63,656 nt of DNA. Origin: Alphaproteobacteria bacterium. Its GTDB lineage: Bacteria; Pseudomonadota; Alphaproteobacteria; MPNO01; UBA830. The notes below the pieces were generated by a model. That model was given only the letters and a program-made list of their open reading frames with translations, made no database searches and was not told where the DNA came from. Numbering within the stretch: position 1 is the first letter of the stretch; each line of letters begins with the position of its first letter. The position numbers and the translations under genes were made by a program. Positions 1 to 63,656 of this stretch are shown here, one piece after another. The stretch is taken from NCBI GenBank assembly GCA_038133505.1, contig JAYPTI010000001.1, forward strand, positions 1 to 63,656, read 5' to 3'.

Positions 1-497
1 ATCCGTCCCGAAAAGGCGGTCCCGGTGACGACCAGCCCGGCACCGACCACGTCGAAGCGCCGGTCGATGGCGAGGCGGAAATTGCCGGCCGCCGGGCGGG
101 GCGGCAGGTCGCGCGCGACCGCGATCAGGTGATGCTTGAGCGCGTCGACGCCGTCGCCGATCATGGCGGACAGCAGAAAGATCGGTGCGCCATCCAGCGT
201 CGTCCCGGCGAGATGTTCTTCCGTCTGGGGCATCGGCCCGTCGTCGGCGGCGACGATGAACAGCACGAAATCGATCCCCGCCACGCCGCACAGCATGTTG
301 CGGATGAACTTCTCGTGGCCCGGCACGTCGATGAAGCCGATGGTCTCGGCACCCTCGAGCGGCAGGTACGCGAAACCGAGATCGATGGTCAGGTTGCGCT
401 TCTTCTCTTCCGGCAGGCGGTCGGTATCGACGCCCGTCAGCGCCTTGATCAGAAGCGTCTTGCCGTGATCGACGTGGCCGGCCGTCGCAATGATCAT
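1..497 (-). CDS. selB: Selenocysteine-specific elongation factor SelB, N-terminal GTPase part (gene continues past the left edge)
   Basis: Not in the ORF track because it runs off the window. The reverse strand from ATG at 497 reads [71 protein letters not shown], with SelB-type G1 (GHVDHGKT) and G3 (DVPGH) motifs. It starts 13 nt after the selA stop. Confidence 0.88.
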
Positions 498-510
498 TTG
501 GGGGCGATGA

Positions 511-1923
511 TCATTGGGGCGGAGAGAGTGCTGAAAGCTGCGCCGCGAACCCGGTCTCGTCGTCGAGGCAGCGGAGATCGAGGACGAAGCTGTCGTCCTG
601 GATACGGCCGATCACCGGGACCGGCAGTGTCCGGAACGCGCTCGCCAGCCGGTTCAGGGCGGAGCCCGCGGCCTTCCGGCTGGCCGGCACGACGGCGAGC
701 CCGGCGCTCGGGATGCGCTGCGTCGGCAGCGCGCCCGATCCGATCTGGCTGTCGCAATCGGCGATCTCCACTGTGCCGAAGTCGCCGACCGCTTTTTGGA
801 GTTCGGGCTGCATGCGCGCGGCGGCGGCGCGGATGTCGTCGACGGGCCGGGCGAGCCAGCGCAGCGTCGGGACGCGCGCGACCAGCCGGTCCGGATCGGC
901 GTAGAGGCGGAGGACGGCCGCCAGCGCCGCGATCGTCATCTTGTCGCAGCGCAGGGCGCGTTTCATCGGGTTCTTCTTGAGCTTGGCGACGATGTCCTTC
1001 GTGCCCACGATGATGCCGCACTGAGGCCCGCCCAGAAGCTTGTCGCCCGAGAACGTGACGACGTCGGCACCGTTCTTCATCGCCTCCATCGGCGTCGGCT
1101 CGTGCGGCAACCCGAAGCGTTCAAGCTCGATCAGCGTTCCGCTGCCGAGATCGATAGCGAACGGAAGGTCGTTGTCGTGGCACAGTTTCGCGAGCTCGGG
1201 TTCCGGCACCTCGGCCGTGAAACCCTCGACGACGTAGTTGCTCGTATGCACCTTCATGATCATGCCGGTCTTCGGTCCGATCGCTTCGGCGTAGTCCTTC
1301 AGGTGCGTCCGGTTGGTGGTGCCGATCTCGATCAGCTTGCAGCCCGACCGCGCCATGATGTCGGGCATGCGGAACGAACCGCCGATCTCGATCAGCTCGC
1401 CGCGCGACGTCGGCACCTCCTTGCGGCTGGCGAGGCTGTTGAGGACCAGCATCACCGCTGCGGCGTTGTTGTTGACGATGGTCGCGGCCTCGGCGCCGGT
1501 CATCCGGCAGAGCATCTCTTCTATATGCTCGTCGCGGTCGCCGCGCTTGCCGGGACCGATCCGGTATTCGAGGTTGCTCGCGCCGCGCGCGGCTTCGGCG
1601 ACCGCCGCGATCGCCTCCTCGGGAAGCGCCGCGCGGCCGAGATTGGTGTGCAGTACCGTACCGGTCAGGTTGAAGACGGGTCGCAGCGACGGGGTTGCGC
1701 GGCGGTCGAGTTCCTCGGCAACGGCGGCGACGATGGCGGGAACGTCCGGGGCGGGACCTCCCTTGTCGCGCAGCGTCCGGCGCAGCTCCGACAGCACGTC
1801 CCGGACGGCGTCGGTCGCCTCGCTGCGGCCGAATTCGTCTGCGAGCGGCGCCATTTCGGCGGCGCCGAGCAGGCGGTCGACGCTCGGGAGCGACGCGAGA
1901 GGGTTTTTGGTGTCATCCGGCAT
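511..1923 (-). CDS. selA: L-seryl-tRNA(Sec) selenium transferase (selenocysteine synthase)
   Basis: Track ORF 511..2313 is over-extended. The conserved part starts at [19 protein letters not shown] (ATG 1921-1923). It carries SelA motifs [14 protein letters not shown] and the PLP-lysine context [17 protein letters not shown]. 470 aa. Confidence 0.9.
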
Positions 1924-2126
1924 GGCGCACGGACAATAGGACTTTCGCGGCCGGACGGAAACCGCCAGAAGCGTCAGGGTTGCGGCTCGACACGCGATCT
2001 TGATGACCGACCGGCTTGATCCAGCACAGGTGAAGAGTCGGCCAATCCGTCCTATTCTCTCCGCAAGGGAGAGACGACATGGATGGCAGTTAATGGTGCC
2101 CGGGCCCCAACCGCCCGCACCGCTTC

Positions 2127-2813
2127 TTGAAGTACCTGACGGCAATGGCCGCGGGGCTCGCGATAGGGCTCGCGGCGGGCGGCGCAACGGCGCAGACGCC
2201 GCCGACCGGGATCGAATACGAAGCCTATCGCGGCCTCCACGCCGCCGCCCACCGCAACGACGTCGCCGCGATCCGCAAGGCGGCGAAGGCGGCGTTGAAC
2301 GCGCAAGACCCACACGGCCGCACGCCGCTGATGGTGGCGGCCTATGCCCGTAACTACGATGCGCTCCGGGCGCTGATAGAGAAGGGCGCCGACCTCGATG
2401 CGCTGGAAAACGATCGATACGACGTCGTGACGATCGCGTCGGTCATGGACGATACGAAAACGCTCGGCATCGTGCTCAAGGCGGGCGCCAGCGCCAAGCA
2501 GATCACCAGCCCCTACGACGGCACGGCGCTGATCGCCGCCGCCCATCTCGGCCATGCGAAAGTGGTGAAGATGCAGATCGCCGCCGGCGCGCCGCTCGAC
2601 CACGTCAACAACCTCAACTGGACGGCGCTGATCGAATCCATCGTGCTCGGCGACGGCGGACCGGGCCACATAGACTGCCTCAAGGCGCTGGTCGGCGCGG
2701 GAGCGAACGTGAACATTCCCGACGGGCAGGGGACGACGCCTTTGATGCTTGCCGAGAAACGCGGCTACACTGAAATGGCCGACATACTGCGCGTGGCGGG
2801 CGGCCGGCCCTGA
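2127..2813 (+). CDS. Secreted ankyrin-repeat protein
   Basis: 228 aa. Signal peptide MKYLTAMAAGLAIGLAAGGATAQ. Repeated ankyrin-like units (GRTPLMVAA..GADLDA, GTALIAAAHLGH, WTALIESI, GTTPLMLAEKRGY). Confidence 0.8.
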   Translation: MKYLTAMAAGLAIGLAAGGATAQTPPTGIEYEAYRGLHAAAHRNDVAAIRKAAKAALNAQDPHGRTPLMVAAYARNYDALRALIEKGADLDALENDRYDVVTIASVMDDTKTLGIVLKAGASAKQITSPYDGTALIAAAHLGHAKVVKMQIAAGAPLDHVNNLNWTALIESIVLGDGGPGHIDCLKALVGAGANVNIPDGQGTTPLMLAEKRGYTEMADILRVAGGRP

Positions 2814-2847
2814 CCGGTCGGACCTGCCGCCGATCCGGGAGGAAGAC

Positions 2848-4065
2848 ATGGACGAACACGTCTCTCGCAATCTCCGGCCGTCTCTCAACGCCTCCGCACG
2901 GCGTTTCACCGACATAGACTCGTTTCCCGAGCCGGCGCGCACGCGCGTCGGCCAGGTCTTCACGGACGCGAAGGCCTCGCTGGCCCGCGAATTCGTAGGG
3001 GTTACCGCCGGGGACATTCCCGCCGGCCTGTTTCCCGTGGTCAGGACCGGCATTTCCATGGCGCCGGTCCTAAAGGCGGCGGACCGGCTCCGGGCAGCGC
3101 TCGGCGACGACCGCTGGAAGCAGGTCTGCTTCCCCGTCGAGGACGACGGTCCGTGGCGGTCGTGGCACAACATGCACATCTTCCTGATGCGCCACGGCGT
3201 CTCGCTCGCCGATCTGGACGACGCGCAGCGCACCGCGGCGCTCGCTCTGGTCGAGGCGTGCTCCAGTGCGGCCGGCTACCGCAACGCGCGCGATATCATG
3301 CGCCTGAACGAGCACGCCGCCGAGATCACCGGCGATCCCGAGGAATTCGGCGAGTGGTGGTACTGGATCAGCATCTTCGGCGAGCCGTCCGAGACCGCAC
3401 CGTGGGGCTGGCAGATCGACGGCCACCACCTGATCGTCAACTGCTTCATCTACGGCGACCAGATGGTCATGACCCCCGATTTCCGCGGCTCCGAGCCGGT
3501 GCACGCAAAATCGGGCAAGTACGAGGGAACGCGCGTCTTCCACGAGGAGCAGTCGCGCGGGCTCCAGTTCATGCAGGCGCTGTCGGGCGGCCAGCAGGAA
3601 CAGGCCGTGATCGGGACGCAATTGCCGCGCGACGTCATCACCACCGCGCAGATGGACAATCTGGAGCTGGCCTATGCCGGCATCCGCTCGGACGCGCTTG
3701 AGCCGGCCCAGCAGAAGCTCCTGATGGAGCTGGTCGAGATCTATGTCGGGCGCATCCGAACCGGCCATGCCGAGGTTCGCATGGACGAGGTGAAGAAGCA
3801 CCTCGCCGACACGCATTTCGGCTGGATCGGCAAGCACGGCGGGACGGAACCGTTCTACTACCGGGTGCACAGTCCGGTGATCCTGATCGAGTTCGATCAC
3901 CTGCCCGGCATCATCTGGGACAACATGGAGCCGACGCACGATCACATCCACACCATCGTGCGGACGCCGAACGGCAACGACTACGGCCGGAATCTGCTGC
4001 GCCAGCATTACGAGCGCCATGACCACAGCCACGCGCACACACCGCACCGCAAGGGGCTGGTTTAG
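2848..4065 (+). CDS. DUF3500-family protein with His-rich C-terminus
   Basis: Start chosen at ATG 2848 behind GGGAGGAAG (the track ORF starts earlier, at 2749, overlapping the ankyrin gene). Motifs WGWQIDGHHLIVNCF and FYYRVHSPVILIEFDH, as I remember them for DUF3500. Confidence 0.65.
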   Translation: MDEHVSRNLRPSLNASARRFTDIDSFPEPARTRVGQVFTDAKASLAREFVGVTAGDIPAGLFPVVRTGISMAPVLKAADRLRAALGDDRWKQVCFPVEDDGPWRSWHNMHIFLMRHGVSLADLDDAQRTAALALVEACSSAAGYRNARDIMRLNEHAAEITGDPEEFGEWWYWISIFGEPSETAPWGWQIDGHHLIVNCFIYGDQMVMTPDFRGSEPVHAKSGKYEGTRVFHEEQSRGLQFMQALSGGQQEQAVIGTQLPRDVITTAQMDNLELAYAGIRSDALEPAQQKLLMELVEIYVGRIRTGHAEVRMDEVKKHLADTHFGWIGKHGGTEPFYYRVHSPVILIEFDHLPGIIWDNMEPTHDHIHTIVRTPNGNDYGRNLLRQHYERHDHSHAHTPHRKGLV

Positions 4066-4096
4066 GTAGAGGTCTCGGCCCGCTGCCGAACAAACC

Positions 4097-5701
<1,605 letters not shown>

Positions 5702-5840
5702 GTCGGTTTCCTGAGGGTCGGTGCGGCGGGAATATAGGGCGGGTGCGACAGAATTTACAGGGAAAGCTCCGGCGGTCGATTTGTCGCTTCCGGCGCGCTA
5801 CGATGCCCTGAAACAAACCGTTCCGTGCGAGGGACACGCC

Positions 5841-7151
5841 ATGGATACGCTCACCGCCACCAAGCTCGACTACCAGTCCGGTTTCGGCAACGAATTCGCC
5901 ACCGAGGTGCTGCCCGGCGCCCTGCCTGACGGCCGGAATTCGCCGCAGAAGGCGCCTTACGGGCTCTATGCCGAACTGATCAGCGGCACCGCTTTCACCC
6001 AGCCGCGGAGCGAAAACCTGCGCACCTGGGTCTACCGGATGCGCCCGTCCGTGACGCACGGCGCTTTCCGCCAGATCGACGCGGGGCTGTGGCGCACGCC
6101 GCCGTTTGCCGAGGGCGTTCTCTCGCCCCAGCAGAACCGGTGGGATCCGTTCCCGATACCGGAGGGCGACGCCGACCTGATCGACGGCATGAGCACGATC
6201 GGCGGCAACGGAGATGCGAATACGCAGGCCGGCATCGGCATCCACGTCTACACGGCAAACAAGTCGATGACCGAGCGGTTCTTCTATAACGCGGACGGCG
6301 AGATGCTGTTCGTCCCGCAGCAGGGACGGCTCCGGCTCGTGACCGAGATGGGCGTCGTCGAGGCCTCACCCAACGAGATCGCCGTCGTTCCGCGCGGCGT
6401 GAAGTTCCGCGCCGAACTGCCCGACGGCCCGTCCCGCGGCTATGTCTGCGAGAACTACGGCGCGGCGCTGCGGCTACCCGACCTCGGGCCGATCGGCTCG
6501 AACGGGCTCGCCAATCCGCGCGATTTCCTCGCGCCCGTTGCAGGCTTCGAGGACAAAGAGGGCGATTTCGAGCTGGTCGCCAAGTTCGGCGGCGGGATGT
6601 GGGCGGCGGAGACCCGCTATTCGCCGCTCGACGTCGTCGCCTGGCACGGCAATCTCGTGCCGTACAAGTACGATCTCCTGAAGTTCATGGTGATCGGGAC
6701 GATCAGCTTCGACCATCCCGACCCGTCGATATTCACGGTGCTGACGTCGCCGTCCGGGCCGGCCGGGCTCGCCAACGTCGATTTCGTGATCTTTCCGCCG
6801 CGCTGGCTGGTCGGCGAGGATACGTTCCGGCCGCCCTGGTACCACCGCAACTTCATGAGCGAGTTCATGGGTCTCGTCTGCGGTCAGTACGACGCCAAGC
6901 CGGAGGGGTTCGTGCCCGGCGGCGCCAGCCTGCACAACACGATGTCCGCGCACGGGCCCGACGTGGATGCGTTCGAAAATGCGACCAAAGCAGATCTGAA
7001 GCCGGTGAAGCTCGACGATACGATGGCCTTCATGTTCGAGACCCGCTACCCGATCCGGCTGACGGATTGGGCGGCCAACAGCCCGCAGATGCAGCACGGC
7101 TATTCGACGTGCTGGGACGGGCTTGAGAAGAAATTTACGGGTAAAAAATAA
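5841..7151 (+). CDS. hmgA: Homogentisate 1,2-dioxygenase
   Basis: Start at ATG 5841 ([29 protein letters not shown]). The track ORF begins 40 codons upstream. Typical HGO sequence throughout. The stop TAA overlaps the fahA ATG (TAATG). Confidence 0.93.
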
Positions 7152-8473
7152 TGCCGACACTGAACGACACCCACGACCCGGCCCTCAAGAGCTGGGTCGA
7201 CGGGGCCGATGCGCCCGACGCGGATTTTCCGGTCCAGAACCTGCCGTTCGGCGTGTTCGCTCATCCCGATACCGGCGCAGCGACCGTGGGCGTCGCGATC
7301 GGGGACTCGATCCTCGACGTTTCCGCCGCGTACCGAAAAGGCTTGATCGGCGGCGCGGCCGACGATGCGGCGCGGGCCTGCGGCGCCTCGACGCTGAATG
7401 CGCTGATGGCGCTCGGCGGCCGGCACTGGTCGGCGCTGCGCGCGGCGCTGTCGCAGCTTCTAAGGGCGGACACCGAGGCCGGCGAACAGGCGCAGGCGGT
7501 GGCGGACGAGATCCTCGTGCCGATGGCCGGCAGCAAGCTTCTGCTGCCGGTGCAGATCGGCGACTACACGGATTTCTATGCCTCGATCTTCCACGCCACC
7601 AACGTCGGCAAGATGCTGCGGCCCGACAATCCGCTGATGCCGAACTACAAACACATCCCGATTGCCTATCACGGGCGCGCATCGTCGATCGTGGTCAGCG
7701 GCGAGCCGTGCAAGCGGCCGGTCGGCCAGACCAAGGCGCCTGACGCCGACGCGCCGTCGTTCGGCCCGTCGATGGCGTTCGACTACGAGACCGAGATCGG
7801 TTTCTACGTCGGGCCGGGCAACCCGCTCGGCCAGCCGGTGTCGCTGGAGGAAGCGGAGGATCACATCTTCGGGCTCTGCATCCTCAACGACTGGTCGGCG
7901 CGCGACATCCAGGCGTGGGAGTACCAGCCGCTCGGGCCCTTCCTCGCCAAGAGCTTCGCCTCGCACGTCTCGCCCTGGGTGGTGACGTTGGAGGCGCTCG
8001 CGCCGTTCCGCTGCGGCGCCTATGACCGGCCCGACGGCGACCCGGCACCGCTGCCCTACCTGTCTTCCGCCGCCAACGATTCCGATGGCGGCTTCGACGT
8101 GCAGATCGAGGTCTCCATCGTATCCGAGAAGATGCGTGCCGAGGGGATGGACCCCGAAGTGCTCGCCGTTACCAACATGCAGCATCTCTACTGGACGATC
8201 TTCCAGATGCTGACTCATCACACGTCGAACGGCTGCAACCTGCGCCCCGGCGATATGATGGGCACCGGCACGATCTCCGGGCCCGACGAGGACTCGCTCG
8301 GCTCGATCCTCGAGATCACCAAACGCGGCGCGAATCCCGTGAAGTTGCCGACGGGCGAGGAGCGAAAGTTTCTCGGCGACGGCGACGAGTTGACCATGCG
8401 CGCCTGGTGCGAGAAGGATGGCGCACGGGCCATCGGCTTCGGCGCGTGCAGCGCCGTGATCGAGCCCGCCTGA
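7151..8473 (+). CDS. fahA: Fumarylacetoacetase
   Basis: 440 aa. FPVQNLPFGVF, DYTDFYASIFHATNVG and GDMMGTGTISG are typical of FAH. Translationally coupled to hmgA. Confidence 0.92.
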   Translation: MPTLNDTHDPALKSWVDGADAPDADFPVQNLPFGVFAHPDTGAATVGVAIGDSILDVSAAYRKGLIGGAADDAARACGASTLNALMALGGRHWSALRAALSQLLRADTEAGEQAQAVADEILVPMAGSKLLLPVQIGDYTDFYASIFHATNVGKMLRPDNPLMPNYKHIPIAYHGRASSIVVSGEPCKRPVGQTKAPDADAPSFGPSMAFDYETEIGFYVGPGNPLGQPVSLEEAEDHIFGLCILNDWSARDIQAWEYQPLGPFLAKSFASHVSPWVVTLEALAPFRCGAYDRPDGDPAPLPYLSSAANDSDGGFDVQIEVSIVSEKMRAEGMDPEVLAVTNMQHLYWTIFQMLTHHTSNGCNLRPGDMMGTGTISGPDEDSLGSILEITKRGANPVKLPTGEERKFLGDGDELTMRAWCEKDGARAIGFGACSAVIEPA

Positions 8474-8496
8474 CGGCCGGCCCCCGGTTCCAATCC

Positions 8497-10821
8497 ATGG
8501 CGGACATCGTCGGCGCCCGTGTCAAACGGATCGAGGACCCCGACCTGCTGCGCGGGCGCGGCGTTTTCGTCGACGACATCCACCTCGCCGCCGGGCTCCA
8601 CGCCGCGTTCGTCCGCAGCCCGCATCCGCACGCGGACATCCACGGAATCGATGTAACCGCGGCCCGCGCGGCGCCGGGCGTGCATGCCGTCTTCACGCTC
8701 GACGATTTCCGGCCGCATCTGACGAGCCCGCGCCTGCCGCTGGAATTCCCGTCGAAGAATCTTTCGGAAGACGTGACGCCGTTCCTGCTGGCATCGGGCG
8801 AGGTATGCTACGTCGGCGAGGCGGTTGCGATGGTGGTCGCGGACTCCCGATACCTTGCCGAGGACGCAGCGACGATGGTCGCGGTCGACTACGCGCCGCT
8901 GCCGTCGGTGGCGGGCTGTGCGGCGACCCATGCTCCCGGCGCGCCCGCCGTCCATTCGGGGGACGCCGACAACGTCTTGGTCGAGATCGAGCAGGCCTAT
9001 GGCGACGTGGACGCCGCGTTCGCGTCGGCGCATGCCGTCTATTCGGACCGCTTCGTTCAGCATCGCGGCGGCGCGCATCCCATCGAGGGGCGCGGCGCGG
9101 TCGCACGCTACGACGCCATGGACGACCGGCTGACCCTATGGTCGTCGACGCAGATGTCGCACGAGGTGCGGTCCGCCATCGTGCGGATGCTCGACATCGA
9201 CGAGGGGCGCATCCGCGTGGTTGCGCCCGAGGTCGGCGGCGGGTTCGGCTCAAAATACATCGCCTATGCCGAGGAGGTTGCCGTCGCGCTCGCCGCGAAG
9301 CTGCTCGACCGGCCGGTCAAATGGATCGAGGACCGGCGCGAGCATTTCATCGCCGCCATCCAGGAACGCGAGCAGGACTGGTCGATGGAGATCGCCGTCG
9401 ACGCCGACGGCCGCGTCCTCGGCATCCGCGGCGAGATGATCCACGACCAGGGCGCCTACACGCCGCAGGGCATCAACATGCCCTACAACGCGTCGACCGC
9501 CGTGCCGGGTCCCTACATCGTGCCGGCATACGCGATCAAGGTGCACGTGGTCGAGACCAACGCCGTGCCGACCGCGCCGGTACGGGGGGCAGGGTATCCC
9601 GAAGGCAACTATGCAATGGAGCGGCTGCTCGACCGCGCGGCGCAGGGGCTTGGCATGGACCGCGCCGAGATTCGCCGCCGCAACCTGATCCCGGCGGACG
9701 AGATGCCCTACGCGACGCCGCTGCTGACGCGCGCCGGCACGCCCGTGGAGGCCGACAGCGGCGACTTTCCCGAATGCCAGCGCATCGCGATGGAGGCGAT
9801 CGACTATGCCGGGTTCCCGGCGCGGCAGGCGGCGGCACGGGCCGAGGGACGCTATCTCGGCATCGGCATCGCCAACAGCCTGAAGGGCACCGGGCGCGGA
9901 CCGTTCGAATCCGGTTCGGTGCGGATAGAGCGCTCCGGCAAGGTCCGCGTGTTCACCGGCGCGCTCGCCATGGGGCAGGGGCTCAAGACGATGCTGGCGC
10001 AGGTGACGGCGGAACAGCTCGGCGTTGGTCTCGACGAGATCGAGGTCGTCGCGGGCGATACCGGCACCATCGCGCTCGGCCTCGGCGGCTTCGCCAGCCG
10101 CCAGACGGTTACGGCGGGCTCGTCGGTGCACTATGCGGCAACCGAAGTCCGGACGAAGGTGCTCAAGCTCGCCGCGCACCTGCTGGAGGCGGCCGAGGAA
10201 GACCTCGAGATCGTCGACGGCACGATCCGGGTGCGCGGCTCCGACGTGACGATCCCGCTGAAGGCGGTCGCGGAAGCGGCGTCCGGCGCGCCCGGCTACT
10301 CGATGCCCGACGGCGTCGATCCGGGGCTGGAGGCGAACGTCAATTTCAAGCCGCCGGCGCTGACCTATTCCAACGGCACCCACGCCGTCGAGGTCGAGGT
10401 CGATATCGGCACCGGCGAAGTCGTCTTCAGGCGCTATGTCGTGGTCAGCGACTGCGGCACGCTGATCAACCCGATGATCGTCGACGGCCAGATCGCCGGC
10501 GGCGTCGCGCACGGCATCGGCAACGCGCTGTTCGAATGGATGGGCTACGACGAGCGCGGCCAGCCGCTGACCACGAATTTCGGCGAATATCTGATCCCCG
10601 GCGCGCCGGACATCCCCGATTTCGAGCTGCACTACATGCAGTCGCCGACGCCCTTGAACCCGCTGGGCGTGAAAGGTGTCGGCGAAACCGGCACGGTTCC
10701 CGCTGCCGCGGCTGTCGTCGCCGCGGTCGAGGACGCGCTGTCGCCGTTCGGCGCGCGGATTTCCGACTATCCGGTCAGCCCGACGAAGATCGTGGAGATT
10801 GTCCGGGGCGCTCCCGACTGA
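8497..10821 (+). CDS. Xanthine dehydrogenase/CoxL-family molybdopterin-binding large subunit (no partner subunits adjacent)
   Basis: Start at ATG 8497 (MADIVGARVKRIEDPDLLRGRGVFVDDI). PVRGAGYPEG and GVKGVGETGTVPAAAAV motifs of aldehyde oxidase/XDH a/b-hammerhead + MoCo domains. 774 aa. Confidence 0.85.
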   Translation: MADIVGARVKRIEDPDLLRGRGVFVDDIHLAAGLHAAFVRSPHPHADIHGIDVTAARAAPGVHAVFTLDDFRPHLTSPRLPLEFPSKNLSEDVTPFLLASGEVCYVGEAVAMVVADSRYLAEDAATMVAVDYAPLPSVAGCAATHAPGAPAVHSGDADNVLVEIEQAYGDVDAAFASAHAVYSDRFVQHRGGAHPIEGRGAVARYDAMDDRLTLWSSTQMSHEVRSAIVRMLDIDEGRIRVVAPEVGGGFGSKYIAYAEEVAVALAAKLLDRPVKWIEDRREHFIAAIQEREQDWSMEIAVDADGRVLGIRGEMIHDQGAYTPQGINMPYNASTAVPGPYIVPAYAIKVHVVETNAVPTAPVRGAGYPEGNYAMERLLDRAAQGLGMDRAEIRRRNLIPADEMPYATPLLTRAGTPVEADSGDFPECQRIAMEAIDYAGFPARQAAARAEGRYLGIGIANSLKGTGRGPFESGSVRIERSGKVRVFTGALAMGQGLKTMLAQVTAEQLGVGLDEIEVVAGDTGTIALGLGGFASRQTVTAGSSVHYAATEVRTKVLKLAAHLLEAAEEDLEIVDGTIRVRGSDVTIPLKAVAEAASGAPGYSMPDGVDPGLEANVNFKPPALTYSNGTHAVEVEVDIGTGEVVFRRYVVVSDCGTLINPMIVDGQIAGGVAHGIGNALFEWMGYDERGQPLTTNFGEYLIPGAPDIPDFELHYMQSPTPLNPLGVKGVGETGTVPAAAAVVAAVEDALSPFGARISDYPVSPTKIVEIVRGAPD

Positions 10822-10827
10822 ACGAAA

Positions 10828-10849
10828 ACGGCCGCCTTCCGGCGGCCGT
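10828..10849 (-). terminator. Rho-independent terminator for the minus-strand TTT binding-protein gene
   Basis: ACGGCCGCC-TTCC-GGCGGCCGT 9-bp GC stem. On the minus strand it is followed by TTTTCGTT. It lies 26 nt past the stop at 10875. Confidence 0.6.
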
Positions 10850-10874
10850 TCGCGTCTGCCGTCCGGGGACGGAT

Positions 10875-11897
10875 CTATTTGCCGTAGATCAGCTTGGATG
10901 CACGGGCGACGACGGCGGGCGTCGCATTGTCGAGCGAGCCCTGGACGACCTGCTGGATCTTCGAGCCCGACGACGGAATCAGGCGCAGCTTGCGCTTCTT
11001 GAGTTCCGCGGCGAAGGCCGGGTCGGCGTTCATCGCATCGTAGGCGGCCCGCAGGGTCTGAACGTGCTCGGCATTCACGCCCGGCGGCAGGGCGAGGCCG
11101 CGGCCGAGGACGCCTAGCGCCCCCACGAACCCCACCACCGCCTTGTCTTCCGGCGCGCTGACGAGATCGGAGAGCATCGGGACGTCCTGCGGGATGTCCG
11201 GATCCTTGAAGATCCCCATTTGCAGGACGATCCGGGCGAACGGCTTGTCGCCGGTGAACCAGTGGGGGACCTTCGAGCCCCAGGCGAGCCAGTTGTAAGC
11301 CGCCATTTGAGATTCGCCCTGTTCGATGGCGAACATCGCCTTGGACGATCCCTTGTAGCCGCTGACGACCTTGATCTTGGCGCCGAGCAGGCCGTTCACC
11401 AGGTTCGACGTGATATAGCTCGTGTCCTGACCGCTCGACGAGGCGACGACCTGCTTCTTGCGCAGGTCTTCCCATGTGCGGACGCCGGTGTCGGACCGGA
11501 CGGCCATGACGAGATTGGTCTGGTTGCTCGATCCGATCCAGATGAAGTTACGGGCGTCGAAGCGCATCTTGTCGGGCCGCATCAACTGATTGATCACGGT
11601 ATTGTCGAGCGGCGTGATCATGTTGAGCCCGTCCTTGGGCATCACGTTGTAGGCCCAGTTCATCGCCTTGACCCCGCCCGCACCAGGCATGTGCTGAACG
11701 ATGATATTCGGTTTGCCGGGGATGTGGCGCCCGAGATACTCGGCGAACGTCTGGGCATACTTGTCGTAGGTGCCGCCGGGTCCGTAGGGCACGACGATCT
11801 TCATCGTCTTGCCCGCGAAGTAGTCGGCGGCGGACGCCGTGCCGGAGCAGAGAGCCGCGAGTGCCGCGGCGGTCGATAGCAGAATACGCAGTTTCAT
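10875..11897 (-). CDS. Tripartite tricarboxylate transporter (TTT) substrate-binding protein, Bug family, without adjacent permeases
   Basis: Start at ATG 11897 (MKLRILLSTAAALAALCSGTASAADY signal peptide). KIVVPYGPGGTYDKYAQ...MPGAGGVKAMNW fits the Bug/TctC pattern. The track ORF is over-extended to 12092. Confidence 0.85.
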   Translation of the reverse strand: MKLRILLSTAAALAALCSGTASAADYFAGKTMKIVVPYGPGGTYDKYAQTFAEYLGRHIPGKPNIIVQHMPGAGGVKAMNWAYNVMPKDGLNMITPLDNTVINQLMRPDKMRFDARNFIWIGSSNQTNLVMAVRSDTGVRTWEDLRKKQVVASSSGQDTSYITSNLVNGLLGAKIKVVSGYKGSSKAMFAIEQGESQMAAYNWLAWGSKVPHWFTGDKPFARIVLQMGIFKDPDIPQDVPMLSDLVSAPEDKAVVGFVGALGVLGRGLALPPGVNAEHVQTLRAAYDAMNADPAFAAELKKRKLRLIPSSGSKIQQVVQGSLDNATPAVVARASKLIYGK

Positions 11898-12024
11898 CTG
11901 GCCTTCCTTCCCATGAGCAGCGACCCGTACGCTGCACACGAATGCTAGGGGCCCGCCTCTCGACCCGACAAGTCGGAATCGGGATGGCAGCCCCGTCGAT
12001 TCTGCATGGCGCGGCGGCGCCGGA

Positions 12025-12492
12025 TCAGTTGTCCAGCCTGACCAGCTGGCCCATGTCGGCGCAGTCCTCGTCGGTCTTGAGGCCGGCGGCATGGATGCCG
12101 TGGGCGGCCATGTCCTCGTCGACGTTCTGGCGGTCGCCGGTGACGCCGACCGCGCCGATCACCTCTCCCGCGTCGTTGCGGATCAGGCGTCCGCCGCCTT
12201 CGCAGAAGATCTGGTGGTTAGAAGCCTGGTGCAGGTAATCCATGAACATAGGGCGTTCGTCCGCGCGCACCTGGACGAGGCTCGACGACCGGCCGAGGGC
12301 CAGCGCGGCGTACGTCTTGCCCAGCGCCATTTCGAGGCGCAGCGCCGAGGCATGGTCTTCCTTCTTGAACGCCTTGACGACGTTGCCCGGCTCGACGACG
12401 ACGGCGGTCATCGGCCGAAGGTTCAGCTCGCGGCTCTTTTCGAATATTGCGTCGATGATCTTGTCGGCCTGGGCGAGGCTGATGATGTTCAT
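12025..12492 (-). CDS. GlcG/HbpS-like (DUF336) heme-binding protein
   Basis: 155 aa. GGGRLIRNDAGEVIGAVGVTGD is the typical GlcG family motif. Confidence 0.8.
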   Translation of the reverse strand: MNIISLAQADKIIDAIFEKSRELNLRPMTAVVVEPGNVVKAFKKEDHASALRLEMALGKTYAALALGRSSSLVQVRADERPMFMDYLHQASNHQIFCEGGGRLIRNDAGEVIGAVGVTGDRQNVDEDMAAHGIHAAGLKTDEDCADMGQLVRLDN

Positions 12493-12576
12493 GTGATGGC
12501 TCCCTGAGTTGAATTACGGCTCCCTTTATGGGACAGACAGAGGCTCTGTGCCAGACGCGAGAAGAAGCTTTACGTC

Positions 12577-13452
12577 ATGACCCGCCCCTGTCCCGGCCCG
12601 GACTACAATTTCCGCGCACCGAAAATCGCGCCGCCGCCGAAATCCTGCTGCACGCAGGCGCACGTGTTCGGCCCGTCCGACCGGTTTCCCTATTCTCCGG
12701 GCCGCGGCTACACGCCGCCGGACGCGCCGGTCGAGGCCTATCTGAGGCTTCTCGATTCGCTCGGGCTCGAGCGCGGCGTGATCGTCCACGGCAGCGCGCA
12801 CGGCTCCGACAACCGGGCAAGCCTCGACGGAATCGCGCGCGCGCCGGACCGGCTCCGAGGTATCGCGGTGATCGACCCGGACGCGCCCGACAGCGAGCTC
12901 GAAATGCTCGCGGCGGGCGGCATGAAGGGCATCCGCCTGTCGACGATGCTGGTCGGCGCGGTCGGCACCGATCACCTCGCATCGCTTGCCGAGCGCGTGA
13001 AACCTTTCGGCTGGCACATCGTGCTTCACGTGAACGACTGCAACGAGTTCGTCGCGCTGGAGCCGTTGATCCGCGACCTGCCGGTGCCGCTGATGGTCGA
13101 TCATCTGGGCCGCGTGCGCGGCGGGCAGGGGGTCGACTATCCGGGCTTCCAGGCGTTGCTGCGGCTGCTGCGCGAGACCGATCACGTCTGGGCCAAGCTG
13201 TCGAGCTGGTACAGGCTATCGGATACCGGCGCGCCCTACGACGATATCACGCCCATCGCCCGCGCGCTGATCGAGGCGCGGACGGACCGGATCGTATGGG
13301 GCACCAACTGGCCGCATCCGATCCTGTGGGACTATCCGATGCCCAACGACGCCGACCTGTTCGATCAGTTCATGGGCTGGTGCGGCGACGACGAAACGCG
13401 CCGCCGGATACTTGTCGAGAACCCGGCAAGGCTTTACGAGTTTCCGGCATGA
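12577..13452 (+). CDS. Amidohydrolase-2 family hydrolase, LigI (2-pyrone-4,6-dicarboxylate lactonase)-like
   Basis: 291 aa. CCTQAHVFGP, GVIVHGSAHG, VDHLGR and WGTNWPHP match my memory of LigI-type amidohydrolases. Confidence 0.7.
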   Translation: MTRPCPGPDYNFRAPKIAPPPKSCCTQAHVFGPSDRFPYSPGRGYTPPDAPVEAYLRLLDSLGLERGVIVHGSAHGSDNRASLDGIARAPDRLRGIAVIDPDAPDSELEMLAAGGMKGIRLSTMLVGAVGTDHLASLAERVKPFGWHIVLHVNDCNEFVALEPLIRDLPVPLMVDHLGRVRGGQGVDYPGFQALLRLLRETDHVWAKLSSWYRLSDTGAPYDDITPIARALIEARTDRIVWGTNWPHPILWDYPMPNDADLFDQFMGWCGDDETRRRILVENPARLYEFPA

Positions 13453-13964
13453 GCGAACGCGAAGTCTGGTCCAAACTGATCTTCGACAAGCTGGTCGAGG
13501 CCGACGTCAGCCTGTTCTCCTACGTGCCCGATTTCGGCAACGCCGCGATCGTCGAGATGGCGGAGGAGCATAACAGCACGCGCACCGTCCTGCTGGCGAG
13601 CGAGGAAGAGGGCGTGGCGCTGTGCGTCGGCGCCGATCTGGTGGGCGCGCGCGGCGTGCTGCTGATGCAGTCGTCCGGCGTCGGCAACTGCCCGAACATG
13701 CTGTCGCTGGTCCAGGGCGGCCGGTTTCCCATGCTGATGATCGTCACCATGCGGGGCGACTACGGCGAGCAGAACCCGTGGCAGTATCCGATGGGACAGG
13801 CGGTGGTGCCGGTGCTTGAGGCGATGGGCATCCTCTGCATAGAGGTCGAGAGAGAGGACGAGCTGGAACAGGCGGTCGACGCCGCGCTGTCGGCGTCGTT
13901 CAAGGCGGGCAACGGGGTCGCGCTGATCCTGACCCAGAAATTCCTCGGCGCGAAAGCCTTCTGA
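13449..13964 (+). CDS. Split ThDP-dependent decarboxylase, alpha (PYR-domain) subunit, ComD/sulfopyruvate- or phosphonopyruvate-decarboxylase-like
   Basis: ATG 13449 overlaps the upstream stop (ATGA). MSEREVWSKLIFDKLVEADVSLFSYVPD...SEEEGVALCVGADLVGARGVLLMQSSGVGN. It is the in-frame tail of the chimeric track ORF 12528..13964. Confidence 0.75.
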   Translation: MSEREVWSKLIFDKLVEADVSLFSYVPDFGNAAIVEMAEEHNSTRTVLLASEEEGVALCVGADLVGARGVLLMQSSGVGNCPNMLSLVQGGRFPMLMIVTMRGDYGEQNPWQYPMGQAVVPVLEAMGILCIEVEREDELEQAVDAALSASFKAGNGVALILTQKFLGAKAF

Positions 13965-13969
13965 GGGCG

Positions 13970-14566
13970 ATGGACATGGACGCGACGATCGACCGCCGGA
14001 ACCTGATGCCCCACCTGTTCCCAGAGCCGGAAAAGTATCTGCTGGTGACGGGCCTCGCCGGCGCGGCCAAGGACATGGCGGCCTATACGAAGGAAGCCGA
14101 CAATCTCATCACCCTCGGCGGCGCGATGGGCGGTGCGGTGCCGATGGCGCTCGGCGTCGCCCTGTCGGCGCCGGACGAGCGCGTCGTCTGCATCACCGGC
14201 GACGGCGAACTGATCATGAGCCTCGGGGCGCTGGCGACGGTCGCCAGCGTGATGCCGGAGAACCTGTCGATCGTCTGCGTCGACAACGGCCAGCACGGCG
14301 AGACCGGCGGCCAAGCGGGCCACACCTCGCGGCGCACGGATCTCGCGAAGGTCGCCGACGGCGCCGGTATTCCGTCGGTCATGACGGTGACGGAGGAAAG
14401 CCAGTACGAGGCGGCCCGCGCGTTCCTCGAAGAGGCGCCCGGTCCGCGGTTCCTGCTGGTTCGCGTGATGCCCGGTGCGCCGACCAAATACAACCGGAAC
14501 TGGAATCTCGCGGAAACGCGCCTGATATTCCGGAACGCCTATCTCGCGAAGCGGAAAGGCGGCTGA
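13970..14566 (+). CDS. Split ThDP-dependent decarboxylase, beta (PP-domain) subunit, ComE-like
   Basis: 198 aa. The ThDP-binding motif GDGELIMSLGALATV...VDNGQHGETGGQ is GDG-X(n)-N(N)-like. Confidence 0.78.
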   Translation: MDMDATIDRRNLMPHLFPEPEKYLLVTGLAGAAKDMAAYTKEADNLITLGGAMGGAVPMALGVALSAPDERVVCITGDGELIMSLGALATVASVMPENLSIVCVDNGQHGETGGQAGHTSRRTDLAKVADGAGIPSVMTVTEESQYEAARAFLEEAPGPRFLLVRVMPGAPTKYNRNWNLAETRLIFRNAYLAKRKGG

Positions 14567-14581
14567 TCCGCCGCCTGCCGC

Positions 14582-15181
14582 CTATTTGAGCGCGGCGAGG
14601 ATCGCGTCGATATCGCGCCGGTCGCGATGGCTGGCGTACGAAAAACGGTGCGTGATCGTTCCGTCCGGCGCTGCCACGAAAATCATCGGAATCGCGACGC
14701 CGTACCAGCTGCTGCCCTTCGGAAACTGCGGGTTGGCGATGCCGAAGGCAGGGATGATCTCCGCCCTGGGCTCGGACAGCATCGTGTAGCCGATGTTCCG
14801 CTGATCCTTGAAGATCTTCATCTTGGCGGGCGTATCGTGCGCCACCAGCACGAAGTTGTAGCCGAGCTTCCGGACGTCCTTAACGCGTTCGTTCCAGGCG
14901 ACCGCCTGGGCCTTGCAGGGGGGTCACCAGTCGACCGAGCGGCTGAACAGGATCAGCAGCCCGCGCTTGTGCGCCAGCGACTTGAAATCCTGATGCTGCC
15001 CGTCCTGGTCGAGGGTCGACAGGTTATGCGGGATTTGCGCACCGACTTTCGATCCGGCCTTGATGTCGTCGCGCTCCGCGGCGAAGCCCGGCGCCGAAGC
15101 GAACCCGACGGCAAGCGCGACCGCGAGCGCGCCCAGGGCGCGGCGTCCGATCCATCGGCGAAGCGATAATTTCCAACCCAT
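14582..15181 (-). CDS. Putative selenocysteine-containing AhpC/TSA-redoxin-like thioredoxin-fold protein with signal peptide (UGA at 14924-14926 read as Sec; active site W-U-P-P-C)
   Basis: The last 85 codons of track ORF 14924..17521 (MGWKLSLRRWIGRRALGALAVALAVGFASAPGFAAE...GLLILFSRSVDW) continue in the same frame past TGA into PPCKAQAVAWNERVKDVRKLGYNFVLVAHD... There is no further stop until 14582. The track ORF 14582..14851 is the tail of this frame. A SECIS-like hairpin follows, and selAB are in the window. Confidence 0.72.
14894..14909 (-). promoter_or_regulatory. Candidate bacterial SECIS minihelix
   Basis: mRNA: UGA-CCCCCCUGCAAGGC-CCAGGC-GGUC-GCCUGG. It has a 6-bp stem and a GGUC apical loop. 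The stem starts 14 nt after the UGA. Confidence 0.6.
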
Positions 15182-15255
15182 AGGCGAAACTATAGAACGC
15201 GGCGCCGCGTCGGCCGATTCACCTTTTCGTATAGGGGGGGCGGTGCGGTCTTGTC

Positions 15256-16320
15256 TCAGTCGAGTTTCAGCAGCGATTTCGCATTGCCGCCCCAGATGGC
15301 CGCCTTGTCGCCCGCGTCCAGCGTGTCGACGAGATCGACCAGCTCGACCGGGTTGTAGTCGCCCATGTCGTATGGGTAGTCCGTTCCCATGACGAGCTTG
15401 TCGGTGCCGTACTGCTCGATCAGGTACTTGAGCTGGTGCGGCGTGAAGACGACGGTGTCGAGCCACATCTTCTTGAGATAGTTCGTCGGCGCCTGGGTGA
15501 CGTGCTGGCGGCCGTCCTCGCGCGCGCCCCACACATGATCGATGCGGCCTGAATAGGCCGGCAGGTATCCGCCGCCGTGGGCGAGCAGGATCCGCAGGTT
15601 CGGATATCGTTCCATGACGCCGTCGAAGATCAGCCGGTGGACGGCGATCGTCGTCTCGAGCGGGTTGCCGATCACGTTGTTGAAATAGTGGTCCTTGAAC
15701 CGCTCGGCCGAGGTAAAGCCGTTCGGGTGGATGAAGATCAGCGTGTCGAGCTCCTGCGCCTTGGCCCAGAACTTCTCCAGCCGCGGGTCCGAGATCTCCG
15801 TGCCGTTGACGTTGGTCAGGATCTGGAAGCCCTTGAGGCCCAGCTTGGTGACCCCGCGCTCCAGCTCCTCGACCGCCATGTCGGCGTCCTGCAGCGGGAT
15901 GTTGCCGAAGGCGACGAAACGGTCGGGCATGTCGTCGACGATCTCGGCGAGGCCGTCGTTCACGAGCTGCGCCGTCTTCATGCCGATCTCGGCCGGCAGC
16001 CAGTAATAGGCCTGGAACGGCGGCGGAATGATGGTCTGCAGGTCGATGCCCATCTTGTCCATGTCGATCAGCCGGTGGTCGACGGTGGTCAGATGCGGCA
16101 TCCGGTCGACGTTCTGCTGCATGTTGATCTGGCGCGTCATCTCGTTCGCGAACAGGACCGCGGGTTCCATGTCCGGCGTGAAATGGGGGTCGGCTATTTC
16201 CGCCGCTGCCGGAATATGGACATGGCAGTGGATGTCGACGGTGAAGGCGTCGGGCTTCTTCGGCGCGCTGCCGGGCTGGGGTCGGGCGGATGTGTAGACG
16301 TAAGGCTGGGCGCCGGCCAT
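15256..16320 (-). CDS. Amidohydrolase-2 family protein (ACMSD/aromatic-acid decarboxylase-like)
   Basis: 354 aa. VDIHCHVH metal site, ILLAHGGG, GTDYPYDM. SD AAGAGGAAA lies upstream. Confidence 0.8.
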   Translation of the reverse strand: MAGAQPYVYTSARPQPGSAPKKPDAFTVDIHCHVHIPAAAEIADPHFTPDMEPAVLFANEMTRQINMQQNVDRMPHLTTVDHRLIDMDKMGIDLQTIIPPPFQAYYWLPAEIGMKTAQLVNDGLAEIVDDMPDRFVAFGNIPLQDADMAVEELERGVTKLGLKGFQILTNVNGTEISDPRLEKFWAKAQELDTLIFIHPNGFTSAERFKDHYFNNVIGNPLETTIAVHRLIFDGVMERYPNLRILLAHGGGYLPAYSGRIDHVWGAREDGRQHVTQAPTNYLKKMWLDTVVFTPHQLKYLIEQYGTDKLVMGTDYPYDMGDYNPVELVDLVDTLDAGDKAAIWGGNAKSLLKLD

Positions 16321-16356
16321 CGGATGTTTCCTCTTCGTGCTTGCTGTTGCGGCTTG

Positions 16357-17427
16357 TTAGCGGAGACGCTCCACGCCGAGCTCGTCGGCGAGCGTGTCGA
16401 GATTCTTGAGAAGCGCGGCGTGCACCGGGACGCCGTTCGCATTGTAATCGTCCAGTTTCGAGGCGCGGCCGTCGCCGGGCACCCGGACGGCGTCGAACCC
16501 GGGGAGCGGCGTCGCGCGCCGCATGGTGCGCGACACCGCGTCGACCCGCTTGCCGAAATCGGCCGGGTCGCCGAAGCGCGCGGGATCGACGACGATAATG
16601 AAATGGCCGTTGTTGACCGGCGTAGACTGATAGGCCTCGTCGCCCATCCCCTCGACCTCGACGCCCATCTGCGCGCCCGACAAAGTCGCGGCGAGAAGGC
16701 CGACGACGAGCGACAGCGCATAGCCCTTGTGCTCGCCGATGGGGTTCAGCGTTCCCTCCGAAATGCGGGTCGAGTCGGTGAGCGGCTTGCCGTCGCGGTC
16801 GAACATCCAGCCGACCGGCAGTTCCTCGCCGCGCTGCGCGGCGGTTCGCACCTTGCCGAACGAGGCGGTCGTCGTCGCGATGTCCATCACGACCGGCGGT
16901 TCCTCGCCGGCGGGGATCGCGGCGGCGATCGGGTTGGTGCCGAGCAGCAGATCGGCGCTGCCCCAGGGCGCCATGTGATTGGCGCTGCCGTTGGTGCCGT
17001 AAAGCGCGATCATGCCCCGGTCGGCCGCCATGGAGACGTAGGTCGCCGCTGCCCCCGCATGGTTGGAGTGGCGCGCGCCGACCCAGGCGCAGCCGGCTTC
17101 CGCCGCCTTGTCGATCGCGACGTTGGCGGCGAACTGCATGACGAGATGGCCCATCGCGTTGTCGCCATCGACGACGGCGGTCGCGGCAGATTCCTGAAGC
17201 GTCCGGATGTTCGGGGTGACGTTGATGCCGCCGGAACGGATGCGTTTGACGTATTGGGCGAGCCGGAAAATGCCGTGCGTATGGAACCCGGCGAGGTCCG
17301 ACGCCACCATCAGCCGTCCGCAATCCGCAGCGTCGCGCTCGGGAAATCCCAGATGCACGAGCGTCCGGGCGATGAAACCGGCGATGGCATCGGCGGGAAA
17401 GCGCTGTTCGGCGGGGGCGTCGGCCAT
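16357..17427 (-). CDS. Ldh_2 family (malate/L-lactate/sulfolactate dehydrogenase-like) oxidoreductase
   Basis: Start at ATG 17427 (MADAPAEQRFPADAIAGFI). HTHGIFRLAQYV, ARHSNHAGAAATY and GEHKGYALS are typical of Ldh_2. Confidence 0.82.
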   Translation of the reverse strand: MADAPAEQRFPADAIAGFIARTLVHLGFPERDAADCGRLMVASDLAGFHTHGIFRLAQYVKRIRSGGINVTPNIRTLQESAATAVVDGDNAMGHLVMQFAANVAIDKAAEAGCAWVGARHSNHAGAAATYVSMAADRGMIALYGTNGSANHMAPWGSADLLLGTNPIAAAIPAGEEPPVVMDIATTTASFGKVRTAAQRGEELPVGWMFDRDGKPLTDSTRISEGTLNPIGEHKGYALSLVVGLLAATLSGAQMGVEVEGMGDEAYQSTPVNNGHFIIVVDPARFGDPADFGKRVDAVSRTMRRATPLPGFDAVRVPGDGRASKLDDYNANGVPVHAALLKNLDTLADELGVERLR

Positions 17428-17683
17428 GTGGGTCGGGATACCGTGCGGGGCTGAGAATGGAACGGCAGCCAGAATAGCCTCTAAGGCGACGGTCGCGCCA
17501 GCCTCGGCGGATTCTGTCCAAAGGCCGAACACCTGAATGCGATTGCCTCGCATTTAATACAATTTTTAGGATGTTCCCCTATCACCCGGGGCAGCGCTGC
17601 GGGCATCGGCATCTTAAATGGTAGTCCGGGTAGGTCATGTGTTTCGCCGGTCCCGCGTTTTCCGGATCCATCGAGAGAAAACT

Positions 17684-20494
17684 ATGACCGACGCCTCCTC
17701 CGCCGCCACGACCGACACCGACACCGACGACCGGCAGACGCCCGACGCTCCGGCCCGGAAAAACCGGAAAAACCCCTTCGCGCCGATCGCGCGCAGGCTC
17801 GGGTCGGTCGGGATCGGCCCCAAGCTCTATCTCGCGTTCGGTCTCGTCGCCGGTCTGACGGCGCTCGGCGGCGCGGCGACGCAGCTTTCCTACATGCGGA
17901 TCGATTCCGCCCTGTCGCAGATCACGCGCAACAGCGTCCCCGCGATGCTGATCTCGTTCGACTTCGCGCGCAGCGCCCGTCAGCTCGAAGGCGCCCTGCA
18001 GCGCCTGATCCAGTCGCAGGACGAGGAGTCGCGCGCCGAGGCGCTCGAGAACGTCACCAAGATCGGCGCAGAACTGAAGGATGAACTCGCCAAACTCGCC
18101 GACAAGGGCACCGATCCGGGCTTCCAGGAGTCGCTGAACAAAAGCGCGGGCGCGGTCATGGCCAGCGTCCCGCAGCTCGACAAGCTGATCGCCCTGCGAA
18201 ACAAGGTCGTTTCCGACATAGAAGGCAGCAATTTCGACCTGATTCTGGCGCGCAATGCCTTCGTCTTCGAGGTTTCCGGCCTCATCGACAGCGCCAATCA
18301 GGAACTCCTCGCGACGGCCAAGGAAGCCGCCGGCAAGCTCAGCGAGGGCATGGAGGGGCTGTACAAGGCCTCGTTCGTCACGCTGCGCTACAATCTGGAG
18401 CTGCTGGCGGACGGCAACGCGATGCTCGGGCTCTACGCCCAGGCTTCCGCCTCGGCCGACGCCGCCCGGCGCGCCACGCTCGAGAATTCCTTCAAGGTTC
18501 ACAAGGCCCGCGTGGGCGAGGCGTTCGCCGCTCTCGGCGCGGACGGCATCGATGCGAAGGCGAAACAGGTAATCGAGCGTATCGTCGCCTTCGGCGACGG
18601 CAAGAACGGTATTTTCAAGCGGGCCGGCACCGCGCAGGACGCGACGCGCATCGCCGAAATGCGCGCGGCGCTGACCCCCGCGCTGCGCCCCGCCATCGAC
18701 GAGGCCGCGTTCGATTCCGAAGTGAAGGCGTCCGGTCTGTCGACGCGTGCCGGATCGACCATGAACGAGCTGATCGAGATCGGCGTCGGCGAACTGCGGG
18801 CACTGCTCGAGCTTCAGACCGCCGGCGGCGTCATTGCCGGCGCGCTGTCCGAGTCCGCCCGCATCGACAGCGGCGCGCAGCTCGCACCGCTCCGCAAGCG
18901 CTACGACGACGGCAAAAAGGGAGTGGCCGAGGCGCTTGAGAAGCTGAAGTTCGCCGCCTACAAGGACGACGTCGAAAAGCTCGCCAAGGATCTCGTCGCG
19001 GTCGGCGAGAAGGAACGCAACGTGTTCGTGGCGGCCGAGGACAAGCTGGCGGTCGCGATCGACATCCGCGCCCTCGTCGAGCCCAACACCGAAGCGACCG
19101 ACGTGCTCACCGCCGGCGCCCAGCGTCTGGCCGAGGAAGCGCGCGAGACGGTGGCGTCCGAATCCCGCGTCGCCGAGCTGGCCATCGGCGTCGGGCAGGG
19201 CACGATGCTCGTCGTCGTCGTCTTCGCGCTCGTCGTTTCGATCGCCATCGCGTGGCTTTATATCGGCCGCGGGCTGGTGCGACGCCTGACCGCCCTCAAG
19301 GGCTCCGTCGACGAGCTTGCCGCCGGCAATCTGGAAGTCGAGGTCAAGGTCTCCGGCGGCGACGAGATCGGCGCCATGGCCCGGGCGATGGCGGTCTTCC
19401 GCGAAAACGCGCTCGAGAACCGGCGGCTCCAGGAAGAGCAGCGAGAGGCCCAGACGCGCGCCGCCGAGGAGGAACGCACCCGCGAGGACGAGAAGCGCCG
19501 GGCCGAGGAAGCGGCCGAGCGCGACCGCCGCGAGATGGAGGAGAAGGCCCAGGCCGAAAAGCGCAATGCGCTGCTGCAGCTCGCCGCAGGGTTCGAGGAG
19601 AGCGTCGGCGCCGTGATCGGAAGCGTCGGCAGCGCCGTCGCCCAGATGAAGCAGCTGGCCGAAGGCATGACGTCGACCGCCGAAGACACCACCGCAAAGG
19701 CGACCGACGCGGCCAGCGCGTCCGCCGCGATCTCCGAGAGCGTGCGATCCGCCGCCCAGTCGTCGCGCGAACTCGCGTCGTCGATCGCCGAGATCGGCAA
19801 GCAGGTGCAGCAGGGCTCCGACATCGCGCGGAACGCCATGGACCAGGCCGAGCAGACCACCGAGGCGGTCGTCGGGCTCGACGAATCCGCGAGCCGGATC
19901 GGCGAGATCATCGATCTCATTAACGACATCGCGAGCCAGACCAACCTGCTCGCCCTCAACGCCACCATCGAGGCGTCGCGCGCGGGCGAAGCGGGCAAGG
20001 GCTTCGCCGTGGTCGCGACCGAGGTGAAGACGCTGGCCGACCAGACGGCCAAGGCGACCGAGGAGATCGGCGCGCAGATCGGCGACATCCAGGCGGCGAC
20101 CACCAAATCGGTCGAATCGATCCGCGCCATCCGCGGCACCATCGGCGAGATCAACGAGGTCACGACCGTCATCGCCTCCGCGGTGGAGGAGCAGAACGCC
20201 GCCACCGAGCAGATCGCCCGCAACGTCAACGAGGCCGCCGACGGCGTCGACCGCGCGTCCGAGAACATCGGCGCGGCCCAGTCCGGCGCCACCCAGACCG
20301 GCAGCGCCGCCGGGCACGTGCTCGAAGCGGCGGAAGACCTCACCCGCCAGTCGCAGAGCCTCGAGCAGGCGGTCGGTGCGTTCCTGCGGGAACTGCGGGC
20401 GGCCTCGGCAGGCGGGCTCAGGCGGCCCGTTTCGCTTAAGCTGTCATCCCGGACTTGTTCCGGGATCCAGAACTGCCGGTCGAGAGTGCGCTGA
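17684..20494 (+). CDS. Methyl-accepting chemotaxis protein with a very long periplasmic region
   Basis: Start at ATG 17684. TM1 is about aa 44-68 and TM2 about aa 506-530, followed by HAMP ([12 protein letters not shown]), a charged coiled coil, and the MCP signalling hairpin [37 protein letters not shown]. The last ~17 codons and the stop lie inside a palindromic repeat. Confidence 0.9.
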
Positions 20495-20525
20495 AGACTG
20501 GACCCCGGAACAAGTCCGGGGTGAC
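20443..20525. repeat. 83-bp imperfect palindromic (REP/MITE-like) element
   Basis: The arms GTCATCCCGGACTTGTTCCGGGATCCAG (20443-20470) and CTGGACCCCGGAACAAGTCCGGGGTGAC (20498-20525) are complementary at 26 of 28 positions. Each arm also holds its own CCCGGA-N5-TCCGGG mini-palindrome. Confidence 0.75.
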
Positions 20526-20578
20526 CAATCAGCTGTGTGCGAAAGAGGGCGTCCGTCGGCTGACCTGGCGCCGTCTCC

Positions 20579-21733
20579 CTACGCCTCTCCCCACACGTCC
20601 GTCGCGACCTCGACGATCCGCGCGAGCTTGGCTTCCTCGTCCGCCTCGCTGAGCGGATTTCCCTTCACGGAGCTGGCGAAGCCGCACTGGGTGGTGAGGC
20701 CGAGCCGATCTAGCGGCGCGTGCTTGGCCGCCTCGTCGATGCGGCGCTTGATGTAGTCGGCGTCCTCCAGAACCGGCGTCTTGGTCGACACGATACCCAG
20801 GAGCGCGACCTTGCCCTCGGGCACGAGGCGCAGCGGCTCGAACGAGCCGGCGCGCTCGGTGTCGTATTCCAGGTGATAGCAATCGACGTTGATGGCGTTG
20901 AACAGCACGTCGGCGACCGGGTCGTAGCCGCCTTCCGCCGCCCAGAAGCCCTCGCGGTTGCCGCGGCACTGGTGCATGCCGACCGTCACGCCGTCGGGCA
21001 GGACGTCGAGCGCGTCGTTGATCCGCTTCGCGTACTCGGCGAGCAGCGAGTCCGCGTTCGTCCCCCAGCCCGCGAACACGGGCGCGTAGTCCGGATCGCA
21101 CAGGAACGGCAGTGTCACGTCGTCGAGCTGGATATGCGTGCAGCCGGCGTCCGCCAGCGCCTTCAACTCGGCCCGGTAGGCCGCCGTGAGATCGTCCCAG
21201 AATGCGTTCTCGTCGCCCTCGTAGGGCGTGTTCGCGAGCGCGCCCGGGCCGCCCATGAAGGAATGCACGACCGGCGGGGCGGGCAGCGTGACCTTGCCGA
21301 CGGCATCGCCTGAATTCGTGTCGAGGAACTTGAACGCGTCGACGATCGGGCTCTCGCGCCACGAAATCCGGCCGTCGACGAACACGGTCGAGAACGCCTG
21401 CTGGAAACCCTTCTCGTTCTTCCAGCCGAACGGCGAGGAGGTGTCCTGGCGGTTCGCCGAGAACCCGTCCCAGTTCATGATGAGCTCCAGCCACCAGCTG
21501 CGCCGCCGCATCTCGCCGTCGGTCGCGCCCTTGAGGCCGACGCGCGCCTGCATGGCGACCGCCTCGCGGATGCAGTCGTCCTCGACCGAAGCGAGATCCG
21601 CGTCGCCGTGCGGGCCTAGATTTCTCTCGGCCGTGTCCTCGCCCAGCCTTGCGACCCGCGCGTCCTTCAGGCGCTGCGGGCGGAGAAGACTGCCGACGTG
21701 GTCGGCGCGGAACGGAGGCGTGGTGCCGGGCAT
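20579..21733 (-). CDS. MetE C-terminal-domain-like (cobalamin-independent methionine synthase family, single-domain) protein
   Basis: 384 aa. FRADHVGSLLRP at the N-terminus, HQCRGN, LGLTTQCGFAS are conserved Zn-ligand contexts of the MetE/UROD-like family. Confidence 0.78.
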   Translation of the reverse strand: MPGTTPPFRADHVGSLLRPQRLKDARVARLGEDTAERNLGPHGDADLASVEDDCIREAVAMQARVGLKGATDGEMRRRSWWLELIMNWDGFSANRQDTSSPFGWKNEKGFQQAFSTVFVDGRISWRESPIVDAFKFLDTNSGDAVGKVTLPAPPVVHSFMGGPGALANTPYEGDENAFWDDLTAAYRAELKALADAGCTHIQLDDVTLPFLCDPDYAPVFAGWGTNADSLLAEYAKRINDALDVLPDGVTVGMHQCRGNREGFWAAEGGYDPVADVLFNAINVDCYHLEYDTERAGSFEPLRLVPEGKVALLGIVSTKTPVLEDADYIKRRIDEAAKHAPLDRLGLTTQCGFASSVKGNPLSEADEEAKLARIVEVATDVWGEA

Positions 21734-21799
21734 GGGGGGTCTCCCTGGGTGTTTCTTTCGGCTTGGTGTTTGCAGAATAACGACGCGGCGCGCGTCGGG

Positions 21800-21874
21800 G
21801 TAGGGGCGGGCGGGTCTTAGACCCGCCCCTACGAATTCGCACGATATCGCGTAGGGGCCGGTCTAAGACCGGCC
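21800..21874. repeat. Two adjacent GC-rich hairpin elements (GTAGGGGC...GGTCT(T/A)AGACC...)
   Basis: The first, 21800-21832, is GTAGGGGCGGGCGGGTCTTAGACCCGCCCCTAC. The second, 21851-21874, is GTAGGGGCCGGTCTAAGACCGGCC, with a perfect 8-bp stem GGCCGGTC/GACCGGCC. Confidence 0.7.
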
Positions 21875-21949
21875 CGCCCGTTTGACCGGTTTCGCGTTGG
21901 AACATCCCCGTCGGCGCGTGTAGGCTGCACGCGGCTCACCCGGAGCCAC

Positions 21950-22034
21950 GCGGGCGTGGTGGAATTGGTAGACACAAGGGACTTAAAATCCCTCGGCTTC
22001 GGCCGTGCCGGTTCAAGTCCGGCCGCCCGCACCA
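21950..22034 (+). tRNA. tRNA-Leu (anticodon UAA), CCA encoded
   Basis: GCGGGCG acceptor pairs with CGCCCGC, followed by A-CCA. D arm GTGG-AATTGGTAGA-CAC. Anticodon loop CTTAAAA. Long variable arm CGGCTTCGGCCGTG. T arm CCGGTTCAAGTCCGG. Confidence 0.92.
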
Positions 22035-22094
22035 CCGCGTCCCTCCGACTCCCCTAAATCCGCGAAACCTCCCGCCGTTTACGCTTGACATAAA

Positions 22095-22118
22095 TAACGA
22101 CTAATAATATCGTCGTTA
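22095..22118. promoter_or_regulatory. Inverted repeat TAACGAC-N10-GTCGTTA in an AT-rich promoter region (candidate Rrf2 operator)
   Basis: A TTGACA hexamer at 22085-22090 is followed by an unusually AT-rich stretch (TAAATAACGACTAATAATATCGTCGTTAAAAG) just upstream of the Rrf2 gene. The -10 assignment is ambiguous. Confidence 0.4.
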
Positions 22119-22133
22119 AAAGAAAGCGGAGAA

Positions 22134-22691
22134 ATGCCTATGAGCCTCTACGGCAGCAACGTCGAATACGGCCTTCATTGCCTGCTCTATCTCGCCGACC
22201 CGGACGCGGGCGCGCCCGTCTCGGCGAAGGACCTGGCCGAGTTCCAGGGTATCTCGCCGTCGCTGGTCGCCAAGCTGTTCACGCAGCTGCAGAAGGCCGG
22301 CATCGTCGAGAGCGCGGAGGGGATCCAGGGCGGGTTCCGGCTGGCGAAGCCGGCGGGCGACGTCTCCGTGATGGATGTAATCCGCGCGGTCGAGGGCGAG
22401 AAGCCTTTGTTCCAGTGCAAGGAGATCCGCCGGAACTGCATCCTCTACGCCGACAACCCGCCCGACTGGGCGACGCGCGGGGTGTGCTCGATCCACGCCG
22501 TCATGCTCGAGGCGCAGGAGAAGATGTTCGAGGCGTTCCGCGGCCACACGCTGGCGAGCCTGGCGACGCAGGTAGAGAGCAAGATGCCGAAAGCGCGGGT
22601 CGCCGAGGGGCGCGACTGGTTCGAGGCGCGCCTCGCCGACCGCCGGCGCGGCCCGCGAAGCAAATATTCGAAGAGGGAGAACGGGAAATGA
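22134..22691 (+). CDS. Rrf2-family transcriptional regulator
   Basis: Has the wHTH segment VEYGLHCLLYLA...VSAKDLAEFQGISPSLVAKLFTQLQKAGIVES and three Cys (C95, C101, C118 of the track ORF). The second ATG at 22140 has better SD spacing (GGAG at 22128-22131). Confidence 0.85.
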   Translation: MPMSLYGSNVEYGLHCLLYLADPDAGAPVSAKDLAEFQGISPSLVAKLFTQLQKAGIVESAEGIQGGFRLAKPAGDVSVMDVIRAVEGEKPLFQCKEIRRNCILYADNPPDWATRGVCSIHAVMLEAQEKMFEAFRGHTLASLATQVESKMPKARVAEGRDWFEARLADRRRGPRSKYSKRENGK

Positions 22692-23896
22692 GAGACCTTC
22701 TGGTCATCGGCGGCGGCTTCGCCGGCCTGTCCGCGGCGGTCGTCGCGGCGGACGAGAACGAACAGGCGGGCGGCGATCTGCGGATCACGCTGGTCAACCC
22801 GGTCGACGGCATCACCATCCGCCCGCGCCTCTACGAGCGCGACCCGAAGGAGCTGCGCCCCGCCTTGCGCCCGTCGCTCGATCCCGCGGGCGTCGCCTTT
22901 ATCGAGAGCGCGGCCGAGAAAATCGACACGGCGGCGAAGACCGTGACGCTCGCGACCGGCGAGACGCTGTCCTGGGACACGCTGATCCTCGCAACCGGCA
23001 GCGAGCTGCCGCCGCTCCCCGTGCCGGGCGTCGCCGACCACGCCTTCGACATCGACACCTACGAGGCCGCCGTCGCGCTCGACGAGCATCTCGCCGCGAC
23101 GATCGCCGGCCCCGACGCGCCGGGCCGCGATACATACGTCATCGTCGGCGGCGGCATGACCGGCATTGAGCTCGCGGCCGAAATGCCGCGGCGGATCGCG
23201 GCGCACGGCGGCGCGGACGCGGTCGAACGCTCCCGCATCGTCCTGATCGAGCGCGCCCCCGAGATCGGGCCCGAGTTCGGCGCCAACCCGCGTCCGGTGA
23301 TCGAGGAGGCGCTCGCGGGTGCCGACGTAGAGCTGCGGCTCGGCCGCTCCATCGCGTCGGTCGACGCGGGCGGCGCGACGCTCGACGACGGCGAGCGGAT
23401 CGACGCGAAGACCGTCGTGGTGACCGTCGGGCTCCGCGCCAGCGGACTGACGGCGCAGATCCCCGGCGAGCGCGACGCGCAGGGCCGGCTGATCGTGGAC
23501 GACTTCCAGCGCGTCGCCGGCGTCGACGGCGTCTACGCCACGGGCGACGTCGCGCACGCGGTGGCCGACGACGGCAAGGCCAACGGCGGCGCGGAGCACG
23601 CGGCCCTGATGTCGTGCCAGCACGCCCGCACCATGGGCAAGTATGCCGGCTTCAATGCCGCGCGCGACATGCTCGGCCTCGAGGCGCGGCTCTACCGCCA
23701 GACCGACTACACCACCTGTCTCGATCTCGGCGACTACGGCGCGGTGTTCAGCACCGGCTGGAACCGCGAGGTCCAGACCACCGGCGCGGAAGCCAAGAAG
23801 CGCAAGACGATGATCAACACGCAGTGGATCTACCCGCCGCGCGGCACCCGCGACGAGGTCTTCGCGGCGCTCCGCATCGACGAGCGGGGGAGGTGA
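22688..23896 (+). CDS. NDH-2-like FAD/NAD(P)-dependent pyridine-nucleotide-disulfide-family oxidoreductase
   Basis: ATG 22688 overlaps the Rrf2 stop (ATGA). It has two Rossmann motifs, LLVIGGGFAGLSAA and YVIVGGGMTGIELAAE, plus ATGDVA. Confidence 0.8.
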   Translation: MRDLLVIGGGFAGLSAAVVAADENEQAGGDLRITLVNPVDGITIRPRLYERDPKELRPALRPSLDPAGVAFIESAAEKIDTAAKTVTLATGETLSWDTLILATGSELPPLPVPGVADHAFDIDTYEAAVALDEHLAATIAGPDAPGRDTYVIVGGGMTGIELAAEMPRRIAAHGGADAVERSRIVLIERAPEIGPEFGANPRPVIEEALAGADVELRLGRSIASVDAGGATLDDGERIDAKTVVVTVGLRASGLTAQIPGERDAQGRLIVDDFQRVAGVDGVYATGDVAHAVADDGKANGGAEHAALMSCQHARTMGKYAGFNAARDMLGLEARLYRQTDYTTCLDLGDYGAVFSTGWNREVQTTGAEAKKRKTMINTQWIYPPRGTRDEVFAALRIDERGR

Positions 23897-23975
23897 CCCG
23901 GCGCGGGCGGGGTCTTGCAAGAATCCCGTCCGCGCGTCAAAACGGGTCCTCCAGACACTTCCAATTCCGGAAAAG

Positions 23976-25382
23976 ATGGCGGACCTGACACAGAAATTCG
24001 ACGTGCTCGTGATCGGCGGCGGCAACGCGGCGCTGTGCGCGGCGATCAGCGCCCGGCGCGAGGGGGCGACCGTGCTGGTGCTCGAACGCGCCGAGAAATT
24101 CTATCGCGGCGGCAACACGCGGCATACGCGCAACATGCGCTGCGCCCATGACGCGGCGACCGACACGCTGACCGGGCCGTATCCGGAAGACGAGCTGTTC
24201 GAGGATCTGCTCCGCGTCACCGAGGGCGAGACCGACGAGGAACTCGCGCGGCACATGATCCACGAATCCAAGGAAATGCTGACCTGGATCCAGGAGCAGG
24301 GCGTGCGCTTCCAGCCGCCCCTCGGCGGCACGCTGGGGCTCGGGCGCACCAACTCGTTCTTCCTCGGCGGCGGCCGGTCGATGCTCAACGCGCTCTACGA
24401 GACGGCGGAGAAGATCGGCATCGAGGTCCGCTACGAGGCCGAGGTCGTCGGCATGGAGATCGAGGACGGCATGTTCACCGGCGCGACCGTTCGCATCGGC
24501 GGCGAGAACGGCGGGACGCAGACCGTCCGGGCGAGCAGCGTCGTCGCGGCCGCCGGCGGCTTCGAATCCAACATCGAATGGCTCAAGGAATACTGGGGCG
24601 AGGCGGCGGAGAACTTTCTCATTCGCGGCACCGCCAACAACCAGGGCACGATCCTGCGCATGCTGCTGGATGCCGGCGTGCAGCCGATCGGCGATCCGAC
24701 CCAGTGCCACGCGGTCGCGATCGACGCGCGCGCGCCGAAATACGACGGCGGCATCATCACGCGGCTCGACTGCGTTGTGTTCGGCATCGTCGTCAACAAG
24801 AACGCCGAGCGCTTCTATGACGAGGGCGAGGACATCTGGCCAAAGCGTTACGCCATCTGGGGGCGGCTGGTTGCCCAGCAGCCGGACCAGATCGCCTATA
24901 TCGTCTTCGATCATTCGGTGCTGACCAGCTTCATGCCGTCGCTGTTCCCGCCGATCCAGGACGACACGATCGCGGGGCTCGCGAAGAAGCTGCGAATCCC
25001 GGCCGACACGCTTGAAAAGACCGTCGCCGGCTTCAACGCCGGCGTCGTCGACGGCACGTTCGATCACACCATTCTCGACGACTGCCATACGGAAGGCGTG
25101 ACGCCCGCCAAGACGCACTGGGCGCGCCGGTTGGAGACGCCGCCCTATTACGCGTACCCGGTGCGGCCCGGCATCACCTTCACCTATCTCGGCACGCGGG
25201 TGAACAAGGAAGCGCGCATGATCATGAAGGACGGCAAGCCGTCCGCGAACATGTTCGCCGCCGGCGAAATCATGTCGGGCAACGTGCTCGGCCGCGGCTA
25301 CGCCGCCGGCATCGGAATGACCATCGGCAGCGTCTTCGGGCGGATCGCGGGCAGGGAGGCCGCGCACAATGCAAGGAACTGA
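23976..25382 (+). CDS. tcuA: Tricarballylate dehydrogenase, FAD-dependent
   Basis: 468 aa. DVLVIGGGNAALCAAISARREGATVLVLE and RGGNTRHTRNMRC, with TcuA-like length. Directly followed by and overlapping tcuB. Confidence 0.85.
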   Translation: MADLTQKFDVLVIGGGNAALCAAISARREGATVLVLERAEKFYRGGNTRHTRNMRCAHDAATDTLTGPYPEDELFEDLLRVTEGETDEELARHMIHESKEMLTWIQEQGVRFQPPLGGTLGLGRTNSFFLGGGRSMLNALYETAEKIGIEVRYEAEVVGMEIEDGMFTGATVRIGGENGGTQTVRASSVVAAAGGFESNIEWLKEYWGEAAENFLIRGTANNQGTILRMLLDAGVQPIGDPTQCHAVAIDARAPKYDGGIITRLDCVVFGIVVNKNAERFYDEGEDIWPKRYAIWGRLVAQQPDQIAYIVFDHSVLTSFMPSLFPPIQDDTIAGLAKKLRIPADTLEKTVAGFNAGVVDGTFDHTILDDCHTEGVTPAKTHWARRLETPPYYAYPVRPGITFTYLGTRVNKEARMIMKDGKPSANMFAAGEIMSGNVLGRGYAAGIGMTIGSVFGRIAGREAAHNARN

Positions 25383-26556
25383 TACCGCGTCCCCCGAAAC
25401 GGAAGAATTCGATCCGCTTGCCGCGCCGACGAAGGCGGGCCAGACGAACGATCCGCACGCCACCGACATTCTGGTCGAGGCCGACCGGCTGATGACGGTC
25501 TGCAATTCCTGCCGCTATTGCGAAGGGCTGTGCGCCGTGTTCCCGGCGATGGAGATGCGCCGTGCGTTCTCCGACGGCGACCTGAACTACCTCGCCAACC
25601 TGTGCCACAACTGCGGCGCCTGCTTCTACGACTGCCAGTTCTCGCCGCCGCACCCGTTCGACGTGAACGTGCCGAAGGTGATGGCCGAGGCGCGAGCCGA
25701 TTCCTACCGCGCCTATGCGTGGCCCGGGTTCCTGTCGGGCCTGTTCGCGCGCAATGGTCTCGCGATCAGCCTGATCGCCGCCGTCAGCGTCGCCATCTTC
25801 ATCTACGGCTTCGCCGCGTGGAACGATCCGGAGATCATGTACGGCCGCCACACCGGGCCGGGCGCGTTCTACAAGCTGATGCCGCACAACGCGATGGCGC
25901 TGCTGTTCGGCGCGGCGTTCCTCTATGCGATCCTCGCGATGGTCATGGGTGCGCGCAATTTTTGGCGCGACATCGGCGCGCCGGGGGGCATCGTCCGCGA
26001 GCCGCAGTCGCTGTGGCAGGCGATGAAGGACGCCGGCAAGCTGCGCTACCTGGACGGCGGCGGCGGCGGGTGCCTGAACGAGGAGGACGCGCCGTCGGAC
26101 GGAAGGCGCATGTACCACCACTTCACGTTCTACGGCTTCATGCTGTGCTTCGCCGCGACCAGCGTGGCGACCCTCTATCACTATCTGCTCGGCCGCGAGG
26201 CGCCGTACCCGTGGTACGACCTGCCTGTCCTGCTCGGCATCGCCGGCGGCGTCGGTCTCCTGATCGGCCCAGTCGGGTTGCTGGCGGCGAAGTGGAAGCG
26301 CGATCCGCTGATGCGGGACGAGGCGCGCTACGGCATGGAGGTCGCGTTCCTCGCCATGCTGTTCCTTACGAGCCTCACCGGCCTCGCGCTGCTCGTCTTC
26401 CGCGACGGCACCGCGATGGGCCTGCTGCTCGCGATCCATCTCGGCGTCGTGTTCAGCCTGTTCGTCACCATGCCCTACGGCAAGTTCGTGCACGGGCTGT
26501 ACCGCTATCTCGCGCTCGTCCGCTACGCCCGCGAGAGCCATGCGACGGGCGGCTGA
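25369..26556 (+). CDS. tcuB: Tricarballylate utilization protein TcuB (Fe-S membrane protein)
   Basis: 395 aa. Two Cys clusters (CNSCRYCEGLC, CHNCGACFYDC) are followed by multiple TM helices. Overlaps tcuA by 14 nt. Confidence 0.85.
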   Translation: MQGTDTASPETEEFDPLAAPTKAGQTNDPHATDILVEADRLMTVCNSCRYCEGLCAVFPAMEMRRAFSDGDLNYLANLCHNCGACFYDCQFSPPHPFDVNVPKVMAEARADSYRAYAWPGFLSGLFARNGLAISLIAAVSVAIFIYGFAAWNDPEIMYGRHTGPGAFYKLMPHNAMALLFGAAFLYAILAMVMGARNFWRDIGAPGGIVREPQSLWQAMKDAGKLRYLDGGGGGCLNEEDAPSDGRRMYHHFTFYGFMLCFAATSVATLYHYLLGREAPYPWYDLPVLLGIAGGVGLLIGPVGLLAAKWKRDPLMRDEARYGMEVAFLAMLFLTSLTGLALLVFRDGTAMGLLLAIHLGVVFSLFVTMPYGKFVHGLYRYLALVRYARESHATGG

Positions 26557-26569
26557 CGGCGTACTTCCG

Positions 26570-27490
26570 TCAGGTTTCCTGCGCGCCGTAGAGCGCCTGT
26601 AGACGTTCCCGCATCCAGCGGTGCCGCGCGCTCGCGTCGTTGCGCGCATGCCAGACGACATAGTGATCCAGCGCCGCGACTTCGTCGGGCAGCGGGGTCA
26701 CCGCGAGGCCGTGACGCCGGGCGAGCACGTCCGCGACCCGTGAGGTGAAAACGCCCACGAGGTCGCTCTCCGCCAGCAGGTCCGGCACCGTCGTGAAGTT
26801 CGTGACCGAAATCGCCGACCTGCGGCGAATGCCGGTCCGCGCCAGTAAATCGTCGAACCCCGCCTTGCGGTCGCCGGCGCTGCTGACGACCAGGTGCGGA
26901 AAGCCCAGCAGCTTGTCGATCGAGACGGGTCCCGGCGCGTCGGCACGCACCGGATGGCGTCTGGACGACAGGCAGACCAGCCGGTCGGTGAAGGCGAGCT
27001 CGGCCCGGAACTGCGCCGGCGGGCGCTCGAACCAGCCGATGGCGAGGTCCAGCCGGTCGTCGGCGATGAGGCTCAGCGCATTGGCGCGGTCTGCGGTGAC
27101 GAGGTCGAGCTCGATCCCCGGCGCCTGCTCCCGCATTTCCCGTACCAGCGGGACGAGGAGCGGCAGTCCCAGCCGGTCGGGCGCGCCGAGGCGGAAGACG
27201 CCCTGTGCCGAGGCAGGGTCGAACGGGCCGTCGCTTTCGAAACAGAGGTCGGCGCGTTCGAGGAAGGCGGCGATCAGGGGCGCAAGATCGCGGGCCTTCG
27301 GGGTCAGGTCCATGCCGCCTGCGGCGCGCACCAGCAGCGGGTCGCCGAACGCGGCGCGAAGCCGGGCGAGGGCATTGCTGACGGCGGATTGCGTGCGCCC
27401 CAGGCGTTCGCCTGCCCGCGTGACGCTGCGCTCCTCGAACAGGACGCTAAGCACCCGGAGCAGGTTGAGATCGAAGCCGGCGGGTATCAT
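26570..27490 (-). CDS. LysR-family transcriptional regulator
   Basis: 306 aa. The N-terminal HTH is LNLLRVLSVLFEERSVTRAGERLGRTQSAVSNALARLR. Divergent from the DLH/PrpF/TTT operon. Confidence 0.9.
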   Translation of the reverse strand: MIPAGFDLNLLRVLSVLFEERSVTRAGERLGRTQSAVSNALARLRAAFGDPLLVRAAGGMDLTPKARDLAPLIAAFLERADLCFESDGPFDPASAQGVFRLGAPDRLGLPLLVPLVREMREQAPGIELDLVTADRANALSLIADDRLDLAIGWFERPPAQFRAELAFTDRLVCLSSRRHPVRADAPGPVSIDKLLGFPHLVVSSAGDRKAGFDDLLARTGIRRRSAISVTNFTTVPDLLAESDLVGVFTSRVADVLARRHGLAVTPLPDEVAALDHYVVWHARNDASARHRWMRERLQALYGAQET

Positions 27491-27514
27491 TTCATCATCA
27501 ATTTAAATGATGAA
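27491..27514. promoter_or_regulatory. LTTR-box-like inverted repeat TTCATCA-N10-TGATGAA in the AT-rich divergent promoter region
   Basis: TTCATCATCAATTTAAATGATGAAAA sits immediately upstream of the LysR start and contains the T-N11-A architecture. The 27491-27560 stretch is strikingly AT-rich for this genome. Confidence 0.55.
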
Positions 27515-27614
27515 AATCAGAAATAATATGAATTTTTTTAATGAGAAAACGCTCACTACGGTGCGCCCCGGACAATAACGCGATGCTGAAAAGCCACGGG
27601 GAGAGACAACGCAA

Positions 27615-28301
27615 ATGGCCTTTTCCGAAGAGATCGTCCGCCTGAAGGCGACCGACGGGTTCACGCTGGATGCCTTCGTCGCGCGCCCCGCATCCGGCCG
27701 CAAGGGCGGGCTCGTCATCCTGCAGGAAATCTTCGGCATGACGGACCAGCTCAAATCGGTCGTCCGCCACTATGCCGAGCACGGCTACGAGACCATTCTG
27801 CCCGCCCTGTACGACCGCCATCAGCCGGGCACCATCGTGCCCTTCGAGACGCCGGACGTCGGCCGCGACATCATGAACGGCCTCGATGTCGACAAGGTCC
27901 TGCTCGACATCGGTGCCGCGGCCGATGCGGTCGACAGCGACGGCGGCGTGTCGGTTCTGGGGTTCTGCTGGGGCGGCGGTCTCGCGCTCGGCGCGGCTTG
28001 TTCGTTCGACCTCCAGTGCGGCATTTCCTACTACGGCACCAAGCTGCCCACCTATCTCGACAAGCGCCCCAATTGCGACATGCTTTTCCACTTCGGCGAG
28101 ACAGACACTGCCAACACGCCGCCCGAGGTGATCGAGCAGGTCAGGGAGGCCATTCCGACGGCCGAGATGCATGTCTACGCCGCCGGCCACGCCTTCGCGA
28201 ACGACGTGCGCAAGACCTATGTGCCCGAGGCCACCGAAACGGCCAACGCTCGCTCGCTCGCGTTCCTCGATGCGCACCACGCGGCGGCGAATTTCGGCTG
28301 A
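27615..28301 (+). CDS. Dienelactone hydrolase family protein (carboxymethylenebutenolidase-like)
   Basis: 228 aa. GGLVILQEIFG, the nucleophile context GFCWGG, and the C-terminal HAF(A)ND motif. Confidence 0.82.
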   Translation: MAFSEEIVRLKATDGFTLDAFVARPASGRKGGLVILQEIFGMTDQLKSVVRHYAEHGYETILPALYDRHQPGTIVPFETPDVGRDIMNGLDVDKVLLDIGAAADAVDSDGGVSVLGFCWGGGLALGAACSFDLQCGISYYGTKLPTYLDKRPNCDMLFHFGETDTANTPPEVIEQVREAIPTAEMHVYAAGHAFANDVRKTYVPEATETANARSLAFLDAHHAAANFG

Positions 28302-28385
28302 CGCCGACGCTGTTTGGAGGTTGTCTTCCGGTCCGGAAAGGGATGATATGCCGCCTCACGGCACACGAATTACGGACGGATAGGC

Positions 28386-29531
28386 ATGCAGGTATCCATT
28401 CCCGCGATCTTCATGCGCGGCGGCACGTCGCGCGGGCTCTATTTCAACAAGGCGGACCTGCCCGAGGACCGCGAGCTGTGGGACGATATCCTGCTGAAGG
28501 CCTTCGGCTGCCCCGATCCGCGCCAGGTCGACGGCGTCGGCGGCACGACGTCGGTCACCAGCAAGACCTGCATCCTGTCGCCGTCCGACCGCGACGATTG
28601 CGACATCGACTATTTCTTCGCCCAGCTCTCGGTCGACGAGGCCAAGGTCGACTACGCGCCGACCTGCGGCAACATGCTGGCTGGGATCGGCCCCTATGCG
28701 ATCGAGACCGGCATGGTGCCTGCCGAGGACGGCGAGACGCGGGTGCGCATCTACCAGGTCAACACCGGCGGGAGGGTCGAGGCGGTCGTCCGGACGCCGG
28801 GCGGACACGTGGAATACGAAGGCGACTTCGCCATCGACGGCGTCCCCGGCACCGCGGCGCCGATCCTGCTCAACTTCATGGACGTCGTCGGCGCGCGGAC
28901 CGGCAAGCTGTTCCCGACCGGCGAGAAGATGGAGACCATCGACGGGATCGACGTCACCATCATCGATGCGGCGATGCCGTGCATGATCCTGCGCGCCGCC
29001 GATGTCGGCAAGACCGGCTACGAGAGCGCCGCTGAACTCGATGCCGATCCGGCGTTCTTCCAGCGCGTCGAGGCGATGCGGCTCGAAGCCGGCCGGCGCA
29101 TGGGACTCGGCGACGTGAGCGGCCAGGTCCAGCCCAAGATCATCATCCTGGCCGCGCCGCGCGACGGCGGCGCCATCGCGTCGCGCTATTTCGTCCCCGA
29201 CAAGACGCACGAGACGCACGCGATCACCGGCGGCATCGCGCTGGCCTACGCTTCGGTCACGCCGGGCACGGTCGCCGAGCTGCTCGCCGTTCTGCCGGAA
29301 GGCGACAACCGGCCGACATTCTCGATCGAGCACCCGGCGGGCAAGCTGCATCTCGCGCTGACGCTGACCGACGGCGAAGACGGCAAGGCGCTCGAAGCCG
29401 CCGGCATCGTGCGGACCGCCCGTATGATCATGCAGGGCTCCGTGATGGTGCCGGAACGCTTGCTCGGCGCGAAAACCGGAATAGAAAACGAAACGACTGA
29501 AACCCCAAAACGGGAGGTAGCTGCAGAATGA
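28386..29531 (+). CDS. PrpF-superfamily isomerase (methylaconitate/aconitate isomerase or 4-oxalomesaconate tautomerase-like)
   Basis: 381 aa. IPAIFMRGGTSRGLYF, TSKTCILS and PTCGNMLAGIGPYAIE are hallmark PrpF/GalD motifs. Confidence 0.85.
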   Translation: MQVSIPAIFMRGGTSRGLYFNKADLPEDRELWDDILLKAFGCPDPRQVDGVGGTTSVTSKTCILSPSDRDDCDIDYFFAQLSVDEAKVDYAPTCGNMLAGIGPYAIETGMVPAEDGETRVRIYQVNTGGRVEAVVRTPGGHVEYEGDFAIDGVPGTAAPILLNFMDVVGARTGKLFPTGEKMETIDGIDVTIIDAAMPCMILRAADVGKTGYESAAELDADPAFFQRVEAMRLEAGRRMGLGDVSGQVQPKIIILAAPRDGGAIASRYFVPDKTHETHAITGGIALAYASVTPGTVAELLAVLPEGDNRPTFSIEHPAGKLHLALTLTDGEDGKALEAAGIVRTARMIMQGSVMVPERLLGAKTGIENETTETPKREVAAE

Positions 29532-30628
29532 AATCCCTTACGCTCATCAAGGGCGCGACCCTGGCCTTCGCCGGGGCGGCGCTCACGCTCGGTACCGTCG
29601 CGACGCCCGCTCCGGCCGCCGATTTCTCCGGCAAACGCATCGAATGGATCATCCCCTACGGCACCGGCGGCGGGTCGAACGCCTGGGCGCGCTTCTATGC
29701 GCCGCGGCTTCAGAAGCACCTGCCGGGCGAGCCGACGGTGGCGGTCAAGAACATGCCCGGGGCGAGCTCGACGAAGGGTACGAACTTCTTCGCGCGGCGC
29801 GCCGCGACGGACGGCCTGATGGCGCTCGGCACGTCGGGCTCGACGCAGTTTCCGTATCTGCTCGACGACCGCCGCGTCCAGTACGACTACAAGGACTGGG
29901 AAGTGATCCTGGCGACGCCCGTCGGCGGCATCGTCTACGTCAACCCGTCGCTCGGCGTGACCAAGGCCGACAAGGACGGCATGAAGAAGCTGCAGAAGGC
30001 CGCGCTGAAGTTCGGCTCGCAGGGCGCCACGTCGCTCGATCTCGTGCCGCTGCTGGCCTTCCAGATCCTCGGCCTCAACGTGAAGCCGGTGTTCGGCATG
30101 AAGGGCCGCGGCCCGGCGCGCCTCGCCTTCGAGCGCGGCGAGGTCCGGATCGACTACCAGACGACGCCCGCCTACCTGAAGCGCGTCATGCCGCTTGTGA
30201 AGGCCGGAAAGGCCGTGCCGCTGATGACCTGGGGCATGCTGGACGATAACGGCAACCTGGTCCGCGATCCCAACTTCCCCGACCTGCCGCACGTCGGCGA
30301 GGTCTTCGAGACCATGCACGGCAAGAAGCCAAAGGGCCCGGCCTGGACGGCGTGGCGCGCGTTCATGGCGGCCGGCTATCCGGCCCAGAAGATGATCTTC
30401 GTCAAGAAGGGCACGCCCGCCGACATCCTCGCCGCATGGCGCAAGGCAGCCCAGGACACGATCAACGAGCCCGGTTTCAAGGAAGCCGCCGCAAAGGCGC
30501 TTGGCGACTATCCGCAGGCCGTCGGCAAGAAGGCGGAAGTCCTCTACAAGGTGGCGACCACGGTGCCGCCGTCGGCCAAGAAGTGGGTCAGGGACTGGCT
30601 CAAGCGCGAGTACAACGCCGTTCCGTAA
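29528..30628 (+). CDS. TTT substrate-binding protein (divergent TctC/Bug type)
   Basis: Signal peptide MKSLTLIKGATLAFAGAALTLGTVATPAPAADF. IIPYGTGGGSNAWARF...MPGASSTKGTN pattern. ATGA overlap with the PrpF-like gene. Confidence 0.75.
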   Translation: MKSLTLIKGATLAFAGAALTLGTVATPAPAADFSGKRIEWIIPYGTGGGSNAWARFYAPRLQKHLPGEPTVAVKNMPGASSTKGTNFFARRAATDGLMALGTSGSTQFPYLLDDRRVQYDYKDWEVILATPVGGIVYVNPSLGVTKADKDGMKKLQKAALKFGSQGATSLDLVPLLAFQILGLNVKPVFGMKGRGPARLAFERGEVRIDYQTTPAYLKRVMPLVKAGKAVPLMTWGMLDDNGNLVRDPNFPDLPHVGEVFETMHGKKPKGPAWTAWRAFMAAGYPAQKMIFVKKGTPADILAAWRKAAQDTINEPGFKEAAAKALGDYPQAVGKKAEVLYKVATTVPPSAKKWVRDWLKREYNAVP

Positions 30629-30692
30629 GGCGTTCGGCCACGCCGCGGGGCGCGTCATGGCGCCCCGCGGCGGTTCCCGATAGGCTCAAGCC

Positions 30693-32672
30693 ATGATCGA
30701 GGCTCTTCTCGCCGCGCTCGCGGACATCACCAGCGGGCACCACCTCATCTACCTGTTCGCCGGCGTCGCGATGGGGTTGGTTGTCGGTATTTTTCCGGGA
30801 CTCGGCGGCATCGTCGGGCTCTCCATCCTTTTGCCGTTTCTCTACGGCATGGACCCGACCTCGGCGCTGTCGATGCTGATCGGCCTTGTCGCGGTCATTC
30901 CCACCTCCGATACGTTTGCCTCCGTCCTGATGGGCATACCCGGCTCCAGCGCCTCGCAGGCGACGGTGCTCGACGGATTCCCGCTCGCCAAGAAGGGCGA
31001 GGGCGCGCGGGCGCTCGGCGCCGCGTTCTCGGCCTCGCTGTTCGGCGGCCTGTTCGGCGCGGTGGTGCTGACGTTCGTCATAGTCGTCGCGCGCGAGGTG
31101 ATCCTGCTGTTCACCTCGGCCGAGCTGTTCATGCTGACGATCCTCGGCCTGTCGATGGTCGGCGTGCTCGCCGGTACCAGCCTGATGAAGGGCGTGCTCG
31201 CCTGCGCGCTCGGGCTGATGGTGAGTTCGATCGGCGGTGCGCCCGCGACCGGCGAATTCCGCATGTCGCTCGATATCCCCTATCTCGGCGACGGGCTGCC
31301 GCTGGTCGTCGTCGGCCTCGCCATGTTCGCGGTGCCCGAGATCGTCGACCTGCTGCGCGCCGGCGGTTCGATCTCGCGCAGCCAGACGCTGGGGCGCGGC
31401 TGGCTGCAGGGCCTCAAGGACATGTGGCTCTACAAGTGGCTGTGCCTGCGCTGCGCCGGCATCGGCTGCATCATCGGCGCGCTCCCCGGCCTCGGCGGCA
31501 GCGTCGTCGACTGGATCGCGTACGGCCACGTCAAGCAGACGGTGAAGGACGCCTCGCAGTTCGGCCACGGCGATATCCGCGGCGTCCTCGCGCCCGAAAG
31601 CGCGAACAACGCGAAGGAAGGCGGCGGGCTGATCCCGACGCTGCTGTTCGGCATTCCCGGCTCCGGCTCGATGGCGGTGTTTCTCGGCGGCATGGTGCTG
31701 ATCGGGCTCGAACCCGGCCCGGCGATGGTCGAGGGCAAGCTGAACCTCACCTACGTCATCATCTGGTCCCTGGCGCTGGCCAACGTGCTGGGCGCGGGTG
31801 CGTGCCTGTTCCTGTCTAAATACGTCGCGATGCTGACGACGATCCGCTACGCGTTCCTCGCGCCGTTCATGATCATGGTGATCTGCTTTGCGGCGTTCCA
31901 GGCGCAGCGCGACCTCGGCGACCTGATCGCGCTGTTCGGCGTCGGTCTGATCGGGATCCTGATGAAGCGCTTCGGCTGGCCGCGGCCCGCCTTCCTGATC
32001 GGTTTCGTGCTCGCCGACCAGTCCGAGACCTATCTCTACCAGGCAGTCCAGTTCTACGACTGGGACTTTCTCTATCGGACCGGCGTCCTGATCATTTTCG
32101 CGATCACGATCGTCTCCGCCTGGATGGGCGCCCGCAATGTGCCGACCGGCGAAAGCGACGCAGCCGAGGCGGCGCACTCGCGCGTGCAGAACATGCGCCC
32201 GCAGGCCTGGTTCGCGACGCTGGTTTTCGCCTTCCTCGCCTGGGGTCTGATCGACGGGCTCACGCAGTCGTTCCTCGGCGGCATCTACACCATCGGCATC
32301 GCGGCGCTGTCGCTTCCGGTCGCGGCCCGCCTGATGTACCTCACCTGGACGAACAACACCGCGCACACGGTCAATTTCGACCTAGAGGTCGAGGGCGATC
32401 ACCTGCAGAGCGCCGATACGCCCCCCTTGTTGCACTACCTGCTGTGGCTGGCGGCCTTCCTCGCCGCGATCATGCTGATCGGGTTCTGGCTCGCGATCGT
32501 CGGCTTCTTCGCGATCTTCCTGCGCGTGAAGACCGACGCGTCGTGGCTGCGGATCGCGGTCATGACCGTCTGCGGCGTCGGGTTCATCTCGGCGCTCGCC
32601 TGGATCATGGTCCTCGACTTCCCCGGCGGACTGCTCCAGGAAGCGTTCGTTCTGCCCTGGCCGATAGGTTAG
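30693..32672 (+). CDS. tctA: TTT large permease TctA with a C-terminal TctB-like four-helix extension (apparent TctA-TctB fusion)
   Basis: 659 aa, against 509 aa for the stand-alone TctA at 38421..39950. The first ~500 aa align by eye with that paralogue (GIFPGLGG, IPGSSASQATVLDGFPLAKKGEG, APESANNAKEGG). The last ~150 aa hold four extra hydrophobic helices. No separate tctB lies in this operon. Confidence 0.8.
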   Translation: MIEALLAALADITSGHHLIYLFAGVAMGLVVGIFPGLGGIVGLSILLPFLYGMDPTSALSMLIGLVAVIPTSDTFASVLMGIPGSSASQATVLDGFPLAKKGEGARALGAAFSASLFGGLFGAVVLTFVIVVAREVILLFTSAELFMLTILGLSMVGVLAGTSLMKGVLACALGLMVSSIGGAPATGEFRMSLDIPYLGDGLPLVVVGLAMFAVPEIVDLLRAGGSISRSQTLGRGWLQGLKDMWLYKWLCLRCAGIGCIIGALPGLGGSVVDWIAYGHVKQTVKDASQFGHGDIRGVLAPESANNAKEGGGLIPTLLFGIPGSGSMAVFLGGMVLIGLEPGPAMVEGKLNLTYVIIWSLALANVLGAGACLFLSKYVAMLTTIRYAFLAPFMIMVICFAAFQAQRDLGDLIALFGVGLIGILMKRFGWPRPAFLIGFVLADQSETYLYQAVQFYDWDFLYRTGVLIIFAITIVSAWMGARNVPTGESDAAEAAHSRVQNMRPQAWFATLVFAFLAWGLIDGLTQSFLGGIYTIGIAALSLPVAARLMYLTWTNNTAHTVNFDLEVEGDHLQSADTPPLLHYLLWLAAFLAAIMLIGFWLAIVGFFAIFLRVKTDASWLRIAVMTVCGVGFISALAWIMVLDFPGGLLQEAFVLPWPIG

Positions 32673-32688
32673 GCATTTCGTTTCCGTT

Positions 32689-32771
32689 CCGGCCCTCTCC
32701 CCCACCCCGACCCCCCCACAAACAATTCCGAGGCTAATAGCGCAGGGTGGCCGGGCGGGGGGGAGGGCCGG
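32689..32771. repeat. Long imperfect GC-rich inverted repeat between convergent genes
   Basis: CCGGCCCTCTCCCCC (32689-32703) can pair with GGGGGGGAGGGCCGG (32757-32771), with one bulge. Inner CCACCC/GGGTGG pairing is also possible. Confidence 0.4.
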
Positions 32772-32792
32772 TACCCACCCCAATATCAGCGC

Positions 32793-33701
32793 CTAAACAT
32801 CCACCCGTTCCGGCATCGTCAGGAACGCCTCCATCGCGTGCCAGAAGCGCGCGCGGTTTAGGCCCAGCGGCGTGACGTGCGCCTGTCCCGCGAAAATGGC
32901 GAACTGCTTGTCCATGTTGGGCAGCTTCTCGAAAAAGGCGAGCAGGTCTTCCAGCGTCGCAACGCCGTCGTGTTCGCCCCGGACGATCATCACCGGGCAG
33001 GCGATCTTTTCCGGATCGACGACCGGCAGGTTTGCGCACATATCGAGATAGGTGCCGGTCGGCACCGTGTCGCCGTATTGAAGCTCCGTCTCGGCGAGCG
33101 CGACCGCGACTTCCGGCTCCGACGTGCCCGGCTTGTCGCGGGTAAAGATGGATTCGAAAAAGGCGCGGTCGACGGCGCGCGTGTTGTGGGCGCGGAAATA
33201 ATCGAGATTCTCGGCGCGTTTGATCAGGGTCGGCGCGTCCTTGCCGGTCCAGACGAACGCGTCGAGGACCAGCCGCGTCACTGCAGCGGGACAGGCCTGC
33301 GCGAAGGCGGCGGCCCGCAGCGCGCCGGACGACGATCCGTAGAACATCGCGGACGTCGCGCCGGTCTCGCGCGTCACGACCTCGAAGCCGGCCTTCAGGT
33401 CTTCGACGCCGCTCGCGATGTCCGACCAGCCTTCGGTCCTCGACGAACGGCCGTAACCTTCGTGGTCGAGCGTCCAGACGTCGAAGCCCACGGCCGCGAA
33501 CCGGTCCATCAGCGAATAGTCGTCGCGTCCGGGCACCTGCAGGTCGAAACCGGTGGGCCCCGAAAAGGACGAGCCGTGCACCAGGAACAGCACGCCGCGC
33601 GGCGATCCGGATGAAAGTCGCTTGCGGAACATGAACAGTTCGACGTCGCCGTAATCGGCGGTCTTCTTCGCCCAGTACTCGTCGGCTTTTATCTCGCTCA
33701 T
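32793..33701 (-). CDS. Alpha/beta hydrolase (paralogue 1)
   Basis: 302 aa. Has an HG oxyanion motif (LVHGSSFS), a nucleophile elbow GSSSG, and RGEHDG and GQAH as likely Asp/His. About half its residues are identical by eye to 37493..38395. Confidence 0.85.
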   Translation of the reverse strand: MSEIKADEYWAKKTADYGDVELFMFRKRLSSGSPRGVLFLVHGSSFSGPTGFDLQVPGRDDYSLMDRFAAVGFDVWTLDHEGYGRSSRTEGWSDIASGVEDLKAGFEVVTRETGATSAMFYGSSSGALRAAAFAQACPAAVTRLVLDAFVWTGKDAPTLIKRAENLDYFRAHNTRAVDRAFFESIFTRDKPGTSEPEVAVALAETELQYGDTVPTGTYLDMCANLPVVDPEKIACPVMIVRGEHDGVATLEDLLAFFEKLPNMDKQFAIFAGQAHVTPLGLNRARFWHAMEAFLTMPERVDV

Positions 33702-33720
33702 CCTGTCCTCCCTCTGACGT

Positions 33721-33751
33721 AGAAAAGGCGGGCGCCCGGTGAGCGCCCGCC
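33721..33751 (-). terminator. Rho-independent terminator after the NIPSNAP gene
   Basis: GGCGGGCGC-CCGGTGA-GCGCCCGCC (33727-33751). On the minus strand the stem is followed by TTTTCT (33726-33721). Confidence 0.6.
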
Positions 33752-33776
33752 CTCGTTTCGTGGGTCAGCCGTCGCG

Positions 33777-34400
33777 TTACTGCAGCGGCGAGAACGGCGT
33801 CGTGAAGCAGATCTTGTTGGCCTGGATCTGCAGCGTCTCGCGCCGGCCCTTCGGCGGCCAGATCCCCTTGGCGGCCGCTTCCTTGCGCACTTCCGCGCGG
33901 TGCTCGAGGCTTTCGTATCCCCAGATATGGACGAACTTGTTCAGCCCGCCGAGATCGGTGTGCATCGCCATGACCAGCGGCGACATCTCGATGCGCTTCG
34001 GGATCGCCTTTTCCCAGTTCTTGTAGAGCTCGCCGATCATGCCGGGGATCAGCGTGTATTCGCGCCACTCGAAAATCGGGCCGACCTTGTTCTTCGGGAA
34101 TTCCGGCGTGAACGGCGACGGGACGAAGATTTCCGACTGCATGTGTTCCTGCAGGTGACCGACCTTCGGCGGCCAGGCGTATTTCTTGTTCTTGACCGAT
34201 GTCGCGCGCTTCTTCTCGCGGTCGAGTCCGTCCTTGTACGGCCAGATGTGGATCACTTCGTTGAGCGGTCCGATCTCCGTATGGAAGAAAGCGGCGATGC
34301 GCGAGAGGCTTTTGCGCCTCTCGTAGGCCTTGCCGAACGTGTCGATGAATTCCGGAACGCCGCGCGGCTTGAGTCGGTAGGTCCTGACTTCGAATATCAT
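33777..34400 (-). CDS. NIPSNAP-family protein (two NIPSNAP repeats)
   Basis: 207 aa. MIFEVRTYRLKPRG...LNEVIHIWPY, with a second repeat IFEWREYTLIPG...LNKFVHIWGYESLEHR. Confidence 0.8.
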   Translation of the reverse strand: MIFEVRTYRLKPRGVPEFIDTFGKAYERRKSLSRIAAFFHTEIGPLNEVIHIWPYKDGLDREKKRATSVKNKKYAWPPKVGHLQEHMQSEIFVPSPFTPEFPKNKVGPIFEWREYTLIPGMIGELYKNWEKAIPKRIEMSPLVMAMHTDLGGLNKFVHIWGYESLEHRAEVRKEAAAKGIWPPKGRRETLQIQANKICFTTPFSPLQ

Positions 34401-34470
34401 GGTGTCTCCCCAGTTCGAGTTCGTGTTGTTGTGGCGGGCATTGCGCCCGCCGTGGGCCGGACCGGCACGC

Positions 34471-35778
34471 CTACATCAGACCCCACAATTGGGGCAGCCA
34501 TAGGACGATGGCCGGAAAGAGCGTCAGCAGCAGCAATCGTGCCACATCGGCGAAGAAAAAGGGAATTATTCCGCGGAAGACCTGACTGAGCTCGATGTCC
34601 TTCGCGATGCCGTGGAGGACGAAAACGTTGATGCCGATCGGCGGGGTGATCATGCCGATCTCCATCGCGATGACGTTGATCACGCCCCACCATACGGGGT
34701 CGTAGCCGATATCCACGATGACCGGATAGACGAACGGCAGCGTGATCACCATCGCGGCGACGGTATCGAAGATGCTGCCGAGGACGAGAAACATCAGCTC
34801 GAACAGCAGAATGATCAGAAGCGGCGGCAGGCCGAGAGACTTGATGCCCTCGACGACTTCCTCGGGCATGTGCGACAGGGTGACGAAATAGCTGAACACC
34901 GCCGCGCCCATGATGATGATGTAGATCATCCCGGTGTTGGCGGCGGTCTCTCCCAGGCTCTGGAGAAAGATGTCCTTCGTCATGTTGCCGCGGAAGATCG
35001 TGAACAAGATCGCGAGCGAGGCGCCGACCGCGGCCGCTTCGGTCACCGTGAAGATACCCGTGTAGATGCCGCCCGAGACGACGGTCGCGAGGAAAACGAC
35101 GCCCCAGCATTCCTTCAGGATGACCAGCCGTTCCTTCCACGGAATGCGTTCGCCCGGCGGTCCCGCTTCGGGGTTCATGCGGACGTAGATCGAGATCGTG
35201 ATGAAGTAGAAGACCACCGCCAGCAGCCCCGGAATGAACGAGGCGGCGAACAGCGTGATGATGTCCTCTTCGGTCAGGATCGCGTACAGGATCATCACCA
35301 CCGACGGCGGGATGATCATCCCCAGCGTGCCGCCCGCGGCGATACAGCCGGACGCCAGGGTCGGCTGGTAGCCGCGCGACAGCATCTCCGGCAGCGCCAT
35401 GCGCGAGAACGTCGCCGCGGTCGCGACCGACGAGCCGCAAACGGCGCCGAAGCCGGCGCAGCCGCCGATGGTCGCCATCGCGAGGCCGCCCGGCCGATGG
35501 CCGATGAAGGCGTAGGCGAGGCGGTAGAGATCGGCCGACAGACCGGCCGCGCCCGCGAAACTCCCCATCAGCAGGAACAGGGCGAGCACCGCGAGTCCTT
35601 CGTTCGCGATCGCCGCCGACGGCTCGGTGCCGAGGAGCGACGCCGCCGGCTCGAACCCGATGAGGAAACCGACGCCGAAAAAGCCGGTGAGACCCATCGC
35701 GATGCCGATCGGCACGTGCAGCGCGATCATCAGGAACATGCCGGCGAGGCCGATGGAGCCGATCAGGATGGGATCCAT
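34471..35778 (-). CDS. dctM: TRAP transporter large permease
   Basis: 435 aa polytopic membrane protein with typical DctM sequence (GSFAGAAGLSADLYR, GGTLGMIIPPS, ITPPIGINVFV). Confidence 0.9.
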   Translation of the reverse strand: MDPILIGSIGLAGMFLMIALHVPIGIAMGLTGFFGVGFLIGFEPAASLLGTEPSAAIANEGLAVLALFLLMGSFAGAAGLSADLYRLAYAFIGHRPGGLAMATIGGCAGFGAVCGSSVATAATFSRMALPEMLSRGYQPTLASGCIAAGGTLGMIIPPSVVMILYAILTEEDIITLFAASFIPGLLAVVFYFITISIYVRMNPEAGPPGERIPWKERLVILKECWGVVFLATVVSGGIYTGIFTVTEAAAVGASLAILFTIFRGNMTKDIFLQSLGETAANTGMIYIIIMGAAVFSYFVTLSHMPEEVVEGIKSLGLPPLLIILLFELMFLVLGSIFDTVAAMVITLPFVYPVIVDIGYDPVWWGVINVIAMEIGMITPPIGINVFVLHGIAKDIELSQVFRGIIPFFFADVARLLLLTLFPAIVLWLPQLWGLM

Positions 35779-35781
35779 GCG

Positions 35782-36309
35782 CTACATCCCCGCCCCGGTC
35801 GGCACTTCGCCGCGGCCGGTGACCGCGGTCGCCAGCCGCTGGACGAGCACCAGAAACTGCACCGGCAGGCACATCGCGATAATCGCGGTCGTCAGCCACC
35901 ACCACGGCACGATGCTCATCTCGATGGTGCCGGTCACCCGGTCGTTCGCCTGATAGTCCAGCGTCAGGCGCAGGAACTGCCAGGCGAGCATCGTAAAGAA
36001 AAGCATCGTGAAGCTTGCCCCGAACGCCTCGAGCCACGCGCCCCCGCGCCGACCGAGACCCTTGCCGAGGAACCGGATGGTGATGTTATGGCCCTGCAGG
36101 AGCCCTGCCGGGAAGCACGACGCGATCACGACGGCGTAGATCACCTCGCCGAGATCGCTGAAACCCGGAATGCGCGGCAGGCCGAGATAGCGCATCGACG
36201 CGTCGAACATCGTCAGCATCGCCATCACGACAAGGCCGGTGAATCCGATCGTGGCGACCAGCCGCGTGAAGCGGTCGAGCCGGTCGCGCAGGCCGAGGAT
36301 CATCTCCAT
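35782..36309 (-). CDS. dctQ: TRAP transporter small permease
   Basis: Start at ATG 36309 (MEMILGLRDRLDRFTRLVATIGF). 175 aa with four TM helices. Ends 3 nt before the dctM start. Confidence 0.82.
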   Translation of the reverse strand: MEMILGLRDRLDRFTRLVATIGFTGLVVMAMLTMFDASMRYLGLPRIPGFSDLGEVIYAVVIASCFPAGLLQGHNITIRFLGKGLGRRGGAWLEAFGASFTMLFFTMLAWQFLRLTLDYQANDRVTGTIEMSIVPWWWLTTAIIAMCLPVQFLVLVQRLATAVTGRGEVPTGAGM

Positions 36310-36344
36310 GCGGGAAGGGCCCCCGGGCGGCTCGCTCTCCCTCC

Positions 36345-37352
36345 TCAGGAGCCCTTGCGGACCTCTTCGAGCGCCTTCTTGTAGGTGTCGTAGATCTTCC
36401 GGCCGTTCGGCGTCTTGGCGATCCACCAGTCGTGGACCGACTGCGCGCGCTTCATGCCGGCCTTCTCCTCGGAGGCGAAGTCCGCAAAGACGAGATCCTT
36501 CTTCGCAAGACGCTGGTCGCGGATCTTCTTGGTCTCGCCGTCATAGGCGTCGCCGCCCCATTTCGCGATGGTATCGCCGCCCCATTTCTTGAAGGCGGCC
36601 TTCTCGGCGGACGACAGGCTTTCGTGGCGCTTCTTGTTCATCAGCAGGATGAACGGAATGACTCCGACGGGCGCCTCGTAGACGTGCGTGACCAGCGAGA
36701 AGGTCTTGAAGGTCCGCATGCCGGTATAGCCCTGCACGACCGCGTCGAGCACGCCGCGCTTCAGCGCCGTATTCATTTGCGGCGAGCTCATGGTCTGCGG
36801 CGCGGCGCCGACCGACTTGATCCACTCCGCGTGGACCGGGCCGATCGCGCGGATCTTCATGTTCTTCAGGTCGTCGATCGACTTGACCGGCTTGGACGAG
36901 AAGACGTGTCCCGGCGCGGCGGTCCAGATGCCGATCGGCGTGGTGTCCTCGAAACCGCTGAGCAGACCGGCCTCGTAAAGCTTCCAGCCGGCATGCGAGC
37001 CTTCCTTCGCGGACGACGCCATGTAGGGCAGGTCGAGGACCTGAAGCTCGGGGAACTGACCCGCCGTATAGCCCGGCAGAACCCACGCGATATCCGCGAC
37101 GCCGTTCTTCACCAGCTCGTACTGCTTGAACGGGCTTTTGCCCAGCGTGCCGCCCCAGTAGCCCTGGAGTTTCGAGCTGTCGCCGATCTCCTTCTGCACC
37201 GCCGCCAGCCAAGGCTTGATGACTGTGCGGACGCCGACGCTCTTTTCGGGCACGAACGAGCCGATCTTGATCTCGGCGGCGGTCGCCGCGGTCGTGACGA
37301 GAGCGGCCAGAGCGAGGCCGGCGGTTGCGGTCGCAATCAGGGTCTTGCGCAT
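36345..37352 (-). CDS. dctP: TRAP transporter substrate-binding protein
   Basis: Start at ATG 37352 (MRKTLIATATAGLALAALVTTAATAAEIK signal peptide). DctP-like body (NMKIRAIGP..., LKRGVLDAVVQGY). Confidence 0.85.
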   Translation of the reverse strand: MRKTLIATATAGLALAALVTTAATAAEIKIGSFVPEKSVGVRTVIKPWLAAVQKEIGDSSKLQGYWGGTLGKSPFKQYELVKNGVADIAWVLPGYTAGQFPELQVLDLPYMASSAKEGSHAGWKLYEAGLLSGFEDTTPIGIWTAAPGHVFSSKPVKSIDDLKNMKIRAIGPVHAEWIKSVGAAPQTMSSPQMNTALKRGVLDAVVQGYTGMRTFKTFSLVTHVYEAPVGVIPFILLMNKKRHESLSSAEKAAFKKWGGDTIAKWGGDAYDGETKKIRDQRLAKKDLVFADFASEEKAGMKRAQSVHDWWIAKTPNGRKIYDTYKKALEEVRKGS

Positions 37353-37428
37353 GATGTCCCTCCAGAATTCATCCCGAAAATCGTCTGTGGGAAAATTCTG
37401 GCGCATCTCGCGCCCCGAGTCACCCCGC

Positions 37429-37498
37429 CCGAAAATTCAGACGGGAAAATTCGGGCGGGAAAATTCGAGTGGGAAAACTCGGGCGGGAAATTTCAGGC
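37429..37498. repeat. Five tandem 14-bp direct repeats, GGGAAAAYTCRRGY
   Basis: The five units are CCGAAAATTCAGAC, GGGAAAATTCGGGC, GGGAAAATTCGAGT, GGGAAAACTCGGGC and GGGAAATTTCAGGC, head to tail. A sixth, isolated copy GGGAAAATTCTGGC lies at 37389-37402, 37 nt upstream of the dctP start. Confidence 0.85.
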
Positions 37499-38395
37499 GA
37501 GCGAGTCGACCCGATCCGGCATGTCGAGGAACGACTTCATCGCGTGCCAGAAACGCGCTCGGTTGACGCCGAGCTGCGTGTTGTGGGCCATGCCGCCGAT
37601 CGACACGAGCTGCTTGTCGCGGTGGGGCAGACGGCCGAAGAAATCCATCACGTCCGCGTCCGTGGCGATGCCGTCGTGGTCGCCGCGGACGATCAGGGCC
37701 GGACAGAAGATCTTCTCGGGTTCGACGACGGGTAGGTTCGCGCACATGTCGTAATAGGTACCGTTGGGGACGCTGCCGCCGCCGTTGTCCATTTCGGATT
37801 TTGCCGCCGCCGGCGCGAGCTCGGGAATCGTGAGGCCGGTGACGTCGCGGGTGAAGACGCCGCGGTAATATTCCTCGTCGACGATGCGGCGCGGGTTGTT
37901 CTTCCATTCCTCCAGCCGCTCGGCGCGCTTGATCAGCGTCGGCGAATCCTTGCCGGTGTAGGTCAGCGCCGCGAAGATGATCTTGCTCACCCGCTCGGGG
38001 CAGGCGTTGGCGAAGGCGCCGGCGCGCAGGGCGCCCGACGACTGCCCGAAATAGATCGCGCTCTTCTGCCCGGTCTCGCGCTCGACCACCTCGGCGGTGA
38101 CCTTGAGGTCCTCGACGCCGCAGGCGATGTCGGAGCTGCTTTCGGTATGGGTCGAGCGGCCGTAGCCCTCGTGATCGACGGTCCAGACGTCGTAGCCGAA
38201 CTTGGCGAAGGCTTCCATCAGCGAATAGCCGGGATGGCCCGGCACCTCGAGGTCGTAGCTCGACCGCGACGAGAAGGACGAGCCGTGCACCAGAAACAGC
38301 ACCGGCGCGTCGCCCGTTGCCGGACGTCGCCGGTACATCTGCAGGGTCACGTCGCCCTTCTGTGCCTGGTGTTCCTCGAAAACGATATCGGTCAT
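37493..38395 (-). CDS. Alpha/beta hydrolase (paralogue 2)
   Basis: Start at ATG 38395 (MTDIVFEEHQAQKGDVTLQMY). LVHGSSFS, GQSSG, RGDHDG, GMAH. 25 nt downstream of tctA. Confidence 0.85.
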   Translation of the reverse strand: MTDIVFEEHQAQKGDVTLQMYRRRPATGDAPVLFLVHGSSFSSRSSYDLEVPGHPGYSLMEAFAKFGYDVWTVDHEGYGRSTHTESSSDIACGVEDLKVTAEVVERETGQKSAIYFGQSSGALRAGAFANACPERVSKIIFAALTYTGKDSPTLIKRAERLEEWKNNPRRIVDEEYYRGVFTRDVTGLTIPELAPAAAKSEMDNGGGSVPNGTYYDMCANLPVVEPEKIFCPALIVRGDHDGIATDADVMDFFGRLPHRDKQLVSIGGMAHNTQLGVNRARFWHAMKSFLDMPDRVDSLA

Positions 38396-38420
38396 GTCGG
38401 AAGTCTCCGGTGGGTGGGGC

Positions 38421-39950
38421 TCAGTCCTCGGGGATGTCGCTTGCCGCGCGGGCGGCCCGGTTGCGCCGCCAGTCGAGCGCATAGGGCACCAGCAGCGACA
38501 GCGCAAGACAAACCCAGAGGATATTTCCCAGTTGGGACGAGAAGAGGACGGATATGTCGCCCTGCGACATCTTCATCGCGCGCAGGAAGTACTGCTCCAG
38601 CAGCGGGCCGAGGATGACGCCGATCAGGATCGCGGCCACGTGGTATCCCGTCTTGCGGGCGACGTAGCCGAGGACGCCGAAAGCCAGTGCGAGATACATG
38701 TCGAACATGTACTGGCGCGGCACGAACGAGCCGACCAGCGTGAACGAGATGATCAACGGCGACATGTAGGCGGTCGAGACCATCGTCACCCGGCTCATGT
38801 AGCGCGACAGCGGCAGGATAGTCAGCGTCATGATCAGGTAGGTGACCGCCATCACCATGAACATGCCGTAGCCGATTTCCGGCTGGTTGCGGAACAGCGC
38901 CGGGCCGAAGCTGACGCCGTGATACTGCATGACGACCAGCATGATCGCCGCGGTCGCGCCGCCCGGAATGCCGATCACCAGCAGCGGGATCAGCGTGCCC
39001 GACGTGACGCCGTTGTTCGCGGACTCCGGCGCGATCAGCCCCTCCGGGTGGCCGGTGCCGTAAAGCTCGGGCGTCTTGGAAAAGCTCTTCGACTGCTGGT
39101 AGGCGACGAACGACGCGATGGCTGCCCCGGCGCCCGGGATGACGCCGACGATCAGGCCGATGATGCTGGTCCAGGTGATGTGCCACCATTTGCTGAAGGC
39201 GATCCGGCAGCCTTCGATGGTTTCCTTCCAGCTCGCCTTCTTCATCGCCTCGCGGCCGACATGGGTGAGCATGGAGTCGCCCTCGATGACGAGGAACGCC
39301 TCCGATACCGCGAACAGGCCCACCAGCGCCGGGATCAGCGGGATGCCGTCGTAGAGCTCCAGAAAACCCATCGTGCCGCGCGGCGTGGCGTAGACGTGAT
39401 CGGAGCCGATGAACCCGATCATCAGGCCGAGGAAGCCGGCAATCAGGCCCTTGAGCGTGTCCTTCGACGCGATGGTTGCGATCAGCGAAATGCCGAACAG
39501 CATCACGACGATCATCTCCACCGAGTGCATCACGAACGCCACTTCGGCGAGCCACGGCATCATCAGGATGGCGAGGACGGTGGTCAGCAGGCCGCCGACG
39601 GTAGAGGCGACGAACGACATCGCCAGCGCCTGCTGGCCGCGCCCCTGCTTCGCCATCGGATAGCCGTCGAGCGGCGTCGCCGCCGCGCCTGCCGTGCCCG
39701 GAATGTTCACGAGGATCGCCGGCACGCCCGCGCCCATGCGCGACGACGCGTACAGCGCCACCATGAAGACGAGGCCCATCTCCAGATCCATCGCCAGCGT
39801 CAGCGGCAGCAGGATGATGATCGTATTGGCGGCGCTGAAGCCGGGGATCGCGCCCACGATCAGGCCGAGAAAGATCGTCGGCAGAATGACCCACCAGTAG
39901 GACAGGGTGTGCCAGAAAACGCTCAGAACGATGCCGAGATCCGCGTCCAT
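38421..39950 (-). CDS. tctA: TTT large permease
   Basis: 509 aa. IPGFSAANTI, IPGTAGAAATPLDGYPMAKQGRG, APESANNGVTSG. Confidence 0.9.
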   Translation of the reverse strand: MDADLGIVLSVFWHTLSYWWVILPTIFLGLIVGAIPGFSAANTIIILLPLTLAMDLEMGLVFMVALYASSRMGAGVPAILVNIPGTAGAAATPLDGYPMAKQGRGQQALAMSFVASTVGGLLTTVLAILMMPWLAEVAFVMHSVEMIVVMLFGISLIATIASKDTLKGLIAGFLGLMIGFIGSDHVYATPRGTMGFLELYDGIPLIPALVGLFAVSEAFLVIEGDSMLTHVGREAMKKASWKETIEGCRIAFSKWWHITWTSIIGLIVGVIPGAGAAIASFVAYQQSKSFSKTPELYGTGHPEGLIAPESANNGVTSGTLIPLLVIGIPGGATAAIMLVVMQYHGVSFGPALFRNQPEIGYGMFMVMAVTYLIMTLTILPLSRYMSRVTMVSTAYMSPLIISFTLVGSFVPRQYMFDMYLALAFGVLGYVARKTGYHVAAILIGVILGPLLEQYFLRAMKMSQGDISVLFSSQLGNILWVCLALSLLVPYALDWRRNRAARAASDIPED

Positions 39951-39951
39951 G

Positions 39952-40455
39952 TCAGAACAGCCCGTCGATCAGGTTTTCGAAGGGGCCGTGCGGGAAACGG
40001 ATTTCGAAGGCGACGATGAACAGCAGATAGCCGGCGAGGGAGAAACAGGCGGCGACGAGCGCGGCGAGGCCCTTCGACTTGCCCCGGTTCAGCATGATCA
40101 TGGAGAGCGTCATGAACACGAACGAAGTCAGCGTGAAGCCGCCCCAGTCGATGGCGATGGTGAACAGGATCGTCAGGCCGATCAGCCCGAACCGGATCGG
40201 CAGGATCGACAGCGGCTCGACGATGTCGCGCATGCCGAGATCCGCTTCGCCGCGGGCCTTCATCATGACGACGCGGCCGATGAAGACGAGGACGAGGGCG
40301 ATCAGGATGGCGCCGACGAAGAAGGCGGCGACCTGCGCCGTCCACGGCGAATTGTAGATCGTCGAAAAGTAATAGAGGGTGAAGACGAGCGCGGCGACCG
40401 GGAAGATCAGCTCCGCGCCAAGCGACTTCTTTTCGGTGGATTGCGGGTCGTTCAT
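39952..40455 (-). CDS. tctB: TTT small permease
   Basis: 167 aa with four TM helices, ending 1 nt before the tctA start. Position and size match TctB. Confidence 0.8.
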   Translation of the reverse strand: MNDPQSTEKKSLGAELIFPVAALVFTLYYFSTIYNSPWTAQVAAFFVGAILIALVLVFIGRVVMMKARGEADLGMRDIVEPLSILPIRFGLIGLTILFTIAIDWGGFTLTSFVFMTLSMIMLNRGKSKGLAALVAACFSLAGYLLFIVAFEIRFPHGPFENLIDGLF

Positions 40456-40473
40456 GCGGATCGTCCGGAAACT

Positions 40474-40537
40474 GCGCCCCGCACGGACGGCGGGGCGGAA
40501 ACGCGGCTCCCCGGACGCCGGCAGGCACCCGGGGAGC
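40474..40537 (-). promoter_or_regulatory. Two strong intercistronic GC stem-loops between tctC and tctB
   Basis: The first is CGCCCCGC-N7-GCGGGGCG (40475-40497). The second is GCTCCCCGG-N14-CCGGGGAGC (40506-40537). Neither has a U-tract. Confidence 0.45.
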
Positions 40538-40562
40538 GTTCGTCAATCGGTGTCGGCGGGGC

Positions 40563-41585
40563 TTAGCCCTTCTTGCCGGTCAGCAGCGGCTTGAAGCGCG
40601 CGCCGAGCCTGGCGATGTCGGCCGCGTACTTGCCGCACTCTTCCGGCCCGCCGAAGTTGATGTACTCCCAGACGCCCTTAGCCTTGAGGATCGCCGGCTT
40701 GAAGTCGGGATCGTCGAACACCTTGCGGAACGACGCCTGGAGCGCCTGATAACGGTCGGGATGAGCCTTCGCCGCCTTGGTATGGATGGCGAACGCGCGC
40801 GCCGACAGCAGCGGCGGCACCCGGGTGCCGTAGACCTGGTTCATGGTCGGTGCGTTGTCGAGACGGCCCGGGATGACGTTCTTGTCGTTGAAGACGAGCA
40901 GCGTCTTGACCGACTTGCCGCTTGCCGCGACCGAACCGGACGTCAGCGTCGACAGGTCCATCTCGCCCGTCACCACGCCGGCGACCGTGTTCTTGCCGCC
41001 CGACAGCGGGATCAGGTTGATGTTGATGCCGACCTGCTCGGCGAACAGCAGCGCGCCGATCGAGGCGGGATGCGCCAGCCGGCTGGTGCCGACGTTGAGC
41101 GTGCGCTTCTTGCCTTCCTTGATGACGTCGTCGAGCGACTGCAGCTTCGATTTGGCGCCGACGAAGAGAACGCCCGGATCGGTGTCGACGCGGCCGAAAT
41201 AGTGATAGTCGGCGAGATCGAACGTCGGCGGCTTGACCACCCAGTTGAGCAGTTCGGGACCCATGTTGCCGAACAGCAGGTTGTAGGCGTCCGAGTCGCG
41301 CTTGCCCATGTAGACCTCGTAGCCGACGCGGCCCGAGGCGCCCGGGAAGAAGCCCGGCTCGAAATTCGTGTTCAGGTATTTCTTCCAGATACCCGTCACG
41401 CCCCGCAGCAGACGGTCGGCGCCGCCGCCGGCCCGTGTCGGCACGGTGACGTTGATGTTGCGTTCCGGAAAACCTGCCGCACGCGCACCGGCGAACGGAA
41501 GAGACGAAAGCGCCGCCGCGCCGGCGAGGGCGCCCGCGCCTTTCAGCAGATTGCGGCGATTGAAGCCGCCTTCGAATTCGGACAT
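40563..41585 (-). CDS. tctC: TTT substrate-binding protein with twin-arginine-type signal peptide
   Basis: 340 aa. FNRRNLLKGAGALAGAAALSSLPFAGARA. Bug/TctC-like body. First gene of the tctCBA-hydrolase unit. Confidence 0.85.
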   Translation of the reverse strand: MSEFEGGFNRRNLLKGAGALAGAAALSSLPFAGARAAGFPERNINVTVPTRAGGGADRLLRGVTGIWKKYLNTNFEPGFFPGASGRVGYEVYMGKRDSDAYNLLFGNMGPELLNWVVKPPTFDLADYHYFGRVDTDPGVLFVGAKSKLQSLDDVIKEGKKRTLNVGTSRLAHPASIGALLFAEQVGININLIPLSGGKNTVAGVVTGEMDLSTLTSGSVAASGKSVKTLLVFNDKNVIPGRLDNAPTMNQVYGTRVPPLLSARAFAIHTKAAKAHPDRYQALQASFRKVFDDPDFKPAILKAKGVWEYINFGGPEECGKYAADIARLGARFKPLLTGKKG

Positions 41586-41794
41586 CGGTTATCTCCCTAT
41601 GTGACGGCGCACTGCCGGGATGGTGGCGGCCGGATACGCGCCCGATATTTCGGGTCTCGTTACCGGCAAAACTTCCGTCAAACCCTCATGCCTGTCAATC
41701 GAGCCCGGGGGGAATCGACGTTTCTTCTTGTTGCGGTTTGTCGGCCCTGCCGGCGGTGATATGATCGGCGAGAAGTTCGATAGGGAGCGAACAA

Positions 41795-42409
41795 ATGGCT
41801 GATACCGCAACGATGACATCGACTGCCGCCGGCGCCGGATCCGGCCTGCCCACGCGCGGCGTCCACCACCTCGCGCTGACGACCGAGGACATGCAGCTGA
41901 CGACGGATTTTATCGTCAACGTGGTGGGCATGCCGCTCGTCCACGCGATGACGGTGCCGCCCGGGGTCGGGGTCGGCCCGAAGAATCGTGGCAATCCTCC
42001 GTACGAGGAAATCCGCCACTATTTCTTCGACATGGGCCACGACAGCCTGCTGGCCTATTTCGAAATTCCCAAGGGCGAAAAGCCCCAGTCCGACCGCGAT
42101 GCGATCGGCGGCATGCAGCATTGCGCGTTCGTGGTCACGCCCGCGCAGATGAAGGCGCTGCAGGGCCGGCTGGAGGCGGCCGGGGTCGAGTATGACGGCC
42201 CGGTCGACATCCTGCCGGGGCTCGTCTCGCTCTATTTCCGCGATCCGAACGGCATCCGCTTCGAAGCCTGCGCCGAACCCGAGAAAGGCGCCATGCCCGG
42301 CGTTGTCGATTCGGTGCTGCAGACCAAGACGCAGGCGCGCAAGGAGCTGGAGACGACCGGCGCCTCCGAAGAATGGATCCGCAACGTCGTCGCGCATCTT
42401 CCGGACTAG
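41795..42409 (+). CDS. VOC (glyoxalase/bleomycin-resistance/extradiol dioxygenase) family protein
   Basis: 204 aa. GVHHLALTT...HYFFD...MQHCAFVV...LYFRDPNGIRFE are the paired beta-alpha-beta-beta-beta module motifs. Confidence 0.78.
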   Translation: MADTATMTSTAAGAGSGLPTRGVHHLALTTEDMQLTTDFIVNVVGMPLVHAMTVPPGVGVGPKNRGNPPYEEIRHYFFDMGHDSLLAYFEIPKGEKPQSDRDAIGGMQHCAFVVTPAQMKALQGRLEAAGVEYDGPVDILPGLVSLYFRDPNGIRFEACAEPEKGAMPGVVDSVLQTKTQARKELETTGASEEWIRNVVAHLPD

Positions 42410-42436
42410 GCAGGACGCAGAAAGCCGGGTCACCGA

Positions 42437-42559
42437 ATGACAGCCAAGGCGCCGGTGCCCGCGACGAGAGGGAAAAGCCGTCCAATCCTGATGGCCGCCG
42501 CGCTGCTGATGGTCGCAGCGCTCGCCTGCGGCTGGATCTGGCGCGCCGATATCGCGTAA
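42437..42559 (+). CDS. 40-codon ORF encoding a membrane-anchor-like peptide, in frame with the next ORF across a TAA
   Basis: MTAKAPVPATRGKSRPILMAAALLMVAALACGWIWRADIA-TAA. Below the ORF-track size cut-off. It lies in the same frame as 42566..43633. It may be the severed N-terminus of that gene. Confidence 0.35.
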   Translation: MTAKAPVPATRGKSRPILMAAALLMVAALACGWIWRADIA

Positions 42560-42565
42560 TGGAGC

Positions 42566-43633
42566 GTGAACCGGCTCGTCGGTCTGCTGGACGGGATCGG
42601 CGGCGTGCAGTCCTATATCGACGCCAACCGGACGGATTACCTGACCGAGCAAGAGGCGCGGATCGACGTTGCGGGGACCGTCCGCGCCGCGTCGGCGGAA
42701 CAGCTCCGGGACCGGCGGGCGGCGGCGGTCCGATACATCTGGAAAGGCCCGTTTCCCGCGGACCGGCTGCCCGATTCCGTGGAAAGCGTTACGGATCGCG
42801 CCGCGGAGAAGGGATTGAAAAGCTTCCGCCGCGCGAGACGCCTGGTCGTCCGCATGGAGCACGGTATCGTCGTAGCCCCGTTGCTGATCGAGACGAACCA
42901 GCCGAAAAGCGCCGCGGCGGCGGACCGGTGTCTGGTCGTCTACCATCAGGATCACCACGCCGCCTTTCTGGGGGAGCGCGAGTGGTTCGCCCGCTTTCTG
43001 GGGGCAGGCTGCGACGTGATTGCCGTTCCGCTTCCGCTGACCGTCGACAGTCCCGCCGTCGACGTTTCCGTAGATGGCACGAACCGCCGGATCGCCGATC
43101 ACAACGACTTTGAGCTCCTTCGAAGTGCGTCGTTTTCGCCCCTGACGTACTTCGTGGAGCCGTCGGTTGCGGCGTTGAACTTCGCGCTGGCCGAACGCAG
43201 CTATCGGCGCATCGCCGCGGTCGGGCTCTCCGGCGGGGGCTGGCTCGCCGTCGTCGTTGCTGCCCTGGATAGTCGCTTTACCCATGCCTATCCGGTCGCC
43301 GGCAGCCTGCCGCGCTACCTGATGACGGCCGGCGGTCGCAACGTCGGCGATTGGGAATATCGCGAGAACGGCCTCTACGAGGCGGCCAACTTTTTCGAGC
43401 TCTATCTGCTCGGCGTTCTCGAGCCGTCCCGCCGGGCGATCCATATCTACAACCGGCGCGACACCTGCTGTTTCAAGGGGGTGCTGACGGCGGGCTTCTC
43501 GGCGCAGCTGGAGGGAATCGCGCGACGGTGGGGAATGGGGAAACTACGTTTTCACATCGACGACAGCGTCGCCAGCCACATCATTTCCACACCGGCGCTT
43601 GACCTGATCCTGGACGACTTTCTCGCACGCTAG
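42566..43633 (+). CDS. Hypothetical alpha/beta-hydrolase-fold-like protein (GLSGGG nucleophile-elbow-like motif)
   Basis: 355 aa, called from GTG 42566, with GGAG only 1 nt upstream (poor spacing). CLVVYHQDHH, AAVGLSGGGWLAVVVAA. No confident family assignment. Confidence 0.55.
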   Translation: MNRLVGLLDGIGGVQSYIDANRTDYLTEQEARIDVAGTVRAASAEQLRDRRAAAVRYIWKGPFPADRLPDSVESVTDRAAEKGLKSFRRARRLVVRMEHGIVVAPLLIETNQPKSAAAADRCLVVYHQDHHAAFLGEREWFARFLGAGCDVIAVPLPLTVDSPAVDVSVDGTNRRIADHNDFELLRSASFSPLTYFVEPSVAALNFALAERSYRRIAAVGLSGGGWLAVVVAALDSRFTHAYPVAGSLPRYLMTAGGRNVGDWEYRENGLYEAANFFELYLLGVLEPSRRAIHIYNRRDTCCFKGVLTAGFSAQLEGIARRWGMGKLRFHIDDSVASHIISTPALDLILDDFLAR

Positions 43634-43639
43634 TCCCGC

Positions 43640-44473
43640 TCAGGAGACCGTCTTCCGGGCGAGTCCCAGACGCGCCGAGTTCGGCACGAAAATCGCGTCG
43701 CCTTCGCGCCATTCTTCGAATGTCTCGCGAATATCGCTCACCAGCGATTTCTGTTCCGCCTCGTCGAGACCGTCGAGGATTTCGCCGTAGCCGCGGCGAA
43801 GGCCCCGCAGGATGTAGTCGTCCGGATCCTCGACCCGCCGGCTGTAGCGGAGTTCGCGCTCCTCGACGTCGTCGAACCCGGCAGCGGCCAGGATCTCCGT
43901 CAGCAAGCCGGGGGTGCCGAGACTGTGGCGCTGCGGCGGCGGACCTTCCGGTTTTCCGGCGGCCTCCATCGCGCCCCGTCGAAGAACGAAAAAGGCCGGA
44001 TTGTCCTCGTAGGGACCCCAGACCACATAGGCGGCCCGGCCGCCGGGCCGCAGCACCCGCCGCGCTTCCGCCGCCGCGGCGACCCTGTCGGCCGGAAACA
44101 TCAGTCCGAAGCGGCAGGTGACGGCGTCGAATACCGTGTCCGCGTAAGGCAGGGCTTCCATATCCGCGGCGGCGAAATCGATATTGGAGATGCCGACGTT
44201 GACGGCGCGGCTGTGGGTGTGCGCCAGCATTTCGAACGTCAGGTCGCACGCCGTGATCCGGCCCCCGTCGCCGAGCATGAGCCCGATCGAGATCGCGGGA
44301 TCGCCGGTCCCCGACCCCAGGTCGAGGACGCGTTCGCCCGGTTGCAGGGCGGCGTGCTCGATGATCATTTCGTTGAAGGTGTCGTCGGTCGACAGGCCGG
44401 TTGCGGCTGTCGACGTCCAGCTCGCGGTTCTACCCTTCCAGTGTGCGGCGCCCGTTTGACGTTGATCGTCCAT
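43640..44473 (-). CDS. Class I SAM-dependent methyltransferase
   Basis: 277 aa. Motif I VLDLGSGTGD, plus FDAVTCRFGLMF and LRPGGRAAYVVW. The start overlaps the upstream stop (TGATG). Confidence 0.85.
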   Translation of the reverse strand: MDDQRQTGAAHWKGRTASWTSTAATGLSTDDTFNEMIIEHAALQPGERVLDLGSGTGDPAISIGLMLGDGGRITACDLTFEMLAHTHSRAVNVGISNIDFAAADMEALPYADTVFDAVTCRFGLMFPADRVAAAAEARRVLRPGGRAAYVVWGPYEDNPAFFVLRRGAMEAAGKPEGPPPQRHSLGTPGLLTEILAAAGFDDVEERELRYSRRVEDPDDYILRGLRRGYGEILDGLDEAEQKSLVSDIRETFEEWREGDAIFVPNSARLGLARKTVS

Positions 44474-45333
44474 CAGGACCTTTTGCGGCCTTCGCGCTCT
44501 GCGAACTCGAAATAGAGCTCGCGCGCCCGCGTCGCGACCGGGCCGATCTGGTAGTCCCGCTCGGCGATCCGGACGACAGGAAGCACCTTGGAATAGTTCC
44601 CCGTCAGGAAGACCTCGTCCGCATCGAACAGCGCGTCGAGCGTGATCGTCGCCTCCGCGACCGGACGGCCGTCGTCGGCCAGAAGCTCCATCACCCGCCG
44701 GCGCGTGAGGCCCGACAGGAAGGAGCCGTTGGGCGCGGGGGTAAGGACGGCGTCGTCCTTCACCATGAAGAGATTATTGGTCGCGAACTCGGCGACGTTG
44801 CCGAGCGCATCGAGCACGACGGCGGTGCCGTATCCCTTGTCGCGCGCCTGGCGCAGTGCGCGGCCGACATTGGGGTAGAGGCAGGACGCTTTCGCGTTGG
44901 TGGGCGCGGCTTCCGGCGTCGGTCGCCGGTAGCTGGACACCATCGCCGTGACGCCCCGCCATTCGGGCATCGGCGCCTCGAAGACCGTGATCAGGAGCTG
45001 GCTCGAGTCCAGATCGGGCGCGACGAAGCCGTCCTCGAAATACATCATCGGGCGGATATAGAGCTCCGCGTCCTCGGGGAACTTTTCGATCCCCTCCCAG
45101 CACAGCGCGATCATCTCGTCGGCGTCCAACGGCGGCGTCATGTCGAACGCCTTCGCCGAGGAGATCAGCCGGGTGCAGTGGCGGTCGAGATCCGGTGCGA
45201 GCCGGCCGAACGACCGCGCGCCGTCGAATACGGTCGACGCCATCCACCAGGCATGGCTCATCGGGCCCAGCATCGGCGGGTTGCCCTCGTACCAGGTGCC
45301 GTCCTTCCAGGTGAACGCCGGACGCTCGATCAC
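44473..45333 (-). CDS. Class IV aminotransferase (branched-chain-amino-acid aminotransferase-like)
   Basis: 286 aa. The GTG start overlaps the sufE stop (GTGA). FDGARSF, YIRPMM, AKASCLYPN and EFATNNLFMV are fold-type IV motifs. Confidence 0.82.
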   Translation of the reverse strand: MIERPAFTWKDGTWYEGNPPMLGPMSHAWWMASTVFDGARSFGRLAPDLDRHCTRLISSAKAFDMTPPLDADEMIALCWEGIEKFPEDAELYIRPMMYFEDGFVAPDLDSSQLLITVFEAPMPEWRGVTAMVSSYRRPTPEAAPTNAKASCLYPNVGRALRQARDKGYGTAVVLDALGNVAEFATNNLFMVKDDAVLTPAPNGSFLSGLTRRRVMELLADDGRPVAEATITLDALFDADEVFLTGNYSKVLPVVRIAERDYQIGPVATRARELYFEFAEREGRKRS

Positions 45334-45794
45334 GCGAGCGCCTCCGGGGCGATCTCGCCGGCCTCTGCCTCGTCGCGGAACGCTTTCGCGTAGGCGTGAA
45401 TCCGCGTGACCATGGCGTGCAGCCCGTTGGCGCGGCTGCCGCTCAGGTGCGAGCCGAGCTCCAGCGCCTCGAAGAATTCGGGCGGCGTGGCGATGATCTC
45501 CTCCGGCGTCCGGTCCGAATAGACGCGCAGCAGCAGCGCGATCAGGCCGCGCACGATCATTGCGTCGGAGTCGGCGTCGAAATGGATCAGCCCGTCCTCG
45601 CGCTTGGCGTGGAACCAGACCTGCGACTGGCAGCCGGGCACCTTGTGCGCGTCGTCCTTCATCTCCGCCGGCAGCCCGTCGAGGTTCTTGCCGAGCTCGA
45701 TGATGTATTCGTAGCGCTGGACCCAGTCGTCGAAGAACGCGAATTCGTTGACGATTTCCTGCGTCGTTTCTTGCATGGAAGGCTTGTCGGTCAT
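45330..45794 (-). CDS. sufE: SufE-family cysteine desulfuration (sulfur acceptor) protein
   Basis: Start at ATG 45794 (MTDKPSMQETTQEIVNEF). Active-site context KVPGCQSQVWF. 154 aa. The track ORF is over-extended to 46253. Confidence 0.88.
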   Translation of the reverse strand: MTDKPSMQETTQEIVNEFAFFDDWVQRYEYIIELGKNLDGLPAEMKDDAHKVPGCQSQVWFHAKREDGLIHFDADSDAMIVRGLIALLLRVYSDRTPEEIIATPPEFFEALELGSHLSGSRANGLHAMVTRIHAYAKAFRDEAEAGEIAPEALA

Positions 45795-45831
45795 GCGCCC
45801 GATATAGGCGGGATCGGCGTTTCGATCAATC

Positions 45832-46977
45832 TTGGCCGGGCAGGCGGTCGTGTTCCGCCTCTTCGCGATTCGCGATAGGTTGCCGGCACGCTTCCCAAGG
45901 GACACGGATTTGCCCGACATCCACTCCAGCCTTCTGCCGCTGCTGCGGCTGCTGCCGCCCGAGGCGGCGCACCGCGCGACGATCCGCGCGCTCGCCATGG
46001 GTCTCGGCCCGACCGACCGGACGCCCGACGAGCCCGTCCTCGCGACATCCGTCTGGGGCCTCGACTTCCGCAATCCCATCGGCCTGTCGGCCGGGTTCGA
46101 CAAGGGCGCCGAAGTTCCCGACGCGATGCTCGCCGCCGGCTTCGGCTTCGTCGAGGCGGGCACCGTCACGCCGCTGCCGCAGCCCGGAAATCCCAAGCCG
46201 CGGATGTTCCGTCTGACGGCGGATGCGGCTGCGATTAACCGGCTCGGCTTCAACGGGACGGGTCTGGTCCCCTACGTCGAACGCATCTCGCGCCGCAGGA
46301 AGGGCCGCGGCCCGTTCGGGGCAAACGTCGGCAAGAACAAGACGACCGAGGACGGCGCCGCCGACTACGAGATCGGGATCGAGGCGGTCGCGCCCTATGC
46401 CGACTATCTGGTGACGAACATATCGTCGCCCAACACGCCCGGCCTCCGGCGCATGCAGGGCCGCGAAATCCTCGCCGACATGATCGACCGCGTGCTCATG
46501 GCGCGGGCCCTCGCGGTGCCCGAGAAAGAGAAGCAGCCGCCCCTGATCGTGAAGATCGCGCCCGACCTCGACGAGACCGAACGCGCCGACATCGCCGCGG
46601 TCGTGCTGGAGTCGGGCGTCGACGGGCTGACGGTGGCGAACACGACGGTCCTGCGGCCCGACCACATGCGCGATCCGCAGAAGGCGGAGGCGGGCGGTCT
46701 CAGCGGCGCGCCGCTGTTCCCGCTGGCGCTGGAGATCGTCGGCGATATGTACCGCCGGACCGAGGGCAAAATCCCCATCATTGGCTGCGGCGGCGTCGCC
46801 AGCGGCGAGGACGCCTACCGGATGATCCGCGCCGGCGCCTCGCTGGTGCAGCTTTATACGGCGCTGGTCTTTCACGGGCCGGCGCGTGTTCCGCGGCTCA
46901 AGCGCGATCTGGCGCAACGTCTCCGAAAAGACGGGTTTGCGAGCGTTTCCGAGGCCGTTGGAAGCGATCAGGGTTAA
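45832..46977 (+). CDS. pyrD: Dihydroorotate dehydrogenase (quinone)
   Basis: GLDFRNPIGLSAGFDKGAE, NISSPNTPGLR, GGLSGAPL, IGCGGV. The true start may be the in-frame TTG at 45910, giving MPDIHSSLLPLLRLLPPEAAH. Confidence 0.9.
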   Translation: MAGQAVVFRLFAIRDRLPARFPRDTDLPDIHSSLLPLLRLLPPEAAHRATIRALAMGLGPTDRTPDEPVLATSVWGLDFRNPIGLSAGFDKGAEVPDAMLAAGFGFVEAGTVTPLPQPGNPKPRMFRLTADAAAINRLGFNGTGLVPYVERISRRRKGRGPFGANVGKNKTTEDGAADYEIGIEAVAPYADYLVTNISSPNTPGLRRMQGREILADMIDRVLMARALAVPEKEKQPPLIVKIAPDLDETERADIAAVVLESGVDGLTVANTTVLRPDHMRDPQKAEAGGLSGAPLFPLALEIVGDMYRRTEGKIPIIGCGGVASGEDAYRMIRAGASLVQLYTALVFHGPARVPRLKRDLAQRLRKDGFASVSEAVGSDQG

Positions 46978-47035
46978 CCGAACATCAACTGGTTAACGCC
47001 AGAGTCGGGAGGCTAGCAACTCCCGAACGGCACAC

Positions 47036-48277
47036 ATGTCTTTTGTACGTCATTTTCTGATCGCCCTCGTCTATTCCGCGGCCGCCGTCGGCATTGCGCT
47101 TTTCCTGCCGACGACCCTGCCCGGCGTCGACACGAACACCGCGATCATGCTCGGCGCCGTCGTGCTGGTCGGCGAGACGCTTCTTCACGAGGTCTTCGTC
47201 CGCCAGGAGGAAGAGGGCAGGCTTGCCGACGAGGTGCAGGATCTGCGCTCCGACCACGGCAAGGTCCTCGGCGAGCTCACCCGCGCGCGTCAGGAGGTCG
47301 GCCACATCTACGAGGCGATCGAAAAGCTCGCCGGCAAGCGGGGATCGAGCAAGGAGCTCGAAGAGGACGTCGACAAGGTCATGGCCGAGGTGCGCATGCT
47401 GCACAAGCTGGTCGAGGAACTGACCCGTTCGGCGCACCGCGATTCGCCGCCGGACGAGGTGATCGAACCCGGCCGGACGCTCGAGGAGACCAACGACAAT
47501 CTTCCCGCCGCGCCGCCGCCGCAGCTCGACGACGCCGTCGTGCTGCATCTCGTCCGCGAGGCGATCGCGAAGGACAGGGTCGACCTCGTCCTCCAGCCGA
47601 TCGTGAGCCTGCCGCAGCGAAAGCGGAAGTTCTACGAGGCCTATACCCGGGTCCGCGACGAGAAGGGCGAAATCTTCACGCCCGGACAGTACATCGCGGT
47701 CGCCGAGCGGGAGGGCCTCGTTACCGCGCTCGACAATCTGATGCTGTTCCGCTGCGTCCAGCTTCTCCGCAACCGGCACAACAAGAACCGCAACGCGAGC
47801 TTGTTCTGCAATATCTCGCCCGGCACGCTGTCCGACCGGAAGTTCTTCAACGAGTTCGTGATGTTCATGACGGAGAACTCGCGGCTCGCCCCGCACCTGA
47901 TCTTCGAGTTCAGCCACGCGACCATCGCCAACCAGGACGACGAGATCCGCCGGCAGCTCGCGCGCCTCGCGGCGCTGGGTTTCCGCTTCTCGCTGGACAA
48001 GGTCTCGACGCTCAATCTCGACTACCCGTCGCTCGCGCATCAGCACTTCAAGTACATCAAGATCGATGCGAAGACCCTGCTGCGCGAGATTCCGCAGCCC
48101 AGCACCGACATCGATCTGCAGGATTTCAAGAAGGCGCTCGAACGCCAGGGGATCGACATCGTCGTCGAAAAGATCGAGACCGAGGAGATGCTGCGCGACG
48201 TCCTCGATTTCAACGTCGATTTCGGCCAGGGCTACCTGTTCGGCGAGCCGACCGCCTCGATCGAGGGCAAGGGCTGA
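47036..48277 (+). CDS. Membrane-anchored coiled-coil + EAL-domain protein (EAL motifs partly degenerate)
   Basis: 413 aa. Two N-terminal TM helices, a coiled-coil linker, then the EAL fold: QPIVSL..FYEAYTRV, CNIS, IFEFSH, FSLDKV, IKIDAK, VVEKIET, GQGYLFG. Confidence 0.8.
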   Translation: MSFVRHFLIALVYSAAAVGIALFLPTTLPGVDTNTAIMLGAVVLVGETLLHEVFVRQEEEGRLADEVQDLRSDHGKVLGELTRARQEVGHIYEAIEKLAGKRGSSKELEEDVDKVMAEVRMLHKLVEELTRSAHRDSPPDEVIEPGRTLEETNDNLPAAPPPQLDDAVVLHLVREAIAKDRVDLVLQPIVSLPQRKRKFYEAYTRVRDEKGEIFTPGQYIAVAEREGLVTALDNLMLFRCVQLLRNRHNKNRNASLFCNISPGTLSDRKFFNEFVMFMTENSRLAPHLIFEFSHATIANQDDEIRRQLARLAALGFRFSLDKVSTLNLDYPSLAHQHFKYIKIDAKTLLREIPQPSTDIDLQDFKKALERQGIDIVVEKIETEEMLRDVLDFNVDFGQGYLFGEPTASIEGKG

Positions 48278-48293
48278 AAATAACCCTCCGCCG

Positions 48294-48914
48294 TCAGTCG
48301 GCCGGCTTCTTCCCGATATAGCGGCGCATCAGCGCTACCGCTTCTTCCGAATCCCATTCCGCCGGGCCGGTCAGACGGCCGAGCTCCCGGCCGTCGCGGC
48401 CGATCAGGATCGTCGTGGGCAGGCCGCGCGCCTTGGCGCCGAACATCATGGCCGACTTCTCGTCGTGGAAGAGCGCCAGCGATTTCAGGCCCAGCTTGTC
48501 ACGGAACGGCCCGATCTTCTCCCAGCCCTTGCGGTCCTCCGACAGCGCGATGACCGCGAAGCCGTCGCCGCCCAGACGGTCCGACAGGCGTTCCAGCGAC
48601 GGCATCTCGCGAACGCAGGGCCCGCACCAGGTGGCCCAGAAATTCATCAGCACCACCTTGCCGCGAAAGTCGGCTAGCGTGAGCTTTCGCCCCGATGCGT
48701 CGGTGAAGACGGTTTCCGGCAGCGGCAGCGGCGTCACCGCCGGCTCGAAATTCTTCATGGATCCGGCGACCGGCGGTCTGCCGGTTTGGGCGTATGCGCT
48801 TGATTCAGCGAGAATTGTCGCCATTATCCCGCAAACGGCGATGACGGCGGCGGCTGTCAGGCCGATTTTTTTGATTCCCGCAAAACTTACGGGCAAAGAC
48901 AAGAAGCGAACCAT
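48294..48914 (-). CDS. tlpA: TlpA-like periplasmic thiol:disulfide oxidoreductase
   Basis: Start at ATG 48914 ([27 protein letters not shown] membrane anchor). [14 protein letters not shown] active site. The track ORF is over-extended to 49043. Confidence 0.85.
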
Positions 48915-50337
48915 GAGCAACAAGACCGAAAATGCTTCCGCGAACGCAGCGGGCGACGGGTCGAACCGGATGTGGGGCGGCCGCTTTGCTGCCGCGCCCG
49001 ATGCGCTTATGGAGAAAATTAATGCCTCGATCGGCTTTGACAAGGCGCTCTACGCCCAAGACATCGCCGGATCGAAGGCGCATGCCGCGATGCTGGGCGC
49101 ACGGGGCATCCTGAGCCTCGAGGACGTGGTCGCCATCCAGGACGGCCTCGACCGGGTGCGCGCCGAGATCGAGGACGGCACGTTCACCTTCCGGACCGAC
49201 CTCGAAGACATCCATATGAACGTCGAGGCGCGGCTGACAGAAATCATCGGCGAGGCCGCCGGCCGGCTGCACACCGCCCGGTCGAGGAACGATCAGGTCG
49301 CGACCGACTTCCGACTCTGGGTGCGCGATGCCGTCGACGAGACGGACGCCGCGCTGCAGGCGCTGCAGGCGGCGCTGATCGACCAGGCGGAGGCGCATGC
49401 CGACTGGGTGATGCCCGGCTTCACGCATCTGCAGGCGGCGCAGCCGGTGACGGTCGGCCATCACCTTCTTGCCTATGTCGAGATGATCGGCCGCGACCGG
49501 GGCCGGTTCGCGGACGCGCGGGCGCGGATGAACGAAAGCCCGCTCGGCGCCGGCGCGCTGGCCGGGACATCCTTTCCCATCGACCGCGGCGCGACCGCCA
49601 AGGCGCTCGGCTTCGACCGGCCGACCGCGAATTCGCTCGATGCCGTGTCCGACCGCGATTTCGTCCTCGAATTCCTGGCGGCCGCGTCGATCTGCGCGGG
49701 CCACCTGTCGCGGCTCGGCGAGGAGCTTGTGATCTGGTCCTCGGCCCAGTTCCGGTTCGCGCGGCTGTCGGATTCGTTCTCGACCGGCAGTTCGATGATG
49801 CCGCAGAAGCGCAACCCGGACGCGGCGGAGTTGATCCGCGGGAAGACGGGCCGCGTCGTCGGCGCTTTCGTCGCGCTGTCCACGGTCATGAAGGGTCTGC
49901 CGCTCGCCTATTCCAAGGACATGCAGGAAGACAAGGAGCCGGTCTTCGACGCGGCAGAGACGCTGATCGTCTGCATCGCGGCGGCGACCGGCATGATCGC
50001 CGACGTCGCGTTCGACCGCGAGCGGCTCGCCGGCGCCGCGGGCGAAGGGTTCACGACGGCCACCGACCTTGCGGACTGGCTGGTGCGCGCCGGCGGCGTG
50101 CCGTTCCGGGAATCGCACCACATCTCGGGACGCGCGGTTGCGCTCGCCGAGAGAAAGGGCTGCGGGCTGGAGGATCTGTCGATCGAGGAACTGCAGGGCA
50201 TCGACGGCCGCATCACCGAGGAAATTTTCGAGGTGCTCGGCGTCGACAATTCGGTCCGCAGCCGGACGAGCTACGGCGGAACGGCGCCGGACAACGTCCG
50301 TACGCAGGTCGCCGCGGCGCGGGAGCGGTTCCTGTGA
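48913..50337 (+). CDS. argH: Argininosuccinate lyase
   Basis: MSNKTENAS...[48 protein letters not shown]. An alternative start is MWGGRF at 48970. The track ORF begins far upstream, at 48415. Confidence 0.92.
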
Positions 50338-50480
50338 CCGGCCTCAGGAAAGTTCTTCTGATCGCGATGGCGGCGGCGCTTGCCGTGTCGATCGCGTCCT
50401 GCGGCAAGAAGGCGCGCAAGCTCGATCCCGCCGACGGCGGCAAGAGCGGTTATCCGAACACCTATCCCAGTTCCAAATAG
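50334..50480 (+). CDS. Small lipoprotein (LptM/YifL-like position upstream of lysA)
   Basis: 48 codons from a GTG that overlaps the argH stop. [48 protein letters not shown] with lipobox IASC. Too short for the ORF track. Confidence 0.65.
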
Positions 50481-50496
50481 TGAGGCGCGAAATCCG

Positions 50497-51780
50497 ATGA
50501 ACGGCTTCGCATATCGCAGCGGGGCGTTGTTCGCGGAAGATGTGGCGATTGAGGAGATCGCGGATGCGGTCGGCACGCCCTTCTACTGCTACGCCGCGTC
50601 CATGCTGCGCGACAGATACATCGCCTTCGAGAAGGCGCTGCACGGGCTCAACGCCGACATCTGCTTTGCGGTGAAGGCGAACAGCAACCAGGCGGTCATC
50701 GCACTGTTCGCCGGTCTCGGCGCAGGCGCGGACATCGTCTCGGAGGGCGAATTGCGCCGTGCGCTTGCCGCCGGCGTTCCCGCCTCGAAAATCGTGTTCT
50801 CCGGCGTCGGCAAGACGCGGAGCGAAATGACCGCCGCGCTGGAGGCCGGGTGCGGCCAGTTCAACGTCGAATCCGAGCCCGAGCTCGATGTCCTCTCGGA
50901 GGTGGCCGCCGGGCTCGGCAAGACCGCCACGGTCGTCTTCCGGGTCAACCCCGATGTCGATGCGGGGACCCACCACAAGATCTCGACCGGGCGCGCCGGC
51001 GACAAGTTCGGCATCGCGTTCGACCGCATCGGGGCCGTCTATGCGCGCGCCGGGACGCTGCCCGGGATCCGGCCGTCGGGGCTTGCGGTTCATATCGGCT
51101 CCCAGCTGACGCGCCTCGATCCGTTCCGGGCGGCGTTCGAGCGCGTCGCCGGTCTGGTCCGGTCGTTGCGCGCCGAGGGCCTGACGGTCGAGCGCCTCGA
51201 TCTCGGCGGCGGGCTGGGGATCGTCTATCGCGACGAATCTCCGCCCGAGCCGACGGAATACGGCGATATCGTCCGTGATGTCTTCGGGCAGATGGATGTC
51301 GCGCTGACGTTCGAGCCCGGCCGGTTCCTGACCGGCGAGGCGGGTCTCCTCGTGACGCGCGTCATCTATGTAAAAGACAGCGGCGGAAGACGGTTTACGA
51401 TCGTGGATGCGGCAATGAACGATCTGGTGCGGCCGACGCTCTACGATGCGTGGCACGACGCGGTTCCGGTGCGGCAGCCGGCCGCCGATGCGCTGCGCAC
51501 GCCGACCGATATCGTCGGCCCGGTATGCGAGACCGGCGACGTGCTGGCGGTGCAGCGGGACATGCCGCCCGCCGCGCCCGGCGATCTGATCGCGCTGACG
51601 TCCGCCGGGGCCTACGGCGCGGTAATGTCGTCGACCTACAACAGCCGGCTCCTGGTGCCCGAAATAATGGTTAACGGCGGGGACTATGCCGTTATCCGGC
51701 AGCGCCCTAGTTATGATACATTGATCGGCCTCGACAGCGTTCCGGACTGGGTTTCCGGACCGTCGGGGCCCGGCTCCTGA
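50497..51780 (+). CDS. lysA: Diaminopimelate decarboxylase
   Basis: Start at ATG 50497 (MNGFAYRSGALFAEDV). FAVKANSN (PLP Lys), HIGSQ, GGGLGI, EPGRF, CETGD. Confidence 0.93.
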   Translation: MNGFAYRSGALFAEDVAIEEIADAVGTPFYCYAASMLRDRYIAFEKALHGLNADICFAVKANSNQAVIALFAGLGAGADIVSEGELRRALAAGVPASKIVFSGVGKTRSEMTAALEAGCGQFNVESEPELDVLSEVAAGLGKTATVVFRVNPDVDAGTHHKISTGRAGDKFGIAFDRIGAVYARAGTLPGIRPSGLAVHIGSQLTRLDPFRAAFERVAGLVRSLRAEGLTVERLDLGGGLGIVYRDESPPEPTEYGDIVRDVFGQMDVALTFEPGRFLTGEAGLLVTRVIYVKDSGGRRFTIVDAAMNDLVRPTLYDAWHDAVPVRQPAADALRTPTDIVGPVCETGDVLAVQRDMPPAAPGDLIALTSAGAYGAVMSSTYNSRLLVPEIMVNGGDYAVIRQRPSYDTLIGLDSVPDWVSGPSGPGS

Positions 51781-51813
51781 TCCACGGCACCTGAGACAAG
51801 GAAAGGCCGCAGA

Positions 51814-54333
51814 ATGAGCGAACGCGAAGCCCCGCCCGCAGCGTCGAAATCCCGAAGCGCGATGGCCGGACTTGCGAGGCGCGTCGTTCAGGCCCGCCTG
51901 AGCCTCGCCTGGGAGGCCATGTGGCCGGCTCTCTGGCCGCCGCTGGGCATCGCCGGCGCCTTCCTCGGCGTCGCTTTCCTCGATCTGTTCGCGTTTCTGC
52001 CCGGCTGGCTGCATGCGCTCGCGCTCGCAGCCTTCGCGGGCCTGTTCGGCTGGACGCTGTACCGGGGTGCGCGTCATCTGATCTGGCCCGACCGCACCGC
52101 GGCGCTGCGGCGGATCGAGCAGGCCAGCGGCCTCGAGCATCGGCCCCTCGAAGCGCTGCAGGACCGCCTGCCCGACGGCGTCGACGATCCGACGTCGCGC
52201 GCTCTCTGGGCGGCGCACCAGCGCCAGATGGCCGACCGCGTCCGCGCGCTGAAGGTGGGAACGCCGGCGCCGGGGCTGCCCTCCCGCGATCCGTGGGCGG
52301 TTCGCATCGCCGTCGTGCTGCTGCTGTTCGTCGGCGTCGTCGTGGCGGGCGCGGACGCGCCGCACCGTCTTGCGCAGGCGTTCGCGCCGCAGTTCGGCGA
52401 GGCCTCGAAGACGCGCGCCGCAAAGCTCGAAATCTGGGTGACTCCGCCCGAATACACGCGGCTGCCGCCTATCTTCCCGATCCAGATCGCCCGCGATCAC
52501 GCCGAGGCGCTCAAGCAGGCCGCCGACCGTCCGGAGTCCGAGGGGCCCCCGCCCAAGGCGGCCGAGCTCGAGATCGAAATTCCCGAGGGCAGCACGCTGA
52601 CGGCCATCGTGTCCGGCGGCGACGGCGCTGCGGCGCTCGACATCAACGGCAAGACCACCCCGTTCGAGGCGCTCGATGCGGTCAACAGGCGTCTGCAGGC
52701 GCCGGTGGCGGAGAGCGGGCGGGTGTCCGTCGTTCTCGGCGGCAAGACGCTCGGAAGCTGGAAGGTGCGTACCCGCCCCGACAATCCGCCGACGATCGCC
52801 TTCGACGGCGCGCCAGCCCCGACGCAACGCGGCACGCTGCGTCTCGCCTATACCGGATCCGACGATTACGGCATCACCGAAATTCGCGGCGAGATGCGCC
52901 GTACCTACGAGCGCGGAGACGTGATCGGCAAGGAAGTCTCGAAGTTCGACCTGCCGACGCCGTCGTTGAATGCGCGCGAGATCAAGGAGGCGACGTTCCA
53001 GGAGATCGCGCCGCATCCGTGGGCGGGCCTCCCGGTCGTGATCCGGCTGGCCGCCAAGGACGCGGCCGGTCACGAGAGCTTCTCGGAAGAGATCAAGATG
53101 ATCCTGCCCGAGCGCGATTTCAGCAATCCGATCGCCAAGCGCATCATCGAGGAACGCCGCAAGCTGACCACCACGCCGGAACGGCGCGGCGAGGTCATCC
53201 GCTCGCTGAACGAGATCGCGAGCCAGCCCGGCGCGTTCAAGGACGACACGGTCGTCTTCATGGGGCTGATCTTCTCGCGCTCCCGCCTGTTCCACGAGGA
53301 AGAGGACAGCGCGATCCCGCCGGTGCGCGAGCTCATGTGGGATACGGCGCTCCGCGTCGAGGACGGCCAGCTGTCGCATGCAGAACGCGATCTTCTGCGC
53401 GCGCAGGAGGCGCTGATGAAGGCGCTGGACTGGAATGCCTCCGATGCCGAGCTCGAGCGCCTGATGCGCGAATTGCAGAACGCGATGAACCGCTACATGC
53501 GCGAGCTGGCGCGCAAGCTGCAGGAATCGCCGCAGACCGAACAGGCGATGCCGATGGATCCGACGACGCGCATCATGCGGACCGCGGACTTCCAGCGCAT
53601 GATGGAGCAGATTCGCGACATGATGCGCGCCGGTGCCCGCGACGCGGCGCGGCAGATGCTGTCCCAGCTCCGCAACATGCTGGAAAGCCTCCGCAACGCG
53701 CGGATGATGCGCGGCAATCCGCAGAACCAGCAGGGCAACCAGGCATTCCGCCAGCTGCAGGAGATGATCCAGCAGCAGAACCAGCTCATGGACCGCACGT
53801 TCCGCCAGTCGCAGGGCAATCAGCAGAACATGCAGAACCAGATCCAGCAGGGCGCCGGACAGCAGCAGCAGCTTCGCGAGATGCTCCAGAAGTTCCAGCA
53901 GATGATGCAGGGCATGATGCCCGGCGACAGCCCCGCCATGCGGGCGCTCGGCCAGGCGGGGCAGGCGATGGAAGACGCGGCCAAGGCGCTCGGCCAGGGC
54001 CAGCCCGGCCAGGCCGTCGGGCCGCAGGGCCAGGCGCTGGAAGCGCTCCAGCGGGCCGGACGCGGCATGATGCAGCAGATGATGAACCGCTTCGCGCGCG
54101 GCTCCGGCATCGGCATGGAACGGCAGTTCAACCCGCTAAACTCGATGCGCGATCCGCTGGGCCGCGAATGGCAGGGCGAGGACGGCGCCGACACGCGCCG
54201 CGTGACGATACCGGACAAGGGCGCCATCGAGCGCGCGCAGGAAATTCTTCAGGAATTGCGCAAGCGCGCCGGCCAGCGCCACCGCCCGCAGCTCGAACTC
54301 GATTACATCAACCGGCTGCTGCAGCGTTTCTGA
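51814..54333 (+). CDS. Large conserved membrane protein with Q/M-rich C-terminal region (TIGR02302/DUF4175-like)
   Basis: 839 aa. N-terminal TM helices, a long soluble region, and a low-complexity QQNQLMDRTFRQSQGNQQNMQNQIQQGAGQQQQ segment. The position after lysA matches the alphaproteobacterial synteny as I recall it. Confidence 0.7.
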   Translation: MSEREAPPAASKSRSAMAGLARRVVQARLSLAWEAMWPALWPPLGIAGAFLGVAFLDLFAFLPGWLHALALAAFAGLFGWTLYRGARHLIWPDRTAALRRIEQASGLEHRPLEALQDRLPDGVDDPTSRALWAAHQRQMADRVRALKVGTPAPGLPSRDPWAVRIAVVLLLFVGVVVAGADAPHRLAQAFAPQFGEASKTRAAKLEIWVTPPEYTRLPPIFPIQIARDHAEALKQAADRPESEGPPPKAAELEIEIPEGSTLTAIVSGGDGAAALDINGKTTPFEALDAVNRRLQAPVAESGRVSVVLGGKTLGSWKVRTRPDNPPTIAFDGAPAPTQRGTLRLAYTGSDDYGITEIRGEMRRTYERGDVIGKEVSKFDLPTPSLNAREIKEATFQEIAPHPWAGLPVVIRLAAKDAAGHESFSEEIKMILPERDFSNPIAKRIIEERRKLTTTPERRGEVIRSLNEIASQPGAFKDDTVVFMGLIFSRSRLFHEEEDSAIPPVRELMWDTALRVEDGQLSHAERDLLRAQEALMKALDWNASDAELERLMRELQNAMNRYMRELARKLQESPQTEQAMPMDPTTRIMRTADFQRMMEQIRDMMRAGARDAARQMLSQLRNMLESLRNARMMRGNPQNQQGNQAFRQLQEMIQQQNQLMDRTFRQSQGNQQNMQNQIQQGAGQQQQLREMLQKFQQMMQGMMPGDSPAMRALGQAGQAMEDAAKALGQGQPGQAVGPQGQALEALQRAGRGMMQQMMNRFARGSGIGMERQFNPLNSMRDPLGREWQGEDGADTRRVTIPDKGAIERAQEILQELRKRAGQRHRPQLELDYINRLLQRF

Positions 54334-54373
54334 CTGAAATCCGCTTTCGCGGGCGGTGCCGTTCCGAAACGGG

Positions 54374-54772
54374 TTACCGGTTCTCCAGAACCTTTTCCGC
54401 GGCGTCGCAGATCTGCTGCAGCGTGAACGGCTTCGGGATCACGTCGTGGATCAGCGCATCCAGGTTATGGGCGCGCTGCCGTTCGGCGGCATAGCCGGTC
54501 ATCAGCAGGATCGGCAGCTCCGGCCAGTCCCTGGATACCTTCAGCGCCAGCGCGATACCGTCCATCTCGGGCATGACGATATCCGAAAGCAGAAGATCGA
54601 AACTGTCCTGAGCCAGCGCCTCCAGCGCCTGAACGCCGTCGGTTGCCGCCGTCACGTCGTGACCGCTGTTGGCCAGGGCGCGGGAGACGAACTCCCGCAC
54701 GGCCATGTCGTCCTCGGCAATAAGAATCTTCGCCACGGGATGCCTTTTCGGATGAATAGCTGCTTCCGCCAC
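54374..54772 (-). CDS. cpdR: Single-domain response regulator, CpdR-like
   Basis: KILIAEDDMAVREF...DLLLSDIVMPEMDG...LMTGYA...KPF. The receiver domain is the only domain. The start may be the GTG at 54736 (VAKILIAEDD). Confidence 0.8.
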   Translation of the reverse strand: MAEAAIHPKRHPVAKILIAEDDMAVREFVSRALANSGHDVTAATDGVQALEALAQDSFDLLLSDIVMPEMDGIALALKVSRDWPELPILLMTGYAAERQRAHNLDALIHDVIPKPFTLQQICDAAEKVLENR

Positions 54773-54830
54773 AAGCTATCGCCCGAGAGGTTATCAAATG
54801 GTGAACAAAGGCTTGAAAAAGCCTCAACGG

Positions 54831-55367
54831 CTACTCGGAACAGACAGTTCCGATATAGGGCAGGCTTCTGAAAAGATGGGCCAGATCAATGCCGTAACCG
54901 ACGACGAAGACGTCGCCCACGGGAAAGCCGACGAAGTCGGCCTCGATGCCCACTTCGCGGCGCTCGTGCTTGTCGAGAAGAACGCAGCTATGGACGGAGG
55001 CCGCGCCGCGCGCCGTCATCAGGTCGGTCGCGTAAGCGAGCGTTCTGCCGGTATCGAGAATGTCGTCGATGATCAGCACGCTGCGGTTCCGGACCTCTTC
55101 GGAGATGTCGCGCGTCAGCGATACCGTGCCGGAACTCTCGGTCCCTGTGCCGTAACTCGACAGGGTCACGAAGTCGACCCGTGGCCGCAGGCCGGCCCGA
55201 TCCATCGCGCGCAGAAGATCGGCGGCGAAAATGAAGCTTCCCTTGAGGATCACGACCACGAGCAGGTCTTCGGGGAGCGTCTCGGCCATCGCTTTCGCAA
55301 GTTCGTCGTTGCGCCGGGCGATGGCGTCGGCATCGAAAAGAACGTCGATCTGCGGTGGCTCGGTCAT
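54831..55367 (-). CDS. hpt: Hypoxanthine phosphoribosyltransferase
   Basis: 178 aa. VVVILKGSFIFAADL, and the PRPP motif VLIIDDILDTGRTL. Confidence 0.92.
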   Translation of the reverse strand: MTEPPQIDVLFDADAIARRNDELAKAMAETLPEDLLVVVILKGSFIFAADLLRAMDRAGLRPRVDFVTLSSYGTGTESSGTVSLTRDISEEVRNRSVLIIDDILDTGRTLAYATDLMTARGAASVHSCVLLDKHERREVGIEADFVGFPVGDVFVVGYGIDLAHLFRSLPYIGTVCSE

Positions 55368-55389
55368 GTCTGCGACAATGGGCGGCTAT

Positions 55390-56181
55390 TCAGTGGGCGG
55401 GCGAGGGGACGGGGTCGGTTGCAAGGCCGACGTCCATACGCCGCGCCTCGGGCGGCGGCGCCGGAACCTGGGTGACGAACGTCACCGTTTCGTCGGGCAG
55501 CATCTTGCGCTCCGGCGGCGGGAACCGCCACGTCTTGACCACGCGCCCTTCGGCGTCGAGGAAGTTCACGCGAAGGTCCGGGACGTCGCCGGGAACTTCC
55601 GACAGATTGACGAGTTCGCCCTCGATGCGGATGAGATCCCTGCCGTCGACCTTGATGTCGCTGTGTTTGACGTTCTGGAATCCGAATTTCGCCGTGCCGG
55701 GAACCGACGTCAGTCCGACCAGATCGTAGAAGCGTTTGGCATTCGGCCACGCCGAGACGATGGAAGACTGGAAGGCGAGCGTTCCGCCGACCACACCGCC
55801 GACGACGACGATCAGGAGGAGCCAGGCGAGACGCGCCGCGCCGCTTCGCCGCGGCTTGCGGACGGGTGCGTCGGGGACGGCCCCGCGCCGCGGCGCCGGG
55901 TCGTCGTCCGCTTCCGGCTCGTCTTGCAGGCCGGCGCCGAAGTCGACGCCGAAATCGACCTCGTCGTCCGGCTCGGGCGCGTCGCTGCCGATCCGGCTTT
56001 CGCGGAGCGATTCGGATATCTGTTCCACACCCGGAGCGTCCGCCTGCACGCCGTCGTCTTCCTCCGGCATCTGGGTCCACGAGTGCCCGCATTTCGCGCA
56101 TTTGACGGTTCTGCCGGCGGGGCCGATCTTGTCGGCTTCCACGGCATAGCGCGCGTCGCAGGAGGGGCAGGCGATGATCAT
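55390..56181 (-). CDS. MJ0042-type zinc-ribbon / DUF3426-like membrane protein
   Basis: Start at ATG 56181 (MIIACPSCDARYAVEADKIGPAGRTVKCAKCGHSW). Acidic linker, one TM (LAWLLLIVVVGGVVGG), then a C-terminal beta-rich domain. Divergent from ftsE. Confidence 0.78.
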   Translation of the reverse strand: MIIACPSCDARYAVEADKIGPAGRTVKCAKCGHSWTQMPEEDDGVQADAPGVEQISESLRESRIGSDAPEPDDEVDFGVDFGAGLQDEPEADDDPAPRRGAVPDAPVRKPRRSGAARLAWLLLIVVVGGVVGGTLAFQSSIVSAWPNAKRFYDLVGLTSVPGTAKFGFQNVKHSDIKVDGRDLIRIEGELVNLSEVPGDVPDLRVNFLDAEGRVVKTWRFPPPERKMLPDETVTFVTQVPAPPPEARRMDVGLATDPVPSPAH

Positions 56182-56302
56182 GGCGAATTCATAGCGCAAT
56201 GCGGGCTCGCTTATAAGAGGGTGTGATTCAAAGCATTTCCGCGCGCGATGCTGGACGCGTTCCGGGGCGTATGCGATTTTCATCGCTCAGGGAGGTAAGC
56301 AC

Positions 56303-57013
56303 TTGAACGCCGTCGGCGACATCGTTCGGTTCGAGAATGTCGGCATGCGCTATCGGCTCGGCGCCGAGATTCTGCACGACGTGAATTTTGCGCTGCCGGC
56401 CGGTTCGTTCCATTTCCTGACGGGGCCCAGCGGCGCCGGCAAATCCTCGATCCTGCGCCTCATGTATCTCGCCCACCGTCCGTCGAGGGGCAGCATTTCG
56501 ATGTTCGGCCGCGACGTTTCGGCGGTGCCCCGGCGAGAGCTTGCGACGATGCGGCGCCGGATCGGCGTCGTTTTCCAGGATTTTCGCCTGCTCGATCACC
56601 TGTCGGCGCTGGACAACGTCGCGCTGCCGCTCAGGATCGCCGGCGCGCGCGAGACACAGATCCGCGATCACGTCGCCGAGCTGCTCAAGTGGGTCGGGCT
56701 CGAAGGCCAGGTCGACGACCGGCCGTCGACGTTGTCGGGCGGCGAGCAGCAGCGGGTCGCGATCGCACGCGCGGTGATTTCCCGCCCCCAGATCCTGCTC
56801 GCCGACGAGCCGACGGGGAACGTCGATGACGAGATCGCCGTCCGCCTGATGCATCTGCTGGAGGAGCTCAACAAGATCGGCACGACGATCGTCGTCGCGA
56901 CCCACAACGAATCGCTGATCGAGCGCTTCAAGCATCCGCGGTATCACATCGAGGACGGCGTGTTGACGGGGCCGTTCGTGCCCGAGCGCGCCGCCGCGGG
57001 GCCCGCCTCATGA
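56303..57013 (+). CDS. ftsE: Cell-division ABC transporter ATP-binding protein
   Basis: TTG start. Walker A GPSGAGKSS, signature LSGGEQQRVAIARA, Walker B ILLADEPTGNVD. Confidence 0.92.
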   Translation: MNAVGDIVRFENVGMRYRLGAEILHDVNFALPAGSFHFLTGPSGAGKSSILRLMYLAHRPSRGSISMFGRDVSAVPRRELATMRRRIGVVFQDFRLLDHLSALDNVALPLRIAGARETQIRDHVAELLKWVGLEGQVDDRPSTLSGGEQQRVAIARAVISRPQILLADEPTGNVDDEIAVRLMHLLEELNKIGTTIVVATHNESLIERFKHPRYHIEDGVLTGPFVPERAAAGPAS

Positions 57014-57891
57014 TCGGCGGGGTTCGCGACGTTCCCCTCAGCGAAGACCCGGCGAGCCGGTACCTGCCGTGGACGGTCGGGCTGCTGGTATTCCTCGCGA
57101 CGCTGGCGCTCGCCGTGACGCTGGTGCTGTCCGCCGCCAGCGATCTGTGGCGCCAGAGCCTCTCGGGGACGCTGACGGTGCAGATACCGCCGCCGGTCGA
57201 CGGCAGCGACGGCGAGGCGCGCGTCGACGCGGCGCTCGAGCTTCTCCGCCAAACGCCGGGTATCGGCTCCGCGGTCCGCCTGTCCGACGAGCAGATCGCA
57301 ACCCTTCTCGAACCGTGGCTCGGCCGCCAGCCGGAGAGCATCGATCTGCCGATGCCCGCGCTGATCGACGTTTCGGTCGAGACCGGATCGGTTGTCGACG
57401 TCGGCGCGTTGTCCGTCCGCCTCACGCAGGTCGCGCCCGGTGCCTCGATCGACGATCATGCCGCCTGGTTGCGCCGTCTTTCGGATTTCGCGAGCGTCGC
57501 GGTCGCGGTTTCGCTGGTGGTCATCGGCGTGATCCTCGCCTCCGCCGTCTCCACCGTCATCTTCACGACGCGGACCGGTCTCGCCATCCATCGCGACATT
57601 ATCGAGCTCCTGCACCTGATCGGCGCGCACGATGCCTACGTTGCGCGGCAGTTCCAGTCCTATGCGATGCGGCTGTCGATCTTCGGGGCGCTGATCGGTT
57701 TCACGCTCGCCGCCGCCGCCGTCTACGCGCTCGGCGAGTTCGGCGGCCGGATTTCCGGCGCGCTTCTTCCCGACTTCACGCTGGCGCCCGTTCAGTGGGC
57801 CTATCTGGCCGGCGTTCCCGTCGGCGCGACGGCCCTGGTCGTGATCACCGTCGGCATCACGGTGACGCGGACGTTGCGCAAGATGATGTAG
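57010..57891 (+). CDS. ftsX: Cell-division ABC transporter permease-like protein
   Basis: ATGA overlap with ftsE. 293 aa. TM1, a periplasmic loop, then three C-terminal TM helices. Confidence 0.85.
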   Translation: MIGGVRDVPLSEDPASRYLPWTVGLLVFLATLALAVTLVLSAASDLWRQSLSGTLTVQIPPPVDGSDGEARVDAALELLRQTPGIGSAVRLSDEQIATLLEPWLGRQPESIDLPMPALIDVSVETGSVVDVGALSVRLTQVAPGASIDDHAAWLRRLSDFASVAVAVSLVVIGVILASAVSTVIFTTRTGLAIHRDIIELLHLIGAHDAYVARQFQSYAMRLSIFGALIGFTLAAAAVYALGEFGGRISGALLPDFTLAPVQWAYLAGVPVGATALVVITVGITVTRTLRKMM

Positions 57892-57931
57892 CGATGACCC
57901 CGAGGCTCTCCCTTTCGCTGCGAGCCGCCCG

Positions 57932-58573
57932 ATGACGTCGCCGGTGCGTCAGCCGCGGTTCGGCCGACGACAGCCCCGATCCTTCCGGACGGCGCGCCTT
58001 CTGCTTCTGCTGTTCCTCGTGGTCGTGCTTGCCTGGGGCTTCGGGTTCCACGAGTTCGCCTCGATGATCCCCGACGCGCCGCCGCCCGCGACCGAGAAGA
58101 CGGACGCGATCGTCGTGCTGACCGGCGGGGCGGGACGCGTGCAGGAGGGCCTGTCGCTGCTGGAGAGCGGCGCCGCCGCTAAGCTGTTCGTCTCCGGCGT
58201 CTATCGCGGCGTGGACGTGCAGGCGCTCCTGAAGGTCGCGCAGCGCTCGCCCGGCAATCTCGAATGCTGCATCGTCCTGGGCTACGCCGCCGACAGCACG
58301 AAGGGAAATGCCGAGGAGACCGCGGAGTGGATCCGGCGCGAAGGCATCACCTCGATCCGGCTGGTGACGGCCAGCTATCACATGCCGCGCAGCCTGCTGG
58401 AATTCGCCGAGCGCCTGCCCGCCGGCGTCCGCGTCCTGCCGCACGCGGTCTTTCCGGAGCAGTTCCGGCAGAGCGACTGGTGGCGCTGGTGGGGCTCCGG
58501 CTGGCTGGCGGTGTCGGAGTATCACAAGTTCCTGCTGGCGCTCGCCGTCAGGGAATTGCGGTCGGACCCATGA
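57932..58573 (+). CDS. YdcF/DUF218-family protein
   Basis: 213 aa. N-terminal anchor, AIVVLTGGAGR, LFVSGV, SIRLVTASYHMPRS. Confidence 0.8.
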   Translation: MTSPVRQPRFGRRQPRSFRTARLLLLLFLVVVLAWGFGFHEFASMIPDAPPPATEKTDAIVVLTGGAGRVQEGLSLLESGAAAKLFVSGVYRGVDVQALLKVAQRSPGNLECCIVLGYAADSTKGNAEETAEWIRREGITSIRLVTASYHMPRSLLEFAERLPAGVRVLPHAVFPEQFRQSDWWRWWGSGWLAVSEYHKFLLALAVRELRSDP

Positions 58574-59295
58574 GGTTTCTGCGGTCGGCCCTGTTCAACG
58601 TCGCGATGTTCGGCTGGACGGCGATCCTGCTGATCGCCTACATCCCGCTGCTCCTCGCGCCCCGCCGGACGCTGCACGACGCGGTTCGCTGGTGGACCCA
58701 TACGATTTTCTTTCTGCAGCGGCGATTGCTGGCACTCGATTTCGAATTCCGAGGCGTCGAGAAACTGCCCGAAGGCGGGTACATCATCGCGTCCGCCCAT
58801 CAATCCGCCTGGGATACGATCGGGCTCTACGAGCTGCTCGAAGACCCCGTCTTCGTCCTCAAGAAGGAGCTCTACGCGATCCCGATGTTCGGGCCCTACG
58901 CCCGGAAGTGCGGCATGGTCGCCATCGACAGGGCCGGCGGCGCGACCGAGGCCCGCTCGATGATCCGGCGGGTGTCCGAAAGGCTCGCGGAAGGAAGACC
59001 CGTCGTCATCTTTCCCGGCGGCACGCGGTCCGGTCCGGACGAAATCGTGGAGCTGAAAGCCGGGATCGCCGCGATGTATCGCCGATGCAACGTGCCGGTG
59101 GTCCCGCTGTCGCTCAACTCGGGCGTGTTCTGGGGACGCCGGAGCTTCGTCAAGACGCCGGGGAAGATTGTCGCGGCGTTCGGCGAGGCGATCCAGCCCG
59201 GATTGAATGCGTCCGATTTTTCGGCGCTGCTGTCCGAGCGCATCCACGACGGCAACCGGCGGCTCGTCGCGGAGGCGCGCGAGTCCTTGCGCTAG
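58570..59295 (+). CDS. plsC: Lysophospholipid (1-acyl-sn-glycerol-3-phosphate) acyltransferase
   Basis: ATG 58570 overlaps the upstream stop (ATGA). HQSAWD (HX4D) and FPGGTRS motifs. 241 aa. Confidence 0.88.
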   Translation: MRFLRSALFNVAMFGWTAILLIAYIPLLLAPRRTLHDAVRWWTHTIFFLQRRLLALDFEFRGVEKLPEGGYIIASAHQSAWDTIGLYELLEDPVFVLKKELYAIPMFGPYARKCGMVAIDRAGGATEARSMIRRVSERLAEGRPVVIFPGGTRSGPDEIVELKAGIAAMYRRCNVPVVPLSLNSGVFWGRRSFVKTPGKIVAAFGEAIQPGLNASDFSALLSERIHDGNRRLVAEARESLR

Positions 59296-60218
59296 AGCTC
59301 GGGGGCGCTCACGAATTCGTCGAACGCCTCCCAGAATTTTTGCCGCAGCGGGTCGGCCTCGATCAGGATCTCGTGCTGGGCGCCCTCGAAGCTGAGACAG
59401 GTACAGGCCTCGAGCCGCGCCGCCATGTCGCGGTGGGCGGGGACAGAGACCACGCGGTCCGACAGCCCGGAGCAGACGAGCACGGGACAGATATCGGGCG
59501 CCTCCTGCGAGAGGCGCTCCAGCGTATCGATGCTCTTGAAGGCCGCATGCGACCAGCCGAGCGTCGCGCCCCCCAGCGCGAGATCCGTGTTGGCGGCCAC
59601 TGCCGCGCGCATCCGGTCGAAGCGGGTCCGGTCGCCCGTGAAGGGATTGCCCTCGAACGTGCGCTCGCCGGCCTCGTAGTCGCCCATGCCCGGCACGTAG
59701 ACGCCGCCGGCCCCGAGGCCGGTGGCGGTCGCGGCGAGCAGGCGCGCGCCCATGCGTTTGATCCCCGAAACGGGAAGATCGAACATCGGCGCCGACAGGA
59801 CGGCGCGCTCGGGCCTCAGTCGCCCTTCCAGCATCGCGCGCATCGCGATATGGCCGCCCATCGAATGGGCGAGCACCACCGTCCGCCGCTTGCCGGTCAG
59901 CGGGACGACCGCGTTCGCGAACCAGTGGAGATCATCGAGGAACGTCTCGAACCGGTCGATATGGCCCTTGTGGCGGTTCTCCAGCAGCCGGTCCGACAGG
60001 CCCTGGCCGCGCCAGTCGAGCGCCCAGACCTCGAAGCCGCGCGCGCCGAGCTCGTCGATCACTTCGATGTATTTTTCGAGGAATTCCGTCCGGCCCTGCA
60101 GCAGCAGAACCCGGCCCGGCCCGTCGTCCCGCGGCGCGGGCCAGTGGCCGATCCGGAGCTTCGCGCCGTCCGGAGTCGTCGCGAATTCGATGTTGCCGTC
60201 CGCGAAAGCCATCCCCAT
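59292..60218 (-). CDS. Alpha/beta hydrolase (lysophospholipase/monoacylglycerol-lipase-like)
   Basis: 308 aa. LLLQGRTEFLEKY, nucleophile elbow AHSMGG, C-terminal GAQHEI. Confidence 0.82.
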   Translation of the reverse strand: MGMAFADGNIEFATTPDGAKLRIGHWPAPRDDGPGRVLLLQGRTEFLEKYIEVIDELGARGFEVWALDWRGQGLSDRLLENRHKGHIDRFETFLDDLHWFANAVVPLTGKRRTVVLAHSMGGHIAMRAMLEGRLRPERAVLSAPMFDLPVSGIKRMGARLLAATATGLGAGGVYVPGMGDYEAGERTFEGNPFTGDRTRFDRMRAAVAANTDLALGGATLGWSHAAFKSIDTLERLSQEAPDICPVLVCSGLSDRVVSVPAHRDMAARLEACTCLSFEGAQHEILIEADPLRQKFWEAFDEFVSAPEL

Positions 60219-60349
60219 TTGTAGAGCGGTGCCCTTTCCCGTGTAAATCGCCGATTGCCGTCGGTGAGGACATAACGAAACATAACGTGAACATTGACCC
60301 TTCCCGGCATCGCCGTTAAGGTGCTGCCCCCGATGCGACAGAGACCCCG

Positions 60350-62671
60350 ATGACCGCGATTTCCGCCATTTCCCAGCAAATCTGGGATATGAAATACCGC
60401 CTCAAGACGGCCTCCGGCGAGCCGGTCGACCGGACGGTCGACGATACGTGGCGGCGCATTGCGGACGCGCTGGCCGCGCCCGAGCACGAGGGCGTCCGTG
60501 CCGACTGGGCCGACCGGTTCTACGAGGCGATGCGCGATTTCCGCTTCCTGCCGGCCGGCCGCATCATCGCCGGCGCGGGCACCGACCGCGACGTGACGCT
60601 GTTCAACTGCTTCGTCATGGGCACCATCCCCGACGACATGAGCGGCATTTTCGAGCATCTGCGCGAAGCGGCGCTGACCATGCAGCAGGGCGGCGGCATC
60701 GGCTACGACTTCTCGACGCTGCGCCCCAAGGGCGCGCCGGTAAAGGGCGTCGGCGCGGATGCGTCCGGCCCGCTGTCGTTCATGGACGTCTGGGATTCCA
60801 TGTGCCGCACCATCATGTCCGCCGGCTACCGCCGCGGCGCGATGATGGCGACGCTGCGCTGCGACCATCCCGATATCGAGGCCTTCATCGAGGCCAAGCA
60901 GGAGCCGGGGCGCCTGCGCATGTTCAACCTGTCGGTCCTCGTGACCGATGCGTTCATGGATGCGGTGCGTACCGACGCCGATTGGGAGCTTACCTTCGGC
61001 GGCACCTGCTTCAAGACCGTCTCGGCCCGCGGCCTGTGGGACCGCATCATGCGGTCGACCTACGAGTACGCCGAACCGGGCGTGATCTTCATCGACCGGA
61101 TCAACCAGACGAACAATCTTTCCTGGTGCGAAACCATCGCCGCGACCAACCCCTGCGGAGAACAACCCCTCCCGTCCTACGGCGCGTGCCTGCTGGGCTC
61201 GGTAAATCTCGCTCGGCTGGTGATCGATCCGTTCACCGAGACCGCGCGGCTCGACGAGGACGCGCTGGCGGACCTCGTGCCCGTCGCGGTCCGCATGATG
61301 GACAACGTGACCGACGCCTCGCAGTTCCCGCTCGAGCAGCAGGCCGCCGAAGCGCGGGCGAAGCGCCGCATCGGCCTCGGCGTCACGGGCCTCGCCGATG
61401 CGCTGATCATGTGCCGGGCGCGCTACGGCTCGGCCCGGGCCGTCGAACTGACCGAGCGCTGGATGCGCACGATCCGGGACGAGGCCTATCGCGCCTCTGC
61501 CGCGCTGGCCGAAGAGAAGGGCGCCTTCCCGCTGTTCGACGCCGCGCCGTATCTCGCCGGCGACATGCCCGGGAAACTCCCCGCCGACGTGCGCGCCGCC
61601 ATCGAAGACCACGGCATCCGCAACGCGCTGCTGACCTCGATCGCGCCGACCGGCACGATCTCGCTCTTTGCCGACAACGTCTCGTCGGGGATCGAGCCGG
61701 TGTTCAGCTACACCTACACCCGCAACGTGATGATGCCCGACGGTTCGCGCCGCGAGGAAGAGGTCTCCGACTACGCCTACCGGCTGTGGCGGCGCATGTT
61801 CGGCGACGCGGCGGCGCTGCCCGACTATTTCGTCTCGGCGCAGGACATCGCGCCCGGCGATCACGTCGTCATGCAGGCGGCGGCGCAGAAATACGTCGAT
61901 TCCTCGATCTCGAAGACGATCAACGTGCCGGCCGACCTGCCGTTCGACGCCTTCAAGGACGTCTACCAGCAGGCCTGGGACACCGGCTGCAAGGGCTGCA
62001 CGACCTACCGGCCGAACGACGTGACGGGCTCGGTCCTGCAGGTGAAGGGCGCGGCCGATCCGGCGCAGCCCGAGCTGCCGCTTGCCGTGCCGCCGCCGGG
62101 GAAGGCCGCCGACGAGTTCGAGTCCGGCGTCGTCTACATGACCCAGCCGCTGTCGCGGCCGGAGGAACTGCCGGGCCAGACCTACAAGCTGCGCTGGCCC
62201 GAGTCCGATCACGCGATCTACATCACCATCAACGACATCGTGCAGGACGGCCGCCGCCGGCCGTTCGAGGTGTTCATCAATTCCAAGAACACCGAGCATT
62301 ACGCCTGGACGGTGGCGCTGACGCGGATGATCTCGGCCGTGTTCCGCCGCGGCGGCGACGTCTCCTTCGTCGTCGACGAGCTCAAGGCCGTGTTCGATCC
62401 GCGCGGCGGCCAGTGGATGCAGGGGCGCTACGTGCCGTCGCTGCTGGCGGCGATCGGCGACGTGATCGAGCGCCACATGATCGATATCGGGTTCATCTCC
62501 GGCGCGGACCTGCCCGGCGCCGAGCCCGACAGGCAAGGCGAGGAAAAGCGGGTCGTCGGGCTCGACGACGCGCCGCGCCTGCGCCAGTGCCCCAAATGCG
62601 GCCAGGCCGCCCTGTTGCGACAAGAGGGTTGCGACAGCTGCACGGCGTGCGATTATTCGAAGTGCGGCTGA
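60350..62671 (+). CDS. nrdJ: Adenosylcobalamin-dependent ribonucleoside-diphosphate reductase (class II)
   Basis: 773 aa. FLPAGRI, LFNCFV, GGGIGYDFSTLRP, ATNPCGEQPLPSYGACLLGS, SISKTIN, and a C-terminal Cys cluster CPKCG...CDSCTACDYSKCG. Confidence 0.92.
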   Translation: MTAISAISQQIWDMKYRLKTASGEPVDRTVDDTWRRIADALAAPEHEGVRADWADRFYEAMRDFRFLPAGRIIAGAGTDRDVTLFNCFVMGTIPDDMSGIFEHLREAALTMQQGGGIGYDFSTLRPKGAPVKGVGADASGPLSFMDVWDSMCRTIMSAGYRRGAMMATLRCDHPDIEAFIEAKQEPGRLRMFNLSVLVTDAFMDAVRTDADWELTFGGTCFKTVSARGLWDRIMRSTYEYAEPGVIFIDRINQTNNLSWCETIAATNPCGEQPLPSYGACLLGSVNLARLVIDPFTETARLDEDALADLVPVAVRMMDNVTDASQFPLEQQAAEARAKRRIGLGVTGLADALIMCRARYGSARAVELTERWMRTIRDEAYRASAALAEEKGAFPLFDAAPYLAGDMPGKLPADVRAAIEDHGIRNALLTSIAPTGTISLFADNVSSGIEPVFSYTYTRNVMMPDGSRREEEVSDYAYRLWRRMFGDAAALPDYFVSAQDIAPGDHVVMQAAAQKYVDSSISKTINVPADLPFDAFKDVYQQAWDTGCKGCTTYRPNDVTGSVLQVKGAADPAQPELPLAVPPPGKAADEFESGVVYMTQPLSRPEELPGQTYKLRWPESDHAIYITINDIVQDGRRRPFEVFINSKNTEHYAWTVALTRMISAVFRRGGDVSFVVDELKAVFDPRGGQWMQGRYVPSLLAAIGDVIERHMIDIGFISGADLPGAEPDRQGEEKRVVGLDDAPRLRQCPKCGQAALLRQEGCDSCTACDYSKCG

Positions 62672-62747
62672 TGCCGCCATTCCCGAACCGGGGGTAGGCT
62701 CTTCGGAACGGAACGAAAATCGGTCTCTGGAAAAACAGGAGTAGTAC

Positions 62748-63275
62748 ATGCGTCGTTTTCCGAATTTTCTGATCTGCGGACTTTTCGCTGCCGTCGCCGC
62801 GCTTGCGGCGGCGCCCGCCTCGGCCGACCGGCCCGTCCAGGTGGCGGACGACCACCTGACCAAGGAACAGGTCGTCGACCGGGTCTTCACCAACATCGAA
62901 CGCCGCATCCTGCAGCGCTATTACGAGGCGCGGGCCGGCCGCCACTCGGACGATGACGGCGACCGCCGCAAGGGTAAGGAAGGCGGCAAGGGTGGCGGCA
63001 TGGGCAAGGACAAGTGCCCCGGCAAGGAGAAGGGCAAGTCGGGCGGCATGCCGCCCGGCCTCGCCAAGCGCGGCGGCGACCTGCCTCCCGGCCTGCTGAA
63101 GCGGGGCGGCGAGCTGCCGCCCGGCCTGGCGAAACGCCTGCCGCGCGATCTCGAACGCGACCTGCCGCGCCGCAGCCAGGAGTTCCGACGCGTCGTCGTC
63201 GACAACGATATCGTGCTGATCGACGCCGTGACCAACAAGGTCCTCGACATCCTCGAGGACGTCATCAAGGGCTAG
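62748..63275 (+). CDS. Secreted hypothetical protein with three PPGL(A/L)KRGG repeats
   Basis: 175 aa. Signal peptide MRRFPNFLICGLFAAVAALAAAPASA, a Lys/Gly-rich centre, three 11-aa repeats (GGMPPGLAKRGG / DLPPGLLKRGG / ELPPGLAKR), and a C-terminal VVVDNDIVLIDAVTNKVLDILEDV module. Confidence 0.6.
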   Translation: MRRFPNFLICGLFAAVAALAAAPASADRPVQVADDHLTKEQVVDRVFTNIERRILQRYYEARAGRHSDDDGDRRKGKEGGKGGGMGKDKCPGKEKGKSGGMPPGLAKRGGDLPPGLLKRGGELPPGLAKRLPRDLERDLPRRSQEFRRVVVDNDIVLIDAVTNKVLDILEDVIKG

Positions 63276-63296
63276 GAAGAGCCGCCGGCCGCCGGT

Positions 63297-63656
63297 CTAC
63301 TCCGCCGCCTGCGCCTGCCGCTCCGCGATCATCCGCTCCACCAACCGCCGTGCCTGGATCGTCGGGTTGTCGCTGTTGACGTCGACCGTGGGCGCGGCCG
63401 GATCGAGGTCGATGATGCGCTGGGTCGCCTCCACCATCGCCACGTCCTCGAGGAACGTGTTGCGGATGCCGCCCATCATCTCGTGCATCTCCGCGTCGTC
63501 GAGCGAGAAGTTGCGGGCCGACGTCCAGAAGTGATGGGTGGTCGACGGCGTTTCGGGCGTGCAGCCGTGCGAGGTGTGGATGTTGATGGCGTGTTCCATG
63601 TTGCCGTCGAACGCGCCCGTGCCGACCGTCGCGATGCCGACGTCGAAGGTCATCGT
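63297..63656 (-). CDS. C-terminal part of a Rieske-type aromatic-ring-hydroxylating/demethylating oxygenase alpha subunit (VanA-like); N-terminus lies beyond the right edge
   Basis: The frame stays open to the window end. HAINIHTSHGCTPETPSTTHHFWTSARNF and FLEDVAMVEATQRI resemble the VanA/PDO-type catalytic domain C-terminus. Confidence 0.6.
   Translation of the reverse strand, partial: TMTFDVGIATVGTGAFDGNMEHAINIHTSHGCTPETPSTTHHFWTSARNFSLDDAEMHEMMGGIRNTFLEDVAMVEATQRIIDLDPAAPTVDVNSDNPTIQARRLVERMIAERQAQAAE

Follow-up and report, generated by a model that had tools for sequence, protein, structure and literature searches.

The window analyzed here, a stretch of 63,656 nucleotides of alphaproteobacterial DNA, carries on its minus strand, between positions 15181 and 14582, a frame of 199 sense codons whose sole interruption is a TGA at 14926-14924. 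The frame opens with an ATG at 15181-15179, runs for 85 codons up to the TGA, continues for another 113 codons, and closes with a TAG at 14584-14582, reading MGWKLSL...SRSVDW-TGA-PPCKAQAVAWN...ALK-TAG. An earlier note on this DNA had described an interrupted frame with an internal TGA that runs from the last 85 codons of the open reading frame 14924..17521 into the open reading frame 14582..14851, and frame, TGA, and both open reading frames were recovered at exactly these positions. When the TGA-encoded residue was read as cysteine, the joined protein matched the Pfam models AhpC-TSA (PF00578; E value of 6.4e-20, 71.8 bits against a cutoff of 26) and Redoxin (1.5e-12), in agreement with its earlier description as an AhpC/TSA-redoxin-like protein, and the product is a predicted 199-amino-acid precursor of a Prx-like thiol:disulfide oxidoreductase.

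As had been foreseen, gene callers split this gene in two. Every assembly that we examined annotates an 85-amino-acid hypothetical protein, which lacks most of the fold, and an 89-amino-acid "AhpC-TSA" fragment, which starts from an internal GTG and does not contain the redox motif. Such a mis-split gene represents a systematic kind of annotation error that no NCBIfam model would rescue, and the signature R-S-x-x-W-TGA-P-x-C, together with a hairpin anchored on the Q codon (see below), offers a simple route to repairing more than 100 calls of this type. Immediately 5' of the ATG, a terminator-like hairpin lies at 15211-15196 on the minus strand. A search for a σ70-like promoter found none. No gene neighborhood was found to be shared among the window and two other loci that carry the gene (L004 and L005), and hence its surroundings provide no pointer to a partner or a substrate.

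Conservation of the in-frame UGA

The TGA at 14926-14924 (minus strand), codon 86 of the frame, very probably is a genuine selenocysteine (Sec) codon. It encodes the first position of the U-x-x-C center in a W-U-P-P-C motif (residues 85 to 89, bases 14929-14915), and its column sits in the invariant motif R-S-V-D-W-[C/U]-P-x-C. In this column, about 70 genomic homologues encode cysteine by TGC or TGT, as do P0001 and P0002, which is the pattern that the earlier note had expected of Cys-containing homologues. A TGA is found in the same column in L003, L004, and L005 and in 120 metagenomic genes from diverse lineages, the latter having been retrieved by a pattern that placed no constraint on the hairpin region.

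The 113 codons 3' of the TGA are under strong purifying selection: compared with the syntenic locus L003, dN/dS was 0.18 upstream of the TGA and 0.11 downstream of it (dS of 0.46). Homology to family members likewise reaches to the C terminus, past the TGA. Four further independent assemblies from the same population (97.8 to 99.7% identity) carry an unchanged TGA and hairpin, and a syntenic metagenome-assembled genome also keeps the TGA, which settles the question of a sequencing error in favor of the codon as read. When GC3 was scanned over 60 codons on each side of every TGA in the window, 14926-14924 was the only one with coding-like values (at least 0.8) on both sides. At 51778-51780, a second read-through candidate, flanked on either side by high-GC3 codons in one and the same frame, proved to be two adjacent genes, for a PLP decarboxylase and a DUF4175 protein, and was rejected; the systematic scan of the window returned no further candidate.

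A putative SECIS hairpin downstream of the UGA

A predicted bacterial SECIS minihelix occupies positions 14894..14909 on the minus strand, beginning 14 nucleotides (nt) past the UGA. Counting the U of the UGA as 1, the arms CCAGGC (nt 18 to 23) and GCCUGG (nt 28 to 33) enclose the loop GGUC (nt 24 to 27), with the loop G-U at nt 25 and 26, just as the earlier note had drawn it, and the region encodes (A)-Q-A-V-A-W. The SECIS minihelix of Escherichia coli fdhF also has a GGUC loop, with its G-U at nt 23 and 24 instead of 25 and 26, and both elements are stem-loops located directly 3' of the UGA and inside the coding sequence; unlike the one in fdhF, the hairpin described here has neither a bulged U in the upper stem nor an extended lower helix.

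In its context, the hairpin has a free energy of -11.6 kcal/mol. The consensus for bacterial SECIS elements and the fdhF minihelix go back to Zhang and Gladyshev (2005), as summarized in PMC13188914, where a spacing of 16 to 37 nt, an energy below -7.5 kcal/mol, and a small apical loop with G in first place and G or U in second are given. All four features of that description are found here, namely, a stem of 6 bp, a 4-nt loop beginning with GG, a spacing of 20 nt, and the above-mentioned energy. By chance, a hairpin of this kind is expected within the allowed distance at only about 1.2% of the TGA triplets in the window. Folded without constraint, the 60 nt that follow the UGA adopt a minimum-free-energy structure that pairs differently and is no more stable than shuffled sequences (z = 0.27), so that the support for the hairpin comes from comparison across genes and not from thermodynamics alone. 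No Rfam SECIS model gave a match, be it across the whole window at gathering thresholds or within 14780-15000 at an E value of up to 10.

This comparison was informative at several levels. Among the window, L004, and L005, no invariant nucleotide stretch of the gene is longer than the 16-nt run that contains the hairpin, against an overall invariance at third codon positions of 24%, and conservation of the hairpin extends to 25 distinct members of the clade to which the window belongs. The alternation of TGA and TGC with a covarying hairpin, which the earlier note had proposed as a check, is clearly visible: 99 of the 102 Sec forms have a stem of 6 bp or more, all in registers 51/52, versus 4 of the 73 Cys forms, in scattered registers. 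In sister clades, the hairpin is found at the same place, with 99.2% of cells paired versus 9 to 42% in slid controls, and the stems show 42 double-sided (compensatory) changes; none of 500 shuffles reached the observed score. Pair 18-34, for instance, is GC in 19 cases, UA in 12, CG in 8, and AU in 3. Within the window's own clade, 89.7% of cells are paired. The changes there include G-U wobbles and a single swap from GC to AU, and covariation is weak because the hairpin is almost invariant. As a natural experiment on what constrains a SECIS element, the data set is unusually clean, with a single register, the loop G-U, covarying stems, and a hairpin that is lost where Cys replaces Sec.

Family, active site, and export signal

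With its PF00578 domain and the UxxC motif W-U86-P-P-C89, the gene is, as judged from these sequence features, a member of the "Prx-like 1 / Prx-like thiol:disulfide oxidoreductase" selenoprotein family and not the founder of a new one. The family was cataloged between 2004 and 2008 (PMC1088965, PMC2398784), starting from Kryukov and Gladyshev (2004), as cited in PMC13188914, and continuing with Zhang et al. (2005; PMC1088965) and Zhang and Gladyshev (2008; PMC2398784). It is defined by a UxxC motif and not by the TxxU motif of Sec-containing peroxiredoxins (PMC1088965, PMC2398784), and it was on account of this UxxC motif that the family was set apart from the peroxiredoxins (Prx) in PMC1088965. 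In a 2026 review, the family is ranked no higher than "predicted with high confidence." In the Global Ocean Sampling (GOS) material, reads filed as "#Prx-like 1" carry NRSVDWUPFCMRQFVKLN, with the same ...NRSVDWUPFC... signature. These GOS sequences belong to a sister clade that we recovered with 39 complete members and that is about 34% identical to the window protein, both having the invariant R-S-x-x-W-U-P-x-C-x-x-Q. The window's own sub-clade differs by the motif U-P-x-C-x-x-Q-A-V-[A/V]-W, a length of about 200 amino acids, a signal peptide, and an origin in Rhodospirillales-like alphaproteobacteria, and it was not found in the examined part of the GOS supplementary data set. The published heading also lumps in a different, cytoplasmic type with the motif F-Y-R-G-H-W-U-P-Y-C. 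The gene opens no new kind of system; it extends a family represented so far mainly by marine reads with a signal-peptide-bearing sub-clade from soil or freshwater alphaproteobacteria. PMC1088965, PMC2398784, and PMC13188914 do not discuss export, the frozen sequence of the SECIS, or fusions to the DsbD N-terminal domain (described below).

According to profile alignments, the active site is built like that of thioredoxin and ResA (W-U-P-x-C plus a cis-proline) and not like that of a peroxiredoxin, and the redox motif pointed out in the earlier note could be placed as the thioredoxin-type center W-U86-P-P-C89. Pro165 (codon at 14687..14689, minus strand), the predicted cis-proline facing the U-x-x-C center, is nearly invariant in the family (P128 of alignment A5), and its column coincides with the cis-Pro of ResA and with the catalytic Arg of Bcp-type peroxiredoxins. 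U86 aligns with the Thr/Ser column of Prx and with the first Cys of ResA, and C89 aligns with the peroxidatic Cys of Prx. Of the peroxiredoxin set P-x-x-x-T/S-x-x-C plus Arg, the Cys (C89) alone is kept, with Pro replaced by Ser82, Thr by U86, and Arg by Pro165. Since these catalytic residues are missing, U86 would act as the exposed nucleophile, to be resolved by C89, and canonical peroxidase chemistry is not expected. A structure prediction for the Cys homologue P0001, made from a two-sequence alignment, reached a pLDDT of 45, so the active-site geometry rests on the sequence-profile alignment.

The best overall profile match of the family is the Bcp structure 2cx3 (2.9e-19), followed by the ResA structures 4nmu (3.6e-16) and 3c71 (7.3e-16). 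With Bcp/PrxQ the protein has the AhpC/TSA scaffold in common, but all three of the catalytic residues Pro, Thr, and Arg are replaced, and the NCBIfam model for Bcp reaches 43 bits, with a cutoff of 140. With ResA, TlpA, and CcmG it has in common a W-C-x-x-C-type motif, in which Sec stands in place of the nucleophilic Cys, as well as the cis-Pro, the fold, a predicted extracytoplasmic location, and probably a dependence on a DsbD/CcdA relay. However, the NCBIfam models for ResA (26 against a cutoff of 170) and DsbE (20 against 123) remain far below their cutoffs, so that this likeness is one of analogy and not of subfamily membership, and the protein differs from the ResA type in its invariant R-S-V-D-W lead-in and its AhpC/TSA-type C-terminal half. 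No link to cytochrome c maturation genes was found in the neighborhood of the locus. In sister clades, the U-x-x-C domain is fused to the N-terminal (alpha) domain of DsbD, whose two cysteines are kept (DsbD_N matches of 27.9 and 34.1 bits; cutoff of 25), and it is these fusions that suggest a re-reduction of the DsbD/CcdA type. Together, the cis-Pro and the DsbD-alpha fusion provide evidence that members of the family work as oxidoreductases in a disulfide relay rather than as peroxidases.

Residues 1 to 34 (15080..15181, minus strand; MGWKLSLRRWIGRRALGALAVALAVGFASAPGFA) read as a signal peptide with a basic n-region, a hydrophobic core, and an AxA-like site, with putative cleavage after G-F-A. 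Equivalent signal peptides are present in L004, L005, and 93% of the complete members of the window's clade. The earlier note had called this an RR-containing signal peptide; the signal peptide itself holds and is conserved in the clade, but the RR is not part of a conserved Tat motif. The window reads S-L-R-R-W-I-G, a poor match to S/T-R-R-x-F-L-K, and the RR is missing from the signal peptides of L004, L005, and the metagenomic clade members. The signal peptide is, thus, more likely of the Sec type than of the Tat type. No experiment is known to have demonstrated that a selenocysteine-containing protein is exported via the general secretory route.

Decoding machinery and competing readings of the locus

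The window also encodes part of the selenocysteine machinery. The selA gene (511..1923, minus strand), coding for L-seryl-tRNA(Sec) selenium transferase with a putative start at MPDDTK..., appears intact, matching TIGR00474 with an E value of 2.9e-175 and 583 bits (cutoff of 268) over model positions 2 to 447 of 455. Adjoining it, the N-terminal 165 codons of selB (1..497, minus strand) are cut by the window edge. The earlier statement that selA and selB are present therefore stands, with the qualification that this copy of selB lacks its G4 motif: an in-frame deletion of 37 codons, with its junction at about 199-208, takes out the GTP-binding motif G4 (T-K-I-D), which confers guanine specificity. 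Accordingly, the translated selB aligns to residues 1 to 100 and then 138 to 199 of E. coli SelB and to residues 5 to 102 and then 146 to 204 of Aquifex SelB, and the missing 37 residues (111 nt) are present in the close relatives P0003 to P0005 and P0055 and on scaffold L203. The absence of G4 may mean that this particular strain decodes Sec less well, or else that the site is misassembled.

We favor the reading, at a probability of roughly 0.85, that a single gene lies here and encodes an exported selenoprotein belonging to the "Prx-like 1 / Prx-like thiol:disulfide oxidoreductase" family. As the comparative signature suggests, the hairpin CCAGGC-GGUC-GCCUGG would act as a bacterial SECIS element bound by SelB-GTP-Sec-tRNA(Sec), and UGA codon 86 would be read as selenocysteine and not as a stop. 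The signal peptide would then take the 199-amino-acid precursor across the inner membrane, most likely through the Sec pathway, and cleavage near G-F-A|A-E would leave a mature protein of about 165 amino acids. This protein is predicted to have an AhpC/TSA (thioredoxin) fold with wiring like that of thioredoxin, ResA, and TlpA, in which W-U86-P-P-C89 would mark the start of helix 1, with the cis-Pro P165 opposite. U86 and C89 may cycle between the selenol/thiol and selenenylsulfide states while reducing or exchanging disulfides (or reducing sulfenic acids) on periplasmic substrates, with re-reduction possibly supplied by a membrane relay of the DsbD/CcdA type. That all parts of a fuller picture hold jointly, i.e., a sub-clade exported by the Sec pathway, a frozen SECIS (CAGGCGGUCGCCUGG) that dictates Q-A-V-A-W, electrons drawn from a relay of the DsbD type, and coexistence with a SelB lacking G4, seems unlikely to us. 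If the coexistence is true, either a G4-less SelB works or the loss of the Sec trait has been caught midway.

That coexistence also feeds a different explanation, in which the selenoprotein has recently been disabled: gene and SECIS would be intact, SelB would be dead from the G4 deletion, only the 85-amino-acid fragment would be made, and the Sec trait would be fading. All close relatives and the two solved SelB structures have the deleted T-K-I-D region, and one clade member (L114) has a degraded hairpin, indicating that decay of such selenoprotein genes does occur. On the other hand, the selB deletion is in frame, selA is intact, and the gene itself is free of decay, with an ω of 0.11 past the TGA and a hairpin identical in five strains; moreover, the deletion could be an assembly artifact, and a second selB may exist elsewhere in the genome. 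The four other assemblies all end before selB. Taken together, we consider a recent loss of function improbable.

Rather unlikely, too, is a true peroxiredoxin that would reduce H2O2 or organic hydroperoxides in the periplasm in the manner of Bcp/PrxQ, with Sec or C89 as the peroxidatic residue. Selenols react rapidly with peroxides, the top similarities in Pfam, PDB, and NCBIfam are to AhpC/TSA and Bcp-type thiol peroxidases, and C89 falls into the peroxidatic column. Against this stand the replacement of three of the four active-site residues, the thioredoxin-type motif with its cis-Pro, the distance of all NCBIfam peroxidase models from their cutoffs, the fusion of sister-clade proteins to a disulfide-relay module, and the UxxC motif that separates the family from Prx in PMC1088965. 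Finally, the locus might not encode a selenoprotein at all but a pseudogene with a nonsense mutation, two small genes, or a misread TGC, TGT, or TGG codon, as the two called products, the unexceptional minimum-free-energy fold, and the lack of an Rfam match could be taken to imply. This we regard as extremely improbable, and the comparative data effectively refute it: more than 120 genes from diverse lineages have TGA at the same column, selection acts strongly 3' of it, the hairpin accompanies TGA and is missing with TGC or TGT, the TGA is reproduced in five assemblies, and of the two called products, the 89-residue one has no redox motif and the 85-residue one would lack most of the fold.

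Apparent frameshifts in selB were noticed in two relatives, a long-read contig of 2× coverage (L202) and a TARA scaffold (L203). Given these sources, we did not accept a lineage-wide decay of selB. Within the window, which ends inside selB, tRNA-Sec (selC) was not found, nor was selD among the ten mid-sized open reading frames that we looked at. On the related contig L202, an Ndh-SelD fusion is encoded just downstream of selB, i.e., beyond the equivalent of the window's edge.

A family frame containing an in-frame TGA

The selenoprotein frame runs on the minus strand from 15181 to 14582 and comprises, starting from its ATG, 85 codons, a TGA (14926-14924), 113 codons, and a TAG. Both mechanical ORFs named in the earlier note were found there, with the residues ...F-S-R-S-V-D-W preceding the TGA and P-P-C-K-A-Q-A-V-A-W-N...A-L-K following it. 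With U read as C, the joined protein matched the Pfam models AhpC-TSA (6.4e-20) and Redoxin (1.5e-12), and no NCBIfam model came near its own cut-off. Among all TGAs of the 63.6-kb window, this is the sole one with a GC3 of at least 0.8 across 60 stop-free codons on either side. Another candidate read-through at 50362-54333 on the plus strand, where two segments of high GC3 share a frame and only a TGA (51778-51780) separates them, was rejected, since these are two separate genes, encoding a PLP-dependent Orn/DAP/Arg decarboxylase and a DUF4175 protein.

Homologues carry Cys at the TGA column, as the earlier note had expected. Two full-length database proteins of ∼40% identity read S-V-D-W-C-P-x-C, and a search with each species represented by one genome yielded 74 loci, of which 3 have TGA at this position and the rest all TGC or TGT. 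The three TGA-bearing loci are L003 (86% identity, syntenic), L004 (49%), and L005 (42%). In metagenome DNA, a pattern fixing F-x-R-S-[VL]-x-W-TGA-P-x-C and leaving the downstream sequence free retrieved at least 120 TGA stretches, all of them family members among the matches listed. In comparison with L003 (dS of ∼0.46), dN/dS was 0.18 over 50 codons 5' of the TGA and 0.11 over the 113 codons 3' of it; this low value past the "stop" indicates, on the basis of substitution patterns, that the 113-codon segment is translated.

A sequencing error at the TGA is excluded, since four independent JGI metagenome assemblies (97.8 to 99.7% identity to the window) retain both the TGA and the hairpin downstream of it. 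In these assemblies the gene callers reported an 85-amino-acid product without a domain and an 89-amino-acid "AhpC-TSA" product, the kind of split that had been predicted. Upstream of the ATG, we saw neither a σ70-like promoter nor a clear Shine-Dalgarno sequence. A terminator-like G+C-rich hairpin at 15196-15211 (minus strand; GACGCGGCGCCGCGTT then CTATAGTTTC) lies 15 nt 5' of the ATG, between it and the upstream amidohydrolase gene.

A bacterial SECIS-like hairpin downstream of the TGA

The hairpin CCAGGC-GGUC-GCCUGG (14909-14894, minus strand) starts 14 nt past the UGA and spans nucleotides 18 to 33, counting the U of UGA as 1, with the loop G-U at nucleotides 25 and 26; its sequence, coordinates, and loop position agree with the earlier description. 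On thermodynamics alone the case is not persuasive: the unconstrained minimum free energy of the 60 nt past the UGA is unremarkable against shuffles (z = 0.27) and uses other pairing, and ∼1.2% of window TGA triplets are expected by chance to have an equivalent hairpin in range. The comparative evidence is decisive. The window gene, L004, and L005 share 42 to 53% protein identity and 24% of third positions, and no nucleotide stretch of the gene stays unchanged among the three for longer than the 16-nt CAGGCGGTCGCCTGGA, the hairpin itself. The proposal that the hairpin tracks the TGA was borne out, with a stem of 6 bp or more in 99 of 102 distinct TGA-bearing (Sec-form) sequences, all in two registers 1 nt apart with loop G25-U26, versus 4 of 73 TGC- or TGT-bearing (Cys-form) genes, in scattered registers.

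In the sister clades (44 sequences), the stems vary while pairing is retained (CAGUU/AACUG, CAGCU/AGCUG, CAACU/AGUUG, and CAGAU/AUCUG), with 99.2% of cells paired versus 9 to 42% when the partner is slid. There, 42 cells changed on both sides, pair 18-34 occurs as GC, UA, CG, and AU, and the covariation score was reached by 0 of 500 shuffles. Among the 25 distinct sequences of the window's own clade, the hairpin hardly varies; the changes are G-U wobbles in place of G-C and a single replacement of G-C by A-U. Published criteria for bacterial SECIS elements are a stem of 4 to 16 bp, a loop of 3 to 9 nt with G in its first two positions, a spacing of 16 to 37 nt, and at most −7.5 kcal/mol (PMC13188914). 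The window hairpin falls within all four (6 bp, GGUC, 20 nt, −11.6 kcal/mol); no Rfam model matched it. Comparison shows a putative recoding signal, and we put at about 0.85 the probability that the gene encodes Sec with a functional-type SECIS; the interpretation in the earlier note was essentially right.

The metagenomic L114, a Q-E-V-V-W variant, is the sole Sec-form gene with a degraded hairpin (CCAAGA-GGUC-GUCUGG, best stem 3 bp), which may reflect either decay of the selenoprotein gene or an error in the reads. L064, a TGC-bearing Cys form from an uncultured Halieaceae MAG, retains a complete hairpin (CAACUG-GUC-CAGUUG) in the register of the Sec forms and may be a recent Sec-to-Cys conversion.

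Family, active site, and predicted export

The window gene adds a sub-clade to a selenoprotein family that was already known; both the family and the principle are established. The Sargasso Sea selenoproteome was reported to include a "Prx-like protein" whose UXXC motif is thioredoxin-like (22 sequences; PMC1088965), "Prx-like 1" (pfam00578, UxxC) was described from GOS (225 sequences; PMC2398784), and a "Prx-like thiol:disulfide oxidoreductase" from Geobacter, Syntrophus, and Desulfotalea genomes (PMC1794560); a 2026 review grades the family "predicted with high confidence" (PMC13188914). The examined part of the GOS supplementary dataset holds 17 SVDWUP sequences under "#Prx-like 1" (e.g., ...NRSVDWUPFCMRQFVKLND...), which correspond to one sister clade recovered here, and this part did not contain the window's Q-A-V-[A/V]-W sub-clade. 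In a neighbor-joining tree of 176 sequences, the window gene falls within a pure-Sec clade of 31, whose sister group is three Cys forms. The tree implies at least seven Sec/Cys switches, a count that is only indicative because the two classes were sampled with different patterns.

A family profile built from 30 sequences matched the Bcp-type peroxiredoxin 2cx3 (2.9e-19) and ResA (4nmu/3c71, ∼1e-16). In the profile alignment, C89 occupies the column of the peroxidatic Cys of peroxiredoxins, and U86 that of their conserved Thr/Ser, which is the first Cys of ResA. The near-invariant P165 aligns with the cis-Pro of ResA and with the catalytic Arg of peroxiredoxins, while the peroxiredoxin Pro position is Ser82, inside the invariant R-S. 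These assignments, obtained by comparison, show an AhpC/TSA scaffold with a thioredoxin-like active site (W-U-P-x-C plus cis-Pro).

Typical cleavable signal peptides are predicted in the window protein and its orthologues, and in 93% of complete clade members. The earlier note's signal peptide stands, but its twin arginine is not conserved, so that the Sec pathway is favored over Tat as the predicted export route. A DsbD_N (DsbD-α) domain with Y-Q-A-C-x4-C cysteines is present at the C terminus in long-form sister clades, a fusion that connects the U-x-x-C domain with electron relay between thiols and disulfides. These clades (U-P-x-C-x-x-Q-L-V-E-L and Q-L-G-E-L; metagenome loci L094, L084, L097, L108, L116, and L172) extend 270 to 330 codons past the UGA, many without an obvious signal peptide; the PF11412 scan scored two of the six loci at 27.9 and 34.1 bits (cut-off, 25), and the others were assigned by eye. 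The window, L004, and L005 share no common gene neighborhood. We infer that UGA-86 would be recoded in a SelB-dependent manner, with SelB binding the downstream minihelix, and that the protein would then be exported and its signal peptide cleaved. In the periplasm, the target of U86 would be a disulfide or sulfenic acid on the substrate; resolution of the intermediate by C89 would then leave a selenenylsulfide, to be re-reduced presumably by a DsbD/CcdA-type relay.

Sec machinery at the window edge

Both selA and selB had been reported in the window. The former, at 511 to ∼1920 on the minus strand, is matched by TIGR00474 (2.9e-175); the adjoining selB N terminus (1-497, minus strand) runs off the window start and lacks the G4 motif. 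Its 165 N-terminal residues match E. coli SelB in two successive blocks, 1-100 and 138-199, and Aquifex SelB likewise in 5-102 and 146-204, revealing an in-frame deletion of 111 nt (37 codons; junction at ∼199-208, minus strand) relative to all close relatives and solved SelB structures. The missing segment (A-I-L-D-L-L-G-V-x-R-G-A-V-A-L-T-K-I-D-R-V...L-F-A), present in the relatives' SelB proteins P0003 to P0005 and P0055 and in the TARA Oceans scaffold L203, comprises β5, the G4 guanine-specificity motif (T-K-I-D), and the following helix. The deletion could be a real inactivating event or an assembly artefact, and a second selB may exist elsewhere in the genome. In L203 (2612-3660; N terminus 96% identical), selB has the G4 region and changes frame after ...P-V-S-A, apparently through a frameshift, in an assembly built from short reads.

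Neither tRNA-Sec nor selD was found within the window. A relative's 2×-coverage long-read contig (L202:2929-9285; ENA ERZ26222911 ctg898213), whose SelB N terminus is 89% identical, encodes in order an FDH-like molybdoenzyme, selA, selB, a Prx-like selenoprotein, and a Pyr_redox_2-AIRS (Ndh-SelD) fusion. The Prx-like protein is of a second type (...VIIFYRGHW-TGA-PYCRRQLV...; F-Y-R-G-H-W-U-P-Y-C). In this relative, both a Prx-like selenoprotein gene and selD are thus part of the sel operon, and the Sec-machinery genes missing from the window may, by analogy, sit just beyond its edge. The ∼2 kb between selA and the release factor RF3 gene prfC (4097-5701, minus strand) contain an ankyrin-repeat gene and a DUF3500 gene; the proximity of prfC to selA is probably coincidental.
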